Below the pieces are notes generated by a model. The model was not told the DNA's origin. It did not search any database and saw only the letters and a program-made list of their open reading frames with translations. From NCBI GenBank assembly GCA_965200155.1, contig CBDATR010000024.1:384001-448000 (forward strand): a stretch of 64,000 bases of DNA, read 5' to 3'. The DNA is from Nitrosopumilaceae archaeon. Lineage in GTDB: Archaea; Thermoproteota; Nitrososphaeria; Nitrososphaerales; Nitrosopumilaceae. This document shows positions 1 through 64,000 of this stretch, piece after piece. Within the stretch, counting starts at the first letter, position 1, and each line of letters opens with the position of its first letter. Made by a program: the position numbers and the translations under genes.

Positions 1-97
1 CAGGAATAAAAAGGCGACCCAGACAATTAGGGCAAATGATGCAAAATGGATGGAGCGGGATGCCAATGACTAGCGGACCGACTTTTCATACATTACA
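1..97 (+). mobile_element. 3' end of defective IS481-like element (continues left of window)
   Basis: Near-identical to 13652..13748 and to the reverse complement of 4356.. and 59169..; ends ...CTTTTCATACATTACA. Confidence 0.85.
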
Positions 98-115
98 ATG
101 GTGGGCGCTATACAA
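98..115. repeat. Partial copy of the terminal inverted repeat of the TnpB element
   Basis: ATGGTGGGCGCTATACAA matches 33631..33648 ATGGTGGACGCTATACAA at 17/18. Confidence 0.65.
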
Positions 116-149
116 CAACTCTTATTTACTTTTATTGGACTGTTGACTT

Positions 150-1562
150 ATGGAAGAGTTTGACAGCCTGCTCCAACGACTGCTAGATTCCAGTCCGGAC
201 CTGGATCGCGAAGATATAATGACTCGGATAAAGGAGAAGAAGCACAAGATTGGTGCCGGATACCTGACGGATCAGGGTGCTCTGTTCTTGGTGGCATCAG
301 ATTTGGGCATACAAATCAGCGAACCACTGTCTAACCAGATAAGCCTGAAAGAACTCTACGCCGGGGCCAAGGATGTAACCCTCGATGCCCGTGTCATGAC
401 AATCTCCCCGCCTCAGCAATACTCCCGCAGGGATGGCACGAATCATTATCGCCGTACCATGCTCATATATGATGCAGATACAGCATGTCAGGTAAGCATA
501 TGGGATGATCACGCAAAAGATGACATACTAGATCAGTTGGCTCCTGGTGATACAATAAAGATTACCGGCGCATACATAAAATCTGACATAAGGGGTGACT
601 GCGTAGTGAACTTGGGCGAGGGCTCGGAGGTATCTGCCGGTTCCGAGATGCCTAGCATTCCCGGTATTGATAAAATTGCCAAGGATGCAGAAGATTTGGA
701 GGAGACCGACAGGAATGTTGTGATAACGGGTCTCTTGGATGGAATGATTACTACCATGAACTTTACCAGAAAAAGCGGACAGCCCTCTTCTGCACTAAGG
801 ATGAGGCTGAAAGGCAGGAATGGCTCCAATTACCGGGTTGTGATATGGGGCCAGAATGACTCTGATATTCCCAAGATGATACCAGTCAATGCATCAGTCA
901 AGCTTATCGGGGTACATGCACGAAAAACCAACTCAGGTCTGGAGATACATGGATCTGAGGCAACCATGGTGGATGTGGCAAGCCATGATTCACAGTCGCC
1001 GCTGGTTTTGCGCGTTTTATCCCTGTCTCAGGGTGATCGTGGCAGCGGAATGATACTGTGCGTAAACAAGGACAAGACCCTCTACTTTGTAACGGACGAG
1101 TCAGACCATCACAAGGCATGTAGGGAAGACGGTGTAGTGGAGCTTGTTCCCACAAAGACATTTGGCCAGTACGTCATTTTAGGTGGGGATTCCTACCTTA
1201 TTCCAGCCGATGATGACGGATCAATTCCGCGCCGAAACCAGCTCAGGACGCGTCTCGCGGACACCGACATAGGTGGAAGTTACTGCATAGAGGTGGTGGT
1301 TCTGCAGGATCCGGAGATTCGGGATATCCAGACCAGATCCGGCGAGTCCATTCAGCTATTGGAGATGCATGTAGGTGATGACACTGACCAGATGTGGTTG
1401 AAAGGATGGAGGACACAGGCGCGACTAGCTAGCAATTGCAAGGTGGGTGATAGGCTGTCTATAACCGGACTGAACGCGCGGCAGGGTTTGGAGGGTCGCA
1501 TTGACTTGGTGCTTTCGGCATATTCCTCAATAAACCCAATCACTGACTCCAAAACTTCCTAG
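150..1562 (+). CDS. Replication protein A-like multi-OB-fold ssDNA-binding protein
   Basis: N-terminal GAGYLTDQGALFLVASDLG typical of thaumarchaeal RPA; repeated OB folds (FTRKSG, IQTRSGE, GDDTDQMWLKGW). Confidence 0.8.
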   Translation: MEEFDSLLQRLLDSSPDLDREDIMTRIKEKKHKIGAGYLTDQGALFLVASDLGIQISEPLSNQISLKELYAGAKDVTLDARVMTISPPQQYSRRDGTNHYRRTMLIYDADTACQVSIWDDHAKDDILDQLAPGDTIKITGAYIKSDIRGDCVVNLGEGSEVSAGSEMPSIPGIDKIAKDAEDLEETDRNVVITGLLDGMITTMNFTRKSGQPSSALRMRLKGRNGSNYRVVIWGQNDSDIPKMIPVNASVKLIGVHARKTNSGLEIHGSEATMVDVASHDSQSPLVLRVLSLSQGDRGSGMILCVNKDKTLYFVTDESDHHKACREDGVVELVPTKTFGQYVILGGDSYLIPADDDGSIPRRNQLRTRLADTDIGGSYCIEVVVLQDPEIRDIQTRSGESIQLLEMHVGDDTDQMWLKGWRTQARLASNCKVGDRLSITGLNARQGLEGRIDLVLSAYSSINPITDSKTS

Positions 1563-4233
1563 TCAGCACATACTGTCGCTCAGCCTCGTATATCTGCTGT
1601 AGTGTGTACTTTTGGTCTACCATGTTTCGCAGTATGCGCGCCCCGGTATCGGCACCTACTCCATACCCCGAGAGTACCAGCAGGGCAGTTGCACCAAACG
1701 TCTCTATGAGTGAGGATACCTTCCATGCCCTCTTGTATGCATGGCTCTCCTGCGCGCTGAGTCTTTGCCCCGCATACTTTTTTGATATTATCTTTGGCAG
1801 TTCATGATCTGAGTAAAAAGTGGCCGTGACCTGCCGGGCCTTGCAGTATGGGCAGGGTTGTATGGTCTTGACTTCCCGGGTTTCCATTACTCTCTGCCAC
1901 TTCCCGCATCTGGCGCAGACAAGGCGGTGCTTGGTCTTTTGCAGTCTCTCATACACTATGCCAAGTAGCTCTGGGTCTATCTGTGTTGATTGGTATTTTT
2001 TCGTTGTATGATCCAGTATGGGTTGGGCCAGCGATGATAATGTATCCATGTCCCTCCATTCCAGGGGAATGGCGCCATCCCTTATGCGCTCCAGCACAAG
2101 GCCGGTTCCCTCTATGTCATATTTGCCATGAAAGAGATCACGCAGGGCCTCCTGGACAATGGGTGTGCCCTTGTACCTCTCATACATGAATCGTGACCTT
2201 TTGCGGTCGTACACCTCATCCTTGCTTAATACGCCAAACTTTTTGCATGCCTGCCACACCCGCCAGTTGACGTTATGGGTGCCTGCCACCGATGCTATTA
2301 CAACCTCGCGCAAGTCATACTGATCCTGCAGTGCCTCGTATACGGCCGCCTGTGTTATTCTGCCCGGCGAGGTCAGGGCGATCCTGTATGCATCCGAGCG
2401 GGAGCGCACCACGCTGCCACGGGCAGCAGATATTATGGATGAAAGCAGGGCTGCCAGTGTAGCATTTATGCGTGTACCCATGCAGGAGTGTATTACGACC
2501 AGTCCCTTGGATCTTGTAGCCTCAATGATTATGGATACTGCCTGTATCTGGGCGGGTGGTCCCAGGGAGCGGCGCTCCTCCATGGTTCCCACTATGGCAG
2601 CGGTCTCCATATCAACTGACAGACTCTCACCCTCCCAATACGGTATGGCTATGTCTTGGCTTCTAGCTGGCTCCACATTAACCTGGAGTGCCTTCTCGTC
2701 TACGTCTACTATCCTCCACTGGGAACCGCGCAGTATGAATACACTACCTGCCTCCCCATTATCTCCTACAAAGCGCTGATCCAGACTGCCGATTGGGCGC
2801 TTGGCCGCCGTATCAAATACGCGAAACTTGAGAATGTCGGGGATAGTGGTCAAATTCTCCAAATGATACATGAAGGCCCGCCTCCCCAGCGTATATGTGG
2901 CACTGTCACGATCAAACACCACTATTCGCCGGGCGTCCAACACATCTAGCACATCATACAGGTCTTTCTCTGTAATGAGACGATATGGATATGCCTCGGT
3001 TACCGTGCTCAGGACCTGCTGCAGGGTCAGTGGCCCGCCAGTCTGGTACAGTAACCCTACCATGTGATGGGCCATTACGTCCAGGGGGGCGCAGTGCACT
3101 CTTTGGCTCTCAATACTGCCTTCCTGTACCCTTTTGATGATTGCGCGGGCCTCGTACATGTCGTCTTGGTGGTTTGCGACAATGAGTCCATGCGCAGATC
3201 TATGCCCGTGGTGCCTGCTCCGTCCTATGCGCTGTACAAGTTTTGAGACCTGCCGGGGCGATCCATAGTGTATTACAAGTTCCACATCACCAATGTCCAG
3301 GCCCAGCTCTAGCGAGGAAGTGCATACAACCATTCTCTCCCCTCCCTTTCGCAGGACTTCCTCTGTGTCCTGGCGAACCTGCTTTGAGAGGGATCCATGA
3401 TGCATGTCAACGGGGATGGCTGTTCTCTCCCTAAGAGTGGCTGCCAAAAGCTCCGCCTCACCCCTAGTATTGGTAAAGAGCAATACTGGCGACTTTATGT
3501 TACACTTTGTAATGTGCGCCACTATGGCATCGGACACATTTGTAATCTCCCCTTCCGCAAGAACAATCTCCACATTATACTCTCGCAGGGTTCTGTCCCT
3601 CACTATGCGGCACCGGCGATGCGTTCCGGCAACAAACTTTGCCGCCTGTTTGGTATTACCCAAAGTGGCTGACAGGCCTATCCTAGTTAGCGGATATGTC
3701 GTATTCTTCTGTAGTCGTTCCAGGGTTATGCTAAGCTGGGATCCCCGCTTGTTGGGCACTATCTCGTGGACCTCGTCTATAATGACCCATTTCAGTTTGG
3801 AGAGGGCTGAGAGCATCTTGGGCTGAGATAGCAATACAACGGCGGTCTCTGGGGTTGTAATCAGTATGTCCGGTGGCGACTTGGCTATTTGCTGCCTTTC
3901 CCTGGCTGTTGTGTCCCCGTGCCTCACCTTTATCTCTAGATTGTTATTCTCTGCATACTGCGTAATGCGCCTGAATATGTCCCGGTTAAGGGCGCGCAGC
4001 GGTGTTATGTAGAGACAGCGTATGTGGCCAGGCGCGCGGTCATGACTTATGCTGTGAAATACGGGAATCACGGCACACTCAGTCTTGCCGGAGCCGGTTG
4101 GCGCCACAATCACGGAGTCTTTCTTTTGTAGTATTTGCGGTGTCGCCATGTACTGTATCTGGGTTGGCCTGGCAAAACCCATGGATGCGAAGATATCTTT
4201 TACCTTACTGGTTATTCTTGTGTGCTCTTTCAT
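1540..4233 (-). CDS. lhr: Lhr-like DEAD/H helicase
   Basis: APTGSGKT, ITPLRALNRD, DEVH, SAT, HHGSLS, LELGLDIG, QRIGRS; C-terminal CxxC...CPYC. Confidence 0.9.
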   Translation of the reverse strand: MKEHTRITSKVKDIFASMGFARPTQIQYMATPQILQKKDSVIVAPTGSGKTECAVIPVFHSISHDRAPGHIRCLYITPLRALNRDIFRRITQYAENNNLEIKVRHGDTTARERQQIAKSPPDILITTPETAVVLLSQPKMLSALSKLKWVIIDEVHEIVPNKRGSQLSITLERLQKNTTYPLTRIGLSATLGNTKQAAKFVAGTHRRCRIVRDRTLREYNVEIVLAEGEITNVSDAIVAHITKCNIKSPVLLFTNTRGEAELLAATLRERTAIPVDMHHGSLSKQVRQDTEEVLRKGGERMVVCTSSLELGLDIGDVELVIHYGSPRQVSKLVQRIGRSRHHGHRSAHGLIVANHQDDMYEARAIIKRVQEGSIESQRVHCAPLDVMAHHMVGLLYQTGGPLTLQQVLSTVTEAYPYRLITEKDLYDVLDVLDARRIVVFDRDSATYTLGRRAFMYHLENLTTIPDILKFRVFDTAAKRPIGSLDQRFVGDNGEAGSVFILRGSQWRIVDVDEKALQVNVEPARSQDIAIPYWEGESLSVDMETAAIVGTMEERRSLGPPAQIQAVSIIIEATRSKGLVVIHSCMGTRINATLAALLSSIISAARGSVVRSRSDAYRIALTSPGRITQAAVYEALQDQYDLREVVIASVAGTHNVNWRVWQACKKFGVLSKDEVYDRKRSRFMYERYKGTPIVQEALRDLFHGKYDIEGTGLVLERIRDGAIPLEWRDMDTLSSLAQPILDHTTKKYQSTQIDPELLGIVYERLQKTKHRLVCARCGKWQRVMETREVKTIQPCPYCKARQVTATFYSDHELPKIISKKYAGQRLSAQESHAYKRAWKVSSLIETFGATALLVLSGYGVGADTGARILRNMVDQKYTLQQIYEAERQYVLTRKFWSQ

Positions 4234-4355
4234 AGAATAATGCGCCCGCTATGCCAATAACAAAGAGGACTGGCACTATTATTGGTATTGCGTCGTACAA
4301 TTGTGTGTAATGCTTGCTTGTAATGAATAAATACATTTTGAGAGTCCAGTATTAT

Positions 4356-5313
4356 TGTAATGTATGAAAAGTCGGTCCGCTAGTCATTGGCATCCCGCTC
4401 CATCCATTTTGCATCATTTGCCCTAATTGTCTGGGTCGCCTTTTTGTTCCTGAAGTGGCGTTTCGCCGTTATCTATATCCAGTGAGAAGTGCAACCTTCT
4501 CTCATTGTAGTAGTCAACATAATCCCGGAGACTGTCATAATGCCATATCTCGTTGGACTCTTAAATAGGAGTCCCCTCGTCCTCAATCATTCCATGGAAG
4601 CGCTCCAGTTTGCCATTTGTCTGCGGGGGGTATGGTCTGGAATTGATTAGTATGATGTCTTGATCCAGCAGTTCTTCCTAGAATAGTGGGTTTCCAGCTT
4701 TTCTTGCCCTTTTATTGTCCTACGAAACACGCGCCGTTATCCGAGATGCAGGGGCGCCGAATCGTTCTATAGCCAATCTCATTAATAGAGTGGCGTTCTC
4801 TGAGGTTGCATGCTCAAATAGTGCCGCTCCGACTATACACCTGGATGCATCATCTATGAGATTCAGTCCCCCTGAAGCGCTCATCTTTTCATGACATGCC
4901 AGTGCCACATTGCATTGGAATATTTACGCTCATAGCGTACCCACTCTGACTTTGCAGGTGATGATCCTGCCGTACCGTTCTTTTTCATTATGTGATATAC
5001 TGCGCGATATGTATTATGTCTCAGTCTCTTTGCAATATGTACTACTCCTGCGGGATCCTTGCTGTATGCTTCAGTCACCATTCGTATCTGGGTGGCGGTG
5101 ATTGGTATCATGGGCCTGCCCCTCTTTACTCGAGTCGTTCCCGTTCTCTGGTTCACAATCTTCGTACGTGTCTTGTTTCAGGTCTTGAGATATATTGGTT
5201 GCGGCAACGCCTCTTTTGTCGTGATTCCTCTGTTATTCTCTTTACCATATGGCTTGTGCAATCTGAACTACTGTACGCCGGATCCTAAGCGGACTTACTT
5301 TTCGTACTATTGA
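4356..5313 (-). mobile_element. Defective IS481-family element, copy 1 (fragmented transposase)
   Basis: Imperfect TIRs TGTAATGTATGAAAAGT / TCAATAGTACGAAAAGT; fragments WVRYERKYSNAMWH, DDASRCIV, PQTNGKLERFH; repeated at 12726 and 59169. Confidence 0.85.
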
Positions 5314-5366
5314 ACGCCATGAGTGTGGCACAAATTATATACAAACGAAAAAATCCAGACAATCTA

Positions 5367-6833
5367 ATGTATCGGGGCAGGCTCTCAGAGGAATTAAATC
5401 ATGATGCCAAAGAGTATGTATCATCCACAGAGTCCGATAAAAAAATACAGATTCATGACATACAGGGAACCCGGGTGCACGTACTCATGTTATACAAGAT
5501 AGGCATGATGCCAAAGAAGGATGCCGTAAACATACTGTCTGTACTGAGTGAGGCGAATACAACACAAGGCATTTCAGAGAAGGAATACAATGACGCGGAA
5601 GATGGACACGAACTTTTAGAGGCATATGTAGCTAGGCAGGCAGGCGAGTCTGGCGGCAGTATGCATGCAGGTCGCTCCAGAAATGACCAAGTAGCCTTGG
5701 CAATAAGACTGAAACTGCGTGCAGACACCATAATCATACAGAGAGGCATACTGGCCCTAGCTGAGGTACTGTTAAGACAAGCGGAGTCCAATACAGGTAC
5801 GCGCGTCCCGCTATACACACACCTGCAGCACGCCCAGCCAGGTCTTTTGTCACATTATATGATAGCATATATGGACGCACTTCTGCGAGACTACCACAGG
5901 TTCCAGGACATGTACGCGCGAATAAATGCCAGTCCACTGGGGGCAGGCCCGGTGGCTGGGAGTAGCTTGCCCATAGACAGGCTGCTTACCGCTGAGATGC
6001 TGGCCTTTCCTAGCATAGTGGAGAACTCCCTTGATGCCACCGGTACCCGAGACGGTATTTCAGAATTTGTCTCTTGTGTGGCCTTAATGATGGTTAATCT
6101 AAGCAGGATGGCCGAGGATTTTGTTTTGTGGTCCAGTGATGAGTTCTCGTTTATAGAATTGGGAGATGATGTGTCCTCACCGTCTAGCGCCATGCCACAG
6201 AAAAAGAATCCCGATGTCATGGAGTTGACACGGGGAAAAGCCGCGCGAGCAATAGGGGACTTAACCTCAGTTTTGGCCATACAAAAGGGCCTAGCATCAG
6301 GGTATGGCAGGGATCTTCAGGAGACAAAGGAGCCAGCATGGTCATCCTCAAGCAATGCACAAGGAGCGCTTAGTGTTATGATGCAAGTAATAGAGGGTAT
6401 GAAGATAAACCGGAACCGGATGGGCAAGTCTGCGCATAGTAATTCACTGCTGGCGCTGGGCATAGCAGAAGAACTTGTGCGCCGGGGCGTATCTTTCCGT
6501 GATGCACACAGGGTAGTTGGAGCCCTTGTACAAAAGGCGCACGCCATGAATAAACGGTTGGGAGATATGAACAAAGACGAGATAGAGGAGGCGTGTGATC
6601 TGGATGCTGCCATTGTGCTGGACGCAATATTGCATTGCGTGAAAAGCGACGTAGTATCATACACCAGCATAGGCTCCGCGTCCGTGGAACAGCAGCATCA
6701 CATGATAAAACATCGCAGAATAGTTCTTGCACGCCTCTGTGAGATGCTAGAGCAACAACAAACAAGTATCAGCCAAGGCATGTCAAAAACTGACAAAGAG
6801 ATAGAGGCACTGCTGTCCCAGCCCGCCGAGTAG
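5367..6833 (+). CDS. argH: Argininosuccinate lyase
   Basis: HAGRSRNDQV, YTHLQHAQP, SSAMPQKKNPD; ATG at 5367 preferred. Confidence 0.95.
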   Translation: MYRGRLSEELNHDAKEYVSSTESDKKIQIHDIQGTRVHVLMLYKIGMMPKKDAVNILSVLSEANTTQGISEKEYNDAEDGHELLEAYVARQAGESGGSMHAGRSRNDQVALAIRLKLRADTIIIQRGILALAEVLLRQAESNTGTRVPLYTHLQHAQPGLLSHYMIAYMDALLRDYHRFQDMYARINASPLGAGPVAGSSLPIDRLLTAEMLAFPSIVENSLDATGTRDGISEFVSCVALMMVNLSRMAEDFVLWSSDEFSFIELGDDVSSPSSAMPQKKNPDVMELTRGKAARAIGDLTSVLAIQKGLASGYGRDLQETKEPAWSSSSNAQGALSVMMQVIEGMKINRNRMGKSAHSNSLLALGIAEELVRRGVSFRDAHRVVGALVQKAHAMNKRLGDMNKDEIEEACDLDAAIVLDAILHCVKSDVVSYTSIGSASVEQQHHMIKHRRIVLARLCEMLEQQQTSISQGMSKTDKEIEALLSQPAE

Positions 6834-6842
6834 ACATTCCCA

Positions 6843-7958
6843 TCATGACTCTTCTATATGAGCCACACCCTTGCATATCATATATGCGGCGGCAAACGCT
6901 GGAACCTGGACATACTCGTTACTGTATGGGCCAAACCGCATACCCCTAAGCGTGAACTGTATTGGGCAAGTGGCACGTACACCTGTTTCCTCACTGTGTA
7001 TTTGTACTGCATGTACGTATGGATCAATATTCATGTCGGCGCATCTTATCTTTACAAGAGAGCTCTTGCCGTTTATGGTGCCGGGCATGCGGAATATACG
7101 ATGCACATCTGAGGTTACATTGGGATCAATACAGACTCCAATAGTCCTGGATACACTATCAATTACGCGCTCCATGGAATCATAGCCAGCCCGCACAAAT
7201 TGTGGTGCCTTTTTGTGTCGGCCAGACTTTGAGCCGAATACACCCCGAGCAAACCTCCCCCGCCACCCCCTTTCATCTAGGCGCGGTAGTAACGAGACAG
7301 TTGCGTTGCTCTTTTTCATGCCCAGCGTGTCAGGCATCAGACCCCGGCACCGGATATAGTCGGTCAGATCATGGCGTTCACGAGATTTTATCTTTGCCAA
7401 AGCGGAACTAGTTACGTGTATGTGATAGCCATCATTTCCCGAAAAGTATACCCGTATACCAGACTCTATTCCCAGATCCTCCTCCAGTATGTCTATTAGT
7501 TTTTCAACCTCTTTCTTGCACTGATCCATGCAGTTATTGCACGGCAGTGATAATGTCGTTGTACGGTTCGAGTCACAAAATGAGCATTTTAAATCCGTGC
7601 CAACAAGACCGCAATCAGAGCATACATGTACAGTATGGGATGAACGACACTTTGCATTGAGATCCTTGGCATCTATATCAAATATTATATCCGCGTCCTG
7701 CCACTCTTTGTCGGACATCGGCAATGCAGGAAACAGATACCTAGCGTTGGATGCGTAGACATCAGTGGGAGCTTCTCGCATCAATAATGGAAGTAAGTCA
7801 TTTTTATCCATTTGGATATGCCGGATCATACCGGAATCATGTCTTTGATATCCAAACTCCCGCTTCTCCATGTGTGGGGGCAACTCTACTGTGGAAAATC
7901 GCTCAAAGTAATAGCGCCGAATGCACGCAGTGATAAATTCGGCATCTGTGGAGATCAT
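6843..7958 (-). CDS. priS: DNA primase small subunit
   Basis: REFGY, FDIDAKDL, YFSGNDGYHIH, IDPNVTSDVHRIFRMPGTIN; start overlaps priL stop. Confidence 0.92.
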   Translation of the reverse strand: MISTDAEFITACIRRYYFERFSTVELPPHMEKREFGYQRHDSGMIRHIQMDKNDLLPLLMREAPTDVYASNARYLFPALPMSDKEWQDADIIFDIDAKDLNAKCRSSHTVHVCSDCGLVGTDLKCSFCDSNRTTTLSLPCNNCMDQCKKEVEKLIDILEEDLGIESGIRVYFSGNDGYHIHVTSSALAKIKSRERHDLTDYIRCRGLMPDTLGMKKSNATVSLLPRLDERGWRGRFARGVFGSKSGRHKKAPQFVRAGYDSMERVIDSVSRTIGVCIDPNVTSDVHRIFRMPGTINGKSSLVKIRCADMNIDPYVHAVQIHSEETGVRATCPIQFTLRGMRFGPYSNEYVQVPAFAAAYMICKGVAHIEES

Positions 7959-8968
7959 CGTGAGCCAAATTGTAAGGGGTTTGATATACCGGCGCATTCT
8001 GGTATGGCATAGCATAAATCCAAGGAGCGCAGTTTTTCACAAGACTGACATGTGTATCTTGTAGATTTTCCAAGCTTGCCAGCCAAATGGTTCAGCTGAT
8101 ATTCAGTAATTGATTGGTTATAGTCAGGAGCATTTTCAAAGTATGGTATAATATCAGGAATGGGATATTCTTGTCCCAGCATATATGTAGCAAGCATAAA
8201 ACGACCTGAGTGGGATAGATTCTTGCCCGCCTTCAAAGTGTCGATTGCATGACTTATGCATGGAGGAATTTTATTGGAAACTATAGTACGAGGCTGGAAT
8301 TTTGCTTCCATATTTTTTAATTGTGCCACAAAATCCTCTAGTCCGGGCACCATACTAGGAGTGGTAGCTGCATGTATCTTGGCAGTAATGTAGTTCACCA
8401 GCTCCTGTCGTATGAGCCGCACCGTTTCATGGGGAGTAAGAAATACCTTGCCTGATTCTACCCGGCGATTTATTAATTTCCATTCTCGTGCATGAAAATA
8501 TACTGCTCTACTAAGATAGTCTGCCACATTTATTATAAAATGATCATCGCTCTCTGATATTTCCACACCGGATATGTCATGTATTATTTTTGTAGCCAAT
8601 CTTCTTGTATCCATGGAGCTTCGTCTTAGATCAGATTCAAGAAAAAACTCGGCACCACGGGCTTCCTGCAGTGAAAATTTTTTTATCAAATACTGGGCGC
8701 GACTAAGTTTTAGCAATATCACAGATAACAGAAAAGACAGTACTTCACGAGGTAGACTGTCAGCAGCGAGATCGCGATTGATATCAGACTTGTATACCTT
8801 ACCCTCTTGCGTAGCCACCTGGATACGGGCAAACGCCCTCTCGCGTATGGATACAAGATCCGGGTCTTCACTGATCTGATCCAGCGTGAATCCGGACTCT
8901 CTCATGTAACGACCTGCATCAGTCAGAAATGGATACTTGGCTAGCTCGTGCGGCCCCAGCTCTATCAA
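7955..8968 (-). CDS. priL: DNA primase large subunit
   Basis: KYPFL, PPCI, NLSHSGRF, Fe-S cysteines CQSC..C..C; adjacent to priS. Confidence 0.92.
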   Translation of the reverse strand: MIELGPHELAKYPFLTDAGRYMRESGFTLDQISEDPDLVSIRERAFARIQVATQEGKVYKSDINRDLAADSLPREVLSFLLSVILLKLSRAQYLIKKFSLQEARGAEFFLESDLRRSSMDTRRLATKIIHDISGVEISESDDHFIINVADYLSRAVYFHAREWKLINRRVESGKVFLTPHETVRLIRQELVNYITAKIHAATTPSMVPGLEDFVAQLKNMEAKFQPRTIVSNKIPPCISHAIDTLKAGKNLSHSGRFMLATYMLGQEYPIPDIIPYFENAPDYNQSITEYQLNHLAGKLGKSTRYTCQSCEKLRSLDLCYAIPECAGISNPLQFGSR

Positions 8969-9093
8969 CCCACATAGTACATTTGTTCTACAATATTGGT
9001 TTTGTGTCCCATAATTACCTGCGTAAACTAAGAATTTATGTAACGGACCAAGGATATGGATTTACACCACTAATCACATGCACAAGCCATACT

Positions 9094-9185
9094 GTATGAG
9101 TTCACCTGTGTCTAAATTTACGCATAACTGATCGCGACAGTTAATGTGATTTGTGCATAAGATTCCGGAAGACGTGAACTCATAC
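9094..9185 (+). mobile_element. 92-bp MITE (canonical)
   Basis: TIR GTATGAGTTCAC/GTGAACTCATAC; 8-bp TSD GCCATACT. Confidence 0.95.
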
Positions 9186-9264
9186 GCCATACTAATTATG
9201 TTGATTTGTTGTGCATGAATTTGAGCATATATGTCATTTAGCCAAATGGTTGCCATATGATGAA

Positions 9265-9352
9265 TGGTGCGGGAGATGGGATTTGAACCCACGAACTCCT
9301 AAGAGATAAGGACCTGAACCTTACGCCTTTGACCGGGCTGGGCGACTCCCGC
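9265..9352 (-). tRNA. tRNA-Leu(CAG)
   Basis: Reverse complement GCGGGAG...TT-CAG-GT anticodon loop, long variable arm, GGTTCAAATCC, CTCCCGCACCA. Confidence 0.95.
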
Positions 9353-9649
9353 AATTATAAAACTTTGATTATATAATATGACTCTTTTGGAAGGAAACAA
9401 ACATGTAACAACGTGCATAAACATCTAGCCTACAATATCACATAATGGTTATTTTTAGTTAGTTTACACCAATTATGAGTAAGTCTTACTAATTATAACG
9501 ATCCGCTGTAAGTAAATTCAGATATAAGTAACTCAGAATTTTATTAAAAATATTTATGAATTAGATGGAGATTATGCATAAAGGTCAGGGAATTCATGAC
9601 AGTAATGGGTTTTGTGCGTGATCGTTTTGGACATCGTTGCTTTGCAGAC

Positions 9650-10079
9650 CTATTTGCATAATGTCCGATCTTTACCAGCTTATGTAGTAATTGCATTGTT
9701 TAACATGCGCGTATCCCCAACCCACTCGCCGGTAACCGTAAATGTGAGTATTCTCTTGCTTTCACCGTCCGCGAGCACTGATGAATCCGCGCCTCTTTTT
9801 CCATTTGGCCCTAATCCACTCGCCACGATTCAAGGCCGGTCGAGTCAACAATCATGGTTCTAGTCAGCTTTTTGTCTGTGCCGATAATCATGCCATTCCC
9901 CTTGTCTATGTCAAGATCTCTTCCGCGTCTGTATATTGTGGAGTAGTACGGGGTTGTATGAGTTCACCTGTGTCTAAATTTACGCATAACTGATCGCGAC
10001 AGTTAGTGTGATTTGTGCACAAGATTCCGGAAGACGTGAACTCATACACGGGGTTTGGTACCCTTCCAGTAGTAATTTT
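9650..10079 (-). pseudogene. IS5-family (IS903-like group) transposase remnant, interrupted and truncated by MITEs
   Basis: Frameshifted fragments TMIVDSTGL, NRGEWIRAKWKKRRGF, ADGESKRILTFTVTGEWVGDTRML; boundaries approximate. Confidence 0.7.
9956..10047 (+). mobile_element. 92-bp MITE
   Basis: TIRs; TSD ACGGGGTT. Confidence 0.95.
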
Positions 10080-10171
10080 GTATGAGTTCACCTGTGTCTA
10101 AATTTACGCATAACTGATCGCGACAATTAATGTGATTTGTGCATAAGATTCCGGAAGACGTGAACTCATAC
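10080..10171 (+). mobile_element. 92-bp MITE without matching TSD
   Basis: TIRs intact; flanks GTAATTTT / CAACCAAA differ. Confidence 0.92.
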
Positions 10172-10350
10172 CAACCAAACTGTATCAAAAAGGCGCACAT
10201 TAATCGAGCATGTCATACGTATGCTCAAGGTGTACCGTAGATTAAGTCAGGTATATGATGGCAGTCGTGAGGAATTCCGGATCTACTCGTAGTATCCGGG
10301 TTGCATAATTTGCACATTATGCACAAGCATACCAGGTACAAGAAATTTTT
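10172..10350 (+). pseudogene. C-terminal remnant of IS5/ISL2-like (DDE_Tnp_4-type) transposase
   Basis: NQTVSKRRTLIEHVIRMLKVYRRLSQVYDG resembles the N..xS..R..IEH.I..LK.YR.L motif. Confidence 0.6.
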
Positions 10351-10443
10351 GAAAAATATCTGTCCATAATTTCCGTGATATTATAATTCAAATATTACTC
10401 ATCAGAAAATCCACTAAATTAATGGGTTTTGTGGTAACAGTTT

Positions 10444-10535
10444 GTATGAGTTCACGTCTTCCGGAATCTTATGCACAAATCACATTAACTGTCGCGATCA
10501 GTTATGCGTAAATTTAGACACAGGTGAACTCACAC
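10444..10535 (-). mobile_element. 92-bp MITE
   Basis: Reverse copy; TSD AACAGTTT/AACCGTTT (7/8). Confidence 0.92.
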
Positions 10536-10582
10536 AACCGTTTAGCTCACTCATGATATACGTCATCAATATCCGGTCACCC

Positions 10583-10627
10583 CACTACACGACATTTGCA
10601 ATCACGGCATACGTTAGTGCTGGCAGG
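10583..10627 (+). repeat. 45-bp dispersed repeat (partner at 53422..53466, inverted)
   Basis: 40/45 identity by manual alignment. Confidence 0.7.
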
Positions 10628-10786
10628 TGGCATTAACATTGTTCATGCTTGACTGATTGTGTGCCATAAAATACACCCTAGTTTGAAGCAACATGTGCTG
10701 CTACTGTCAATCATGCGCATAAGGTTTAATGTCCATTATTTACATAAATTCCAATGGACTAAATATGGTGATGCCTAGAGGTCTAT

Positions 10787-11515
10787 GTGGACCTTATACT
10801 TGGAATGGGTGAGGTTGGAACAGCCCTGAATGAACTATTAACATTACGAGGGTTTGCAGTATCTGGTCTAGATTCCATTAAATCTAAATGTGTGGGCCAT
10901 CCCCCCGATGTACCAGAGATCCTTCATGTTTGCATACCCGGAAGTTTTAAAAAATTTAACGAAATAGTTTTAGAGCACGCTAAAAGTGGCACGCAGGCAG
11001 TAATGATACACTCTACAGTCAAACCAGGCACCGCAGAGGCAGTACAAAAGAATACTATCATCCCAATAATATCATCCCCTACACGTGGAGTGCATATTAG
11101 ATTTGTTCAAGACATGACTAGGTATACAAAATTTGTAGCTGCCGACACAACTGTTGATGATGCACTCAAGAGATCCATTGATGCTAGATTTGTAAAGACA
11201 CAATGGATGTCTGGTACTCGAGTACTAGAATTAGCAAAAATATTAACCGATACTACCTACTACGGATGGTTGATAAACTATGCCCAAATAACAAAGATGA
11301 TCTGTGATACTGAAAGAGTAGATTATGATGAGTTGTGGACATTTGCGGAAGAAATACAGCAGTATCTGGGTAATCGTCCCAAGATGTATCCAGGCGTGAT
11401 AGGCGGGCATTGTGTAATACCAAACTTAGATCTACTTACATATGATCAAATTAACACAGTCGCAAATATTAATCAAATTTATCGTTCATACTTATCTGAA
11501 AGATCTAATCAATAA
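10787..11515 (+). CDS. UDP-glucose/GDP-mannose dehydrogenase family protein (short form)
   Basis: GMGEVG Rossmann motif, IHSTVKPGT, ELAKILTDT, PGVIGGHCVIP. Confidence 0.8.
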   Translation: MDLILGMGEVGTALNELLTLRGFAVSGLDSIKSKCVGHPPDVPEILHVCIPGSFKKFNEIVLEHAKSGTQAVMIHSTVKPGTAEAVQKNTIIPIISSPTRGVHIRFVQDMTRYTKFVAADTTVDDALKRSIDARFVKTQWMSGTRVLELAKILTDTTYYGWLINYAQITKMICDTERVDYDELWTFAEEIQQYLGNRPKMYPGVIGGHCVIPNLDLLTYDQINTVANINQIYRSYLSERSNQ

Positions 11516-11602
11516 TTTTTTACATTTATCTAGATTTTTGTACGTGTTCGTTTATATTCAAATTTATGCATAGCGATTCTCTATTACTATGGGTATCTAT
11601 CT

Positions 11603-11694
11603 GTGTGAGTTCACCTGTGTCTGAATTTACGCATAACTGATCGCGACAGTTAATGTGATTTGTGCATAAAATTCCGGAAGACGTGAACTCATAC
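11603..11694 (+). mobile_element. 92-bp MITE without matching TSD
   Basis: TIRs (one mismatch); flanks ATCTATCT / ATAATTTT. Confidence 0.92.
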
Positions 11695-11701
11695 ATAATT
11701 T

Positions 11702-12559
11702 TTACAAGCCAATTTTATTTTTTATTTGTTTTTTCATTAATTTTAACTGATATTTTTTTATTTTTTCCCTCGTTTCATCTGGAAACTGAGAATAATACCC
11801 ATCTTTCTTAGGCCGGTATGTACAATATTGCCAAAACATATTCAAAACACCTCTTTTACTAATATCTGATTTTTTTAAAAAATGGGAAAAACATCTTGCA
11901 ATTGCATAAATAGGATGATACCCTACAGCCCTCATACCTCTGCCAAATCCTGAGAAGCCATGACTGTGGCCCAATTGGTCTACATGTTCAAAACCAATGT
12001 CATGAAATATTTTACTTGAATAACCCTCAACAAGTGCATTAAGTAGTATCTCTGATTCATAACCAACTATCTCGGGACATTTTTCATAGTGATCAAAGAA
12101 CCATTTTTGTTTTACAAATCTTCCAGCACCATGTGGAGCACTCGATTGTCTGCTTCCATAATCTCCGGATGCAACCACGATTTTTGTATCAGATTCCATT
12201 CTTTTAATTATTTTTTCTGCATAATTGTGTTCAAAAATCACATCTCCGGCAGCAATCATATAATAATCAAATTTTTTATCCCAGCACATATTAAATAACT
12301 TTGGTAGTCTTCCATAATCTCTGGTTTGACTATCTGTATGTATAACACGGATAATGTTTGGATACTTATTTTCAAATTCTTTTAAAATATTACTTGTGTT
12401 GTCTGTAGATCCGTCTTCAGCAACAATAATTTTTGCTGGTTTGTGAGTCTGTTCTACCAAGCTAACCATAACCTGCTGAATGGATTTCTCACCATCTCTT
12501 ACTGGCAAGATGCAATAATAGGTAGGTTTTGCTGATTTATAGTTTTGTGCAGATTTCAT
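11702..12559 (-). CDS. Glycosyltransferase family 2 protein (AT-rich)
   Basis: ILPVRDGE, IIVAEDGSTDNT GT-A motif; visibly more AT-rich than flanking core genes. Confidence 0.85.
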   Translation of the reverse strand: MKSAQNYKSAKPTYYCILPVRDGEKSIQQVMVSLVEQTHKPAKIIVAEDGSTDNTSNILKEFENKYPNIIRVIHTDSQTRDYGRLPKLFNMCWDKKFDYYMIAAGDVIFEHNYAEKIIKRMESDTKIVVASGDYGSRQSSAPHGAGRFVKQKWFFDHYEKCPEIVGYESEILLNALVEGYSSKIFHDIGFEHVDQLGHSHGFSGFGRGMRAVGYHPIYAIARCFSHFLKKSDISKRGVLNMFWQYCTYRPKKDGYYSQFPDETREKIKKYQLKLMKKQIKNKIGL

Positions 12560-12632
12560 ACGTACTATCTCTATCTAATTATACTTTTAAATGCTAGTCA
12601 CACTTGTGGGGCATGGGTCCACATGTGTTCCA

Positions 12633-12724
12633 GTATGAGTTCACCTGTGTCTAAATTTACGCATAACTGATCGCGACAGTTAATGTGATTTGTGCATAAG
12701 ATTCCGGAAGACGTGAACTCATAC
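12633..12724 (+). mobile_element. 92-bp MITE; right flank GTCAATAG
   Basis: TIRs; no direct TSD; right flank is the reverse complement of the right flank of the copy at 16427. Confidence 0.93.
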
Positions 12725-12725
12725 G

Positions 12726-13748
12726 TCAATAGTACGAAAAGTCCGCTTAGGATCCGGCGTGCAGTAGTTCAGATTGCACAAGCCAGATGGTAAAGAGGAT
12801 AACAGAGGAATCAAGACAAAAGAGGCGTTGCCGCCACCAAAATAGCTCAAGACCTGAAACAAGACACGTACGAAGATTGTGAACCAGAGAACGGGGACGA
12901 CTCAAGATGGGCAGGCCCAAGATACCAATCACCGCCACCCAGATACGAATGGTAACTGAAACATACGGCAAGGATCCCGCCGGAGTAGTACGTATTGCAA
13001 ATAGACTTAGACAGAATTACAATATATCGCGCAGTATATCGCATAATGAAAAAGAACGGTACGGCAGGATCATCACCTGCAAAGTCAGAGTGGGTACACT
13101 ATGAGCGTAAATATTCCAATGCAATGTGGCACTGGCATGTCATGAAAAGATGAGCGCTTCAGGGGACTGAATCTCATAGATGATGCATCCAGGTGCATAG
13201 TCGGAGCGGCACTATTTGAGCATGCGATCTCAGAGAACGCCGCTCTATTACTGAGACTGGCAATGAAACGATTCGGCGCCCCTGCATCTCGGATAACGGC
13301 GCGTGTTTCGTAGGACAATAAAAGGGCAAAAAGAACTGGAAACCCACTATTCTAGTATGAGTTCACCTGTGTCTAAATTTACGCATAACTGATCGCGACA
13401 GTTAATGTGATTTGTGTATAAGATTCCGGAAGACGTGAACTCATACCTATTCTAGGAAGAACTGCTGGATCAAGACATTATACTAATCAATTCCAGGCTA
13501 TACCACCCGCAGACAAATGGCAAACTGGAGCGCTTCCATGGAATGATTGAGGACGAGATATGGCACTATGACAGTCTCCGTGATTATGTGGACTACTACC
13601 ATGAGAGAAGGTTGCACTTCTCACTGGACAGATAACGGCGAAACACCACTCCAGGAATAAAAAGGCGACCCAGACAATTAGGGCAAATGATGCAAAATGG
13701 ATGGAGCGAGATACCAATGACTAGTGGACCGACTTTTCATACATTACA
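12726..13748 (+). mobile_element. Defective IS481-family element, copy 2 (MITE inserted)
   Basis: Homologous end-to-end to copies at 4356 and 59169. Confidence 0.85.
13355..13446 (+). mobile_element. 92-bp MITE nested in IS481-like copy
   Basis: TSD CTATTCTA; empty site visible in copy 1. Confidence 0.95.
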
Positions 13749-13762
13749 ATGTGATGACAATA

Positions 13763-13770
13763 TTTATATT
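13763..13770 (+). promoter_or_regulatory. Putative archaeal TATA box of FN3 gene
   Basis: TTTATATT about 24 nt upstream of ATG 13794. Confidence 0.45.
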
Positions 13771-13793
13771 ATTGTATACCATATTTTATCAAA

Positions 13794-15626
13794 ATGTTAA
13801 AATCTACTAACCGTAACAATATCGTACTTAAAGCTTTAATCGGGGGGGGGGGTCTCCTCCTTGCACTTTTACTAGTATTAGTACCGGCCACTGATCTTGC
13901 GTTTGCTCAAACAATCGAGTCTATCCACATATCTGTAGGTCCCGCCTCCACTAGTGCCACCGTTACATGGCATCAGTACCCAGGTGATACCGAATATGTC
14001 GTGGTGTTACGTAATGGATTTGGAGATAGAATTCCCGGTGGGGTAACACGCACTTCAGGAGACACATATGATATTACCGGACTGACTCCTGACTCCCAAT
14101 ATATCGTATTTGTCAGAACCATTGGAGACGGCTTTGTCAAGTCCAACACTGTACAGTTTAAGACAAAAGTCGCTCCCTCTAGTTCCATTAATACTATACC
14201 AGACATTACCATGGATGAGTCCGAGAGAAGAACCATACCACTCAGTGTAACCCCTGCGAGTGATTCTGTCACATATGCAATAACCAAACAGGACGGCACG
14301 GCTGCACCCAGATTTGCATACATAGCTGACGTATCTCCTGACCGTACATTTAGAGACGGCATTGTTTTGGCTCCTAACAGAAGCGAAAGTGGACAATATT
14401 CACTGCGTGTCACAGCAACTATTGGTAGCGACACCATACATGAGGACTTTGCACTTACCGTGAATGACGGCACTATAGATCCACCTAGTATCTCAGAAAT
14501 AACACCAAATTCTATAACTATTGAAGTACCTGGAACTCAACCAAAAGATGTTAAAAACTCACATCTTTGTATGATGGCTGATGTCTCTGAATCTTCTCCA
14601 TTGAAGTATAAACTGACCGAATCTCTGACTATTCATGGTACCATGACAATCACAAACCTCTTACCTAATACTGATTACACCATCCGTGTGATCAACGAAT
14701 GCGAAGATATAGGTTTAGCAACCTTCAATGTCAATACTGGCTCCTCCGCCCTAAGCTTCACTGACACCATAAATGACATTACCATGGCCGAGGGCACAAC
14801 ACGTAACATACAGATCAATGCAACTGATTCTGATAATAGGGACATTACATATAGTGTAGAGGTCCTGAACGACAAGACATTACCTGGCTCTGCGAAAATA
14901 TTAGATAGTACCCTCGTTTTGGAGCCTGATAGAACAGCAGCAGGGGAATACACTCTACGTGTCACAGCAACTGCTGGCAGCGACACTAAACGTGATGAAT
15001 TTGTACTTACCGTAAGTGACCCTGGTATTAATCCACCCCAAATCAAAACTCAAAATAGCACCTCTGTAACTATAGAGGTCGCCTCAGAGGACTATAATAC
15101 AAAAGACCCAACCTGTACAACCGCCGCTATCTTCAAAACCTCCTCCGGAGCTGCAAGTGCTGATTTAGAGGATTTCGAATCAAACCCCCTTACAATTACG
15201 GGCCTCTCACCTGATACTGCGTACACCATACGTGTGTTTAAATCCTGTGAACCCGATGTTGGAAGGCTGGGAATCCTAAAGTTCACTACATCTAGTAACA
15301 GTCAGACATCACCTGATAACAGTCAGACATCACCTGATAACAGTCAGACATCACCTGATAACAGTCAGACATTAGTACTAAGTAGAACCATAAGTGGCAA
15401 TGATGTTACTCTAAGCTGGAACGACTTGGCAGATACTGCCTATATCGTGGCGGTATTTGATGGGGACGGAGACCGAGTCATTACTGGCGGATCAGCACGC
15501 GTATCAACTAACTCCTATACCCTCGAAGACCTAGATGCTGACACATATACGGCATTTGTGAGAACCCCTGGACCCTCAGGAACTCATACCATGTCCAACA
15601 CTGTAACCTTTACCATCACTAGTTAA
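13794..15626 (+). CDS. Secreted fibronectin type III / Ig-like repeat surface protein
   Basis: Signal peptide (LLLALLLVLVPATDLAFA); FN3 motifs ITGLTPDSQYIVFVRT, ITNLLPNTDYTIRV, ITGLSPDTAYTIRV; cadherin-like GQYSLRVTAT/GEYTLRVTAT. Confidence 0.8.
   Translation: MLKSTNRNNIVLKALIGGGGLLLALLLVLVPATDLAFAQTIESIHISVGPASTSATVTWHQYPGDTEYVVVLRNGFGDRIPGGVTRTSGDTYDITGLTPDSQYIVFVRTIGDGFVKSNTVQFKTKVAPSSSINTIPDITMDESERRTIPLSVTPASDSVTYAITKQDGTAAPRFAYIADVSPDRTFRDGIVLAPNRSESGQYSLRVTATIGSDTIHEDFALTVNDGTIDPPSISEITPNSITIEVPGTQPKDVKNSHLCMMADVSESSPLKYKLTESLTIHGTMTITNLLPNTDYTIRVINECEDIGLATFNVNTGSSALSFTDTINDITMAEGTTRNIQINATDSDNRDITYSVEVLNDKTLPGSAKILDSTLVLEPDRTAAGEYTLRVTATAGSDTKRDEFVLTVSDPGINPPQIKTQNSTSVTIEVASEDYNTKDPTCTTAAIFKTSSGAASADLEDFESNPLTITGLSPDTAYTIRVFKSCEPDVGRLGILKFTTSSNSQTSPDNSQTSPDNSQTSPDNSQTLVLSRTISGNDVTLSWNDLADTAYIVAVFDGDGDRVITGGSARVSTNSYTLEDLDADTYTAFVRTPGPSGTHTMSNTVTFTITS
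13842..13852 (+). repeat. G11 homopolymer in signal-peptide coding region
   Basis: ATC GGG GGG GGG GGT; counted directly. Confidence 0.9.
15296..15372 (+). repeat. 21-bp coding tandem repeat (NSQTSPD x3.7)
   Basis: TAACAGTCAGACATCACCTGA perfect copies. Confidence 0.95.
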
Positions 15627-15688
15627 TTTTTTTCTCAGTTTAAGTTGGCTCACGCGTTCAGATGCCAACCTGGCTTGTATGAGAGTGC

Positions 15689-16007
15689 GGCATAGCCATG
15701 AAATTGTTCTAGCCGCCCAACCACGGGATGGCATAGCCATGAAATTGTTCTAGCCGCCCAACCACGGGATGGCATAGCCACGAAATTGTTCTAGCCGTCC
15801 AACCATGGGGTGGCATAGCCATGAAATTGTTCTAGCCGCCCAACCACGGGATGGCATAGCCACGAAATTGTTCTAGCCGTCCAACCATGGGGTGGCATAG
15901 CCACGAAATTGTTCTAGCCGCCCAACCATGGGGTGGCATAGCCACGAAATTGTTCTAGCCGCCCAACCATGGGGTGGCATAGCCACGAAATTGTTCTAGC
16001 CGTCCAA
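15689..16007. repeat. 41-bp tandem repeat, 7 full copies plus 1 partial
   Basis: GGCATAGCCAYGAAATTGTTCTAGCCGYCCAACCAYGGGRT with period 41 and no spacers. Confidence 0.95.
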
Positions 16008-16239
16008 TCGCCAAAAGACAGTAAGGTTGGCGCATATCCTGTCCCGACAGAGTACACATAACGGAATTAATGCCAGCTAGAATGTGCGGTAGCAGTGAGC
16101 GGGAATGATTCCAATTGGGTGCGGTAAACAAGGGGGCGGCCATTCCAGGGCCGATTATACCTGGGAACAATTCATGGTACATGTGGAATAGCAGAGAATA
16201 GTGGCTGGATTTGGATGATGTAAGTAGTTCATATGGACG

Positions 16240-16345
16240 GCTACCATGTAATGAGTCACGAATGGCGTGTATCCGCACCTGGGCGCTATCAGGACGCCCG
16301 GATCATCCCTGAATCGTTGCGGGTCGTCCGCGCAAATTACTGAGG
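16240..16345 (+). pseudogene. Possible IS630/Tc1-type HTH remnant
   Basis: Frameshifted IRTW..RYQDA..GRPRKL resembles the W..RY..G..GRPRKL pattern. Confidence 0.35.
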
Positions 16346-16426
16346 GGATTGAATCATTCTTGGACGTGTTCCGGGAATGATTCCCGGCCAGTTAAAGTCC
16401 ACACCGGGCCTTTCTGTAGTAGAATG

Positions 16427-16533
16427 GTATGAGTTCACCTGTGTCTAAATGGAACGGGTCATTCTATAACTGATCGCGACAGTTAAAGAACCGGTTCTTT
16501 TGTGCATAAGATTCCGAAGACGTAAACTCATAC
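16427..16533 (+). mobile_element. 107-bp MITE variant (two internal replacements)
   Basis: TIRs; TTACGC>GGAACGGGTCATTCT and TGTGA>AGAACCGGTTCT; right flank CTATTGAC. Confidence 0.92.
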
Positions 16534-16965
16534 CTATTGACGTCCGGCTCCACCCTCACTACAAGGGTCGTTTTCCTGTCATCATTTATTGGTGCTAATC
16601 GGCTCTCGCCTCCCTTACCCAATAGTGTCACCAAATCATAACCGTCCGGTAATATATCCGGTAGCGGGATTGAAAGTCGGTTATTGCCATCAGGTCCTGT
16701 TACTGTACCAGCGTCACGTCAATTTGGGACTGGTATGATGGAATCACATTATCGTTAGCCGCGTGTACGGTAGTCACAGGCATTATTCCGGTAACAGCAA
16801 ATACAAGGTATGAGTTCACCTGTGTCTAAATTTACGCACAACTGATGGAACAGGTTGTTCTAGTTAATGTGATTTGTGCACAAGATTCCGGAAGACGTAA
16901 ACTCATACAATACAAGACTCACTGTAGCCAAGATTGTAATTATGGTAGTTTTGTTATTAATTGCA
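16534..16965 (-). pseudogene. Disrupted gene for a secreted protein
   Basis: After removing the MITE and one TSD it reads NNKTTIITILATVSLVFAVTGIMPVTTVHAANDNVIP (signal peptide), then frameshifts; truncated at the MITE. Confidence 0.5.
16808..16908 (+). mobile_element. 101-bp MITE variant
   Basis: TSD AATACAAG; CGCGAC>GGAACAGGTTGTTCT. Confidence 0.95.
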
Positions 16966-17272
16966 GTTCACGCTCCCATACATGGTTGGTCGTAGCGCGT
17001 GCTGCGTATAGTCTCGCTCTATCGGGGGAGGGGCGAGGATAACTGATGCCAGCGAGCGTTGCCACCATTAGTAAATCCAGTCGTATTAAATAAGTATTTT
17101 TTAGTGTAAATCATAGTAAATCATTCAAATAAATCGACAAATATCAGCAATCACACACAGAATTCATCACTTTTTTGAATTTCCTGACCTATTGGAATGA
17201 CTGCCGTAGTCTTTGATCATGATTAGAAGCAGAACCCCAGATTTATGTACGTGTCATAATATCACTGAATTC

Positions 17273-17683
17273 ATGGCACCGTATAATACACTAGAGCATT
17301 CCACCGACGCCCTCATCGAGGTTGTCTCCCCCAGTATCGCTGAGGCGTTCCAGGATGCCGGATATGCCACCATAGACATAATGATAAACCGGGAACACGT
17401 AAAAAAGTCCTACAGTCGCACCATACACGTCGAGGCAGACAGTATGCACGAACTGCTATTCCTGTGGCTGGAGGAGATGATATTTCAGACCATAACTGAT
17501 GGCTTTGCAATATCGGAAATATGCGTCACGTACCGGGACGGCCACATAGACTCTACAGTACACGGCGAACCATTAGACATACGGAAACATCACTTTAGAG
17601 TGGAGGTAAAGGCGCCCACATATCACGAGATGGCCATACAATATGATAGTGATGCCACAATGAGGTTCCTGCTGGATTTATGA
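17273..17683 (+). CDS. Archease
   Basis: LEHSTDA, LLFLWLEE, VEVKAPTYHEM, terminal LDL. Confidence 0.9.
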   Translation: MAPYNTLEHSTDALIEVVSPSIAEAFQDAGYATIDIMINREHVKKSYSRTIHVEADSMHELLFLWLEEMIFQTITDGFAISEICVTYRDGHIDSTVHGEPLDIRKHHFRVEVKAPTYHEMAIQYDSDATMRFLLDL

Positions 17684-17698
17684 GACGAGACTTTTATT

Positions 17699-17816
17699 GT
17701 ATGAGTTCACCTGTGTCTAAATTTACGTATGAGTTCATTACTGTCTAAATTTACACACGACTGATCGTAACTATTGGTACGGCTCACGTGTGATTGGCGA
17801 ATACGTGAACTCATGC
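17699..17816 (+). mobile_element. Diverged/chimeric MITE with duplicated left end
   Basis: GTATGAGTTCA...TCTAAATTTAC twice; right TIR GTGAACTCATGC; TSD CTTTTATT. Confidence 0.85.
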
Positions 17817-17846
17817 CTTTTATTGTCATAACCAGTCACCACACAC

Positions 17847-18227
17847 ATGACAGACCCCGAGATAGAGCGCATCATGCACGAGAAGATGCGTCGTATGATG
17901 ACCCCCAAGAGAGTCATAATAGACATTACTGATGGAAACTTTAACGATATACTGACACAAAATCACCACGTATTGGTGGACTTTTGGGCGGAATGGTGCG
18001 GCCCCTGCCGTTCCATGCATCCCGTATTCGAGGACATATCAAAGACATATGAACACATCCAGTTTGCCAGAATGAATGTAGACCAGAACAGTCTTGTTCC
18101 CGCCAAATACTCTGTGCAGTCCATACCGACTTTCATACTATTCTGTAATGGAACGGCTACGCAGAGACTGACCGGTGCGGTGAGCCCCACCACATTACAT
18201 ACACTGTGCAGGGGTTGTAAGGACTAG
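17847..18227 (+). CDS. trxA: Thioredoxin
   Basis: VDFWAEWCGPC. Confidence 0.93.
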   Translation: MTDPEIERIMHEKMRRMMTPKRVIIDITDGNFNDILTQNHHVLVDFWAEWCGPCRSMHPVFEDISKTYEHIQFARMNVDQNSLVPAKYSVQSIPTFILFCNGTATQRLTGAVSPTTLHTLCRGCKD

Positions 18228-20002
18228 TACGCGTAGGCAGGATCCCGCTTTCGCTGGGCTGATATGATATAATCAAGGGCCTGTCGCTGATCCTTGCTTA
18301 GTCTGTCAATGAACCGGCCCTGAAGATTCTTGGCATCCCGGGAGCCGGGCAGCGTATAGTATATTCCGTCCTCAAAGACATGACGACCCACCGTTATATC
18401 CCGAACAGAGCAGGCCACCTCCTGGCCGGTCTCCGCACGGGATATGCTCTGCCCGTCATGCTGTAATTGGTGAATCACTCCCACTCGCCGACCAGATTCA
18501 TTCATGAAGGGAACCTTGGTGCGCAACTGTCCGGCATCCACTCTTATACCGAATACCGCAGGGTTGTTATTCCGGAATACATACCCCTTGAGAAGGGTGA
18601 ATTTGGCCAAGGGTGTTATCTCGCCAAATACGGCATCCTCCTCGTGTATTATATCATCCTGTACCCACTGCAAATACTCATCCACCAGTCGGTATATGAC
18701 CCTCTCGCTGAATATTCGTATATGACCCATCTCGGACTCCTCCAAAGCGTCAGGGAGTGTCTTGACGCCAAAGGCCAAGATTACGCCCAATCGGCGGTCC
18801 CCCTCCTTTATAGCCCGGGCACCCACAACATCCCGGCGATTTACAGGACCAATATCTGCCCTCGCTATCTTTACACCCTTGTCATTTAGCATCTGTACGG
18901 CCGCCTCCAAGGATCCTATGGTATCGCATTTCAGTGTGATACCCTGGCTCTGCGTATCAATGAATACTGAGCGCATCTCCGACTCTATTATGTCAGTATA
19001 GCGGGATATGTCATCGGGGGAGCGGGACACGTATAGTGTGCTCCCGGGCAGAACGCCACCCATATCAGGAGAAGCTATCTTGAGACCGGCAGCCGCATCC
19101 ACCTTGTCTATGGCCATGAACTTGTCCCGGGGATCCCGCATCTCATCCAGCGGCCTAGGTAATAGTATGGCCTTTGGCTTGGTCACTATAACGCCATCCC
19201 GCCGGGCCATGACCAGCGTATCGGTCTTTTTTATGGAGCCGTCTATGAGTATTATGTTGGCAGTATCACCCAGGCCGGGCTCGTGATTTGCCTCCAGGAC
19301 TATTCCCCTGGGCTCCTTGGCTTTTTGCTCCAGTCGTGCCTGCATGTATTGCTGTGTAAGAGCTACTAGAACCGTCAGCAATTCCGGTATGCCCATGCCC
19401 CGGCGCGCAGAGACCGGTATTATGGCCACCTCACTCTTGTAGTCCTTGACTCTATAGAATGCCTCGGACTTGTACCCCAGGACAGACAAGGTACCAACTA
19501 CATCATATATGCTGGTGTCCAGCTGCTTCCTGACCGATATATCCTGTTTCGTGACGGACTCGGAGATATACGGAGTGTCAAGGGTGCGCCAGCCGGATAA
19601 CTGATCACACTTGTTCAAGGCAATAACGAATGGCACCTTCCGGGCACGCAGTATGTCCAGGCTCTCCCTGGTTTGGGGCTGAAAACCCCTGGCGGCATCT
19701 ATGACCAGTACGGCAATGTCTGCTGCGGATCCGCCCCGGCTGCGCAGGTTCTTAAAGACCTCGTGGCCGGGCGTATCAATTACAAGTATACCCGGTATGT
19801 CGGCGCCGGACTGTAATTTCTGGTGCAGGCGACCACACTTTTCTTTTATTATGTCAGGCGGCAGAAAGCTTGCGCCAATATGCTGGGTTATTCCGCCAGC
19901 TTCCCGGCCCTGGACACCCGTTCCCCGTATGCTGTCCAGTAACGTGGTCTTGCCGGAATCAACATGACCCAGTACTGCAACTATAGGTTGCCGAACGGCC
20001 AA
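18224..20002 (-). CDS. infB: Translation initiation factor aIF5B (IF-2)
   Basis: RQPIVAVLGHVDSGKT, EAGGITQHIGA, DTPGHE, NKCD; TTG start at 20002 inferred. Confidence 0.95.
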   Translation of the reverse strand: MAVRQPIVAVLGHVDSGKTTLLDSIRGTGVQGREAGGITQHIGASFLPPDIIKEKCGRLHQKLQSGADIPGILVIDTPGHEVFKNLRSRGGSAADIAVLVIDAARGFQPQTRESLDILRARKVPFVIALNKCDQLSGWRTLDTPYISESVTKQDISVRKQLDTSIYDVVGTLSVLGYKSEAFYRVKDYKSEVAIIPVSARRGMGIPELLTVLVALTQQYMQARLEQKAKEPRGIVLEANHEPGLGDTANIILIDGSIKKTDTLVMARRDGVIVTKPKAILLPRPLDEMRDPRDKFMAIDKVDAAAGLKIASPDMGGVLPGSTLYVSRSPDDISRYTDIIESEMRSVFIDTQSQGITLKCDTIGSLEAAVQMLNDKGVKIARADIGPVNRRDVVGARAIKEGDRRLGVILAFGVKTLPDALEESEMGHIRIFSERVIYRLVDEYLQWVQDDIIHEEDAVFGEITPLAKFTLLKGYVFRNNNPAVFGIRVDAGQLRTKVPFMNESGRRVGVIHQLQHDGQSISRAETGQEVACSVRDITVGRHVFEDGIYYTLPGSRDAKNLQGRFIDRLSKDQRQALDYIISAQRKRDPAYAY

Positions 20003-20003
20003 G

Positions 20004-20402
20004 TCACGGAAACACCACGCCTGACTCGTGTGTAAAACTCTCTTGAGAGTCAGATGCATGAATGGCGTTCTCGGAGAGTAGCAATGACAAGTCACCCCGT
20101 ATGGAACCGGGTGCTGCCTCGTATGACTTTGTGGAGCCGACCATGGTGCGAGTGGCCGGGATTGCATTATCTCCTTGCAGTATGCAAGCCACAACAGGAC
20201 CAGAAGTGATGAACTCTACTAATTCCCCAAAGAAGGGCTTGTCTTTATGTACTGAGTAAAAGCGGCTTGCCATTTTATCATCGAGTGTCATCATCTCCAG
20301 CCGTTCTATTACAAAACCCTTCTTCTCGAATCTTTGAATGATATTGCCGATGAATCCCCGTCTCACAGCATCAGGCTTGATGACTATAAGGGTGCGCTCC
20401 AC
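20004..20402 (-). CDS. ndk: Nucleoside diphosphate kinase
   Basis: ERTLIVIKPDAV, PGSIRGD, NAIHASDS. Confidence 0.96.
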   Translation of the reverse strand: MERTLIVIKPDAVRRGFIGNIIQRFEKKGFVIERLEMMTLDDKMASRFYSVHKDKPFFGELVEFITSGPVVACILQGDNAIPATRTMVGSTKSYEAAPGSIRGDLSLLLSENAIHASDSQESFTHESGVVFP

Positions 20403-20606
20403 CTAGCCCCGCCTCCTTATTCCACCTTTGACGTACTTGCGGGTCCATTTCAATTTGCGTGGATCCCGCTTTAGAACCAGTGCGTTCTTTTTGCATTTTG
20501 CCGAGCAGAACCACAGTATGTTGCCATCATTCTTGGCCAGCATGGTGCCAGTCCCCTTGGCTACGGGCTTGTTACAGAAACTACAAGATTTTACCAGCAG
20601 ACTCAT
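20403..20606 (-). CDS. rpl24e: 50S ribosomal protein L24e
   Basis: CSFC...GTG...FCSAKC...PRKLKWT. Confidence 0.95.
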   Translation of the reverse strand: MSLLVKSCSFCNKPVAKGTGTMLAKNDGNILWFCSAKCKKNALVLKRDPRKLKWTRKYVKGGIRRRG

Positions 20607-20618
20607 TATACATGTCAC

Positions 20619-20831
20619 CTATTTGATCTTCTTTGCCTCACGCTCGGTCTCCCGCAACATTAGTGTCTCCTGTACACGGACAGAGCCTTTTACATTCCTT
20701 GTAAGTATACGACCCTTATCCTTGCCTTCCAGGATTCGCACCCGTACCTGGATTACCTCACCGGCTATACCAGTACGGCCCACTATTTGTATGACTTCAG
20801 CTGGTATTACTTGCTCGGCCTCGGCGCTCAT
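20619..20831 (-). CDS. rps28e: 30S ribosomal protein S28e
   Basis: [14 protein letters not shown]...RNVKG...ETEREA. Confidence 0.96.
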
Positions 20832-21208
20832 TTGGATGCGCCCCGGATCTTGGACATGGACTGCACTACTTGCTCCACGATATGCTGCGCGTCTCCGGCG
20901 TCCAGTATGGCCGTGGCGGCAGAGCGGGTATTCAGACCCAAGGACTTGCCCAGCTCCTGCTGGCTGGGAACAAATGCATATGGTAAACTCTGCTCATCAC
21001 ACAATATGGGGAGGTGTGCCACTACCTCTGGGGGATCCACATCCTCGGCGATAACGATTAGCTTACCGGTACCGCGCTCTATGGCCTTTGTGACCTCGTT
21101 GGTTCCCTTCCTTATCTTGCCGGTACTGGCGGCTACCCTTATTGCCTCGTATATGGGATTGACTAGGTCTTCGGGTGTTTCAAATTTCACGTAATATCCT
21201 TTGGCCAT
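20828..21208 (-). CDS. rpl7ae: 50S ribosomal protein L7Ae
   Basis: [32 protein letters not shown]. Confidence 0.96.
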
Positions 21209-21467
21209 ATTATGATTTGACTTGGAATTGGTCTTAAAAGTGTTGGGCGTTGTTATATGGTAACCGTTTAGGACCCTTGGACAACTGTTCAAAATACACA
21301 GCTAACATGTCTATTCCTGCTTTTTCTATCTTACATATACTCATGAATTTACCGTCTAGGTGATCTTTAACGCGACCTAAACGGTTACCATTTGGTTTTG
21401 CCATCATGAAGCACGGGAACACCATCACCCAACAAGACCATTATAACATGACACGAATCATTCCATA

Positions 21468-22814
21468 ATGGGACTGTTCGGAACTAATGGCGTCCGGGGC
21501 GTCTTTGGTAGTGAGTTCACCCTAGAGATGGCGCAAAGGCTCAGTATTGCCATAGCACGGCACTGGGGGAGAGGTCCCGTCCTTGTAGGGTATGATGGAA
21601 GACACGGGGGAAGCATAATCGCGGACACAGTCTGCGCCGCGCTAAACTATTCCGGGCTAAACTGCAACAATGCAGGACTGGTGCCCACCCCCTGTCTTGA
21701 GTATGGAGTCCGGGAATTGGGATATTCCGGCGGCATAATGATAACCGCATCTCACAACCCGCCACCATATAACGGCATGAAGGCAATAGCCTCAGACGGG
21801 GTGGAGATAGCACGGGAACATGAGAGAGTAATAGAGAGGCACTATTACAGTGATGTGACAAATGAGGCGCCCACCAGTCAGTGGGGAGCAACAGGTACCG
21901 AGACCCGCACGCTGGAGACATACATTAGTGGCATCATCTCAAAGGTGAATGCTAAAGCCATATCCGGAAATAACTATACTGTAGCCATAGACATGGGAAA
22001 TGGTGCCCAGGCCGCGGCGGCGCCCCTCCTGTGCCAAAGACTCAACTGCAACATGATACCCATACATCATACAATTGACGGGGACTTTCCGGGCCGGGGA
22101 CCGGAACCCACACCCCAGAACCTGCAAACGTTATCCGGTACTATAACAAAAGAGAAGGCGCATCTAGGCATTGCCTTTGACGGGGACGGGGACCGCAGCA
22201 TACTATGCGATGAAACCGGGAACATACTGACCGGTGACGCGTCCGCCCTAATGCTGGTAAGATATCTCTTGGAGAAGAATCCCCGCTCCAAGGTGGTGAC
22301 CTGCATAAATTCCGGCGACGCCATAGAGGACATGGTACACGATAGTCAGGTGATACGCACCAAGGTAGGCAGCGTCGAGGTATCCCGCATGATGGTAGAT
22401 ACGGGGGCGCTGGCAGGCTTTGAGGAGAATGGTGGTTTTATGTATGGGAACCATAACTGTGTGCGCGACGGGCTCATGACACTTGCCCTGACCCTGGATA
22501 TGATGGCCCATCACAACAGCACGATATCACAGGAGACAGGTACGCTACCCCCGTCTTACACCACAAAAACAAAGGTGCCATGTGATACTCATATGGCTAG
22601 CGCCATTATGGACAAGTTATACTCATCATACTCCCAGGGCCAGAGAGAGGACGGTGTAAAGATAATCCTAGGACAATCGCACTGGGTCATGATTAGACCC
22701 AGCGGAACTGAGCCCATACTCCGGATATATGCGCAGGCACCTACTGGAAAAATGCTGGAGAAGACTATTCAGGAGTATACGGACATGGTGGAAACATTAA
22801 CGCGTACAACTTAA
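21468..22814 (+). CDS. Phosphoglucosamine mutase / phosphomannomutase family
   Basis: LFGTNGVRG, ITASHNP, FDGDGDR, RPSGTEP. Confidence 0.9.
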   Translation: MGLFGTNGVRGVFGSEFTLEMAQRLSIAIARHWGRGPVLVGYDGRHGGSIIADTVCAALNYSGLNCNNAGLVPTPCLEYGVRELGYSGGIMITASHNPPPYNGMKAIASDGVEIAREHERVIERHYYSDVTNEAPTSQWGATGTETRTLETYISGIISKVNAKAISGNNYTVAIDMGNGAQAAAAPLLCQRLNCNMIPIHHTIDGDFPGRGPEPTPQNLQTLSGTITKEKAHLGIAFDGDGDRSILCDETGNILTGDASALMLVRYLLEKNPRSKVVTCINSGDAIEDMVHDSQVIRTKVGSVEVSRMMVDTGALAGFEENGGFMYGNHNCVRDGLMTLALTLDMMAHHNSTISQETGTLPPSYTTKTKVPCDTHMASAIMDKLYSSYSQGQREDGVKIILGQSHWVMIRPSGTEPILRIYAQAPTGKMLEKTIQEYTDMVETLTRTT

Positions 22815-22840
22815 ATTATGGACAGTACTACATTTCGCAA

Positions 22841-23128
22841 ATGTCGAATGAAGCGCGCGATACCATCTTTATCGGCAAAAAACCACTCATGGCATATGTG
22901 ACATCAACGCTAATCCAGCTCACAAATCTTCCGGCGGTAACAATCAAGGCCAGAGGCATGAGCATAGGCCGTGCCGTAGATGTGGCCCAGATAATATCTC
23001 GCAAGACCGAGAATGCTGGCTACTCCATTGGTGACATAAAGATAGGATCCGAGTCTCTTGAATCTAACGACGGCAAGGCACGACAGGTGTCAACCATCGA
23101 AATAGAAGTGAAGAAAAACGCAGACTAG
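22841..23128 (+). CDS. albA: DNA/RNA-binding protein Alba
   Basis: IFIGKKPLMAYV, IKARGMSIGRAVDVA. Confidence 0.93.
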   Translation: MSNEARDTIFIGKKPLMAYVTSTLIQLTNLPAVTIKARGMSIGRAVDVAQIISRKTENAGYSIGDIKIGSESLESNDGKARQVSTIEIEVKKNAD

Positions 23129-23167
23129 AACTGCGCAAGTGCATTTTTGTGATATTTTTATCGTATA

Positions 23168-24013
23168 CTAGGATCTTTTATACCGCTCTTCTAGCTCACG
23201 CATGTCATGTAACCCAACCAGCTGGTTGAACTGATCAAAACTCATGGAAGTGCCACTGGTGACACCATTCTGGCGCAGATGCCGTAGTGCCGACATGGAC
23301 GCGGCAGTGGCCGCGTATAATATTGACAAGGGATACAAGACTATTGAGAATCCCATATTATGCAATGATGATGCAGGCTGTATGGGGGTAGCACCGCCCT
23401 CTATCATGTTTGCCACCAAGGGGGCATCTATGGCCTTGCCTATGGTTTCCATCTCCTGGACTGACTGGGGCGCCTCTACAAATATGGCAGTGGCGCCTGT
23501 CCTCTTGTTTTCCAGTCCCCGCTGTATGGCCTCGTCCAGTCCCAGGGTTGCCCTAGCATCAGTCCTTGCCACAATCACAAAGTCCCTACTCTGGCGCGCA
23601 TCAAGTGCAGCACCCAGCTTCTCTGTATACTCTTCCTGTGATATAACCTCCTTGCCCTTCATGTGACCGCAACGTTTGGGCCATTTTTGGTCCTCCAAGA
23701 ATATGCCACTAGCTCCTACACTCTCCAGCTGCCTCACCAGGCGATGCACGTTTAGCGCCCCACCATAGCCGGTATCCGCGTCCACTATAACTGGAATATT
23801 CACCGCGGAGCATATGCGGCTGGCATTATCAATGGTCTCGGCGGCACCCACAAAGCCGTAGTCTGGCATGCCGAACAGTGTAGCCGATGTCCCGTAACCG
23901 GTCTGGAACATTGCATCAAAGCCTGCCATCTGCGCCATGCGTCCCCCCAGGGCATCATAAACACCGGGAACCACCAGTGGCTTTCTTGACGATATGTCTG
24001 CTGCAAGACTCAC
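23168..24013 (-). CDS. Isocitrate lyase/PEP mutase family (methylisocitrate lyase-like)
   Basis: DADTGYG, EDQKWPKRCGH, ARTDA. Confidence 0.88.
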   Translation of the reverse strand: MSLAADISSRKPLVVPGVYDALGGRMAQMAGFDAMFQTGYGTSATLFGMPDYGFVGAAETIDNASRICSAVNIPVIVDADTGYGGALNVHRLVRQLESVGASGIFLEDQKWPKRCGHMKGKEVISQEEYTEKLGAALDARQSRDFVIVARTDARATLGLDEAIQRGLENKRTGATAIFVEAPQSVQEMETIGKAIDAPLVANMIEGGATPIQPASSLHNMGFSIVLYPLSILYAATAASMSALRHLRQNGVTSGTSMSFDQFNQLVGLHDMRELEERYKRS

Positions 24014-24372
24014 GGTATGAGTTGTATTGATACTATTATCAATGTATCTTGGTGGAATGAGGTGGTGAGCTAGGTTGAATGATGCAAGAGCAAATACATC
24101 AAAACCGCCACTGGAACTCTGAAGGCATTAGTCGTGCCGCGTCATACATGTCATTATTGATTGCAGAGTCATCCGGCCATCATTGTTACAAGATAAACCA
24201 GTACACACCCACCCTGTATGTTACTGGTAAACGGAATAGTGATTATCAAGGCGCCATCCATAAAGCATGAAGATGAAATTTCCACTGGAACCGGTCTATG
24301 TGGACGGTGAGGGACATTTGACATACAACCAAAAAAGGGATGGGAAAATCGTATCATGTATGAAGAATTTTT

Positions 24373-24464
24373 GTATGAGTTCACCTGTGTCTAAATTTAC
24401 GCACAACTGATCGCGACAGTTAATGTGATTTGTGCACAAGATTCCGGAAGACGTGAACTCATAC
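24373..24464 (+). mobile_element. 92-bp MITE
   Basis: TSD GAATTTTT. Confidence 0.95.
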
Positions 24465-24565
24465 GAATTTTTACTGATAAGAAACCAAAACCGTTACAAA
24501 TTCCTTAATGACTATCAGAAGTGTAACGACTCATACAACACTAGCATGCAAATCCCCCAAAGTTA

Positions 24566-26035
24566 CTATTCCAGCGCCTTTGGTGCGATGGGCTTTTCCT
24601 GTTCCAGCTGCGGTGCCTGCTGCGGTTCGGCTAGCTTGGGGAGCTCCCGGACCGGGGCAGGGGGCGGCGGCGGGACCTTCTTGGACTGGTTCATGCCGTA
24701 GCGGTACATGTGGAAGAATGCCGCAAAGACTATCATGATCATGCCCACCAGGAATAGAGAGACATTCTGCATGCCAGTCAGCATGGCGTTATACGCTGCG
24801 ATATTCAGGAATACCTGGAATGCCAGCAGTGCCACAATGACCCAGTTTATCCACTTTTGGGACAAGTTGATGGTGGCAGCCTTGTTGGGACCCTTCTCCT
24901 TGATTAGCTTGGACTTGCGCTCGGCTTCCTTTGCCAGCTTTATCATCATGTACGTGAATCCAAAGCTTAGTGGCACCAGCAGTATCATTACCAGATACAG
25001 GAATACCGGATCAATTACCAGCCTGTCCACCAAGGCCAGACTCGTATCGGCCGGTATGTAAAAGCCCCAGTATGTGGTGACCATTATCTGGGCCAGCCCG
25101 GTTATCCCAAAGGCCGTGATAATGGGCCTGTCCTTCCAGGAGAACTTTTTGTACCTGTCCAGGAACGGGACCAGCAACAGGGATCCTATGAACAAGCCCG
25201 GCCACAACACCCCCGTGACAAACTTGTCATACTGCGTCCGCAGGAACGCGTAGAGACCTGTCAGATACCACTCCGGGACTGTAATACCCGGAGGAACAGT
25301 AGGCTGGAACTTGAAGCCCAAGTCAATGGGAAAGACACCACCCGTAAGCAGGATGGCGCCCACCACCGCAAAGACCATTGGAACATCAAAGACCAAGAAC
25401 CGTGGAAAGTGCACCGCCATGAGACCTAGCATCACTAATGGTAGCAGGAATACGTGCTGCGCGTAGAACCGCAGCACAAAGTCCGAGAACCCGTTTCCGA
25501 ACATGGCATCCCTCACGACCGGCCCTATAACGGGAATCGAATTAGTTAATGACGCGGCGATACTAATGGCCAGCTGCGCCCGCTCGCTGAATATTACGTC
25601 ATAGCCGGTAAATGCCTCCAGTATTGTAACGGTTCCCAGGATGACTCCGGTAACCCACAGTATCTCGTTGCGTATCTTGTAGCGGCCGCTAAAGTACTGA
25701 TAGTACATGTGCAGGACTGCTAGGAGTACCATGGCATTGGAACCGTGATAGTGTATGTTACGAATATGGAAACCAAAGGGAACCTCGTCATTTATGAACG
25801 CGACACTGTCCCAGGCCCTGTCCAGTATGGGCTGATAATAGAACATCAGTAACGCTCCGGATATACCCAGAACCACAAAGACAATGAAGGTAAGCATGCC
25901 CAGGAATCCAAAGGGGCTCACAAACCGGGCCGGGAAGGAGAATTTTATGGCAGTAAATATGGTACGATCCAGCCCGTCCCATATCCATGCAAAGAAGGCG
26001 ACGGCGCCCGTCCGCCTACTTAAGGAAACGGCCAT
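24566..26035 (-). CDS. petB: Cytochrome b of bc complex
   Basis: RNIHYHGSN..LHM, FTGY, PEWY; multiple TM helices. Confidence 0.93.
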   Translation of the reverse strand: MAVSLSRRTGAVAFFAWIWDGLDRTIFTAIKFSFPARFVSPFGFLGMLTFIVFVVLGISGALLMFYYQPILDRAWDSVAFINDEVPFGFHIRNIHYHGSNAMVLLAVLHMYYQYFSGRYKIRNEILWVTGVILGTVTILEAFTGYDVIFSERAQLAISIAASLTNSIPVIGPVVRDAMFGNGFSDFVLRFYAQHVFLLPLVMLGLMAVHFPRFLVFDVPMVFAVVGAILLTGGVFPIDLGFKFQPTVPPGITVPEWYLTGLYAFLRTQYDKFVTGVLWPGLFIGSLLLVPFLDRYKKFSWKDRPIITAFGITGLAQIMVTTYWGFYIPADTSLALVDRLVIDPVFLYLVMILLVPLSFGFTYMMIKLAKEAERKSKLIKEKGPNKAATINLSQKWINWVIVALLAFQVFLNIAAYNAMLTGMQNVSLFLVGMIMIVFAAFFHMYRYGMNQSKKVPPPPPAPVRELPKLAEPQQAPQLEQEKPIAPKALE

Positions 26036-26615
26036 ATCCTATCACACCATTCTCGTTAGTACCCCACACAGGGGGCAGGATCCACAAAAATCCCTCCGCA
26101 TCGGCCTCAAACTCCAGCTGCGGCAGTACGTCCGAGGGAGCCGCTTGCAGTGATGCCGGGCCAGCTACTGCCTGTCCTGTTTGGGCATCATAAATCGAAC
26201 CATGACAGGGACACTCACCCCTCTTTTTATCATCAGAGGGGTAATACTTCCACAAACACCACAAATGCAGGCACACCATGGAGTATCCCCGAAAGGCTGT
26301 CACATCCGGAGCGTTACCCCCCATCTCGTCCGGTAATCTTATGAACTGCCACTTGCGGAAGGCCTCCTCGTCCAGTACACGATCCCCGGTTTTGGGATAC
26401 GTTATGACCTCAGCATAATTTGTGGGAAACACATTGACGTTGGCTTGCGTACCGTCCGGCAGCTCAACGGGCACCTTCTCCAGCGAGGCGGAGCTGGGGT
26501 TGGGCATGAAGTTTCCCCAAGGCACAAAGGGCGCAAACGCCAGTCCCGTTCCCGCGGCCCCCATAAGCTTGAGAAAATCACGCCGAGAGAGCCCGTCGCT
26601 CTGCGCCTCTGTCAT
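26016..26615 (-). CDS. Rieske Fe-S protein with Tat signal
   Basis: SRRDFLK, CLHLWC, CPCHGS. Confidence 0.93.
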   Translation of the reverse strand: MTEAQSDGLSRRDFLKLMGAAGTGLAFAPFVPWGNFMPNPSSASLEKVPVELPDGTQANVNVFPTNYAEVITYPKTGDRVLDEEAFRKWQFIRLPDEMGGNAPDVTAFRGYSMVCLHLWCLWKYYPSDDKKRGECPCHGSIYDAQTGQAVAGPASLQAAPSDVLPQLEFEADAEGFLWILPPVWGTNENGVIGYGRFLK

Positions 26616-26754
26616 TTGTTATAAATAGTGTGATTATGTTATAAATCTTGGTAAGTTTGGAAAAAGCATCCATTAAGCATATACCCACCCTGTCAAAGTG
26701 ACAGGAGACCAAGACGTACATAAATTCGTGCACGAAAACCGTGATGAACAAATG

Positions 26755-26819
26755 CAGGATATCACGTCTTTCGGGAATCTCGTACCACGATCAGTCATGG
26801 AATTACAGGTGAACACATC
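26755..26819 (-). mobile_element. Degenerate MITE relic
   Basis: TCACGTCTTTCGGGAATCT..GATCAGT..ACAGGTGAACACAT resembles an internally deleted reverse copy. Confidence 0.55.
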
Positions 26820-27288
26820 AGAAAGGTGAGGCGGACGTAGAGCCACCCAGCGTCTGCACTATGGTATAGGAGAGAATCCACATGAACAGGTACAGGAAGA
26901 TAAAGCTGGGCAGCGCATGGGTCACTATCTTTTTACGATCCGAGGATGGCAACTGTATCCTCATGAACTTGGCCACAAATACCGTCCCGGCAAACAGTAC
27001 AATCATGAACATAATGGACGACCAGCGCCTTGTCTCGCCCTCAAATGGTTCAAACAAGAAGGTGGCCACTATACCCGCTATTACCGCAAGTCCTATGCGG
27101 AACCAGTATAATCGGTCCATCTTGCGGTTGCGATCCTCAATGTCCATGTTACTCCGGGGTCTCTCCTGGGGTACATCCGGCGGTGGCACGTTACTATCAT
27201 CAGGCGATGGCACAGGCTCTAGGGGTGGTGTAATATCATCCGGAGTCTCACGGATGGGGGGACTCTTTTTCTTCTTGTGTTTTGCCAA
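26818..27288 (-). CDS. Hypothetical membrane protein
   Basis: Lys/Pro-rich N-terminus followed by three hydrophobic helices. Confidence 0.7.
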   Translation of the reverse strand: MAKHKKKKSPPIRETPDDITPPLEPVPSPDDSNVPPPDVPQERPRSNMDIEDRNRKMDRLYWFRIGLAVIAGIVATFLFEPFEGETRRWSSIMFMIVLFAGTVFVAKFMRIQLPSSDRKKIVTHALPSFIFLYLFMWILSYTIVQTLGGSTSASPF

Positions 27289-27340
27289 GGCTACCCTACC
27301 ATGACATATGGATGGTTATATTTGCATCACTGTACAGTAC

Positions 27341-30300
27341 TCACTGGAAGCGTGTCCATACCTGGATGGGCTCATATACTGACTCGCCCCCGTGCAGCGT
27401 CGCATGCAGCATTATGGTATAGGTACCCGGCTCCTCTGTATTTACCAGAAGGGAGGTGGTAGTGTCATTCCAGGTCTTGATCGGAAAGAAGCCACCCTGT
27501 CCTATGGCTCCCACTCCCAGCCAGTTCGAGGATGGCCAGGCGGCAAACTCCCTAAAGACGCCGGGCTCCACATTACTCTGTATTAGGCTGCCTTCCGGAT
27601 CCGCCACAAAGACCGCCACACTTGTGTCATTCGACGACCAGGTGACATCTATCACTCCGGAGCTTACATCATCGGGCACATTAACATAGTATAATCGCCA
27701 GTCCCCGGACGAAAAGAGACCGCCCATGTCAAAGGAGCCCCGAACAGTATCTGATGAATACAGGGAATGAGAGCCGACACCATCATTGAGCATCTGGTAT
27801 TCACCGGCAGAGCCCGTAACCGCATAAGAGACGGGCAGATTAACCGTATGAGAATCAGACTGGAACGTCATGAACCCCTGATACACGCCACTGCCCATGC
27901 CATATGGTACCGAGAGACTGGCCCGCAATGTCACCTCTGATTGTGCGGGCACGATCACAGTATGGGTGTCCAGCCATATAGCATCCCACGTATCACGATC
28001 ATAGTAGCTGGCAGTAAGGGTATAGTCCAGGGCAGTAGAGTTGGTATCAGAGAGCCCGCTCCAGTACGACAGCTTGTACGGCACAGGATACACGCCTACA
28101 ACTGGCACCCCCGAAAATACATCTTGCGGATAGGATACCCGCATCTCCTGTACCGTACCCCAGTTGCCCGCCCTGTTCACCAGTTCAAGCTCCGAGGCAG
28201 AAATAGTTTCATCACCGTTATCATCATGCCAGTCATACAAGTATAATGAGGAAATGGTCAAGTCGTCGCCATATATCGCCGTCCCGTTTAGGAAATGATC
28301 AAACTCAAAGTTCAGGTTCAGTACTAATAGCGATGATTCCGGTATCATATCCGGCATGTAAGAGTCCGATATCGTGTTTGCCGTGCGCACCTCCGAGAGC
28401 GGTATGTAATTGGGCGCAAATACACTGGTGTCATTTATGATTGGGTCATTCTGGCGGGGCTGCGTCGTACCATTTACGTGATGGGATCGTACCAGCGACA
28501 TTTCATTGGGCTCCACCCGCACCGTAATGGGGGAGTCGCCGGGATTGTGTATGGTAAATGTGGCAGAGCTTCGACCTCCCGGTTCCAAGTGACCGGCAAA
28601 CCATGACGACATGGGATACGTCTTGTGCGGTATGTAGATATCGCCAATGCCCAGCTGAGTCCTGTTTAGTGCGTCCAGGGCAGGGCCTGTCACTTCCAGT
28701 ATATTCCGGTATGAGGCATCATTGGTGACCAAGAATATTTCTGCATCATCCTCAAAGTACTGGACGGCTGCCTCCGCGTTTACTATACCGGCACCCTGAA
28801 CCAGTGGGTCATTTCCCAGGTCTAATGCGGTAGACATTAGTATGTTCTTTACCAGGAATGGGTCATAGGATATATCATTCTTGTATGTCTGCTCCATTAT
28901 TAGGGCCGCGGCCCCGGCCACCAATGGACCGGACATGCTGGTACCGCCATATACTTCATGGGGATCCTGTTCCATCTCGATTGTAGAGCGGGTAACGGAA
29001 CTGGGAGCAAACCCAAAGGCGCCGGTCGCCATTATATCCGGAGAGACAGTCCCTATGGTTCCGGGACCCCGGGACGAAATATCTGCTACATGTCCGTAAT
29101 GACTGGAATAGTTCCCAAATCGCGGCTCGCCCTCAAATACCGGAGTGCCCACAAATATGTAATGTGAGGTAGCACCCACCATGACAGCCAGCGGGGACTC
29201 CGGGGAGTGAACTGTCCCGTATCCGTGGCCCGTATTACCCGCGCTTATCACAGTAAGCATTCCCGGATAATTATCATACAGGGAACCGGGAGTGGACATT
29301 ATACCTGCCAGTATGGAGAGGTAGTCATAACCGGGAGCGGCATCAAGTAACGGAAAGGAAGATACGCCCCAGCTATTTACGGATATATGGGCGCGGGGAC
29401 TGCCGGAATAAGTCCAGCCGGTACCATCATTGTCCATGCCCGCGGCCCACAACCATCCGTACTCGGTCCCGCCATACCACAGGGACTTTATGGGCAGTAT
29501 ATTCGCGTCCGGTGCCATTCCCGATAGGGCGTATAATTCCGTATTATTGTACACGTTATGCTGATACTGACCCTTGGATACAATGACGCCTGAAACGGCA
29601 GTACCGTGCCCGTAATAGTCCGTCATTAATCCCAAGTAGTTGCCATCAATATCAAGAGGCTCCAGCAGGGTAGCGTTTATGGATCCTGTGATGAAGCCTT
29701 CCGGCGTGACAGTGTCGCTTATAACACCGTATATATCCAAGACACGGGCCCCGGCCATTCCCGCCGAATAATCATTGAGACCATCCTCATCATGATCGTA
29801 CAATAACATCTCGTTGCCGCTACCCAGTATTATGGGGGTCTCGTCGGTAAAGTCAAAGTCATATTCGGGCAGCTGGTCTTCCGGAAGATCGAACCTTGTA
29901 AAGTCCGCCCATGACGTGGACATATCAGGGATGATAGTATCATAGACTCCCGGCGTGTGCGAGTCCGTAACCAGAATGGGCACTGCCTGTATGCCCGCGT
30001 CTGATCCCAGCACCAGTATCAATGCAACGCCCATATGGTACACGCCACTCCTGGACATGATATAGTCATCCTTGGAGTTGCCTATCTTCATGTCCGACTC
30101 TAGTAGTCCCTCCACTACGGGCTCAAGTCCCAAATCCGGGTACAGTGAATTATAGATTGGTATTACGGTGCCCTGACCCCCCCGTTCTATGTCCAGGAAT
30201 ACGCCATCACTATTCACGTATACGCCGGAGGTATATCCTTCCGGAACGGCCCCGTTCCGTATGATATCGTCGTGAATGTGCGCATAGAACGTGGAATTTG

Positions 30301-30721
30301 TGAGAACGATACCCTGACCGTCCGCATCCAGCATCAATGGCATGTTATTATCACCCCGTGCGACCGAACCTGACATGTCTGGATTGGAAAAGTCCACACC
30401 TGTATCCACGACGGCAATTACGATGCCCTTGCCGGTCACGTTGTACATGGTATTAGCGATTGTCGCGCCAGTCACGTTGCCCTGCCCCACGTCATTACTA
30501 TCATGGGTCAGTCTAATGTCCAGCGTTCCCTCCTGGGAGTCATGACCTATGCCTATCCCGCCGCCGTCCAGTATGTACCGGTATAAGCCGGACTCCTGGA
30601 ATGTATCCATCTGAACTATGTAGGGCATTCGTATGTCATGCTCTACTGTTATGTCATATTCCAGCGCATATGCGGCCGGTATTATAGCCAGCAGACCCGC
30701 CAACAACCAAGCGCCATTCAA
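27341..30721 (-). CDS. Secreted S8 subtilase
   Basis: Signal peptide; VIAVVDTGVD, HGTAVSG, SAGNTG, GGTSMSGPLVAG. Confidence 0.92.
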   Translation of the reverse strand: MNGAWLLAGLLAIIPAAYALEYDITVEHDIRMPYIVQMDTFQESGLYRYILDGGGIGIGHDSQEGTLDIRLTHDSNDVGQGNVTGATIANTMYNVTGKGIVIAVVDTGVDFSNPDMSGSVARGDNNMPLMLDADGQGIVLTNSTFYAHIHDDIIRNGAVPEGYTSGVYVNSDGVFLDIERGGQGTVIPIYNSLYPDLGLEPVVEGLLESDMKIGNSKDDYIMSRSGVYHMGVALILVLGSDAGIQAVPILVTDSHTPGVYDTIIPDMSTSWADFTRFDLPEDQLPEYDFDFTDETPIILGSGNEMLLYDHDEDGLNDYSAGMAGARVLDIYGVISDTVTPEGFITGSINATLLEPLDIDGNYLGLMTDYYGHGTAVSGVIVSKGQYQHNVYNNTELYALSGMAPDANILPIKSLWYGGTEYGWLWAAGMDNDGTGWTYSGSPRAHISVNSWGVSSFPLLDAAPGYDYLSILAGIMSTPGSLYDNYPGMLTVISAGNTGHGYGTVHSPESPLAVMVGATSHYIFVGTPVFEGEPRFGNYSSHYGHVADISSRGPGTIGTVSPDIMATGAFGFAPSSVTRSTIEMEQDPHEVYGGTSMSGPLVAGAAALIMEQTYKNDISYDPFLVKNILMSTALDLGNDPLVQGAGIVNAEAAVQYFEDDAEIFLVTNDASYRNILEVTGPALDALNRTQLGIGDIYIPHKTYPMSSWFAGHLEPGGRSSATFTIHNPGDSPITVRVEPNEMSLVRSHHVNGTTQPRQNDPIINDTSVFAPNYIPLSEVRTANTISDSYMPDMIPESSLLVLNLNFEFDHFLNGTAIYGDDLTISSLYLYDWHDDNGDETISASELELVNRAGNWGTVQEMRVSYPQDVFSGVPVVGVYPVPYKLSYWSGLSDTNSTALDYTLTASYYDRDTWDAIWLDTHTVIVPAQSEVTLRASLSVPYGMGSGVYQGFMTFQSDSHTVNLPVSYAVTGSAGEYQMLNDGVGSHSLYSSDTVRGSFDMGGLFSSGDWRLYYVNVPDDVSSGVIDVTWSSNDTSVAVFVADPEGSLIQSNVEPGVFREFAAWPSSNWLGVGAIGQGGFFPIKTWNDTTTSLLVNTEEPGTYTIMLHATLHGGESVYEPIQVWTRFQ

Positions 30722-30747
30722 TTTATACTACATTTGTTAACGGGTTT

Positions 30748-31710
30748 TTATCTGCTTCGTGCCAAGGTGGCTATCTGTAATGCAACAATAATGGCTATCA
30801 ATGCCACAACAGGAAAGAAGAGCGAGTTCAGCTGGGATGATGCCTCCTCTATATTCAATACGGATTCGGATACGGCGCCCACGCTGCCGTCAATGTTTGA
30901 GCTTGCCTGCCGTAATGTATGGTTAAAGTTATCCACCTGCTCCTGTAGTTGGCGCAGCTCAGATGAGGTCTGTGTCAGCATCAGGTTGAGGTTAAGTATC
31001 TGCTCGGATATGCCGCCAATATCCTGCTTTAGTATGGTGGTGGCGACTGAGCCATGGGATATGGTCCCCTGATCAAAGGCCACCGCATGGAATACGTAGG
31101 TACCCTCCTGTTCCGGGATATAATCCGCATAGAATAACCCTTGGTGAAGTGTCCGAAAGGTATCAGTAATGTCCTGGACAGTGCCGTCCGGCAGGTGAAC
31201 GTGGGTGGTGCCCAGCAATGTTGTAGGGTCATTTCCCACAAGTAATCCGTCACTTGTGACCTGCACGAATATTCTCATGCTTGTATTCACCGCCGCGGTT
31301 TCCGGCGCAAACATGCTCATGTGCAGTGTGCGCTGCACCGGCGTATCCACCAATTCAGAGGTAGCAGCGAATCGCACGTTCGTGGTATCAGAGAGCCCGC
31401 CCTGTTGTGTGCTAAGTGCCTCGATAGTATAAGTGCCATAAGGGAACGTGATTGATGCTTCCGGCCACATCAGTATGGTCTGCTGAAAGTAGCCGGTTTC
31501 ATCTGCAGTAATTTGGTCGAATCGCGTAATGGTGTTGTCTGGACCAAATACCCGTATTATAATGTCCTCGCCGGGTATGGCCTGGCCGAATACAAAGAGT
31601 GGGTGACCGGTGGCATATACCTTGCTGTTAGTGTACATTTCCAGCTGGGCGTATGATAATGGTATGGTGCATATTATCAGGATACCGCACAGTAATGGTA
31701 TGGCGCGCAT
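30748..31710 (-). CDS. Membrane-anchored Ig-like/coiled-coil hypothetical protein
   Basis: Signal peptide, beta-rich domains, heptad-rich segment, C-terminal TM helix. Confidence 0.7.
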   Translation of the reverse strand: MRAIPLLCGILIICTIPLSYAQLEMYTNSKVYATGHPLFVFGQAIPGEDIIIRVFGPDNTITRFDQITADETGYFQQTILMWPEASITFPYGTYTIEALSTQQGGLSDTTNVRFAATSELVDTPVQRTLHMSMFAPETAAVNTSMRIFVQVTSDGLLVGNDPTTLLGTTHVHLPDGTVQDITDTFRTLHQGLFYADYIPEQEGTYVFHAVAFDQGTISHGSVATTILKQDIGGISEQILNLNLMLTQTSSELRQLQEQVDNFNHTLRQASSNIDGSVGAVSESVLNIEEASSQLNSLFFPVVALIAIIVALQIATLARSR

Positions 31711-31879
31711 GAAGTTTTATGTATGACTCCCGATAATATGGATTATGGGTCAGTGCCAGGGATGTAATGTAGTGCCAGTTGCGACTAGCGCTCTTGTGAT
31801 CACGCGCTCAACCAGTATGCACAATCTTGGGCGCAGTTGGACTCATATCAGTTGTTCAACAAATATGGCAATACGCATG

Positions 31880-31978
31880 GTATGAGTTCACGTCTTCCGG
31901 AATCTTATGCACAAAAGAACCGGTTCTTTAACTGTCGCGATCAGTTATGCGTAAATTTAGACACAGGTGAACTCATAC
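31880..31978 (-). mobile_element. 99-bp MITE variant
   Basis: TSD TACGCATG; carries AGAACCGGTTCT. Confidence 0.95.
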
Positions 31979-32175
31979 TACGCATGAGCTGATAACGTGT
32001 GACAAATGTATCACAAGATGGCAGGTGTTGAGTTGGAAATGATCGCGAATGCAACCAGCCCCGCTAAAACGTATGGTATTATCACATCATACAAACCCCA
32101 TAAATCGATTAGATATACAACGGACTGGTCTCATCCGGACAAATAGCACATTTTGATGTCAAGACCCAAGAGCGG

Positions 32176-33648
32176 TTGTATAGCGGTCACCATAAGTCTT
32201 TGAGAACATGGTACCTCGCTCCCGGACAGTACATGGCTTTGGCTTGTCACCATTATTCCCGCCCTGACGCCTCCGGTTGGGCGGGGAACGGTTACTCGCT
32301 CCCGGACGACACGCTCTGCCGCCCTATACAGGGAAACCGGTTACTAAACGCCGCGTTGATATCGGCGTGAAATTCCTGGTTACATATTGAATGTGTCCCT
32401 AATTGATCGTGATTTGCTGTCAACGTGTCCACACACGTGACGGGTCTGTGGCTCGTTGGGCGGGTAAACCGCCCCCTCATGTATTTCGCTGGCACGGCCA
32501 CCAATTCAATCCCCAGTGCCTCGCACTTTTGTACTACTTTCCGGCGGAACTCCCCTACCCGGTTCTCGCGCATGGAAAGGTTCATTGTTATTTTGTGGTT
32601 CCCGCCATGACTGGTCATTACTTTCGGTGATAAATCCTCTAGTACTACCTTGTCTGCACCTTTGGTGATCGCGTGGACTACTCTATTCGTGGAGTCGTTA
32701 GTTATGTTGTTGGCTTTCTGTCGTAGTCGAGTGATTTGTTTCTCAATCTTTCGCTTCCTGCGCTTACCTTTCGCGTTCTAATACTCTGGAGTGCGCTAAT
32801 CTCCCGCAATGTAGAACGATGTTTCATGTTGGGAATCATCGTTCTGCCATTCGTGTCAGCTGTTACAGCTAGATGTTTCCCGCCGACATCCATACCGCGA
32901 ACAACGCCGGTCGGTAGGTGGTGTCTCCCATATATTGATGTGAATCTCGAATTGACGCTCCCTATTGGTTACTCGTTCCACTATCTTGAATGAGCGCATG
33001 TCCAAGGAACGATCGATTGGTTTGGTTGTTCTCACCACACCAATGCCCGGCAGGTATAGTTCGCGAGAACCGCGCCTTATTGGCGGACTCACACAAGACA
33101 GTATTACTCTATTATTGTCACGCCGGTGTGGTATTTAATTAGAATGATCCTCGTACGCGCGCCTACACGCGACAGACGCCTGTAGTATGGCGCCCCGGCC
33201 ATAGTTGGATGGTAACTCGCGCACCCATTTAATATCACGGCTCCACTTTGTCAATTCCAGGAACAAACCATTCTTGTTGGACGGGTAAACCGTCCCCTGA
33301 TAACCGTTATAGAACGTGGTAGCTGATTCACGTATAATGAATCACAGACCATATGGTGACTTGGCGGACTCGTTCTTATTCTTGACCTTGGCCGGATCAT
33401 GCTTCAATTCAAGAGTGGTTCCGGGTATGTAGTAACCGCCCAGCGTGATCTCGGATACCGCCCTGTTATACACGTAATCGGATGTGTGACCAAATATCTC
33501 GGCGCGCCGGGAGAACTCCTTATCATTCTTCAACGGTATAATGACGGTTCGAATTATGTCATCCATCATCTGGCAATTCTACTCTAGTAGTGGTTCTATA
33601 AAACTACGGTTCTATACCCGGCAAAGACTTATGGTGGACGCTATACAA
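32176..33648 (-). mobile_element. TIR-bounded element carrying only a tnpB-like gene
   Basis: 27-bp inverted repeats 32176..32202 and 33622..33648 (25/27) enclose the tnpB pseudogene. Confidence 0.75.
32292..33569 (-). pseudogene. tnpB: TnpB/Cas12f-like RuvC nuclease, multiply frameshifted
   Basis: YVYNRAV helix, LYLPGIGVVR, RuvC-I MDVGGKHLAVT, RuvC-II VVLEDL, GEFRRKVVQKCEALGIELVAVPAKY, RuvC-III HADINAA. Confidence 0.85.
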
Positions 33649-33887
33649 TTTCCACGGATATGTGGCGGAGAATGACAAAAAGGCCATAAGAGAATATGGA
33701 GGATGTGATAAACGTAGTGGAGAATTTCAATGACCTCAACGTCAGGAAGGACTTGAGGTGGTTTGAGCAATTGTTTGGTGTTGCACCGCAAAAGTGATAC
33801 GCCAGAGGATGAAGCACAACTGATGCTTTGTCAAGGATGCAGAAATTGGCGCCACCACCCTAAACGGTTGCGCCAATCACACGCTAC

Positions 33888-36593
33888 TTATGGTTTTATC
33901 TCCATTATACTGATACCGTCATCCAATACTCCGGTAACCACCGCATATAACCGGCTATTGGTAACGAACAGGTCAATATCACTGGCCCCATTCAAATATG
34001 AAAAGCCCTGACTATTATCATACACGTGAGTCACTGCTGCTGGACTCCCCGGATTTGTTATATCAATTATCTGTATGCCGTCATCCAGTATACTTGTCAC
34101 AACAACATAGGTCCGGCCCAGTATGGTAGTGGCATGTATCTCGTTTGGTCCATTCAGGACCGATATGCCATTAGCATTATCATATATCTCGCTAACGGCA
34201 AAAGATTCCTCCGGTACCGTTATGTCAATTACCTGGATTGCTCCGGCCCACTTGCCTGCCACTAGGGCATATATACGATCATGCATATTCACTATCTCTA
34301 CGTCGCCCGCTCCCCTCAATGCATGGAATCCAAAGTTTCTATCACTAGCACTGAATACGGGCCAGGGATATGCCGGATTCGTTATATCCAGGATTTGAAC
34401 GGCATCACTATTCGTCCCGGATATGACCGCATAGATCTTGCCGTGTATTATGGCAATTTCCACATCCCAGGCGCCATCCAAGCTCCTTATGGTTATTTCA
34501 TCATTTTCTATATCCTCGTCCGCCACGTACTCCTCCTCATTGTATATGGCACCGGCCGGTAACGGGAACTGTATATTCGACAATTCAATTATCTGCACGG
34601 CATCATCAATGTGGCTGGCCACAACAGCCACTACACGACCAAAATTCTCACGAACTGATATCCCCCTGGCCCCCTCTAATGCCTCAAAGCCGTCCTCGCC
34701 GTCCCGTATATCCAGGACCGGGATGGGATTTTCCGGATTCGTTATGTCAATTATCTGGACGCCATTATCATTATAGCTGGTCACCAAGCAGTATGTATTC
34801 TCCCCTATCGATATAACGGCCACGTCTCCGGGCCCGTCCAGGGTCTCAAAGCCGTTTACATCATCAAATATGCTGCTTACCGGTCTTGGATCCTCCGGTA
34901 TGGTAATATTGAATATGTGCACGGCATCCTGCGCGTAATTGGCTACAATACCGTAATGGCTGTCCCGAATTTTAGTGACATGAATGCTGCCGGGCCCGTC
35001 CATCGCTAAATCTATGTCATCTAGTGCTAGTGTACTGCTGGTCAGTGTGGGGGCTGCAGGCCGTGTTGGATCCAGCACGTGTATCTGGTCGTCTAATGAG
35101 GCGGCCACCAGTATGTATGTGGTTCCCGCTATATCAACGGCGGATACTCCCTGTGCCCCTCTGAGTAATATCTTGTCCTCCTCAGCATCATCTTCCTCGG
35201 GAATGGTATCGGACAGGGGCCTTGGCTGGGACGGGTTGGCCAGGTCCACTATCTGTATGGCATCATCGTCGTAACTGCTTATTACAGCCCTGGCGTTACC
35301 GGATGTTGTTATAAGATTCATGTCCCAGGGACTGGCCAGGGCATTGAAGCGTCCCCTGTCATCCAATATGGTATTCTCCAGTAACGGCATAAAGGGAGTG
35401 GTGATATTGATTATTCGCATGGCATTTTCGTTATACGCCAGTACGGCAGCAAAGGTCCCATCATCATCATAAATGACCTCAACGTCTATGGCGCCGTCTA
35501 TGGGCTCGGTCGCGTTATTCATGTCGGTTATGGGCAATGGTAGGCGCGGATTTATCATGTCTATTATTTGTAGGGCATCATCGTCGTAGCTTGCCACCAA
35601 GGCGTACATGCGGTTCTGTATTTGGGCAGCCGCAATGGCGCGGGCGCCCTCCAGATTCTCAAAGCCCCTCATGTCATCGAACGCCGCCGCTACGGGAAAT
35701 GGCTCATACGGATTGGTAATATCAATCACCTGTATGCCGTCATCATCATGGCTGACCACCACCGCGTATATGCCGTCGGGTGCATCAAATATTTCCACAT
35801 CGCTGGCGCCATCCAGTGCCGTATACCGGTCAGTGTCATCATACATGGCCGCGGCCGGTACCGGATTAAATGGATTGGACATGTCCAGGATTAGGACGGA
35901 GCTCTTTCCCAGTATGATTGCATAAGGGGTATCCTGTATCGTTACGGTCTTTACGTTGTTCGCGCCTTCTATGGCATCAAAGCCTGCCATGTCAGAGTAT
36001 ATCTCGCTGACTGAAACGGGGACGGCAGGATTTGACATGTCTATTATCTGGACCGAGTCCCTGCCGGTGGCCACGCCGTATACACGACTGGATACAGTTA
36101 TGGTGTCTATATCCCGCACCCTGTCCAGTGCCTCAAAGGTGCTTCGCTCATATGTTATGGTTATAGTGGTATTGCCGGTGGCCAGGATACCCTGTATTAT
36201 GGCACCATCCGCCGCCGATACAGTTACTGCCGGAATGTCCCGGACTGCCTCTATATTCCATGGAAGAATAGCATCACCGTACAGTATTATGCCGCCAGCG
36301 CCGTACTCTTGCGCCACATCTATTCCATTATTGCCGCCCGTATACTGGGCTAGCAGAATTGATCCCCGTGCTGGCATGGAGCCATTCTGTATATGATGAC
36401 CCTGTCCTGTGGCCAAGATTATTCCGTCTTCCGGATACCACATTGGAGTGGCATCAAAGAAGGTATTGCCCACTATCAGCTGTGTCTGCCATATGGTACG
36501 ATGAATCTCAGAGACCGGCGATATAGTAGGCGCAGCCTCTGCGGCCACCGGTATGACCAGGATTAGTGCGCATATTATGGCAACATTTAGCAC
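33888..36593 (-). CDS. Secreted LVIVD-like beta-propeller repeat protein with N-terminal PA-like domain
   Basis: About 12 repeats YALVASYDDDAxQIIDITNPxxP..GFxALxGA; AQEYGAGGIILY and IPAVTVSAADG resemble a PA domain; GTG start at 36593 inferred. Confidence 0.75.
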   Translation of the reverse strand: MLNVAIICALILVIPVAAEAAPTISPVSEIHRTIWQTQLIVGNTFFDATPMWYPEDGIILATGQGHHIQNGSMPARGSILLAQYTGGNNGIDVAQEYGAGGIILYGDAILPWNIEAVRDIPAVTVSAADGAIIQGILATGNTTITITYERSTFEALDRVRDIDTITVSSRVYGVATGRDSVQIIDMSNPAVPVSVSEIYSDMAGFDAIEGANNVKTVTIQDTPYAIILGKSSVLILDMSNPFNPVPAAAMYDDTDRYTALDGASDVEIFDAPDGIYAVVVSHDDDGIQVIDITNPYEPFPVAAAFDDMRGFENLEGARAIAAAQIQNRMYALVASYDDDALQIIDMINPRLPLPITDMNNATEPIDGAIDVEVIYDDDGTFAAVLAYNENAMRIINITTPFMPLLENTILDDRGRFNALASPWDMNLITTSGNARAVISSYDDDAIQIVDLANPSQPRPLSDTIPEEDDAEEDKILLRGAQGVSAVDIAGTTYILVAASLDDQIHVLDPTRPAAPTLTSSTLALDDIDLAMDGPGSIHVTKIRDSHYGIVANYAQDAVHIFNITIPEDPRPVSSIFDDVNGFETLDGPGDVAVISIGENTYCLVTSYNDNGVQIIDITNPENPIPVLDIRDGEDGFEALEGARGISVRENFGRVVAVVASHIDDAVQIIELSNIQFPLPAGAIYNEEEYVADEDIENDEITIRSLDGAWDVEIAIIHGKIYAVISGTNSDAVQILDITNPAYPWPVFSASDRNFGFHALRGAGDVEIVNMHDRIYALVAGKWAGAIQVIDITVPEESFAVSEIYDNANGISVLNGPNEIHATTILGRTYVVVTSILDDGIQIIDITNPGSPAAVTHVYDNSQGFSYLNGASDIDLFVTNSRLYAVVTGVLDDGISIMEIKP

Positions 36594-36727
36594 GCCTAAC
36601 TGAGATATAATATGAATATTAAATATTGGGAGATAACAGTATCTTGCGTAAATTTTTACTTGTGATAATTGTTCGCTAGCGCTCAAAAGATCCACGCTCT
36701 TATATATAGTAAGGAGGTACATTTCAT

Positions 36728-38446
36728 GTGTATACTTTATTTTTTGTGATATTGCTTGGATTATTCGCTATACCCGTGGCGGCAGGGAACAGCACGTATG
36801 GGCCCATAGATGAAGAGATGGTAATACAGGAAATAGCCGACAGGATTCTAAGAGAGTTTGACACAAGTTCCAAAGATGCCATTACGCTGATTCAGGACTA
36901 TGCAGGTACGCTGCTTGATGAGGATGAGATGTACGCCTTTGTTGCGGACTCTGATTACACCATACTGGCGCACTCATCAAGTCCGGACTTGGTAGGCAGT
37001 AGCATGTATGATGTCACTAACGTGCAGGGGGCTAACCTGGGAGATACAATAGCGGCATCCATTTCACCCTATGGAGTTTGGCTGGACCATGTCTGGTCCG
37101 GAACGGGTACGCATGAGTCCGGCCGTGTCTGGGTAATGGAGTATTGGGGGCACATATTTGGAGTGGGCACACACAAGGACTATTCGGCTATTCCCATTAT
37201 ACACATCACCGAGGCGGACCGGGATCGCCAAAAGATAGCCCAGGAGATGGTAGAGTATACCATTGCTTCCTATGCTGCTGATCCATCAAGGACCATAGAT
37301 GGCATTAATGACTCAGGAGATGCCCGGTATCATAATGGCGAGGTATCAACCTTCATCATTGATTATAATGGTACTGTAACGGCGCACGGATATGACAGGA
37401 ATTTGGCAGGCATAGAGATAGAGTATGCAGAGGATACACTGGGCACAAATTTGGGGGATCTCTTTGAGGAAAATATCTCGCCCTATGGTCGATGGGTATC
37501 ATACTGGTGGCCCAATCCCGCAGAGGGGTACGAGTATCAGCTTACCATGGTATGGATCAAGAGTTACGCCGGACATACATTTGGGGCGGGAATGTTTCCG
37601 GAAGAGCCCTACGATGAAATGGACAGGGATATGTCATGGCTTACGCTGGACCGTCGGGAGTCGGCTATGAAGATGGTTCAGGGTACCATAGATGCTTTTA
37701 GTATTGATCCCGACAGGGCAATTTCACTGATACATGATCAGGATAACCTATTGTTCCATGATGGTGACATGTTCCCCATTGTTATTGATAACGAGTCCCG
37801 CGTTATAGTGGCGCACGGGTCCGCGCCTGAACTGGCAGGACAGGACTTGAATGGTATTGAGGGAGGAGAAGAGCTCAGTAGCCTGTTTGAGATGGCCACA
37901 CCCTATGGAACGTGGGGCAATCTTGATAGCCTGCCCTCGTCTATTCGCGCAGACGTGCCCATTACCATGCTGGTAATGAGTAGTGGCGGCTATACCATTG
38001 GCGTGGGAACAGAGCTGGTACATCCTGACGATACCCATATGATTACACCGGAGCAGCGGCAAAACCAGTATATGGTGCAGGATATGGTAGAGCAGACCAT
38101 AGATGACTTTGTCCTGGACATGGAGTATACCATAATGGAGATAAACAGTCTTGGGAATCCCCGGTATCATGACGGGGACCACTATGTCTTGGTAGTGGCC
38201 AGAAATGGTACGATAGTTGCGCATGGGGAAGACACTACATTAGTAGGGCTGGATGTGGAAAATATAGATGATGTCTGGGGTGTGAATGTGGGCGACCTGT
38301 TAGATGAGAACCGGTCAGTGTATGGAACATGGATAGAGTATCATTGGCCCAAGCCATCAGACCCCACCGAGCAGGGACACACAAAGCTTACGTGGATCAA
38401 GCATCATGTCGGATACATATTCGGCGCCGGTATATACATTGACTGA
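36728..38446 (+). CDS. Secreted protein with four tandem single-Cache-like domains
   Basis: Signal peptide; four repeats of F(V/I)xDxxGxxxAH..LxG..D..G..G.WxxYxWPxP. Confidence 0.75.
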   Translation: MYTLFFVILLGLFAIPVAAGNSTYGPIDEEMVIQEIADRILREFDTSSKDAITLIQDYAGTLLDEDEMYAFVADSDYTILAHSSSPDLVGSSMYDVTNVQGANLGDTIAASISPYGVWLDHVWSGTGTHESGRVWVMEYWGHIFGVGTHKDYSAIPIIHITEADRDRQKIAQEMVEYTIASYAADPSRTIDGINDSGDARYHNGEVSTFIIDYNGTVTAHGYDRNLAGIEIEYAEDTLGTNLGDLFEENISPYGRWVSYWWPNPAEGYEYQLTMVWIKSYAGHTFGAGMFPEEPYDEMDRDMSWLTLDRRESAMKMVQGTIDAFSIDPDRAISLIHDQDNLLFHDGDMFPIVIDNESRVIVAHGSAPELAGQDLNGIEGGEELSSLFEMATPYGTWGNLDSLPSSIRADVPITMLVMSSGGYTIGVGTELVHPDDTHMITPEQRQNQYMVQDMVEQTIDDFVLDMEYTIMEINSLGNPRYHDGDHYVLVVARNGTIVAHGEDTTLVGLDVENIDDVWGVNVGDLLDENRSVYGTWIEYHWPKPSDPTEQGHTKLTWIKHHVGYIFGAGIYID

Positions 38447-38463
38447 TGTGTCATGGATAATTC

Positions 38464-38562
38464 GTGTGAGTTCACCTGTGTCTAAATTTACGCATAACTG
38501 ATCGCGACAGTTAAAGAACCGGTTCTTTTGTGCATAAGATTCCGGAAGACGTAAACTCATAC
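38464..38562 (+). mobile_element. 99-bp MITE variant
   Basis: TSD GATAATTC; carries AGAACCGGTTCT. Confidence 0.95.
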
Positions 38563-38844
38563 GATAATTCATTCTAGGTAGTTTATGGAGAGAATCATTT
38601 GGGTCACTCTAGACATGGCTCTTTATGACTTCAAATTCTAGGTAGCCAGTACACTGACCAGCAATGGCGATATCATACCCGAACTGGTAATCTCTTGTAC
38701 GGCCTAAACGATTACCTTACGAAGTTTGTGCGCCTCGTTGGATACAGTTCACATGCCGGTGATTCAAAGTCATGTATGAAAGAATATGCCATATGGGTAC
38801 ACCCCATAAGACCAATTCAAAAATAAGAAAAATGTAGTAATGTC

Positions 38845-41800
38845 TTACTCTACTGTGATGTCTACTGAGATTGGTGGTGAAAGTGCAGTTGGGTTGTCAA
38901 GGGATTCCCAAACGAAGGCAGTAGCAGTGTACATGCCTGGTTCAGAAGGTGCCCATGACTCAGCTGGACTGAGTGACTGCTCTGGGTTGAGCGTGCCGGT
39001 AATCCATGCGAGACTAACAACAACACCGTTTCCGTCCTGGACCTGTACCAGATATGCGAATGCCTGATCTCTGTCCTGACCGTTCATCAGATCGGCAGTG
39101 ATCTGTACCTGCTGGTCAACGGCTACAGTGTCAAGACTGTTGCCGAAGGAATCAACCACCCTCAGGTTGGAGGCTGGTGCTCTCTCGAGCGGAGGTACCA
39201 CAGTGCCAATCAATGTAGTAGCCATTACATCAAGATCATCTCTCATATTGTACGGATCTGGGAGTGTGCGGTCTTCATACTCTGCGGTCACAGTGTCACC
39301 CTCGGCCGTCCTGAGACGATGTCCAGAGGACTCTGTCTCGGTGGTGAAGGCTACTGTACCCTCGAATATTCCTGTTGCTTCGTTTGTCTCGGTTACCGTC
39401 AAGTCAATACCGCCTGCGTCTGAATCAGACCAGACGTCAATGTCAAAGTTGTCAACTGCTTCTGGGTTCAGGTTCATGTCTGGGTCGATTACTCGAACCA
39501 CACCTGTACCTGTAGCCGGATAGCTTGACTCTAGCCATTGGACTTCGCCGATGTTCCAGCGGATAAGTGCAGAAGCAACTATGGTGATATCTTCACTGTA
39601 CTCGTATGAGACAGAGATACCATCGTCATTGCTGGTTGCCAAGTATCCATTGGTTGGACCAAGATCGTTGTTTGAACCGCTACCATCGCTGGTACCAGTT
39701 ACACCGCGTGCATCATTGGGCTCGCCATCGCCGTCAGCGTCATGAGCTGCAAATCCAGTTAGTATTACCTCACCGGTGAATATACCAGTGTCGGTACCTG
39801 TTTCAACTAGCTTGTACCTATCAAGATCGTTACCTCTGGTGGATACCTTGAGCGGATCCGTCTCAGTGTTTCCAATCTCGTCTACTAGATCACTGTCATA
39901 GTTGTGGTCAGGAGCGACTATGGTAACATAGACCTTGTCAGTCCATGTGTAGACCTTCTGGTCTAGCTCAATGGTTGCGCCAAAGTCAGATGTCATGATA
40001 TCCAGTTTTACGTCCTCGTCCTCTTGACCAACATAGTCAGCGCCGGATGGACCCCAGTCGGTATACTCCAACGTAATGGCCTCATCTCTCTCCAGTCTAT
40101 CTCCATTAAGCTCCTCTGGTATCTCGATTATAGTCTGGAATATACCAGTACTATCGCCGGTCTCTCGGAAGGAGGTAGGCTCTGGATCGAAGGCAGCTGC
40201 ATTACCACCACGGTTACCCATGGTAATAGTGGCAGCATCAGAATCCCACTCAATCAGGTCAAGATCATATGTCTCAGCCTGATCGTTGTCCAAGTCAAAG
40301 TCTGGCTCAATGAGTGTAAGTATCATATCAGTTCCGATGAGATACGAGCTCTTGTCGGACTGTAGGACACCGTTCCTCAGATCAAACGTTGCAGAATCGG
40401 TCACGGTATTAACGTCACCAGATGCGTCTGTTGGATCTTCATACTCGACTTGGAGTATGTCACCTTGTAGTATACAGAAGTGATCGCCAGTCTGGCGTAC
40501 CATCTCCTGTGCAGACTCATTCTCATATTGGACAGTTGCTGGACAGTTGTTAGCAGATGGACCGTCTGTGTATCGAATTGTGACGTCTATCTCAAATATG
40601 CCTGCGTTAGGTGCGATCTCCTCTATAGTACCAAAGGATACTGGTTCAGGACCAAAGTATGTTTGGCTTATAGTGCCACAACTGTCGCTATTGGAGCCAG
40701 CACAACCTACGATGTAGGTGTGGGCCTCCCGTATAACAGATATTGTTACCGGAGCATCATCCATTGCAATTGAGTCATGTCCGTCTGCAGAGAGATCAAA
40801 GTCTGGGTCGTCAATTCGTATGTGGATAGTAAGATCACCATTAGTTACGTATGCAGCGTCAGTGCCTTGGTCGCTGAATGCAGTACTATGCAGTGCAAAG
40901 TATGACCTGCCATCAGGACTAGTACCCTGATTCTCCATGAGAGCCAGATCACTTTCAGATCTGGTTAGATCACTATCACTAATATCGCGTGCGCTATTTT
41001 GAATGTCAGAAAGCTCATCTTTAAGATCGTCTATAGCGTCAAATATGTCATCCAAGATGATATCTATTGGATCAGCCCGATTCACCCATCGATCACCCAA
41101 AGCCATGAATTCATCAGATAGGCCTGCATTAGCAAGCTCATTCATGAATTCCTCTTCGCCGGGTGCGGGTATAGCATCGTCCCTTACATAAACCAAAAGT
41201 TTATTGTAATTTGCAATACTATTGTTTATGTCGTGGACTGCCCTTGCCTCATCACTTAGCGCGGTCTCTAGCTCGTCTAGATTGTTAAAGTCGCTTGGTT
41301 GACCAAATGGTACTGGATATACTGTCCTATCAAGGGTGATAGAGCCAGTGTTAGCTCCTACGGCAGCACTGTCGCCTACCTCAATAATTTCACCAGATGC
41401 GTCTCGGAAGTCAAGGTAGTTTACCTCAATATCCAGACCAGTGGTGGATTGTGGAAGAGCGTCACCGTTCTGACACCAATCGCTTGGTATCTGGAAGTCT
41501 CCTGTAAAGACGCCGGACTCGCTAGAAGTTTCCACCAGTGTAAACTCGGTATCGTGAAGACCCGTATCTACACCCATATTATTAAGAATGGTCATACAAT
41601 TATCACTGTTATCAGCGCTTGGCCAGTCCGTATCATCGAACGTTACATCCAAGAGTCGACCTAGTGGTCCAAAGGTCTCTTCAACCTCCTCACCATGTAT
41701 CATTAGTTCAGCACCAACCTTACCGTACACCATTGAGTTTTCATTCGAGACTATTGTGTAGATATCAATTACATCAGCATCTACATTGAGATCTGGATCT

Positions 41801-43902
41801 TCTAGAGTTATTGTAACAGTATCAGCAATCTTGTATCTGCTATTATCAAAGCTTACAACACCACTGTAAGAGGGTGCCTCCACCTGATCTGATACCTGTG
41901 TTACAACACCGTCAGCACCAAGGTCACTGTACGAAACTCTTGGGGAGTCTTCATCAGTGAGATCTTCAATGACTATGAATACAGGCGCATCCGAATTTGT
42001 GGTCACATCATCGTATATGGCACCTTTGTCAGCTACAATATTGAGCTGATTGACCATTATATACTCCAGAGTAGCCTCGAACTGTGAGCTGTTGTCATCG
42101 GTCTCTTCGGCCTCGAGTCGGACTATCTGATTAGCCACTCTCTCGCGACCCTGTACACCATCATCAGTATAACCGAATGACATAAAGTCTGCCACAACTG
42201 CGGCGGCATTATCATATGCCAAGCTCACAGGACCATCAAATGTCACCATGAGAGATACGTTGCCGCTCTCGTTGTTTATAGCTCGTATTAAATTCATTTC
42301 CTCACCGTTCTCGTCATATTTCAGGCTCATGTATGCATAATTGCGATACTCATCCATAGGCAATACAATATTATTGTTAGAACCAACCAAAACTATACTC
42401 TCAATTTTGCCATCAAAGGCTCTAAAGTCATAGTTAAAGTAGCTGAATACCTTGTCCTCATCCATGACAACATCTGCCAAGTCGGCATAGGTCATATCAT
42501 AGTTAATTGTAAATGATTCAATATTATCTGCCATACCAGTCATATCCACAACACCAATAGCTGAGAATCTATCATAGCTTGTGTTATCATTATCAACTGG
42601 ATTACCAGATACTTCGTATGTAGTATCCTCGGTTATTGTGAATGGACTTCCTGTCATAAGTGCTGGAATCACCCCGTCTGGATTATGAATCATCATATCC
42701 TCATCGGACATGGAGTTCTTGTTCGAATCCTCATCCGCGATTACCACGGTAAGTACCTCACCGGAGCTCCACATGTCATCGGCCTGCATATCGACATTAC
42801 CAAAGCTGAATCCAATCAGTATGTCAGTCTCTTCGTCATTATAGTCAATGGTAGCGCTGGTTCCTCTTAGATCATCGCTTCCATTAGTAATAATATCAGC
42901 TAAATCATCGTCGTCTCCGTTTGTAAAGACACCACTATTAGCTGCGCTCTCATACACAGTAACCGGTATAGTACCTTGCATGATTACTCTTTGAGGATCT
43001 ATCTGGTCATCATATACAACTTCCCAATTCATTGGATTCGTAGAATCCATACCATCGACAGGAGTTGCAGCAGAATCACCATTATCATACAGTGTTATAG
43101 CAGCACCAGATCCCTGTTTGTTAGGGTTTATCTTTAGTGTACAATTATCATCACACATGAGGTCATCTTTTGGAATTGCATCATGCGTACTGTCCGCCTC
43201 ACCTAGGTTTATCCGGTAGTATATGTTGTAATCGCTATCAGAAGATGTCTCAAATGTCCACCAATCCTCGGATGTGGGGTCAATATTGAGCCATGTGTCT
43301 GTTATTGTTATGTGCACATAGGCATCTAGAGGGTAAACACCCCTATCCAGTACTAGACTGGCATAATCCTCTACTGTGTCAAACTCAAGCGTCACGGTTT
43401 CGGTTTCCCGACCATTCTCAAGTTCTACGTCAAACTCGTCACCTTCTATAAGGTCGAATGCATATATGGTAGGCCTGTTAACTCCTGCCTCCTCTAGTAC
43501 ATTTCTATCATTAGAATGAAGATAACCCATGACTGTGTCGTCCCATTCACCATAGTTAAATCCGCTTCCATGTACTATTGAAGCCATGTCACTTTCTACA
43601 AAGTAACCATACCAATTTCCGTTTCTTGCCTGTGTCATCTGTAGTTCATTGTCGTCAACGGTAACGATAGGCTCAAAGGTCCTGTCGTTATCATCAGCAC
43701 GGTACTGGTCATCGTTGACTATTACCTCAATGACCTGACCGCCGACAACAAAATTATCAAACATGGAATTCTCGGCAGATACGTACAATGCGTTAGCATA
43801 TGCAGAAGGCACAGCTCCCGGCACCGCAAACGTAATACCGCCGACTACCATGATTGCAATAAGTGTAAGACTTGTAGTTCTTCTTAGTATTATGTTTTCC
43901 AT
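38845..43902 (-). CDS. S-layer protein (Nitrosopumilus-type SlaA)
   Basis: SLTLIAIMVVGGITFAVPG signal, LYVSAENS, repeated acidic Ig-like domains (ETGTDTGIFTG), C-terminal AFVWESLDNPTALSP. Confidence 0.88.
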   Translation of the reverse strand: MENIILRRTTSLTLIAIMVVGGITFAVPGAVPSAYANALYVSAENSMFDNFVVGGQVIEVIVNDDQYRADDNDRTFEPIVTVDDNELQMTQARNGNWYGYFVESDMASIVHGSGFNYGEWDDTVMGYLHSNDRNVLEEAGVNRPTIYAFDLIEGDEFDVELENGRETETVTLEFDTVEDYASLVLDRGVYPLDAYVHITITDTWLNIDPTSEDWWTFETSSDSDYNIYYRINLGEADSTHDAIPKDDLMCDDNCTLKINPNKQGSGAAITLYDNGDSAATPVDGMDSTNPMNWEVVYDDQIDPQRVIMQGTIPVTVYESAANSGVFTNGDDDDLADIITNGSDDLRGTSATIDYNDEETDILIGFSFGNVDMQADDMWSSGEVLTVVIADEDSNKNSMSDEDMMIHNPDGVIPALMTGSPFTITEDTTYEVSGNPVDNDNTSYDRFSAIGVVDMTGMADNIESFTINYDMTYADLADVVMDEDKVFSYFNYDFRAFDGKIESIVLVGSNNNIVLPMDEYRNYAYMSLKYDENGEEMNLIRAINNESGNVSLMVTFDGPVSLAYDNAAAVVADFMSFGYTDDGVQGRERVANQIVRLEAEETDDNSSQFEATLEYIMVNQLNIVADKGAIYDDVTTNSDAPVFIVIEDLTDEDSPRVSYSDLGADGVVTQVSDQVEAPSYSGVVSFDNSRYKIADTVTITLEDPDLNVDADVIDIYTIVSNENSMVYGKVGAELMIHGEEVEETFGPLGRLLDVTFDDTDWPSADNSDNCMTILNNMGVDTGLHDTEFTLVETSSESGVFTGDFQIPSDWCQNGDALPQSTTGLDIEVNYLDFRDASGEIIEVGDSAAVGANTGSITLDRTVYPVPFGQPSDFNNLDELETALSDEARAVHDINNSIANYNKLLVYVRDDAIPAPGEEEFMNELANAGLSDEFMALGDRWVNRADPIDIILDDIFDAIDDLKDELSDIQNSARDISDSDLTRSESDLALMENQGTSPDGRSYFALHSTAFSDQGTDAAYVTNGDLTIHIRIDDPDFDLSADGHDSIAMDDAPVTISVIREAHTYIVGCAGSNSDSCGTISQTYFGPEPVSFGTIEEIAPNAGIFEIDVTIRYTDGPSANNCPATVQYENESAQEMVRQTGDHFCILQGDILQVEYEDPTDASGDVNTVTDSATFDLRNGVLQSDKSSYLIGTDMILTLIEPDFDLDNDQAETYDLDLIEWDSDAATITMGNRGGNAAAFDPEPTSFRETGDSTGIFQTIIEIPEELNGDRLERDEAITLEYTDWGPSGADYVGQEDEDVKLDIMTSDFGATIELDQKVYTWTDKVYVTIVAPDHNYDSDLVDEIGNTETDPLKVSTRGNDLDRYKLVETGTDTGIFTGEVILTGFAAHDADGDGEPNDARGVTGTSDGSGSNNDLGPTNGYLATSNDDGISVSYEYSEDITIVASALIRWNIGEVQWLESSYPATGTGVVRVIDPDMNLNPEAVDNFDIDVWSDSDAGGIDLTVTETNEATGIFEGTVAFTTETESSGHRLRTAEGDTVTAEYEDRTLPDPYNMRDDLDVMATTLIGTVVPPLERAPASNLRVVDSFGNSLDTVAVDQQVQITADLMNGQDRDQAFAYLVQVQDGNGVVVSLAWITGTLNPEQSLSPAESWAPSEPGMYTATAFVWESLDNPTALSPPISVDITVE

Positions 43903-43984
43903 TTTATTGTATAAAATTTTGGAAATTTATATTTAAGAATAATGGATGAACCATTCATGGTTGATTATGACATACAGACCAAGC

Positions 43985-44926
43985 CTAGAGTGCAGTATCA
44001 ACCATCATACCTATGAAAAGCACTGCCAGATATGGACTGGAGAACTTAAAGAGCGTCCAGGACGCCTTTTCACTGGGTCTGGCCACCACCCATCCAGACA
44101 GCACCACCATAAGAGCACCAGAAACTAGTGCGGTTGCCCCATATACCATTCCGGTTGGTGGATATCCTCCCGTATCTAAGAACAATGGTACCAAACTAAA
44201 TACCACCATTACTATTGTGGAGACTGCGACTACACGAGCAGAAACCTTCTCAGAATGTACTGCGGTCAGCATGGGAACATCCACCCTGTTATAGTCTTCC
44301 TTGAAGTGCATGGTAAGCGACCATATGTGTAGTGGGATCCAAACAAAGACCAATCCTGCCAGCACCATTCCCATACTCCACATATCAGCAGTGGTAACTG
44401 CAACCCATCCCACCAAGGGAGGAGAACCGCCACAGAGTCCACCCAAGATTATGTTAAGCCTAGATCTCCTCTTTAGTAAATACGAATATACCACTATGTT
44501 GTTTACCAAGCCAAAACCGATGAATATGGTGGCCCACATACCTTGTATTGTACTGGTAGTATACGACAGGGACCAAGCCAGTATCAAGGATATGGCAGCT
44601 AATGCGTATCCAAAGTTGCGTGCCTTGATAGCAGGATATATCCGCTTGGAAGGCAGTGGCCGGGAGCGCGTGCGCTCCATTATACTATCTATATCCCGGT
44701 CATGGTAGTTGGTAAGGGTGTTAGCAGCGGCAGAACCAGCAGCTACTGAAAGCATGGCCAGTATCCAGGTCCACACAGAGACATCTATTTCATAGATATT
44801 GGAGGCAGTAACCAAGCCCCCCATGGCCGTAAAGACCAACAGGTACCAGATTTTAGGCTTGGTCAGCTCATAATATACGGCTAGCCGGGACTCACGCTTC
44901 TGCCTTTGCAACATACCATTATCCAC
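43985..44926 (-). CDS. cyoE: Protoheme IX farnesyltransferase
   Basis: YYELTKPKI, DRDIDSIMERTRSRPLP, LKRRS, EDYNRVDVPML. Confidence 0.93.
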   Translation of the reverse strand: MDNGMLQRQKRESRLAVYYELTKPKIWYLLVFTAMGGLVTASNIYEIDVSVWTWILAMLSVAAGSAAANTLTNYHDRDIDSIMERTRSRPLPSKRIYPAIKARNFGYALAAISLILAWSLSYTTSTIQGMWATIFIGFGLVNNIVVYSYLLKRRSRLNIILGGLCGGSPPLVGWVAVTTADMWSMGMVLAGLVFVWIPLHIWSLTMHFKEDYNRVDVPMLTAVHSEKVSARVVAVSTIVMVVFSLVPLFLDTGGYPPTGMVYGATALVSGALMVVLSGWVVARPSEKASWTLFKFSSPYLAVLFIGMMVDTAL

Positions 44927-45048
44927 CCATATGCATTAAAACCTATGCGAGTGATATAGTACAAGCATGTTTGGTCATATTAAAGCGATTCAGGAACAAA
45001 AACCAACATTGTCACATTAAAATATAAAATAATTTAAAAAATTCGTAG

Positions 45049-46881
45049 TTAGCACCGAATTCCGGTTGTTCCTGGAAGTGAATAGTCATCACAAACAATA
45101 GCCCGTACCAGATCTGCTCCAGTAAAGTCAGTATCAGTGAGATCTGCTCCTATGAGTATGGAGTTACGTAAGTTAGCGTCGGTGAGATCTGCCCCGATTA
45201 GTACAGCATCAGTGAGATCTGCTCTTGTTAGATCAATGTTCTGTAGTAGAGCATTGGTGAGATCTGCCCCGATTAGATCTGCATTGTTAAAGTCTGCCCG
45301 TATAAGGTCGGCTTCAACTAGGTTAACTCCGGTAAGATCCGTGTTGCGCAATGTAGAAGATGTAAGTATAGCTCCGGAAAGATTTGCTTGTGTAAGATCA
45401 ATGTCTCGAAGGGTTGCATAGGTTAGATCTGAGCCTGCAAGGTTGGCATTGGTAAGATCGGCTCCATTAAGAGCAGCGTCTCTGAGATCTATATTAGCCA
45501 TATTCACGTTTCGAAGATCCGCATCGGTGAATACAACATCAGCTAGATCTAAACCAACAAAGCTTACGCCCGGCAAAGCCGCGCTTTCAAAGCTTGCTCT
45601 AGTAAGTGTAGTACCATCTATGTTAGTATCGACGAGATCTGCACCTTCAAAGTCCGCTCCTGTGAGATCAGAACCTGTTAGTATGGTACTGCGAAGATTG
45701 GCGTCGGTGAGAATAACGTCGGTGAGAATTGCATTACTAATGTCAGAGCCCACCAAGTCAGAGTTGCGAAGATTGGCGTCGGTGAGAATTGTATTACTGA
45801 GATTGGCGTCGGTGAGAATTGTATTTCGGAGATCCGCCTCTACCAGTATGGCATTGGAAAGACTAGCTCGGTCGAGGTCAGCATCTGTGAGTAGCGCGTA
45901 TCTAAGATCCGCTCCGTCAAGACTGGCGTCAGTTAGTAGCACATAGCGAAGATCAGCCTGATATAGAACTGATCCTGTCAGATCAGATTCAGTCAGGGTA
46001 GCACCACTAATGGCTGCATTATCAAGAGTTGCGCCAATTATGGTAGCACTGTGCAGAATTGCATCGGTGAGGTCAGCGCGGGTCAGAATGGCGTTGCTAA
46101 GATTAGCGTCTGTCAAATCAGCTGTGATTAGAATGGCCCTGGTGAGGATTGCCCCATCAAGGCTAGCACCTGTCAAGTCAGCTTCGGTGAGGTCAGCCCC
46201 GATGAGGATTGCTCCATCAAGGCTAGCACCTGCTAGAATGGCATTACGGAAGTTAACGCCCTGGAGGTTGGCACCGGCGAAGCTTACGCCAGCAAGATCT
46301 TCTCCCTCATAGCTTAGGCCAGAGAGATCTGCGCTGTCAAATATTGTTCCAGAGAAGTTGGATCCATCAAAGGTGGCCGCGTTGAATATGGCACCATCGA
46401 AGCTGGCACCAGTAAGGTCGGCATTGTTAAGATCAGCATCAGTTAGGTTTGCGTTGTTGAGAGTAGTACTAGCAAAGATAGCACCTGCCAGGTTTGCCCC
46501 GTCAAGGCTAGCGTTTACCAAGTTTGCTCCACTGAGATTAGCTCCTGAGAGATTTGCACCATTAAAGATTGCGCCGACAAGGTTTGCGTTTTCTAGGCTG
46601 GCGTTGCTGAGATCAGCGCCGGTGAAATCGGTACTGGTCATGTTGGCGTTTTCTAGGCTGGCGTTGCTGAGATCAGCGCCGGTGAAATCGGTACTATACA
46701 GGTTTGCGCCATCAAAAATTGTATTTGTAAGAATTGCGTTGTTTAGTGTTGCGTTGATTAACGTAACCCCTGAGAGGTCAGAATTGGGAATAACTGCATT
46801 ACTGAGGTCTCCGCCCTCATTTGCGAAGGCTGCTACTGGCAAGAGTATTGCTGCGATTATGGTTGCGTATACTATTAGCAT
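45049..46881 (-). CDS. Long secreted pentapeptide-repeat protein
   Basis: Signal peptide MLIVYATIIAAILLPVAAFA followed by about 110 A(D/N)Lxx repeats. Confidence 0.9.
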   Translation of the reverse strand: MLIVYATIIAAILLPVAAFANEGGDLSNAVIPNSDLSGVTLINATLNNAILTNTIFDGANLYSTDFTGADLSNASLENANMTSTDFTGADLSNASLENANLVGAIFNGANLSGANLSGANLVNASLDGANLAGAIFASTTLNNANLTDADLNNADLTGASFDGAIFNAATFDGSNFSGTIFDSADLSGLSYEGEDLAGVSFAGANLQGVNFRNAILAGASLDGAILIGADLTEADLTGASLDGAILTRAILITADLTDANLSNAILTRADLTDAILHSATIIGATLDNAAISGATLTESDLTGSVLYQADLRYVLLTDASLDGADLRYALLTDADLDRASLSNAILVEADLRNTILTDANLSNTILTDANLRNSDLVGSDISNAILTDVILTDANLRSTILTGSDLTGADFEGADLVDTNIDGTTLTRASFESAALPGVSFVGLDLADVVFTDADLRNVNMANIDLRDAALNGADLTNANLAGSDLTYATLRDIDLTQANLSGAILTSSTLRNTDLTGVNLVEADLIRADFNNADLIGADLTNALLQNIDLTRADLTDAVLIGADLTDANLRNSILIGADLTDTDFTGADLVRAIVCDDYSLPGTTGIRC

Positions 46882-47090
46882 AGCGCCATTATTTAGGCGT
46901 GGGATATAAGAATTATGACACCTTGCGCGTATAAGTATGCGTACGCCCAAAATTTCACACTACGGATCTGAATTAACATTACGATTTGTACAGAAAAGAC
47001 TAGGAAACATGTGATCAGAATCACATACTGAACTTAAGCCAAATACACCACAAGAATCGGCATTAGGGAATGGTGACACTGCACATACCA

Positions 47091-47543
47091 CTAATGCCCA
47101 AGCATATCTAATGGTTTTATGTTAGATTTCATCTCTATGAGTGACTCGGTCGAGACAACGCCATCTATGCGACCAATCTTATCTGAGACCATACTGTGCA
47201 TCTTCTCCAGAGACATGAAGTATGCGGTGACAAGTATGTCAAAGCGGCCAGTCACCTCAGCTACTTCTCTTACACCCTCTATCTGGAATAGTTCATCTAC
47301 AATGTGGTTTCGTTTCTTGCTGTCCATCTTCATGCCAACCAGTACCTTTACGCCATAACCCAGTGCTTCATTGTTCACATCTATGGTAAATCTAGTAATG
47401 AGACCCCGGGATACCAGCCGCCTCACGCGGGAGTATGTCATGGAAGGAGTAAGACCCAGCTTGGCGGCCAGCTTGGGAGTGGATATGCTAGAGTCCTGTG
47501 CCAACTCGCGAAGTATGGACATGTCGGTTTGGTCTACAGCCAT
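47091..47543 (-). CDS. Lrp/AsnC family regulator
   Basis: DxxILxxL..HTH, EVTGRFDI. Confidence 0.9.
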   Translation of the reverse strand: MAVDQTDMSILRELAQDSSISTPKLAAKLGLTPSMTYSRVRRLVSRGLITRFTIDVNNEALGYGVKVLVGMKMDSKKRNHIVDELFQIEGVREVAEVTGRFDILVTAYFMSLEKMHSMVSDKIGRIDGVVSTESLIEMKSNIKPLDMLGH

Positions 47544-47586
47544 GATATGAGCATATTCACAGTATGCTCATTTATGTCTTGAATCT

Positions 47587-48660
47587 CTATATCTTGCCCT
47601 TTTTGTATAGCATTTCTGCCAGTAATACTGCACCCTTGGCCGAGCCCATCTTTTTGTTATGGGAGAATAGCATGTACTTTAGGCCATGATCAAAGAGGGG
47701 CTCACGCTCCACCCTACCAATGGTCGTAGTCATACCATCGCCCACTTCACGCTCCAGACGGGGCTGCGGTCTTGTGGGATCCTTATGAAATGCATAGTAG
47801 TGTTCAGGCGCCGAGGGCAATCCGGATACGGATATTTTTTCATTATACGATTCATAAGTCTCCTGTGCCTTGTCCGGATCTATATCATCACTGGTCTCCA
47901 CAAAGACTGATTCGGTGTGACCATCAAGTACTGGAACCCTAGTACAGGTGCAGCTAACGCGTATGTCTGCATCTTGTATTTTTCCATTCTCCAGACGGCC
48001 AAGTATCTTGCGCGTCTCCAGACGCACCTTTCCCTCCTCTTTTGGTATGTAAGGCAGTATGTTATCGGTAATGCCCATAGCCGCCACACCGGTCTTACCG
48101 CCACCGGATATGGCCTGCAGAGAGGTCATCATGACCTTCTTGGCCCCATACTCTTCCAAAAGCGGTTTCAGTGTTATGACCAAACCGGTAGTGGTACAAT
48201 TGGGCAATGGGGCTACCCATCCCTTCCAGGAGCGATTCTGGCTCTGCTTCTCCAGCAGTTCCGCATGATCATCATTAATACCAGGTATGAGTATGGGTAC
48301 ATCATCCTCATAGCGATAAGCAGAGCTAGTGGATATTACTGGAAGGTGTTTTGCAAAACGTGTCTCTATATCCCGTGCAGGTCCTGATTCTACTGCCGAG
48401 AATATCAAGTCCAGCTGTGATACATCCACATCGTCCACGCTACGCACAACCATATTCTTAATGTAATCAGGAATCTCGCCCCCTACATCCCAAGATATTA
48501 TGCCCGTAGACTCATCTCTAATGGACTCAGTATAGGGCTTGTCAGCTGACCTCTCTGATGCAGATATCTGCGTAACCTTGAACCAAGGGTGTCCTTCCAA
48601 AGACTGGATGAATTCCTGTCCTACCGAGCCGGTTGCGCCTATGATAGCTACACGTTTCAT
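47587..48660 (-). CDS. asd: Aspartate-semialdehyde dehydrogenase
   Basis: GATGSVGQ, PNCTTTGL, QAISGGG, RVPVLDGH. Confidence 0.95.
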   Translation of the reverse strand: MKRVAIIGATGSVGQEFIQSLEGHPWFKVTQISASERSADKPYTESIRDESTGIISWDVGGEIPDYIKNMVVRSVDDVDVSQLDLIFSAVESGPARDIETRFAKHLPVISTSSAYRYEDDVPILIPGINDDHAELLEKQSQNRSWKGWVAPLPNCTTTGLVITLKPLLEEYGAKKVMMTSLQAISGGGKTGVAAMGITDNILPYIPKEEGKVRLETRKILGRLENGKIQDADIRVSCTCTRVPVLDGHTESVFVETSDDIDPDKAQETYESYNEKISVSGLPSAPEHYYAFHKDPTRPQPRLEREVGDGMTTTIGRVEREPLFDHGLKYMLFSHNKKMGSAKGAVLLAEMLYKKGKI

Positions 48661-48801
48661 TGTGTAATATTATGAATGCGACTTAATAATTCTAATGAAC
48701 AACATGTGCATAATGTAATGTATGCAAACATGCTTATTCACAATCATGACAGTCTAAACAGCATCCACCAAAAGACAATAACACCGGCATAACTATTCAG
48801 A

Positions 48802-49785
48802 GTGATGGAGCTCCATGGTGGAGCCCTCTCAAGAGGGCTGGGACACTACATAATGGACTTTAGCACCAGCACAAATCCACTGGGGCCGCACCGTGCAGTC
48901 ATAGAATGTATTCAGGACCGGAATATCATATCCAGGTACCCGGACGCCGCGGCAATACGACTGGAGGAGGCACTGGCAGAATACACCAACACGCCACAGA
49001 ATATGGTAGTGGCGGGGAACGGCGCCACCGAGATAATACATATCATATGCCGAATAATGGCTGGTAGACACGTGTCAATCGTGACTCCAGCCTTTAGCGA
49101 GTACATGACCGCAGCCACACTCAACGACTCAACCACTACAATAACGGGTACTGATCAGCCAACCATACCGGAGAAAGGGCTGCTCTTTGTGGGAAATCCA
49201 TCAAACCCGCATGGTACGCTATTATCATCACATACAATCCTAGAGATGGTGCGCGCCTGTCATGACGCGGGTACTACAATAGTAGTAGACGAATGCTTCA
49301 TCGAGATGACGCCTAATCGCAACGAATCCATACTACCATACATAAAAGAACACGACAATGTAATAATACTGCGATCCATGACAAAGTCCTTCGGGCTTGC
49401 GGGACTTCGCCTGGGATACGCCATATCTACTCAGGCCGATACCATACGGCGCTTTCGCATACCCTGGAGCATAAACGGTATGGCACAGATAGCAGGGATA
49501 GAGGCCTTACAACATACAGACCACATACAGGAATCACTACGTATCATACAGGAGGAGACTCATTTCCTGCACGATACCATACCGAATTCATGTCATACAG
49601 ACGCCAACTACATGACTATACGCGTCCCTGATGCCCATATAACACAGGAACAACTGCTAAAACATGACATTCTAGTCCGGGACTGCTCCAGCTTTGGTCT
49701 GCCCACACACATACGAATAGGCATCAAGACCCGAAGGGAAAATACAATACTTGCCCGTGCCATGAACAAGATATGCCCGCCATAA
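48802..49785 (+). CDS. cobD: Threonine-phosphate decarboxylase (PLP class I/II)
   Basis: HGG, DFSTSTNPLG, GNGATE, DECFIE, RSMTKSFGLAGLRLGY; heads cob cluster. Confidence 0.82.
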   Translation: MMELHGGALSRGLGHYIMDFSTSTNPLGPHRAVIECIQDRNIISRYPDAAAIRLEEALAEYTNTPQNMVVAGNGATEIIHIICRIMAGRHVSIVTPAFSEYMTAATLNDSTTTITGTDQPTIPEKGLLFVGNPSNPHGTLLSSHTILEMVRACHDAGTTIVVDECFIEMTPNRNESILPYIKEHDNVIILRSMTKSFGLAGLRLGYAISTQADTIRRFRIPWSINGMAQIAGIEALQHTDHIQESLRIIQEETHFLHDTIPNSCHTDANYMTIRVPDAHITQEQLLKHDILVRDCSSFGLPTHIRIGIKTRRENTILARAMNKICPP

Positions 49786-50588
49786 TGATACAGGGAACAA
49801 TGTCAGGTGCAGGCAAGAGTACTGTAACCGCAGCCCTGTGCCGCATACTATCTGATGATGGATACAGGGTGGCGCCCTTCAAGTCCCAGAACATGTCAAG
49901 GAACACTCACAAGATGGTATCCTGCGCACAGGCATTGCAGGCAAGGGCGGCGCGATGCCCCATCACGCCTGACATAAACCCAATCGTTCTAGTGCCAAAC
50001 AGCGATACCACTAGTATGGTATACGTCCGGGGAACCACTCAGGGCATCATGAATGCCACCCAGTACTATGACTTTGCCGCCAAGACAGGCATGGACATTG
50101 CCATTACATCACTACAAACACTACAGGACAAGTACGACATCATTGTATTGGAGGGCGCAGGCTCCCCCGCGGAAATAAACATACCATGCGACATAGCCAA
50201 CATGAGAATGGCCGAAGCTGCGGCCGCCAGGGTCATAATAGTATCAGACATAGAGAGAGGCGGATGCTTTGCCCAGATGGTAGGCACCATGACGCTACTG
50301 GAGAAGCAATACCAAGACATTGTAGGCGGTTTTCTGATAAACAAGTTTCGCGGGGATTACATAGTTCTGGAGCCGGGAATCAGAACCATCCAAGACATGA
50401 CAGGGGTGCCCGTCATGGGAGTCATGCCATACATGGAGACACAGTTACCGGCCGAGGACTCGATGGATACGCATTCTTACATGAATATGGACTCACCCAA
50501 CCTGGATACGGCCATAAACGGGGTGGCCAAAATCCTACAGGATAACATAGATTTGCAGCAGCTAAAGAGCATGGCAGGATTATGCTAG
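49773..50588 (+). CDS. cobQ: Cobyric acid synthase, short form lacking glutaminase domain
   Basis: MIQGTMSGAGKS, PFKSQNMS, EGAGSPAEIN, INKFRGD, PAEDS. Confidence 0.88.
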   Translation: MPAIMIQGTMSGAGKSTVTAALCRILSDDGYRVAPFKSQNMSRNTHKMVSCAQALQARAARCPITPDINPIVLVPNSDTTSMVYVRGTTQGIMNATQYYDFAAKTGMDIAITSLQTLQDKYDIIVLEGAGSPAEINIPCDIANMRMAEAAAARVIIVSDIERGGCFAQMVGTMTLLEKQYQDIVGGFLINKFRGDYIVLEPGIRTIQDMTGVPVMGVMPYMETQLPAEDSMDTHSYMNMDSPNLDTAINGVAKILQDNIDLQQLKSMAGLC

Positions 50589-51538
50589 AGATAGTATACG
50601 CGCACATAGCCGTGATAACAGGAGCCATACTCCTGGACATTACACTGGGTGACCCCCGGAATAGATACCACCCCACAGCGTGGGTCGGCCATATCATTGC
50701 ACTATTGATTCCGCTGTATCGCGGGCGCACATGGGGCGCCACCGTATGCGTGATATCATGTACCATAACAGGAGTGCCAGCAATACTGCTCCACCACATA
50801 GTATGGAGTCACTCACAGCATGCAGAAATCATCATCATATACTGCATAGCCGCAATCATACTGCTAAAGAGCACTATCGCAATACGGGGACTGCAAGTCC
50901 ATGCTGTATCGATAATCACAAGACTGGAGAGTGGCCAGACCCAGGCCGCGGCCCACAGCTTGGCGCATATCGTAAAGCGGCCCACTAATGACATGAATAG
51001 TGAAACAATATGCTCAGCTACAATAGAGAGTATAGCGGAGAATACTACGGACAGTGTGACCGGCCCACTATTTTACATGGGATGGTTTGGGTTGCCGGGC
51101 GCCTTCATGTATAGAACCATAAACACGATAGATGCCATGGTAGGGTACAAGACCCCCAGTCTTGCCAGGGTGGGGTGGTTTGGGGCCCACTCAGATACCA
51201 TACTGAACTGGATACCCGCCAGAATCACCGCGTGTATCATGGTTCTGGCCGCGGCCATTCTAAAACATGACTATAATGGCGCCATTAGGGCCATTCGCAA
51301 TGACTCGCGCAAGCCGTCCAGCAGGAATTCAGGCTACACCATGGCGGCCATGGCCGGAGCACTAGGAGTACGATTACGCAAGGTAAACCACTACACCATA
51401 GGGATGGGCCGGGAGCCAGGCATTAATGATGTGCATTCGGCATTGAAAATAGCAAAGTGTACATCATGCATATTCGCCATAATGATAGTCATCCCTGCCA
51501 CATATGGCGCATGCATTCTGTGGGAGATGATAACATAA
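50582..51538 (+). CDS. cbiB: Adenosylcobinamide-phosphate synthase
   Basis: GDP...HP, ESIAENTTD, NTIDAMVGYK, NSGYTMAAMAGALGV. Confidence 0.92.
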   Translation: MLEIVYAHIAVITGAILLDITLGDPRNRYHPTAWVGHIIALLIPLYRGRTWGATVCVISCTITGVPAILLHHIVWSHSQHAEIIIIYCIAAIILLKSTIAIRGLQVHAVSIITRLESGQTQAAAHSLAHIVKRPTNDMNSETICSATIESIAENTTDSVTGPLFYMGWFGLPGAFMYRTINTIDAMVGYKTPSLARVGWFGAHSDTILNWIPARITACIMVLAAAILKHDYNGAIRAIRNDSRKPSSRNSGYTMAAMAGALGVRLRKVNHYTIGMGREPGINDVHSALKIAKCTSCIFAIMIVIPATYGACILWEMIT

Positions 51539-52251
51539 TGGGTATACTGGATGTCATATCATTTCTTAGCATAATACCATACAAGAGAGGTCGCATAGAG
51601 GGAGCCGCGTCCAGCATGTATCTGTTCCCGGCAGCAGGATTGCTTGTGGGTGTTATAGCTGGCGTGGTAGGGTGGACCGTCTCCCTGTATACAGAACCGC
51701 TACTGGCAGGGATAGTAGTGGCGACCACCCTATGCATAATGACGGGCCTGCACCATATTGACGGCCTGGCAGACATGGCAGACGGGCTCATGAAAAACGG
51801 GAGCCACAAGGAGAGGATAGCTGCCATGCGGGACATGAGTACTGGTACCGCGGGAATAGTAGCGGTAGTCCTGTGTTTGGCATTTGTTGTTATAGCGGTA
51901 TCGCAGAGAACGGGCCAGGACATATTATACCTGGTCATACTATCAGAGGTGGGAGCTAAGTATGCCATGGTCGTGGCAGCATACGCGGGTAGGGCCGCGG
52001 CGCCAGGGACCGGCTCTTTATTCTGTGAAGCCGTGAATGACAGGCGGCTCCTGTTTTGCACCATTCTGTGGGCTGTGCCGCTCATACTAATGCCGGATAT
52101 CATTGTATTTGTGGCAGTGTCATTCATGACTGGGATCATTCTAGTTCTTGTGTCACGGTACAGGTTTGGCGGAGTCACAGGAGATGTATTGGGGGCGACA
52201 AACGAGATTGGTAGGGCCACCTGCATGGTTGTGGCCGTCTCAATTACATGA
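51538..52251 (+). CDS. cobS: Cobalamin synthase
   Basis: TGLHHIDGLADMADG, AMRD, GGVTGDVLGA. Confidence 0.92.
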   Translation: MGILDVISFLSIIPYKRGRIEGAASSMYLFPAAGLLVGVIAGVVGWTVSLYTEPLLAGIVVATTLCIMTGLHHIDGLADMADGLMKNGSHKERIAAMRDMSTGTAGIVAVVLCLAFVVIAVSQRTGQDILYLVILSEVGAKYAMVVAAYAGRAAAPGTGSLFCEAVNDRRLLFCTILWAVPLILMPDIIVFVAVSFMTGIILVLVSRYRFGGVTGDVLGATNEIGRATCMVVAVSIT

Positions 52252-52289
52252 CAGGCATAAAATATTCAGTGGTCACACCATTACACCAC

Positions 52290-52862
52290 ATGAACGCCTT
52301 GGTGATGGCCGGTGGTAGAGGGAGCCGGATGAGTATACCGTTCGAGAAACCGACCATACTGGGAATGATAAGACGTGTGATAGATGCATTACATGATTGT
52401 GACAGCATACAGGAGGTAGTGGTGGCCACCACAGAATATACCCCGCGCACAAAGGACATGATATCTGGACAAGCCAGAATCATAACGACACCTGGCATGG
52501 GCTATTCTGCGGATTTGGCAGTGGCCCTGAACTTGATGGAGGGACCCACCATGATATTGTCAGCTGATATGCCGCTCCTGGACCGGGACATTACAACTGG
52601 AATAGCATCATTGTATGATGATGAATACTGGGTCACCATTCTTGCACCGGTTACCGGACACGGCCACATTACCATAACACACGAGGGAGTCATATCAAGA
52701 TACACGGGCATATCCATGGTGAACGCGTCCGTGTATGAGGATGTACCTCCAGTATATCATGTCATGTACGATGTACGTGTCATGATGAATATCAATACTA
52801 TTCAGGATGTAGAACGGTTACTCAACGCTTCCCATAACTTGCCCAAAGACCTTTGTCTTTGA
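52290..52862 (+). CDS. cobY: GTP:adenosylcobinamide-phosphate guanylyltransferase
   Basis: ALVMAGGRGSRM..EKP, ADMPLL, NINT; follows cobS. Confidence 0.8.
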   Translation: MNALVMAGGRGSRMSIPFEKPTILGMIRRVIDALHDCDSIQEVVVATTEYTPRTKDMISGQARIITTPGMGYSADLAVALNLMEGPTMILSADMPLLDRDITTGIASLYDDEYWVTILAPVTGHGHITITHEGVISRYTGISMVNASVYEDVPPVYHVMYDVRVMMNINTIQDVERLLNASHNLPKDLCL

Positions 52863-53015
52863 GCCAGTGGGCTCAGTGAGCGGATTTCCGCAGGAGTTGC
52901 ATGTTATTCTCATGGTGGCATGAGAGTAGATAACCTGAACGGCCTCGCACTCCTTGCAGGATATCTTTTGGAACTTGCTGGAGGGTACCGGTATGGGAGT
53001 GTGTTCCTTTTTCAT
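52818..53015 (-). CDS. rps27e: 30S ribosomal protein S27e
   Basis: PSSKF..C..C..Q..YSH..C..CG..L.EPTG. Confidence 0.93.
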   Translation of the reverse strand: MKKEHTPIPVPSSKFQKISCKECEAVQVIYSHATMRITCNSCGNPLTEPTGSKTKVFGQVMGSVE

Positions 53016-53293
53016 ACTGCCACCAACTCGAACTTTTTAATGCGTATGCCATAGGTGTTTGCCTTTTTGTGACATGTAGAGCATGTGAGAAGTGGCGTGA
53101 CCTTCTTGGTTACCTTGGCCGGTTTTGCCAGTTTGGGGAATTTCTGTCCGCCATATCCCTTCTTTCTTTCAGCGTGACGTCTCTCGCCCCTGGCAGACCC
53201 ACGTCTCTTGCCCGCCTTGTATATGGATATCTTTTGTTGTGTGTGAGTCCGGCATTTGGGGCAATACCGGCGTATAGTCTTTGGGATATTCAT
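53012..53293 (-). CDS. rpl44e: 50S ribosomal protein L44e
   Basis: PKTIRRYCPKCRTHT, GYGGQKFP, KVTKK. Confidence 0.95.
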   Translation of the reverse strand: MNIPKTIRRYCPKCRTHTQQKISIYKAGKRRGSARGERRHAERKKGYGGQKFPKLAKPAKVTKKVTPLLTCSTCHKKANTYGIRIKKFELVAV

Positions 53294-53421
53294 GTACAAG
53301 GTGTAGTAAGCCAGACCAATTTAAGCCTAGGCGCTGAGTCTGTGTAACCATTTAGGTTGCTCCGAATTACTTGTATGACACAAAATCCGGTAAGCACAAG
53401 CCCGAACCGGTAGACGATAGC

Positions 53422-53466
53422 CCCGCCAACCCTAACGTATGCTGTGATTGCAAATGTCGCGTAGTG
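53422..53466 (-). repeat. 45-bp dispersed repeat (partner at 10583..10627)
   Basis: 40/45 identity. Confidence 0.7.
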
Positions 53467-53687
53467 AGATAACAGGATTTAGTCCCTACCTTGGTGGCAT
53501 ATTAGGAAAAATACTCGGGCGATCTAAACAATTACTACATTTTGCGTTGATGTATAATCATAACACCTAGACTTTGCAAAGCCCTCAACCATCGGATAAA
53601 TCCTAGGCCCTTACGGCGGGGTCTTGCGACATCTATTACGTCATAATACTATAAAATTGCTAGTTTTATACAAGTTTGTTGCATAAC

Positions 53688-54164
53688 TTAATCTCCGGTA
53701 ACGTCATGGCTGGGGGAATCATCCACTACAGGACAACATCTCCCCATGGGTATGGGCTTGCCATGTGGGCTGGTTCGTGGGTGTTCAAGAAGCGTACACA
53801 ATGCATTAGTAAACTGCTCACTCATGTGATGCTCCACACCGCATACCATTTCCTGGTCTATGTCTATCTTGAGGGCATTTGCCATCAACACCTCCAGTAA
53901 CCGGCTATTCCGCACCATCTTGTTCCCTACCTTCTCGCCGTCAATCGTAAGACTGACACCTGCCTTTGAGTAGTTGACAAGTTTCCTCCGTTTTAGCTTC
54001 TTGAGCATCTGTACCACGCTGGGCTCCTGTACCCGCAGCTTCTTTGCGATACTGCTCACCCTGACATCGCCGCCTGCCTCGTTTATGTGCCATATAGCCT
54101 TGATGTACATCTCCACGTGCTCGGCCTCGGCAGTTCCCACAAAGAGCTCCTCGTCTCCGGCCAC
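53688..54164 (-). CDS. DtxR/MntR family metal-dependent repressor
   Basis: EMYIKAI, PSVVQMLKKL, RLLE, EHH, SPHGKPIP. Confidence 0.9.
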   Translation of the reverse strand: MAGDEELFVGTAEAEHVEMYIKAIWHINEAGGDVRVSSIAKKLRVQEPSVVQMLKKLKRRKLVNYSKAGVSLTIDGEKVGNKMVRNSRLLEVLMANALKIDIDQEMVCGVEHHMSEQFTNALCTLLEHPRTSPHGKPIPMGRCCPVVDDSPSHDVTGD

Positions 54165-54165
54165 G

Positions 54166-54930
54166 TTATGGTTCCCTCGTGTCTTTTAATAAATATTCAA
54201 AGTACTCGCTGGCAAAGCCTGCAAGCTTTGCATGGTCTGCCCAGATTGCCATGAGTCCGGAGGCCTCGACCCCCACCACTTCCGGAGCCAACAACATTAA
54301 CACATACCGCTCATCGACTATGATACCTCCACCAAAGAGATTCTGCTTTATTCTAACGGTAGAGACCCGGGACAGTGATTTTACCAGCTCCGGATCCAAT
54401 CTATCAGAGGTCAGAACCGTAATGCTTATCCCCCTATCATGCAAGGCCCGCAGCCGGGGCAACGCCCCCCGAACCAGGTCATGACCGGCATCCGGTATGG
54501 ATATCATTACCTGCCGCTTGCAGGATTCGGCCATACTCCATATCTTCTTCATTATTGTGGCAGCGCCAGACAGTACCAGGGCATCCGGTTTCTCGCTGGC
54601 GCCGCTCTTCTCGTATAAAGGGCCCAAGTCAGACAATATAGTCCTCTTGTCCTGGACAAATTCCACATCCATCTGCTGCTTGATGGCATCAAGTCCGGTC
54701 TCCGGGGCCTTCGGGAAATACATGGCAGGCCTGGCGCTATCGGAGCTCACCCAGCCCTTTCGCTCCAGCGAGCCCAGTATATCATATATCTTGGAGTACG
54801 ATATGCCCACCCTGCTGCTCAAATCCTTGGCGGTGGCCTCCAGCTCCAGCAGTGCCACATATACCTGCATCTCTAGACTGGTCATGCCCAGCCTAGACAG
54901 AGCCTTGCGGGTTGCAAATGTCAGGCCCAT
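54166..54930 (-). CDS. TrmB family transcriptional regulator
   Basis: LGMTSLEMQVYVALL, SKIYDILGSLERKGWV. Confidence 0.88.
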   Translation of the reverse strand: MGLTFATRKALSRLGMTSLEMQVYVALLELEATAKDLSSRVGISYSKIYDILGSLERKGWVSSDSARPAMYFPKAPETGLDAIKQQMDVEFVQDKRTILSDLGPLYEKSGASEKPDALVLSGAATIMKKIWSMAESCKRQVMISIPDAGHDLVRGALPRLRALHDRGISITVLTSDRLDPELVKSLSRVSTVRIKQNLFGGGIIVDERYVLMLLAPEVVGVEASGLMAIWADHAKLAGFASEYFEYLLKDTREP

Positions 54931-55034
54931 ACCATAACTGGAATGATGGAAATATTTAACACCAATTTTCCCTACTTTCACCGTGTATATGTGTAAAAGG
55001 CGTTATATACTATAATTGAGTCCTTGGATCGTAA

Positions 55035-56699
55035 ATGTCATTAATACAGATATCCAACCAAAGCACAAAGAGTACGGCCAAGCGCACCACCATACGATTT
55101 ACCCAAAGCATATGTCCCGACTGCAACATGATACTGGACGCCCAGATATTTGAGCGAGAAGGACGCGTATACATGACCAAGACATGTCCCACTCATGGCG
55201 AGTGTGAGGAGCTGTACTTTGGATCTTATGAAATGTACAACAAGTTCTCCACGTACTGGATGGACGGCAAGGGTGCTCATGCACCAAACGTAATGATAGA
55301 AAAGTGCTCATGTCCGAATAACTGCGGGCTTTGCTCTAATCACCTATCACACAGCGGCCTTGCCAACATGATCGTCACCAACCGGTGCGACCTGACATGC
55401 TGGTACTGCTTCTTCTACGTCAAGAAGGGCCTGGAAGGAGCCTACATGTATGAGCCATCCAGGGATCAGGTACGGGCCATGATGAAGACACTGCGCGCGG
55501 AGCGTCCCATACCGGGCAACTCCATACAGATTACCGGCGGCGAACCCATGCTCCGGGAAGACATTACCGAGGTCATCAAGATAATGAAGGAAGAGGGCGT
55601 AGACCACATACAGATGAATACAAACGGCATACGGCACGCAATGGATCCCGAGGCTGCCAGAGATGTTCGCCTGGCTGGGTGCAACAACTTGTACCTCAGC
55701 TTTGACGGCGTCACGGCACGCACAAATCCCAAGAATCACTGGGAGATACCATACGCACTGGACAGCTGCCGCAAGACCGGTACTACCGTGGTATTCGTTC
55801 CAACGGTGATAAAATCCATAAACGACCACGAACTGGGCGGAATAATACGATACGCCCAAAAGAACATGGACGTGGTTCATGCAGTTAACTTCCAGCCAGT
55901 CTCGCTGACAGGCAGGATGGGCAAGCAGGAACGCGACAAGTACCGAATTACCATACCGGACTGCATACAACGTATAGAGGAGCAGACAAATGGCGAGGTT
56001 ACCATAGATGATTGGTTCCCCGTTCCCAGCTGCATGCCACTGACTAATGTCATAGAGGCATTCTCATCAAAGCCCAAGTATGAGCTTTCGATACACTTTG
56101 CCTGTGGTGCCGGTACCTACGTGTTCGAGGATGCAGAGACCAAAAAGTTCGTGCCCATTACAAAATTCTGCGACATACAGGGCATGCTAGAGCTATTCGA
56201 GGACAAGTCCGAAGAGATACGATCAGGCAAGAACAAGTACTTTACGATGCTCGAGGTAGTGCGAAAATTAAAAGGATTCGTCGATACCAAGAAGCAACCT
56301 GCGGGCCTAGATTTGGCCAAGATGTTCGGGAACATACTGATGAAGCGTTCCTTTGACGCGGTGGGTTCCTGGCACGTAAAGGGACTATTCCTTGGAATGA
56401 TGCACTTTCAGGACAAGTATAACGAGGACTTGGAGAGATTACAACGTTGCGACATACACTATCTTACGCCGGACCTTAGAATCATACCCTTCTGTGCCTT
56501 TAACGTGATACCGGAATGGTACCGTGACAGGATACAAAAGAAATACTCCATAACCGTCGAGGAATGGGAAGAAAGAGAGGGAGTGAAACTAGAGGACGGT
56601 CTGTACAGAGGACTCATGAGACGTGGAGCAGGCGATGAGCTCGCAGCTGGCTGTGCCAAGAGCGAGATGTTCCATCAGGCATCACAGTCTCTAATGTGA
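55035..56699 (+). CDS. tes: Radical SAM tetraether lipid synthase (Tes/GDGT-MAS)
   Basis: N-terminal SICPDC..CPTHG, CPNNCGLCSNH, TNRCDLTCWYC, HFACG, MHFQD..RCDIHY..IIPFC. Confidence 0.85.
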   Translation: MSLIQISNQSTKSTAKRTTIRFTQSICPDCNMILDAQIFEREGRVYMTKTCPTHGECEELYFGSYEMYNKFSTYWMDGKGAHAPNVMIEKCSCPNNCGLCSNHLSHSGLANMIVTNRCDLTCWYCFFYVKKGLEGAYMYEPSRDQVRAMMKTLRAERPIPGNSIQITGGEPMLREDITEVIKIMKEEGVDHIQMNTNGIRHAMDPEAARDVRLAGCNNLYLSFDGVTARTNPKNHWEIPYALDSCRKTGTTVVFVPTVIKSINDHELGGIIRYAQKNMDVVHAVNFQPVSLTGRMGKQERDKYRITIPDCIQRIEEQTNGEVTIDDWFPVPSCMPLTNVIEAFSSKPKYELSIHFACGAGTYVFEDAETKKFVPITKFCDIQGMLELFEDKSEEIRSGKNKYFTMLEVVRKLKGFVDTKKQPAGLDLAKMFGNILMKRSFDAVGSWHVKGLFLGMMHFQDKYNEDLERLQRCDIHYLTPDLRIIPFCAFNVIPEWYRDRIQKKYSITVEEWEEREGVKLEDGLYRGLMRRGAGDELAAGCAKSEMFHQASQSLM

Positions 56700-56791
56700 T
56701 AATTTTTGAATTCTATTTTGTTAAAGAGCGGGAGTATATGCCGCATGCATATAGTGACATTTATGGAACCCATCAATCCTGTATAGTCACC

Positions 56792-57685
56792 TTGCAGTGT
56801 GACAAGTGTCCGGAACTGGCCGTATATACAAGGAAGTACTCCGGCCAGAGCCTCTGCTCGGAGTGTTTCTCAAAGTCAATACGACATAAGACTGCCAGAA
56901 CCATATCAAAATATGACATGATACGGCGGGGTGATAAAGTGGCTGTTGCCGTATCGGGAGGCAAGGACTCGTTGTCATTATTGCATATACTGAGCATGTT
57001 ATCGCAGGACAGGGGATTTCAGATATACGCGGTTACAATAGATGAGGGAATTCCGGGATACCGGGACGAGGCGTTGCACATAGTGGAGAAGTACTGTGGC
57101 AAGATGGACATACCGTATACTGTAACCAGTTATGAAAACATGTACGGAACGACACTGGAGCAGGCACTGGATTCCCGTACTACAAAAGTGACATCATGCT
57201 CGCTGTGCGGCGTGCTCCGGCGACGCGCCATAGACAGCGCTGCAATGGGCGCAGATGTAATAGCCACGGCACACAATATGGATGACTATCTCCAGACATT
57301 CATGATAAACATTCTATCCGGTGACGTGTCCAAGGTGTACTGGACGAATCCCAGGGCAGGGAATAATCCAGCCCGCATAAAGCCATTCTGCGAGATATAC
57401 GAGTCAGAGATTGTGTTCTATGCATTTGTGAATGGCATACCCTTCCAGACGGAGCCCTGCCCCCACATGAACGAGGGCATTCGGACACCAATACGGGAGT
57501 TTCTGAATCAGTTAGAGGAGAATCACAGTGGAATGAAGAACAACATGTATGCGTCTATTCAAAAGATAGTATCCGGCCATGAGAATGTAAAGTCAAGAGG
57601 TACGTGCAAGATATGCGGACATATGGCGACTGGTGAAATATGCTCTGTATGTACCATGCTGAATGAGCAGAAAATGCACATATAA
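56792..57685 (+). CDS. tRNA 2-thiolation protein TtuA/Ncs6 family
   Basis: N- and C-terminal Zn fingers, SGGKDS PP-loop, IDEGIPGYR, CSLCGVLRR; start inferred. Confidence 0.88.
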   Translation: MQCDKCPELAVYTRKYSGQSLCSECFSKSIRHKTARTISKYDMIRRGDKVAVAVSGGKDSLSLLHILSMLSQDRGFQIYAVTIDEGIPGYRDEALHIVEKYCGKMDIPYTVTSYENMYGTTLEQALDSRTTKVTSCSLCGVLRRRAIDSAAMGADVIATAHNMDDYLQTFMINILSGDVSKVYWTNPRAGNNPARIKPFCEIYESEIVFYAFVNGIPFQTEPCPHMNEGIRTPIREFLNQLEENHSGMKNNMYASIQKIVSGHENVKSRGTCKICGHMATGEICSVCTMLNEQKMHI

Positions 57686-57707
57686 CGCATCAGGACCATA
57701 TCATAGT

Positions 57708-58024
57708 GGTAGTAGGTAGGATCGGGGTGCTAGCCGTGCCCTGTTCCGAAACCGGCTCTACGCGGAGATCAGCAACCGCTGGGTAAATCTCTGGAGGGAC
57801 GGTTCCCGCTTGGCTTGAGGGGATGAGATCACGCCGGAGCAGGTGGGTGCAGAACCGGGAACGCCCGAAGGGGCACTTCCCAGGTTCGAGCCGTTGAAAT
57901 GGATCCAGGCCCGGGAGGGAGCAGTCCTAAGATGGGACATTCACGCTTCTCCGTCAACGTGGTGGAGCTCGCAAGCCACGAGATGGGGCCGTCTGTCCAG
58001 TGAGGAGCCAGCGGGTCTACTACC
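57708..58024 (+). ncRNA. ffs: Archaeal SRP (7S) RNA
   Basis: Paired ends GGTAGTAG/CTACTACC; helix 8 CCAGGCCCGGGAGGGAGCAG; about 317 nt, GC-rich. Confidence 0.88.
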
Positions 58025-58030
58025 AAATTT

Positions 58031-58309
58031 CTAGTACCTAACATCAAAGGAGTCGAACTTCTCAGCAGTATCCTCGGTACTTATAATGACATCATCCACT
58101 ACGGCGTTGGCCGGTCCGCTGTGACACCACTCTATCATGAGTCCCAGTTTTTCATCCTCGCCTGACATTACCGCCTCAACCCTGCCGTCCTTTAGGTTAC
58201 GGACCCAGCCGGTGACCGAGTTCTGGGTGGCCTTGGTCTTCATGGCCTGCCGGAAAAAGACGCCCTGAACGCGGCCGGATACGAATACGTGCACACACTG
58301 TCTAGCCAT
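58031..58309 (-). CDS. acyP: Acylphosphatase
   Basis: VSGRVQGVFFR, GWVRNLKDGRVE. Confidence 0.95.
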   Translation of the reverse strand: MARQCVHVFVSGRVQGVFFRQAMKTKATQNSVTGWVRNLKDGRVEAVMSGEDEKLGLMIEWCHSGPANAVVDDVIISTEDTAEKFDSFDVRY

Positions 58310-58353
58310 GATAACATTGTAACACTTCCCCTATTTTTGTCAAAGGGGTCAGT

Positions 58354-59082
58354 CTAGCGCTTCTTTAGTCGTGCCCTGCCGGTCTTGCGCGCAGCTATGC
58401 TACCGACCTTGGCTCCGGGAGGCGCATCTCTAGCCACTGTAGAGCTCTGTCCCACATGCTGGTGTCTGCCGCCGCCATGAGGGTGCACGTATGCCGCCTG
58501 TGCAACACCGCGTACAAGCGGGTATTTGCGGCCCTTTGAGCGAAAGCTGCGCCATTTTCCACCGGCACTCATGAACGGACGCTCGCCAACGCCGCCACCG
58601 GCCAGCGTACCTATCATGGCGCGATTCTTGGGGTTCAGTACTACCAAACTGCCGGAGGGTAGCTTTAGGGTGACACCGCTATCACCGTGGGAGAATATGG
58701 TTGCACTGCCTCCGGCTGACTTTACTATAGTGCCGCCGTCGCCATAATGCTTCTCTATGTTACATACGATGGTACCGTCCGGTATGTTCTGAACGCTAAT
58801 CACGTTACCCTTTGTTATGCCGGACTTTAACCCGAATTGCATGGTCGCGCCTATCTCCAGTCCCAGAACGGCGGGAATAAGGGATGTGACTCCATTCTCA
58901 AAGCGCACCTTTGCCAGAGGGGTATTGCGTCCGCGCTCATGGACGATATCGGTGACCGTCCCTTCATGGGACTCGGCCAGGGCAAAATTGGGATAGCCGG
59001 CGCGGCCAAGCTTGCCTGTTACGGTGGCGCGGAACTGGTGACCGCCGCGTCCTCTTCTGCGTACAAGTGGCCTCTTTCCCAT
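58354..59082 (-). CDS. rpl2: 50S ribosomal protein L2
   Basis: MGKR..RRGRG, VRGVA..HPHGGG, PPGAKVGSIAARKTG. Confidence 0.96.
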   Translation of the reverse strand: MGKRPLVRRRGRGGHQFRATVTGKLGRAGYPNFALAESHEGTVTDIVHERGRNTPLAKVRFENGVTSLIPAVLGLEIGATMQFGLKSGITKGNVISVQNIPDGTIVCNIEKHYGDGGTIVKSAGGSATIFSHGDSGVTLKLPSGSLVVLNPKNRAMIGTLAGGGVGERPFMSAGGKWRSFRSKGRKYPLVRGVAQAAYVHPHGGGRHQHVGQSSTVARDAPPGAKVGSIAARKTGRARLKKR

Positions 59083-59168
59083 GGGAATCATAGAACCCGG
59101 TATGAATTTTAATGTTTACGAATGGCAATGGAACGGGTATATGAAATCATGCATGCGCCTGCGTGATT

Positions 59169-60229
59169 TGTAATGTATGAAAAGTCGGTCCGCTAGTCAT
59201 TGGTATCTCACTCCATCCATTTTGCATCATTTGCCCTAATTGTCTGGGTCGCCTTTTTATTCCTGGAGTGGTGTTTCGCCGTTATCTATCCAGTGAGAAG
59301 CGCAATCTTCTCTCATTGTAGTAGTCTACATAATCCCGGAGACTGTCATAATGCCATATCTCGTTGGACTCTTAAATAAGAGTCCCCTCGTCCTTAATCA
59401 TTCCATGGAAGCGCTCCAGTTTGCCATTTGTCTGTGGATAATATGGCCTGGAATTGATTAGTATGATATCTTGATCCAGCAGTTCTTCCTCGAATAGTGT
59501 TGGTTTCCAGTTCTTTGTGACTATTCTGTCCTACGAAACACGCGCCGTTATCAGATAGTATGGATGCCGGGGCGCCGAATCGTTCTATAGCCAATCTCAG
59601 TAATATAGTGGCGTTCTCTGAGGTTGCATGCTCAAAGTATGAGTTCACGTCTTCCGGAATCTTATGCACAAATCACATTAACTAGAACAACCTGTTCCAT
59701 CAGTTATACGTAAATTTAGACACAGGTGAACTCATACTGCTCAAATAGTGCCGCTTCGACGATGCGCCTGGATGCATCATCTATGAGATTCAGTCCCTTG
59801 AAGCGCTCATCTTTCATTACATGCCAGTGCCACATTGCATTGGAATATTTACGCTCATAGCGTACCCACTCTGACTTTGCAGGTGATGATCCTGCCGTAC
59901 CGTTCTTTTTCATTATGCGATATACTGTAATTCTGTCTAAGCCTCTTTGCAATACGTACTACTCCGGCGGGATCCCTGCTGTATGCTTTAGTTACCATTC
60001 GTATCTGGGTGGCGGTGATTGGTATCATGACCTGCCCATCTTTACTCGAGTCGTTCCCGTTCTCTGGTTCACAATCTTCGTACGTGTCTTGTTTCAGGTC
60101 TTGAGCTATTTTGGTTGTGGCAACGCCTCTTTTGTCTTGATTTCTCTGTTATTCTCTTTACCATCTGGCTTGTGCAATCTGAACTACTGTACGCCGGATC
60201 CTAAGCGGACTTACTTTTCGTACTATTGA
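59169..60229 (-). mobile_element. Defective IS481-family element, copy 3, with 16-bp flanking direct repeat
   Basis: ATGCGCCTGCGTGATT (59153..59168) and ATGCGCCTGTGTGATT (60230..60245); retains ILSDNGACF. Confidence 0.88.
59637..59737 (-). mobile_element. 101-bp MITE variant nested in IS481-like copy
   Basis: TSD TGCTCAAA; carries GGAACAGGTTGTTCT. Confidence 0.95.
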
Positions 60230-60338
60230 ATGCGCCTGTGTGATTGACACATGCCAATGAACTAGCTCACACCTTAATCTTGTGCTCAAATAATACTAAT
60301 TGCCTCTATTCGCCGTACGTGAATGTAGACATACATAA

Positions 60339-61130
60339 CTAGAATGGCCTATTCACGTCTCGCGTAAATACCCAGCCAGATACAACAACTACAATACACA
60401 CAAACATTACCAGAACCCCTATGCTCAGACCCACCGGTATCCCCGAGGACAGGCCGGTCATCATCTCCCGGACCAGTAATATGGCATAGGTGGCGGGATT
60501 AAACTGCGCCAGGGTGGACAGCCAAGGTGGCATGAGCTCCAGCGGGAATAGGGCAGGACTAACCATGAATAGTGGCATGCCCATGAAATTTATCACTCCC
60601 CAGAAGGTCTCCTGCGACTTTGCAGTTGCGGCCACCATTACAGATATTCCCGAAAAGCCTAGGGAGAACATTACTACAACGGCCATGATAGGCAGTATCA
60701 TGGCATAGTTCTGGAACTGCACGCCGATGGCAAGGGCTATTCCTATTATCAGGCTGGCCTGCAAGGCAGAAACCAGTGATATGGCAAGCATCTTTCCTAG
60801 TGCCAACGATGAGCGATGCAGTGGTGAGGTCAGTGCCTTGTTCATGAATCCGTGCCGCCGATCCCATAACGTATTGACACCACCAAATATGCTGGTAAAT
60901 ATGGCCGTCAATATTATTACGCCCGGAGCCATGAACTCGATATACTCCCCCTCAAAGCCTACCTCCTGTATGAGGGGGCTGGTCCCGGCAAAGGTATTCC
61001 CGATTACAACAATCCAGACCGCGGGCTGGACTAGTCGTATCAGGACACCGCTACGGGACTTGCGGTACCGCTTTACCTCCCGCCAGAATATGGAATATAC
61101 ATCAGATATTGCATGATACAAGGGCATCAC
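60339..61130 (-). CDS. ABC-2 type transporter permease
   Basis: Six TM helices, FMAPG, FPLELMP..NPATY. Confidence 0.9.
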   Translation of the reverse strand: MMPLYHAISDVYSIFWREVKRYRKSRSGVLIRLVQPAVWIVVIGNTFAGTSPLIQEVGFEGEYIEFMAPGVIILTAIFTSIFGGVNTLWDRRHGFMNKALTSPLHRSSLALGKMLAISLVSALQASLIIGIALAIGVQFQNYAMILPIMAVVVMFSLGFSGISVMVAATAKSQETFWGVINFMGMPLFMVSPALFPLELMPPWLSTLAQFNPATYAILLVREMMTGLSSGIPVGLSIGVLVMFVCIVVVVSGWVFTRDVNRPF

Positions 61131-62077
61131 TCCCCCCTACCGCCCTCGCGTATCTGGTAGCCCGTATATGACATGAAAACATCATCCATGGTGGGTTTGC
61201 TGACAGATATGGAACGAATTACCATGCCGGAAGCGGCAGCTGCCTTGAACATGTCAGGCACTATAGCCGCACCATTATGCGCATGAACCGTAATGACACC
61301 ATCATGAGATGATACGGACTTTATCCCATCAAGAGTCGTAATGGAGTCCGCCAGGCCAGAAGCGCGTTCACCCACATCTATAACAATACTCTCATCTCCC
61401 AAGGCTTTCTTCATGGCGGCAGGCTCGCCGACGGCATGAATCTTTCCCTCGTCCAGTATTCCTATGCGATCACACAGCATGTCCGCCTCCTCCATGTAGT
61501 GGGTGGACACAAAGACGGTACTGTGATAGTCATCCCGTATGCTCTTAATGTGCTCCCAGATGCGCCGCCTGGTCTGTATATCCAGGCCCACCGTCGGCTC
61601 GTCCAGGAACAGGACACGGGGCCTGTGCAGTAAACCGCAGGCTATATCCAGGCGCTTTTTCATTCCTCCCGAGTAGGTGACCGCGGCATCATGCTGCCTG
61701 TCTGCCAATCCCGTTGACTCCAGTAAGTCGTCTATGCGACGGGTAGCCGTATCCTTGTCCACACGGCTCAGCCTTGCCTGCAGATACAGGTTCTCCCGGC
61801 CCGTCATGTACTCGTCTATGGCGCTCTCCTGCTGTACGAACCCAATATTGCGGCGAACCTCCGCTGGTTTCTCGGTCACCTCGTAACCGGCCACAGAGGC
61901 AGTGCCGGATGTGGGCTTTAGAAGAGTGGTCAGTATCATCATGGTAGTACTCTTACCGGCGCCATTGGAGCCCAGAAATCCGAATATCTCTGCATCCCGC
62001 ACCTCAAATGTGGTATTCACAAGTGACGGTATCTCCCCAAAGGACTTGCACAGGGAACGGGCCTCTATGGCATTCAT
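61127..62077 (-). CDS. ABC transporter ATP-binding protein (DrrA-like)
   Basis: GSNGAGKST, YSGGMKKR, LFLDEPT; start 62077 avoids overlap with the tRNA. Confidence 0.92.
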   Translation of the reverse strand: MNAIEARSLCKSFGEIPSLVNTTFEVRDAEIFGFLGSNGAGKSTTMMILTTLLKPTSGTASVAGYEVTEKPAEVRRNIGFVQQESAIDEYMTGRENLYLQARLSRVDKDTATRRIDDLLESTGLADRQHDAAVTYSGGMKKRLDIACGLLHRPRVLFLDEPTVGLDIQTRRRIWEHIKSIRDDYHSTVFVSTHYMEEADMLCDRIGILDEGKIHAVGEPAAMKKALGDESIVIDVGERASGLADSITTLDGIKSVSSHDGVITVHAHNGAAIVPDMFKAAAASGMVIRSISVSKPTMDDVFMSYTGYQIREGGRGE

Positions 62078-62118
62078 ATCAGGAATGTGTTTGACGTGAA
62101 TTATTAATTCATGGTATA

Positions 62119-62193
62119 CGAGCCCGAAGGGCTTCGATCCCTCGACCACTGGATTAGAAGTCCAATACTCTGTCCAAACTGAGCTACGGGCTC
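62119..62193 (-). tRNA. tRNA-Arg(TCT)
   Basis: Reverse complement GAGCCCGTAGCTCAG...CT-TCT-AA...GATCGAAG..CGGGCTCG. Confidence 0.92.
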
Positions 62194-62209
62194 AAGCTCA
62201 CAAAGAGTA

Positions 62210-63031
62210 CTACCACTTTAAGGGTTTTGAGGAATCATCCCGTGCCGCCTTGAACATGTACTGCTGCGCGTATCCCGCATACTCCCCCAATCGCCCCACT
62301 ATTTCATTGTGTAGTTGTGTATACCTGTTCTTGGTAACAGGGGGGCTGCCATCACCTATTCCGTACATGTCGTGAATGACTCGCGCTATCCACCTATCCA
62401 GTGGTATTGCTTCCAGAAAGTCAAGAGAGAACAGCATTATGCAGTCGGCCACCTTGTCGCCCACTCCCGGTATTACATCGCACAGGTATGCGCGCGCCTC
62501 AGGGTATGGCATGGAACGTATGGAATCAATATCCAGGCTCTGCGCAATTTCGGCTGCCCCCCGTATGTACGGGGAGCGATACCCCGTGCCGCAATCCCAT
62601 ATATCCCGGATTTGCGCGGAAGCCAGACTGGCGGGATCGGGAAATGTATGAAATGCCATACCATCATACTCTAGGGGGCGCCCAAATTTCTCGCATAAAC
62701 GGAACAGGCTTCTGCGTATTCGCGGTATGTTGGAGTTGGCAGATACGATAAATGATATCATGCACTGGAAGAAATCCTGCCGCGTTATACGGAGGTACGG
62801 GTATCGATGAACGAGGCCCGCCAGTACGGGATCCCCCAACAATGATTCATGTATGTTATCCCTGTCATCACTATCGCGAAAAAAATCCGGAACCACTCCC
62901 CCACTGGAGTACATGCCGCCGTTCTTATCTACCCTGATTATTATGGATCCGTCTATGCCGTACCAAGAATCATTGTGTTTTTCCCACAAAAAGACCTGCC
63001 CGCTAAGTATTGTATCATCAGGATGTGTCAA
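62210..63031 (-). CDS. 8-oxoguanine DNA glycosylase (OGG1-like HhH-GPD)
   Basis: SGQVFLW, LRITRQD, SANSNIPRI, GYR, PGVGDKVADC..FSL..P.D; start inferred. Confidence 0.88.
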   Translation of the reverse strand: MTHPDDTILSGQVFLWEKHNDSWYGIDGSIIIRVDKNGGMYSSGGVVPDFFRDSDDRDNIHESLLGDPVLAGLVHRYPYLRITRQDFFQCMISFIVSANSNIPRIRRSLFRLCEKFGRPLEYDGMAFHTFPDPASLASAQIRDIWDCGTGYRSPYIRGAAEIAQSLDIDSIRSMPYPEARAYLCDVIPGVGDKVADCIMLFSLDFLEAIPLDRWIARVIHDMYGIGDGSPPVTKNRYTQLHNEIVGRLGEYAGYAQQYMFKAARDDSSKPLKW

Positions 63032-64000
63032 ACTGTCACAGTCTGGCCCAGAGTGGCAGCCTGTGCATCCAGGCCAAACTCCTCGTGTATCTGCTCTGCA
63101 AAGAGGTTGCACGAGTCCAGATCACCGTGTACGGTCAGTACCTTTGGGTCTCCCTGTATGTTTCGCACCATGTCAAAGAGATCACGGCGGTCCGAGTGTC
63201 CGGAGAATTCGAACTGGCGCACAGGAGCTGTAACCTTGTGTTCCTGGCCCCTGTACCAAATGACGCCCGAGTCCAGGAGTCGGCGGCCGGGAGTGTCCTC
63301 ACCCTGGAAGGATACCAGCGCTATGCCATTTCTAGAATCAAAGGCCAGCTCCTGCAAGTAGAATACGGCGTTTCCGCCCACCAGCATACCTGCGGGCGAT
63401 ATCACCACGCAGGGCTCCTCCAGGGCATGGGCCCGTTCCCGATGCCCCCGAATGGACGTAGAGGAATCCATGACACCCCTGAACAGGGAGGGATCCCTGT
63501 GGAAGCTGGGATGATTCAGTATGATATCGTTGACCTTTATGGCCATACCGTCCATTATCATGGGGCGCCGGAATCCCGATGCCCGAAGCACACAGGCCAT
63601 CTCCTGTGCCCGCTCGACAGAGAAGGCCGGTATAAAGAGTGTGCCGCCATTATCTAGTGTCTCGTTGGCAAACTCCACAAGATTCTTCTCAGACTCCTCA
63701 CGGGGTTTCTGGGTACTCTGTGAGTAGGTGCTCTCGGTTATGAGCAGGTCTATCTCGCCTATATCCAGATCCGCCTCCCGGAGTAGTCTGGAGCCGGGTA
63801 TCTTTACGTCTCCCGTATAGAAGAGTCGCCTGCCGCCTGCCTCCATCAGTATGGTTGAGCCCCCCGTGATATGACCGGACTCTCTTAACTCAAAGGATAT
63901 GGGACCGCGCCGGACTTGTTGTCGGTACTCCATATCCCGGGCGTTGCGCATCATGCCGTGCAGCTGGTTCACATCAAAACCGTACTGGTGCGACTTTCTT
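63028..64000 (-). CDS. Beta-CASP metallo-beta-lactamase ribonuclease (5' end outside window)
   Basis: SGHITG, YTGD, ESTYS, PAFSVERAQE, FSGHSD, VHGD. Confidence 0.88.
   Translation of the reverse strand, partial: RKSHQYGFDVNQLHGMMRNARDMEYRQQVRRGPISFELRESGHITGGSTILMEAGGRRLFYTGDVKIPGSRLLREADLDIGEIDLLITESTYSQSTQKPREESEKNLVEFANETLDNGGTLFIPAFSVERAQEMACVLRASGFRRPMIMDGMAIKVNDIILNHPSFHRDPSLFRGVMDSSTSIRGHRERAHALEEPCVVISPAGMLVGGNAVFYLQELAFDSRNGIALVSFQGEDTPGRRLLDSGVIWYRGQEHKVTAPVRQFEFSGHSDRRDLFDMVRNIQGDPKVLTVHGDLDSCNLFAEQIHEEFGLDAQAATLGQTVTV

Follow-up and report, generated by a model that had tools for sequence, protein, structure and literature searches.

A decayed tnpB element bounded by IS630-type terminal inverted repeats in a Nitrosopumilaceae archaeon

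A tnpB pseudogene enclosed by a pair of terminal inverted repeats (TIRs) was found in the genome of a Nitrosopumilaceae archaeon, within the 64-kb stretch of DNA that was analysed here and is referred to below as the window (C24:384001-448000; the assembly comprises 2.38 Mb in 51 contigs and is 87.6% complete). The element is very probably a decayed, non-autonomous member of the IS630/Tc1-mariner type, in which TA-flanked 22-bp TIRs enclosed only tnpB and a presumed omega-RNA; it would have been mobilised in trans, and homing by its TnpB appears to have left a TAM footprint in the flanking DNA.

Ends, target-site duplication and copies of the element

The two arms of the repeat, at 32176-32202 and 33622-33648, were each 27 nt long and paired at 25/27 positions (93% complementary, within the 64-kb window), as the earlier note on this DNA had read them. 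When up to 3 mismatches were allowed, the 24-mer core of the repeat occurred exactly twice in the window, and the chance control gave 0 in 100 dinucleotide-preserving shuffles of the same stretch, which confirmed that the inverted repeat around the tnpB remnant is real. Its bounds, however, had to be redrawn. When the ends of 16 near-full copies and all other ends of the family were aligned, the repeat common to the family was found to be 22 nt plus TA, and the outermost TTG/CAA of the 27-mer proved to be flank, lying outside the element. Thus, the inverted ends proposed earlier were real, but the true TIR is 22 bp long and is followed by TA and then by flanking DNA. On the left (the tnpB 3′ side) the outermost bases of the 27-mer were a chance match; on the right (the tnpB 5′ side) they were a conserved flank motif.

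In the family, the repeat reads TA + TAGCGGTCACCATAAGTCTTTG at the tnpB 3′ end and TA + TAGCG[C/T]CCACCATAAGTCTTTG at the tnpB 5′ end, with 2-3 mismatches between the LE and RE TIRs. In the window, the tnpB 3′ (RE) side thus begins with TA at 32179..32180, followed by the 22-bp RE TIR TAGCGGTCACCATAAGTCTTTG at 32181..32202 on the plus strand, as placed by the copy ends and by the match to the TIRs of an IS630-like element. On the tnpB 5′ (LE) side, repeat search and copy-end alignment placed the 22-bp LE TIR at 33622..33643 on the minus strand (TAGCGTCCACCATAAGTCTTTG in tnpB sense). It is followed by the second TA at 33644..33645 and by a TAM-like flank motif at 33646..33648 on the minus strand (TTG in tnpB sense, CAA on the plus strand), which was recognised from LE flank counts and belongs to the target.

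Comparing filled with empty sites for junctions and duplications, as had been proposed in the earlier note, yielded a single TA in the empty site and an element boundary at the repeat, which was placed at TA/TAGCG...CGCTA/TA (slashes mark the boundary). The termini are therefore of the TA/TAGCG form and not of the TGT...ACA form suggested earlier. Paralogous empty sites were sought for 36 TIR pairs, of which 2 gave usable matches. At C34:62498-62590, a filled ~92-bp MITE had TA at both ends (ctcaca-TA-[element]-TA-tgccc), and its empty paralogue, which was 91% identical, had a single TA (ctcaca-TA-tgccc). For a second element, C35:24047-25240, the paralogous site showed 2 nt at the insertion point. 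Among the 36 TIR pairs, none of the tnpB copies from the window's subfamily yielded an empty paralogous site. Further comparisons came from two tnpB copies interrupted by the IS630-like partner element: the partner end started right after TA, and the same TA at both nested junctions was present in uninterrupted tnpB copies, including that of the window. Together, these junctions identify TA as the target-site duplication, on the basis of one full pair and three partial comparisons, none from the window's tnpB subfamily. In a 2026 review, duplication of a target TA is named as the hallmark of IS630 and mariner insertions (PMC13565253). The earlier impression that no duplication was visible did not hold, the TA duplication sitting inside the 27-mer repeat. 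No empty allele of the window locus was bridged in contigs from four public runs, in which contigs broke at repeats.

Sequences related to the 1.47-kb unit were located by blastn at 70 sites across the genome (90 HSPs). Homology among the copies began at window position 32179 and stopped at ~33645-33647, and 15 near-full copies had a median pairwise identity of 86%. Because the longest open frames in these 15 copies were only 111-333 aa, all of them are pseudogenes, and so is every tnpB copy in the genome; no intact copy of the window's subfamily was found in the assembly (longest frame 333 aa among the 15 near-full copies). A search of 40 related genomes for a live copy of this subfamily returned distant DNA matches only, and a search among longer proteins with a 228-aa fragment gave no match at E 1e-10, a result that carries little weight. 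Many tnpB copies were also interrupted by an unrelated MITE of ~100 bp nested within them.

The 24-mer core was then followed across the genome, a check that the earlier note had named, and occurred 141 times when up to 5 mismatches were allowed. What lay between its pairs was a tnpB pseudogene, an IS630-family transposase pseudogene or a ~92-bp MITE, of which there were seven. Since the 24-mer also occurred alone and in MITEs, two unrelated solo repeats or MITEs might by chance have come to lie on either side of an unrelated tnpB, with no transposon unit at all. We consider the probability of this negligible, because both ends were retained at a constant spacing in no fewer than 15 near-full copies from separate loci, with homology stopping at the repeat. 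The copy alignment thus refuted the possibility, raised earlier, of two unrelated insertions; nor did other tnpB copies lack these ends, since the copies kept both.

The tnpB pseudogene and its 3′ region

One tnpB remnant lay between the arms. It was on the minus strand, at 32292..33569 with the start ATG at 33569, and was delimited by tblastn with an intact TnpB and by ORF pieces. The intact query, a 450-aa TnpB from a genome of the same genus (L036), aligned over its residues 1-408 to the window copy at 36% identity (E 1e-76). The main frame of this copy contained 5 in-frame stops; RuvC-I and the zinc finger had moved to other frames, and the zinc finger was disrupted. RuvC-I (MDVGGKHLAVT) fell in the ORF at 32702-32893, RuvC-II read VVLEDLS and RuvC-III read FHADINAAFSN; the ORF pieces and the tblastn alignment thus agreed with the earlier description of a single frameshifted tnpB-like gene with MDVG, EDL and HADINAA motifs. 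The last piece scored 22.6 bits against Pfam PF07282, below the 26.3 cut-off, and the intact L036 protein scored 57.4 bits against PF07282, 34.2 bits against PF01385 and 113.9 bits against NF040570. In an alignment of 11 clade members, the RuvC triad D223, E309 and D395 was invariant, as were the four cysteines of the zinc finger, C366/C369/C385/C388. Homology across the WED, REC, RuvC and TNB regions indicates that the window gene is a TnpB. With its in-frame stops, its frameshifts and its motifs in different frames, the window copy is a dead member of this family, as the earlier note had cautioned. The extra segment of ~45 aa noticed earlier after the VYNRA helix does exist, but it is a variable-length trait of the whole clade rather than an oddity of this copy: it was present in intact relatives of 450-487 aa and missing from those of 410-413 aa.

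From TnpB biology, an omega-RNA scaffold would be expected to extend from the 3′ end of tnpB through RE (32181..32400, minus strand), with a guide that would come from flanking sequence below 32179. The 3′ region, which the earlier note had called structured, folded with an MFE of -77.8 kcal/mol (z -1.76), and 8/200 shuffles folded equally well. An Rfam scan of 31800-33900 gave no match below E 0.67; the sole match, sR51 at that value, was irrelevant. In the copy alignment (1475 columns), columns 1251-1350 and 1451-1475 were conserved at 94-96%, and RNAalifold, applied to the last 230 columns of 15 copies, returned no convincing consensus structure. These data lend weak support to a structured 3′ region belonging to no Rfam family; the omega-RNA itself is presumed from TnpB biology. 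Contigs from RNA libraries covered the element in part; such contigs cannot show transcription.

Partner transposase and one-sided flank motif

Pairs of the 24-mer also bounded a 2045-bp element at C13:13691-15735, which included three nested MITEs and had about a dozen partial copies elsewhere in the genome (93-98% identity). The RE TIR of the window matched its left TIR at 21/22 positions and its right TIR at 20/22. This element gave weak DDE_3 matches, and it matched residues 60-343 of an intact 364-aa transposase from a genome of the same family but another genus (G023). The latter protein scored 145.7 bits against NF033545 (cut-off 100) and 79.8 bits against DDE_3, and by these scores is assigned to the IS630 family; its own 1441-bp element had a 30-bp TIR starting TATAGCG. 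The window element thus has its ends in common with an IS630-like element, which, judging from these matches, encodes an IS630-family transposase. In 5/5 of the IS630-like copies that covered the site, one frameshift was shared beside the second catalytic Asp. Programmed frameshifting was considered and rejected, there being no homopolymer run or slippery-type repeat near the site, which resembled a shared small deletion. No intact transposase with these TIRs was found in the 87.6%-complete assembly, all IS630-like copies being broken, and the G023 protein, from another genus, was the only intact homologue seen; the source of transposase is therefore either dead or unassembled.

Among the TIR pairs examined in this genome, tnpB and transposase were never found together within one pair. 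Moreover, Y1 TnpA (PF01797) and serine recombinase (PF00239) each gave 0 matches in the genome, and the control genomes were positive for both. Mobilisation in trans is inferred from the shared ends, and the combined data (IS630-like ends, TA duplication, no Y1 TnpA or serine recombinase) support the proposal, made in the earlier note, of a non-autonomous TIR element carrying tnpB and moved in trans by a DDE transposase, which would be of the IS630 family. In such a scheme, two 22-bp TIRs, each beside a duplicated target TA, would enclose tnpB and the presumed 3′ omega-RNA region, and the unit would be cut and pasted by an IS630-family DDE transposase supplied by a partner element with the same TIRs. 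The broken IS630-like copies and the ~92-bp MITEs would then be the decayed partner and its derivatives remaining in the same genome, the whole family there now apparently being dead, cargo and transposase alike.

Flanking sequences were compared after the 141 TIR ends had been sorted by the sequence just inside the TIR. Just outside TA, the tnpB 5′ (LE) flanks (n = 25) had G at -1 in 22, T at -2 in 16 and T at -3 in 16, a bias that was significant relative to the 116 other ends (Fisher p 9e-11, 6e-5 and 5e-4, respectively). No such bias was detected at the tnpB 3′ (RE) ends (n = 26), at the IS630-like ends (n = 29; 13 left and 16 right) or at the other TIR ends (n = 61). A second tnpB subfamily, with ~65% DNA identity to that of the window and nearly the same TIR, had AC in 5/5 and TAC in 4/5 of its LE flanks, and no motif in its RE flanks. 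That TTG might be part of the element, with TA further out, was ruled out by the lack of TA at -5/-4. Given that the two tnpB subfamilies showed TTG and AC, respectively, while their TIRs were almost alike, the flank motif tracks the cargo and not the ends.

Because it tracks the cargo, we read the motif as a TAM specific to each TnpB, approximately TTG+TA for the window's subfamily and (T)AC+TA for the second, which would have become enriched among surviving insertions. As in other OMEGA systems, TnpB would be guided to the empty site by an RNA that starts in the 3′ part of the element and runs on into the flank, and the resulting cut would lead to the element being copied back. Only for insertions beside a TAM would the empty site be cuttable, and restorable, by the element's own guide RNA; the TTG bias 5′ of TA on the tnpB 5′ side would then be the surviving footprint of that TAM. 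This reading of TTG+TA parallels the case of Fanzor, whose TAM is taken to include the 5′ TSD (PMC13565253).

The motifs might also have arisen independently of any TAM, either because the slightly differing left and right TIRs of each subfamily make the transpososome choose its targets asymmetrically or because the motif aids expression of tnpB from the flank. The LE and RE TIRs do differ at 2-3 positions, and in a second family of elements described below, both two-ended transposase-bearing copies of IS1595 type had G before the duplication on the gene 5′ side. However, no motif was seen at 13 left and 16 right IS630-like ends or at 61 further ends that carry the TIR of the window element, the two tnpB subfamilies had different motifs (TTG and AC) beside nearly the same TIR, and the review describes IS630 and mariner as solely TA-specific (PMC13565253). 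On balance, we regard this explanation as unlikely, though it merits serious consideration.

A motif confined to the tnpB 5′ side is also reminiscent of the target/TAM of IS200/IS605 elements. The window element could accordingly be a tnpB-only element of the IS1341 group that was moved as single-stranded DNA by a Y1 TnpA in trans into a TTG(TA) target, with no duplication and with an incidental repeat; the lone TA of the empty site would fit an element ending in TA as well as it fits a TA duplication. Several observations make this very unlikely. Y1 TnpA had 0 matches in the genome. The 22-bp repeats were true inverted repeats, common to the IS630-family element and to MITEs that lacked the flank motif, and IS200/IS605 elements have neither TIRs nor a TSD (PMC13565253). 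In addition, a sister family in a related genome (G005) had variable 8-bp duplications, which are not made by a Y1 mechanism. The reading of the window element as a trans-mobilised TIR element of IS630 type is thus retained.

Relatives and comparison with known systems

Among 5.8 billion proteins searched, 44 matched at E ≤ 1e-10, the named ones being from Cenarchaeum MAGs. Among species-representative genomes, the close matches were likewise Nitrosopumilaceae/Cenarchaeum MAGs, and the next-best were bacterial, at 23-38% identity; by these matches, the TnpB clade appears to be narrow. The subfamily consensus was ~53-55% identical to the closest intact proteins. Parts of the window stretch were present in 10 public runs, sponge metagenomes among them.

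In G005, a genome of the same genus, 18 sister elements were examined, and 14/15 of those of the 450-aa type had an intact 450/451-aa ORF. Their TIRs were ~26 bp long and started GGGAATTATATAC, and perfect 8-bp duplications were present in 11/18. An element in the window's own genome (C13:31836 onwards) started with this TIR and encoded a protein with matches to IS1595-family transposase (PF12762, 64 bits; NF033547, 110 bits); in G005, two transposase-bearing elements with this TIR had both ends and 8-bp duplications. The ends of the G005 sister elements are classed on these matches as IS1595-family, a family whose insertions mostly come with TSDs of 8 bp (PMC8101967). Immediately before the duplication on the LE side, 16/18 of the G005 elements had G, and a mirrored C after the duplication was seen in 3/11 of those with perfect duplications; a copy in another species had A before its LE-side duplication. 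The only two transposase-bearing copies with this TIR in G005 both had G on the gene 5′ side as well, so that effects of cargo and vehicle are inseparable for the IS1595-type family. IS1595-family elements of another genome (G006) were considered as a control for the G motif and were unsuited, their TIRs being unrelated.

It is conceivable, and we propose it tentatively, that a Nitrosopumilaceae-specific TnpB clade switched between unrelated DDE vehicles and left, with each, a cargo-specific TAM footprint outside the duplication. If so, these fossils would be natural evidence that TnpB homing works with prokaryotic cut-and-paste DDE transposons, that it selects the insertions that persist, and that recognition of the TAM or target includes the duplication.

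In prokaryotes, TnpB is considered an uncommon passenger of DDE transposons, and what the partnership gains is disputed. The 2026 review argued that an OMEGA nuclease may bring little advantage, a break being left in any case when the transposon is excised by cut-and-paste (PMC13565253). The present genome forms a compact natural data set in this respect: a transposase element, MITEs and two tnpB subfamilies all end in one TIR. With a flank motif confined to tnpB elements and specific to the subfamily, the effect of TnpB on the retention of DDE-borne insertions becomes testable, as does a joint reading of TSD and TAM, and the intact sister copies of G005 can be used directly at the bench. The target-motif footprint is unusually clear.

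The window element resembles the IS1341 group of IS200/IS605 in carrying tnpB only, in its many copies, in its short 5′ flank motif and in its presumed 3′ omega-RNA. IS200/IS605 elements, however, have no TIRs and no TSD and need a Y1 TnpA, whereas the window element is bounded by 22-bp TIRs and a duplicated TA, in a genome where no Y1 TnpA was found. IS607 likewise differs: it uses a serine recombinase TnpA and lacks TIRs, whereas PF00239 had 0 matches in the window's genome and the element has TIRs. With IS630-family MITEs, the element shares the TIRs and TA duplication of an autonomous partner and the lack of a transposase gene, but it differs from them in its 1.3-kb protein-coding cargo and presumed guide RNA of its own. 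Like Fanzor1 in eukaryotic Tc1/mariner elements (PMC13565253), it has a TnpB-family nuclease as the cargo of a TA-duplicating DDE transposon; unlike Fanzor1, it is prokaryotic, has a TnpB of ordinary size (~450 aa in live relatives) and is without a transposase of its own.

The closest precedent is found in Altae-Tran et al. 2023 (PMC10691335), whose main text links branches of TnpB to DDE transposases, among them DDE-6 with an IS630 transposase and an HTH protein. It also describes solo TnpBs whose ends hardly differ from those of systems with a transposase, which points to mobilisation in trans (PMC10691335). The association was restated in the 2026 review, which lists ISL2, IS630 and IS1031 (PMC13565253). 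A tnpB between TIRs, hitch-hiking on a DDE transposon, is thus a kind already published in 2023 (PMC10691335). Absent from the consulted passages of that paper's main text are a cargo-specific, one-sided flank motif and the arrangement of separate cargo and transposase elements with one TIR, plus MITEs (PMC10691335). A link between TnpB and IS1595 was found neither in those passages nor in the titles and abstract openings of papers retrieved for the pair, though the supplements of PMC10691335 may contain such a link or the clade itself. As in the DDE-associated branches of that paper, DDE-6 in particular (PMC10691335), TnpB of the window element lies inside symmetric inverted terminal repeats, with the 3′ end of tnpB near the transposon end. 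DDE-6 combines its IS630 transposase and separate HTH protein in one element (PMC10691335), whereas here cargo and transposase are separate and have only the TIRs in common. The host here is a Nitrosopumilaceae archaeon, and the likeness to DDE-6 is one of description. Taken together, these comparisons characterise the window element as a decayed archaeal member of the IS630-associated TnpB kind, from a sponge-associated ammonia-oxidising archaeon.

A direct repeat in the tnpB remnant and a hyper-abundant MITE

The tnpB remnant of the window was found to contain a 29-nt direct repeat, the two copies of which (32452-32480 and 33273-33301) are 86% identical. Both copies encode RGRFTRPT, and a G+C hairpin of the GGGCGGGTAAACCGCCCC type lies within the repeat. 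One copy is located in the zinc-finger region of the remnant. In another tnpB copy of the same genome, the repeat forms an in-frame insert of 8 aa (YTS-GRFTRPTS-QTCHVCG). When the whole genome was searched with the two versions of the repeat, allowing up to 2 mismatches, about 50 and about 35 matches, respectively, were obtained.

A separate, hyper-abundant MITE of about 100 bp, with the termini GTATGAGTTCAC...GTGAACTCATAC, was also observed; this element generates 8-bp duplications. Its copy at 31878-31981 of the window is flanked on each side by TACGCATG, and 29 of its termini were counted within the window. Across the genome (2.38 Mb), about 583 loci of this MITE were detected by blastn, and numerous copies of the tnpB and IS630-like elements contain one nested within them. 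In one case, two inverted MITEs form a composite with a common 8-bp duplication.

IS630-family transposases in the genome and genus

Among the decayed IS630-like transposase copies of this genome, a single frameshift adjoining the second catalytic Asp is shared by all five copies covering the site (contigs C13, at 15060-15135, C23, C31, C43, and C10). Neither a slippery-type repeat nor a homopolymer run was seen in the sequence around this frameshift. Because the same break is common to five copies, either the gene was disrupted before these elements multiplied, or the disruption was passed on among them by conversion. One IS630-like copy, on C23, is adjoined by a transposase fragment (locus L033, 3-620) that appears, from its motifs, to be IS66-like. 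In the same-genus genome G005, an intact IS630-type element encoding a 335-aa transposase (locus L064, 996-2003, minus strand) is inserted within a tnpB element with IS1595-type ends; thus, IS630-family elements are live in the genus.

tnpB genes on IS1595-type ends

In G005, a sister tnpB family (L036, L040, L045-L050, and L066-L072) has ends of the IS1595-family type. Its TIRs start with GGGAATTATATAC, span about 26 bp, and are accompanied by 8-bp target duplications; the 3' TIR contains the stop codon of the ORF. An intact ORF of 450 or 451 aa was present in 14 of the 15 copies examined. The window tnpB element adjoins a gene for a 320-aa secreted or membrane protein (30748-31710, minus strand), and the G005 orthologue (L036, 164-1126, plus strand) is likewise adjoined by a tnpB element, but one of the IS1595-type family and in the opposite relative orientation. 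Given these two differences, the insertion in G005 is an independent one into the same intergenic neighbourhood.

The same IS1595-type TIR also flanks the 1639-bp elements L062 and L063, which carry a much more divergent TnpB-like gene (in L062, 193-1605, minus strand; 470 aa, PF07282 at 54.5 bits). Therefore, at least two different TnpB cargoes are carried by this one type of vehicle.
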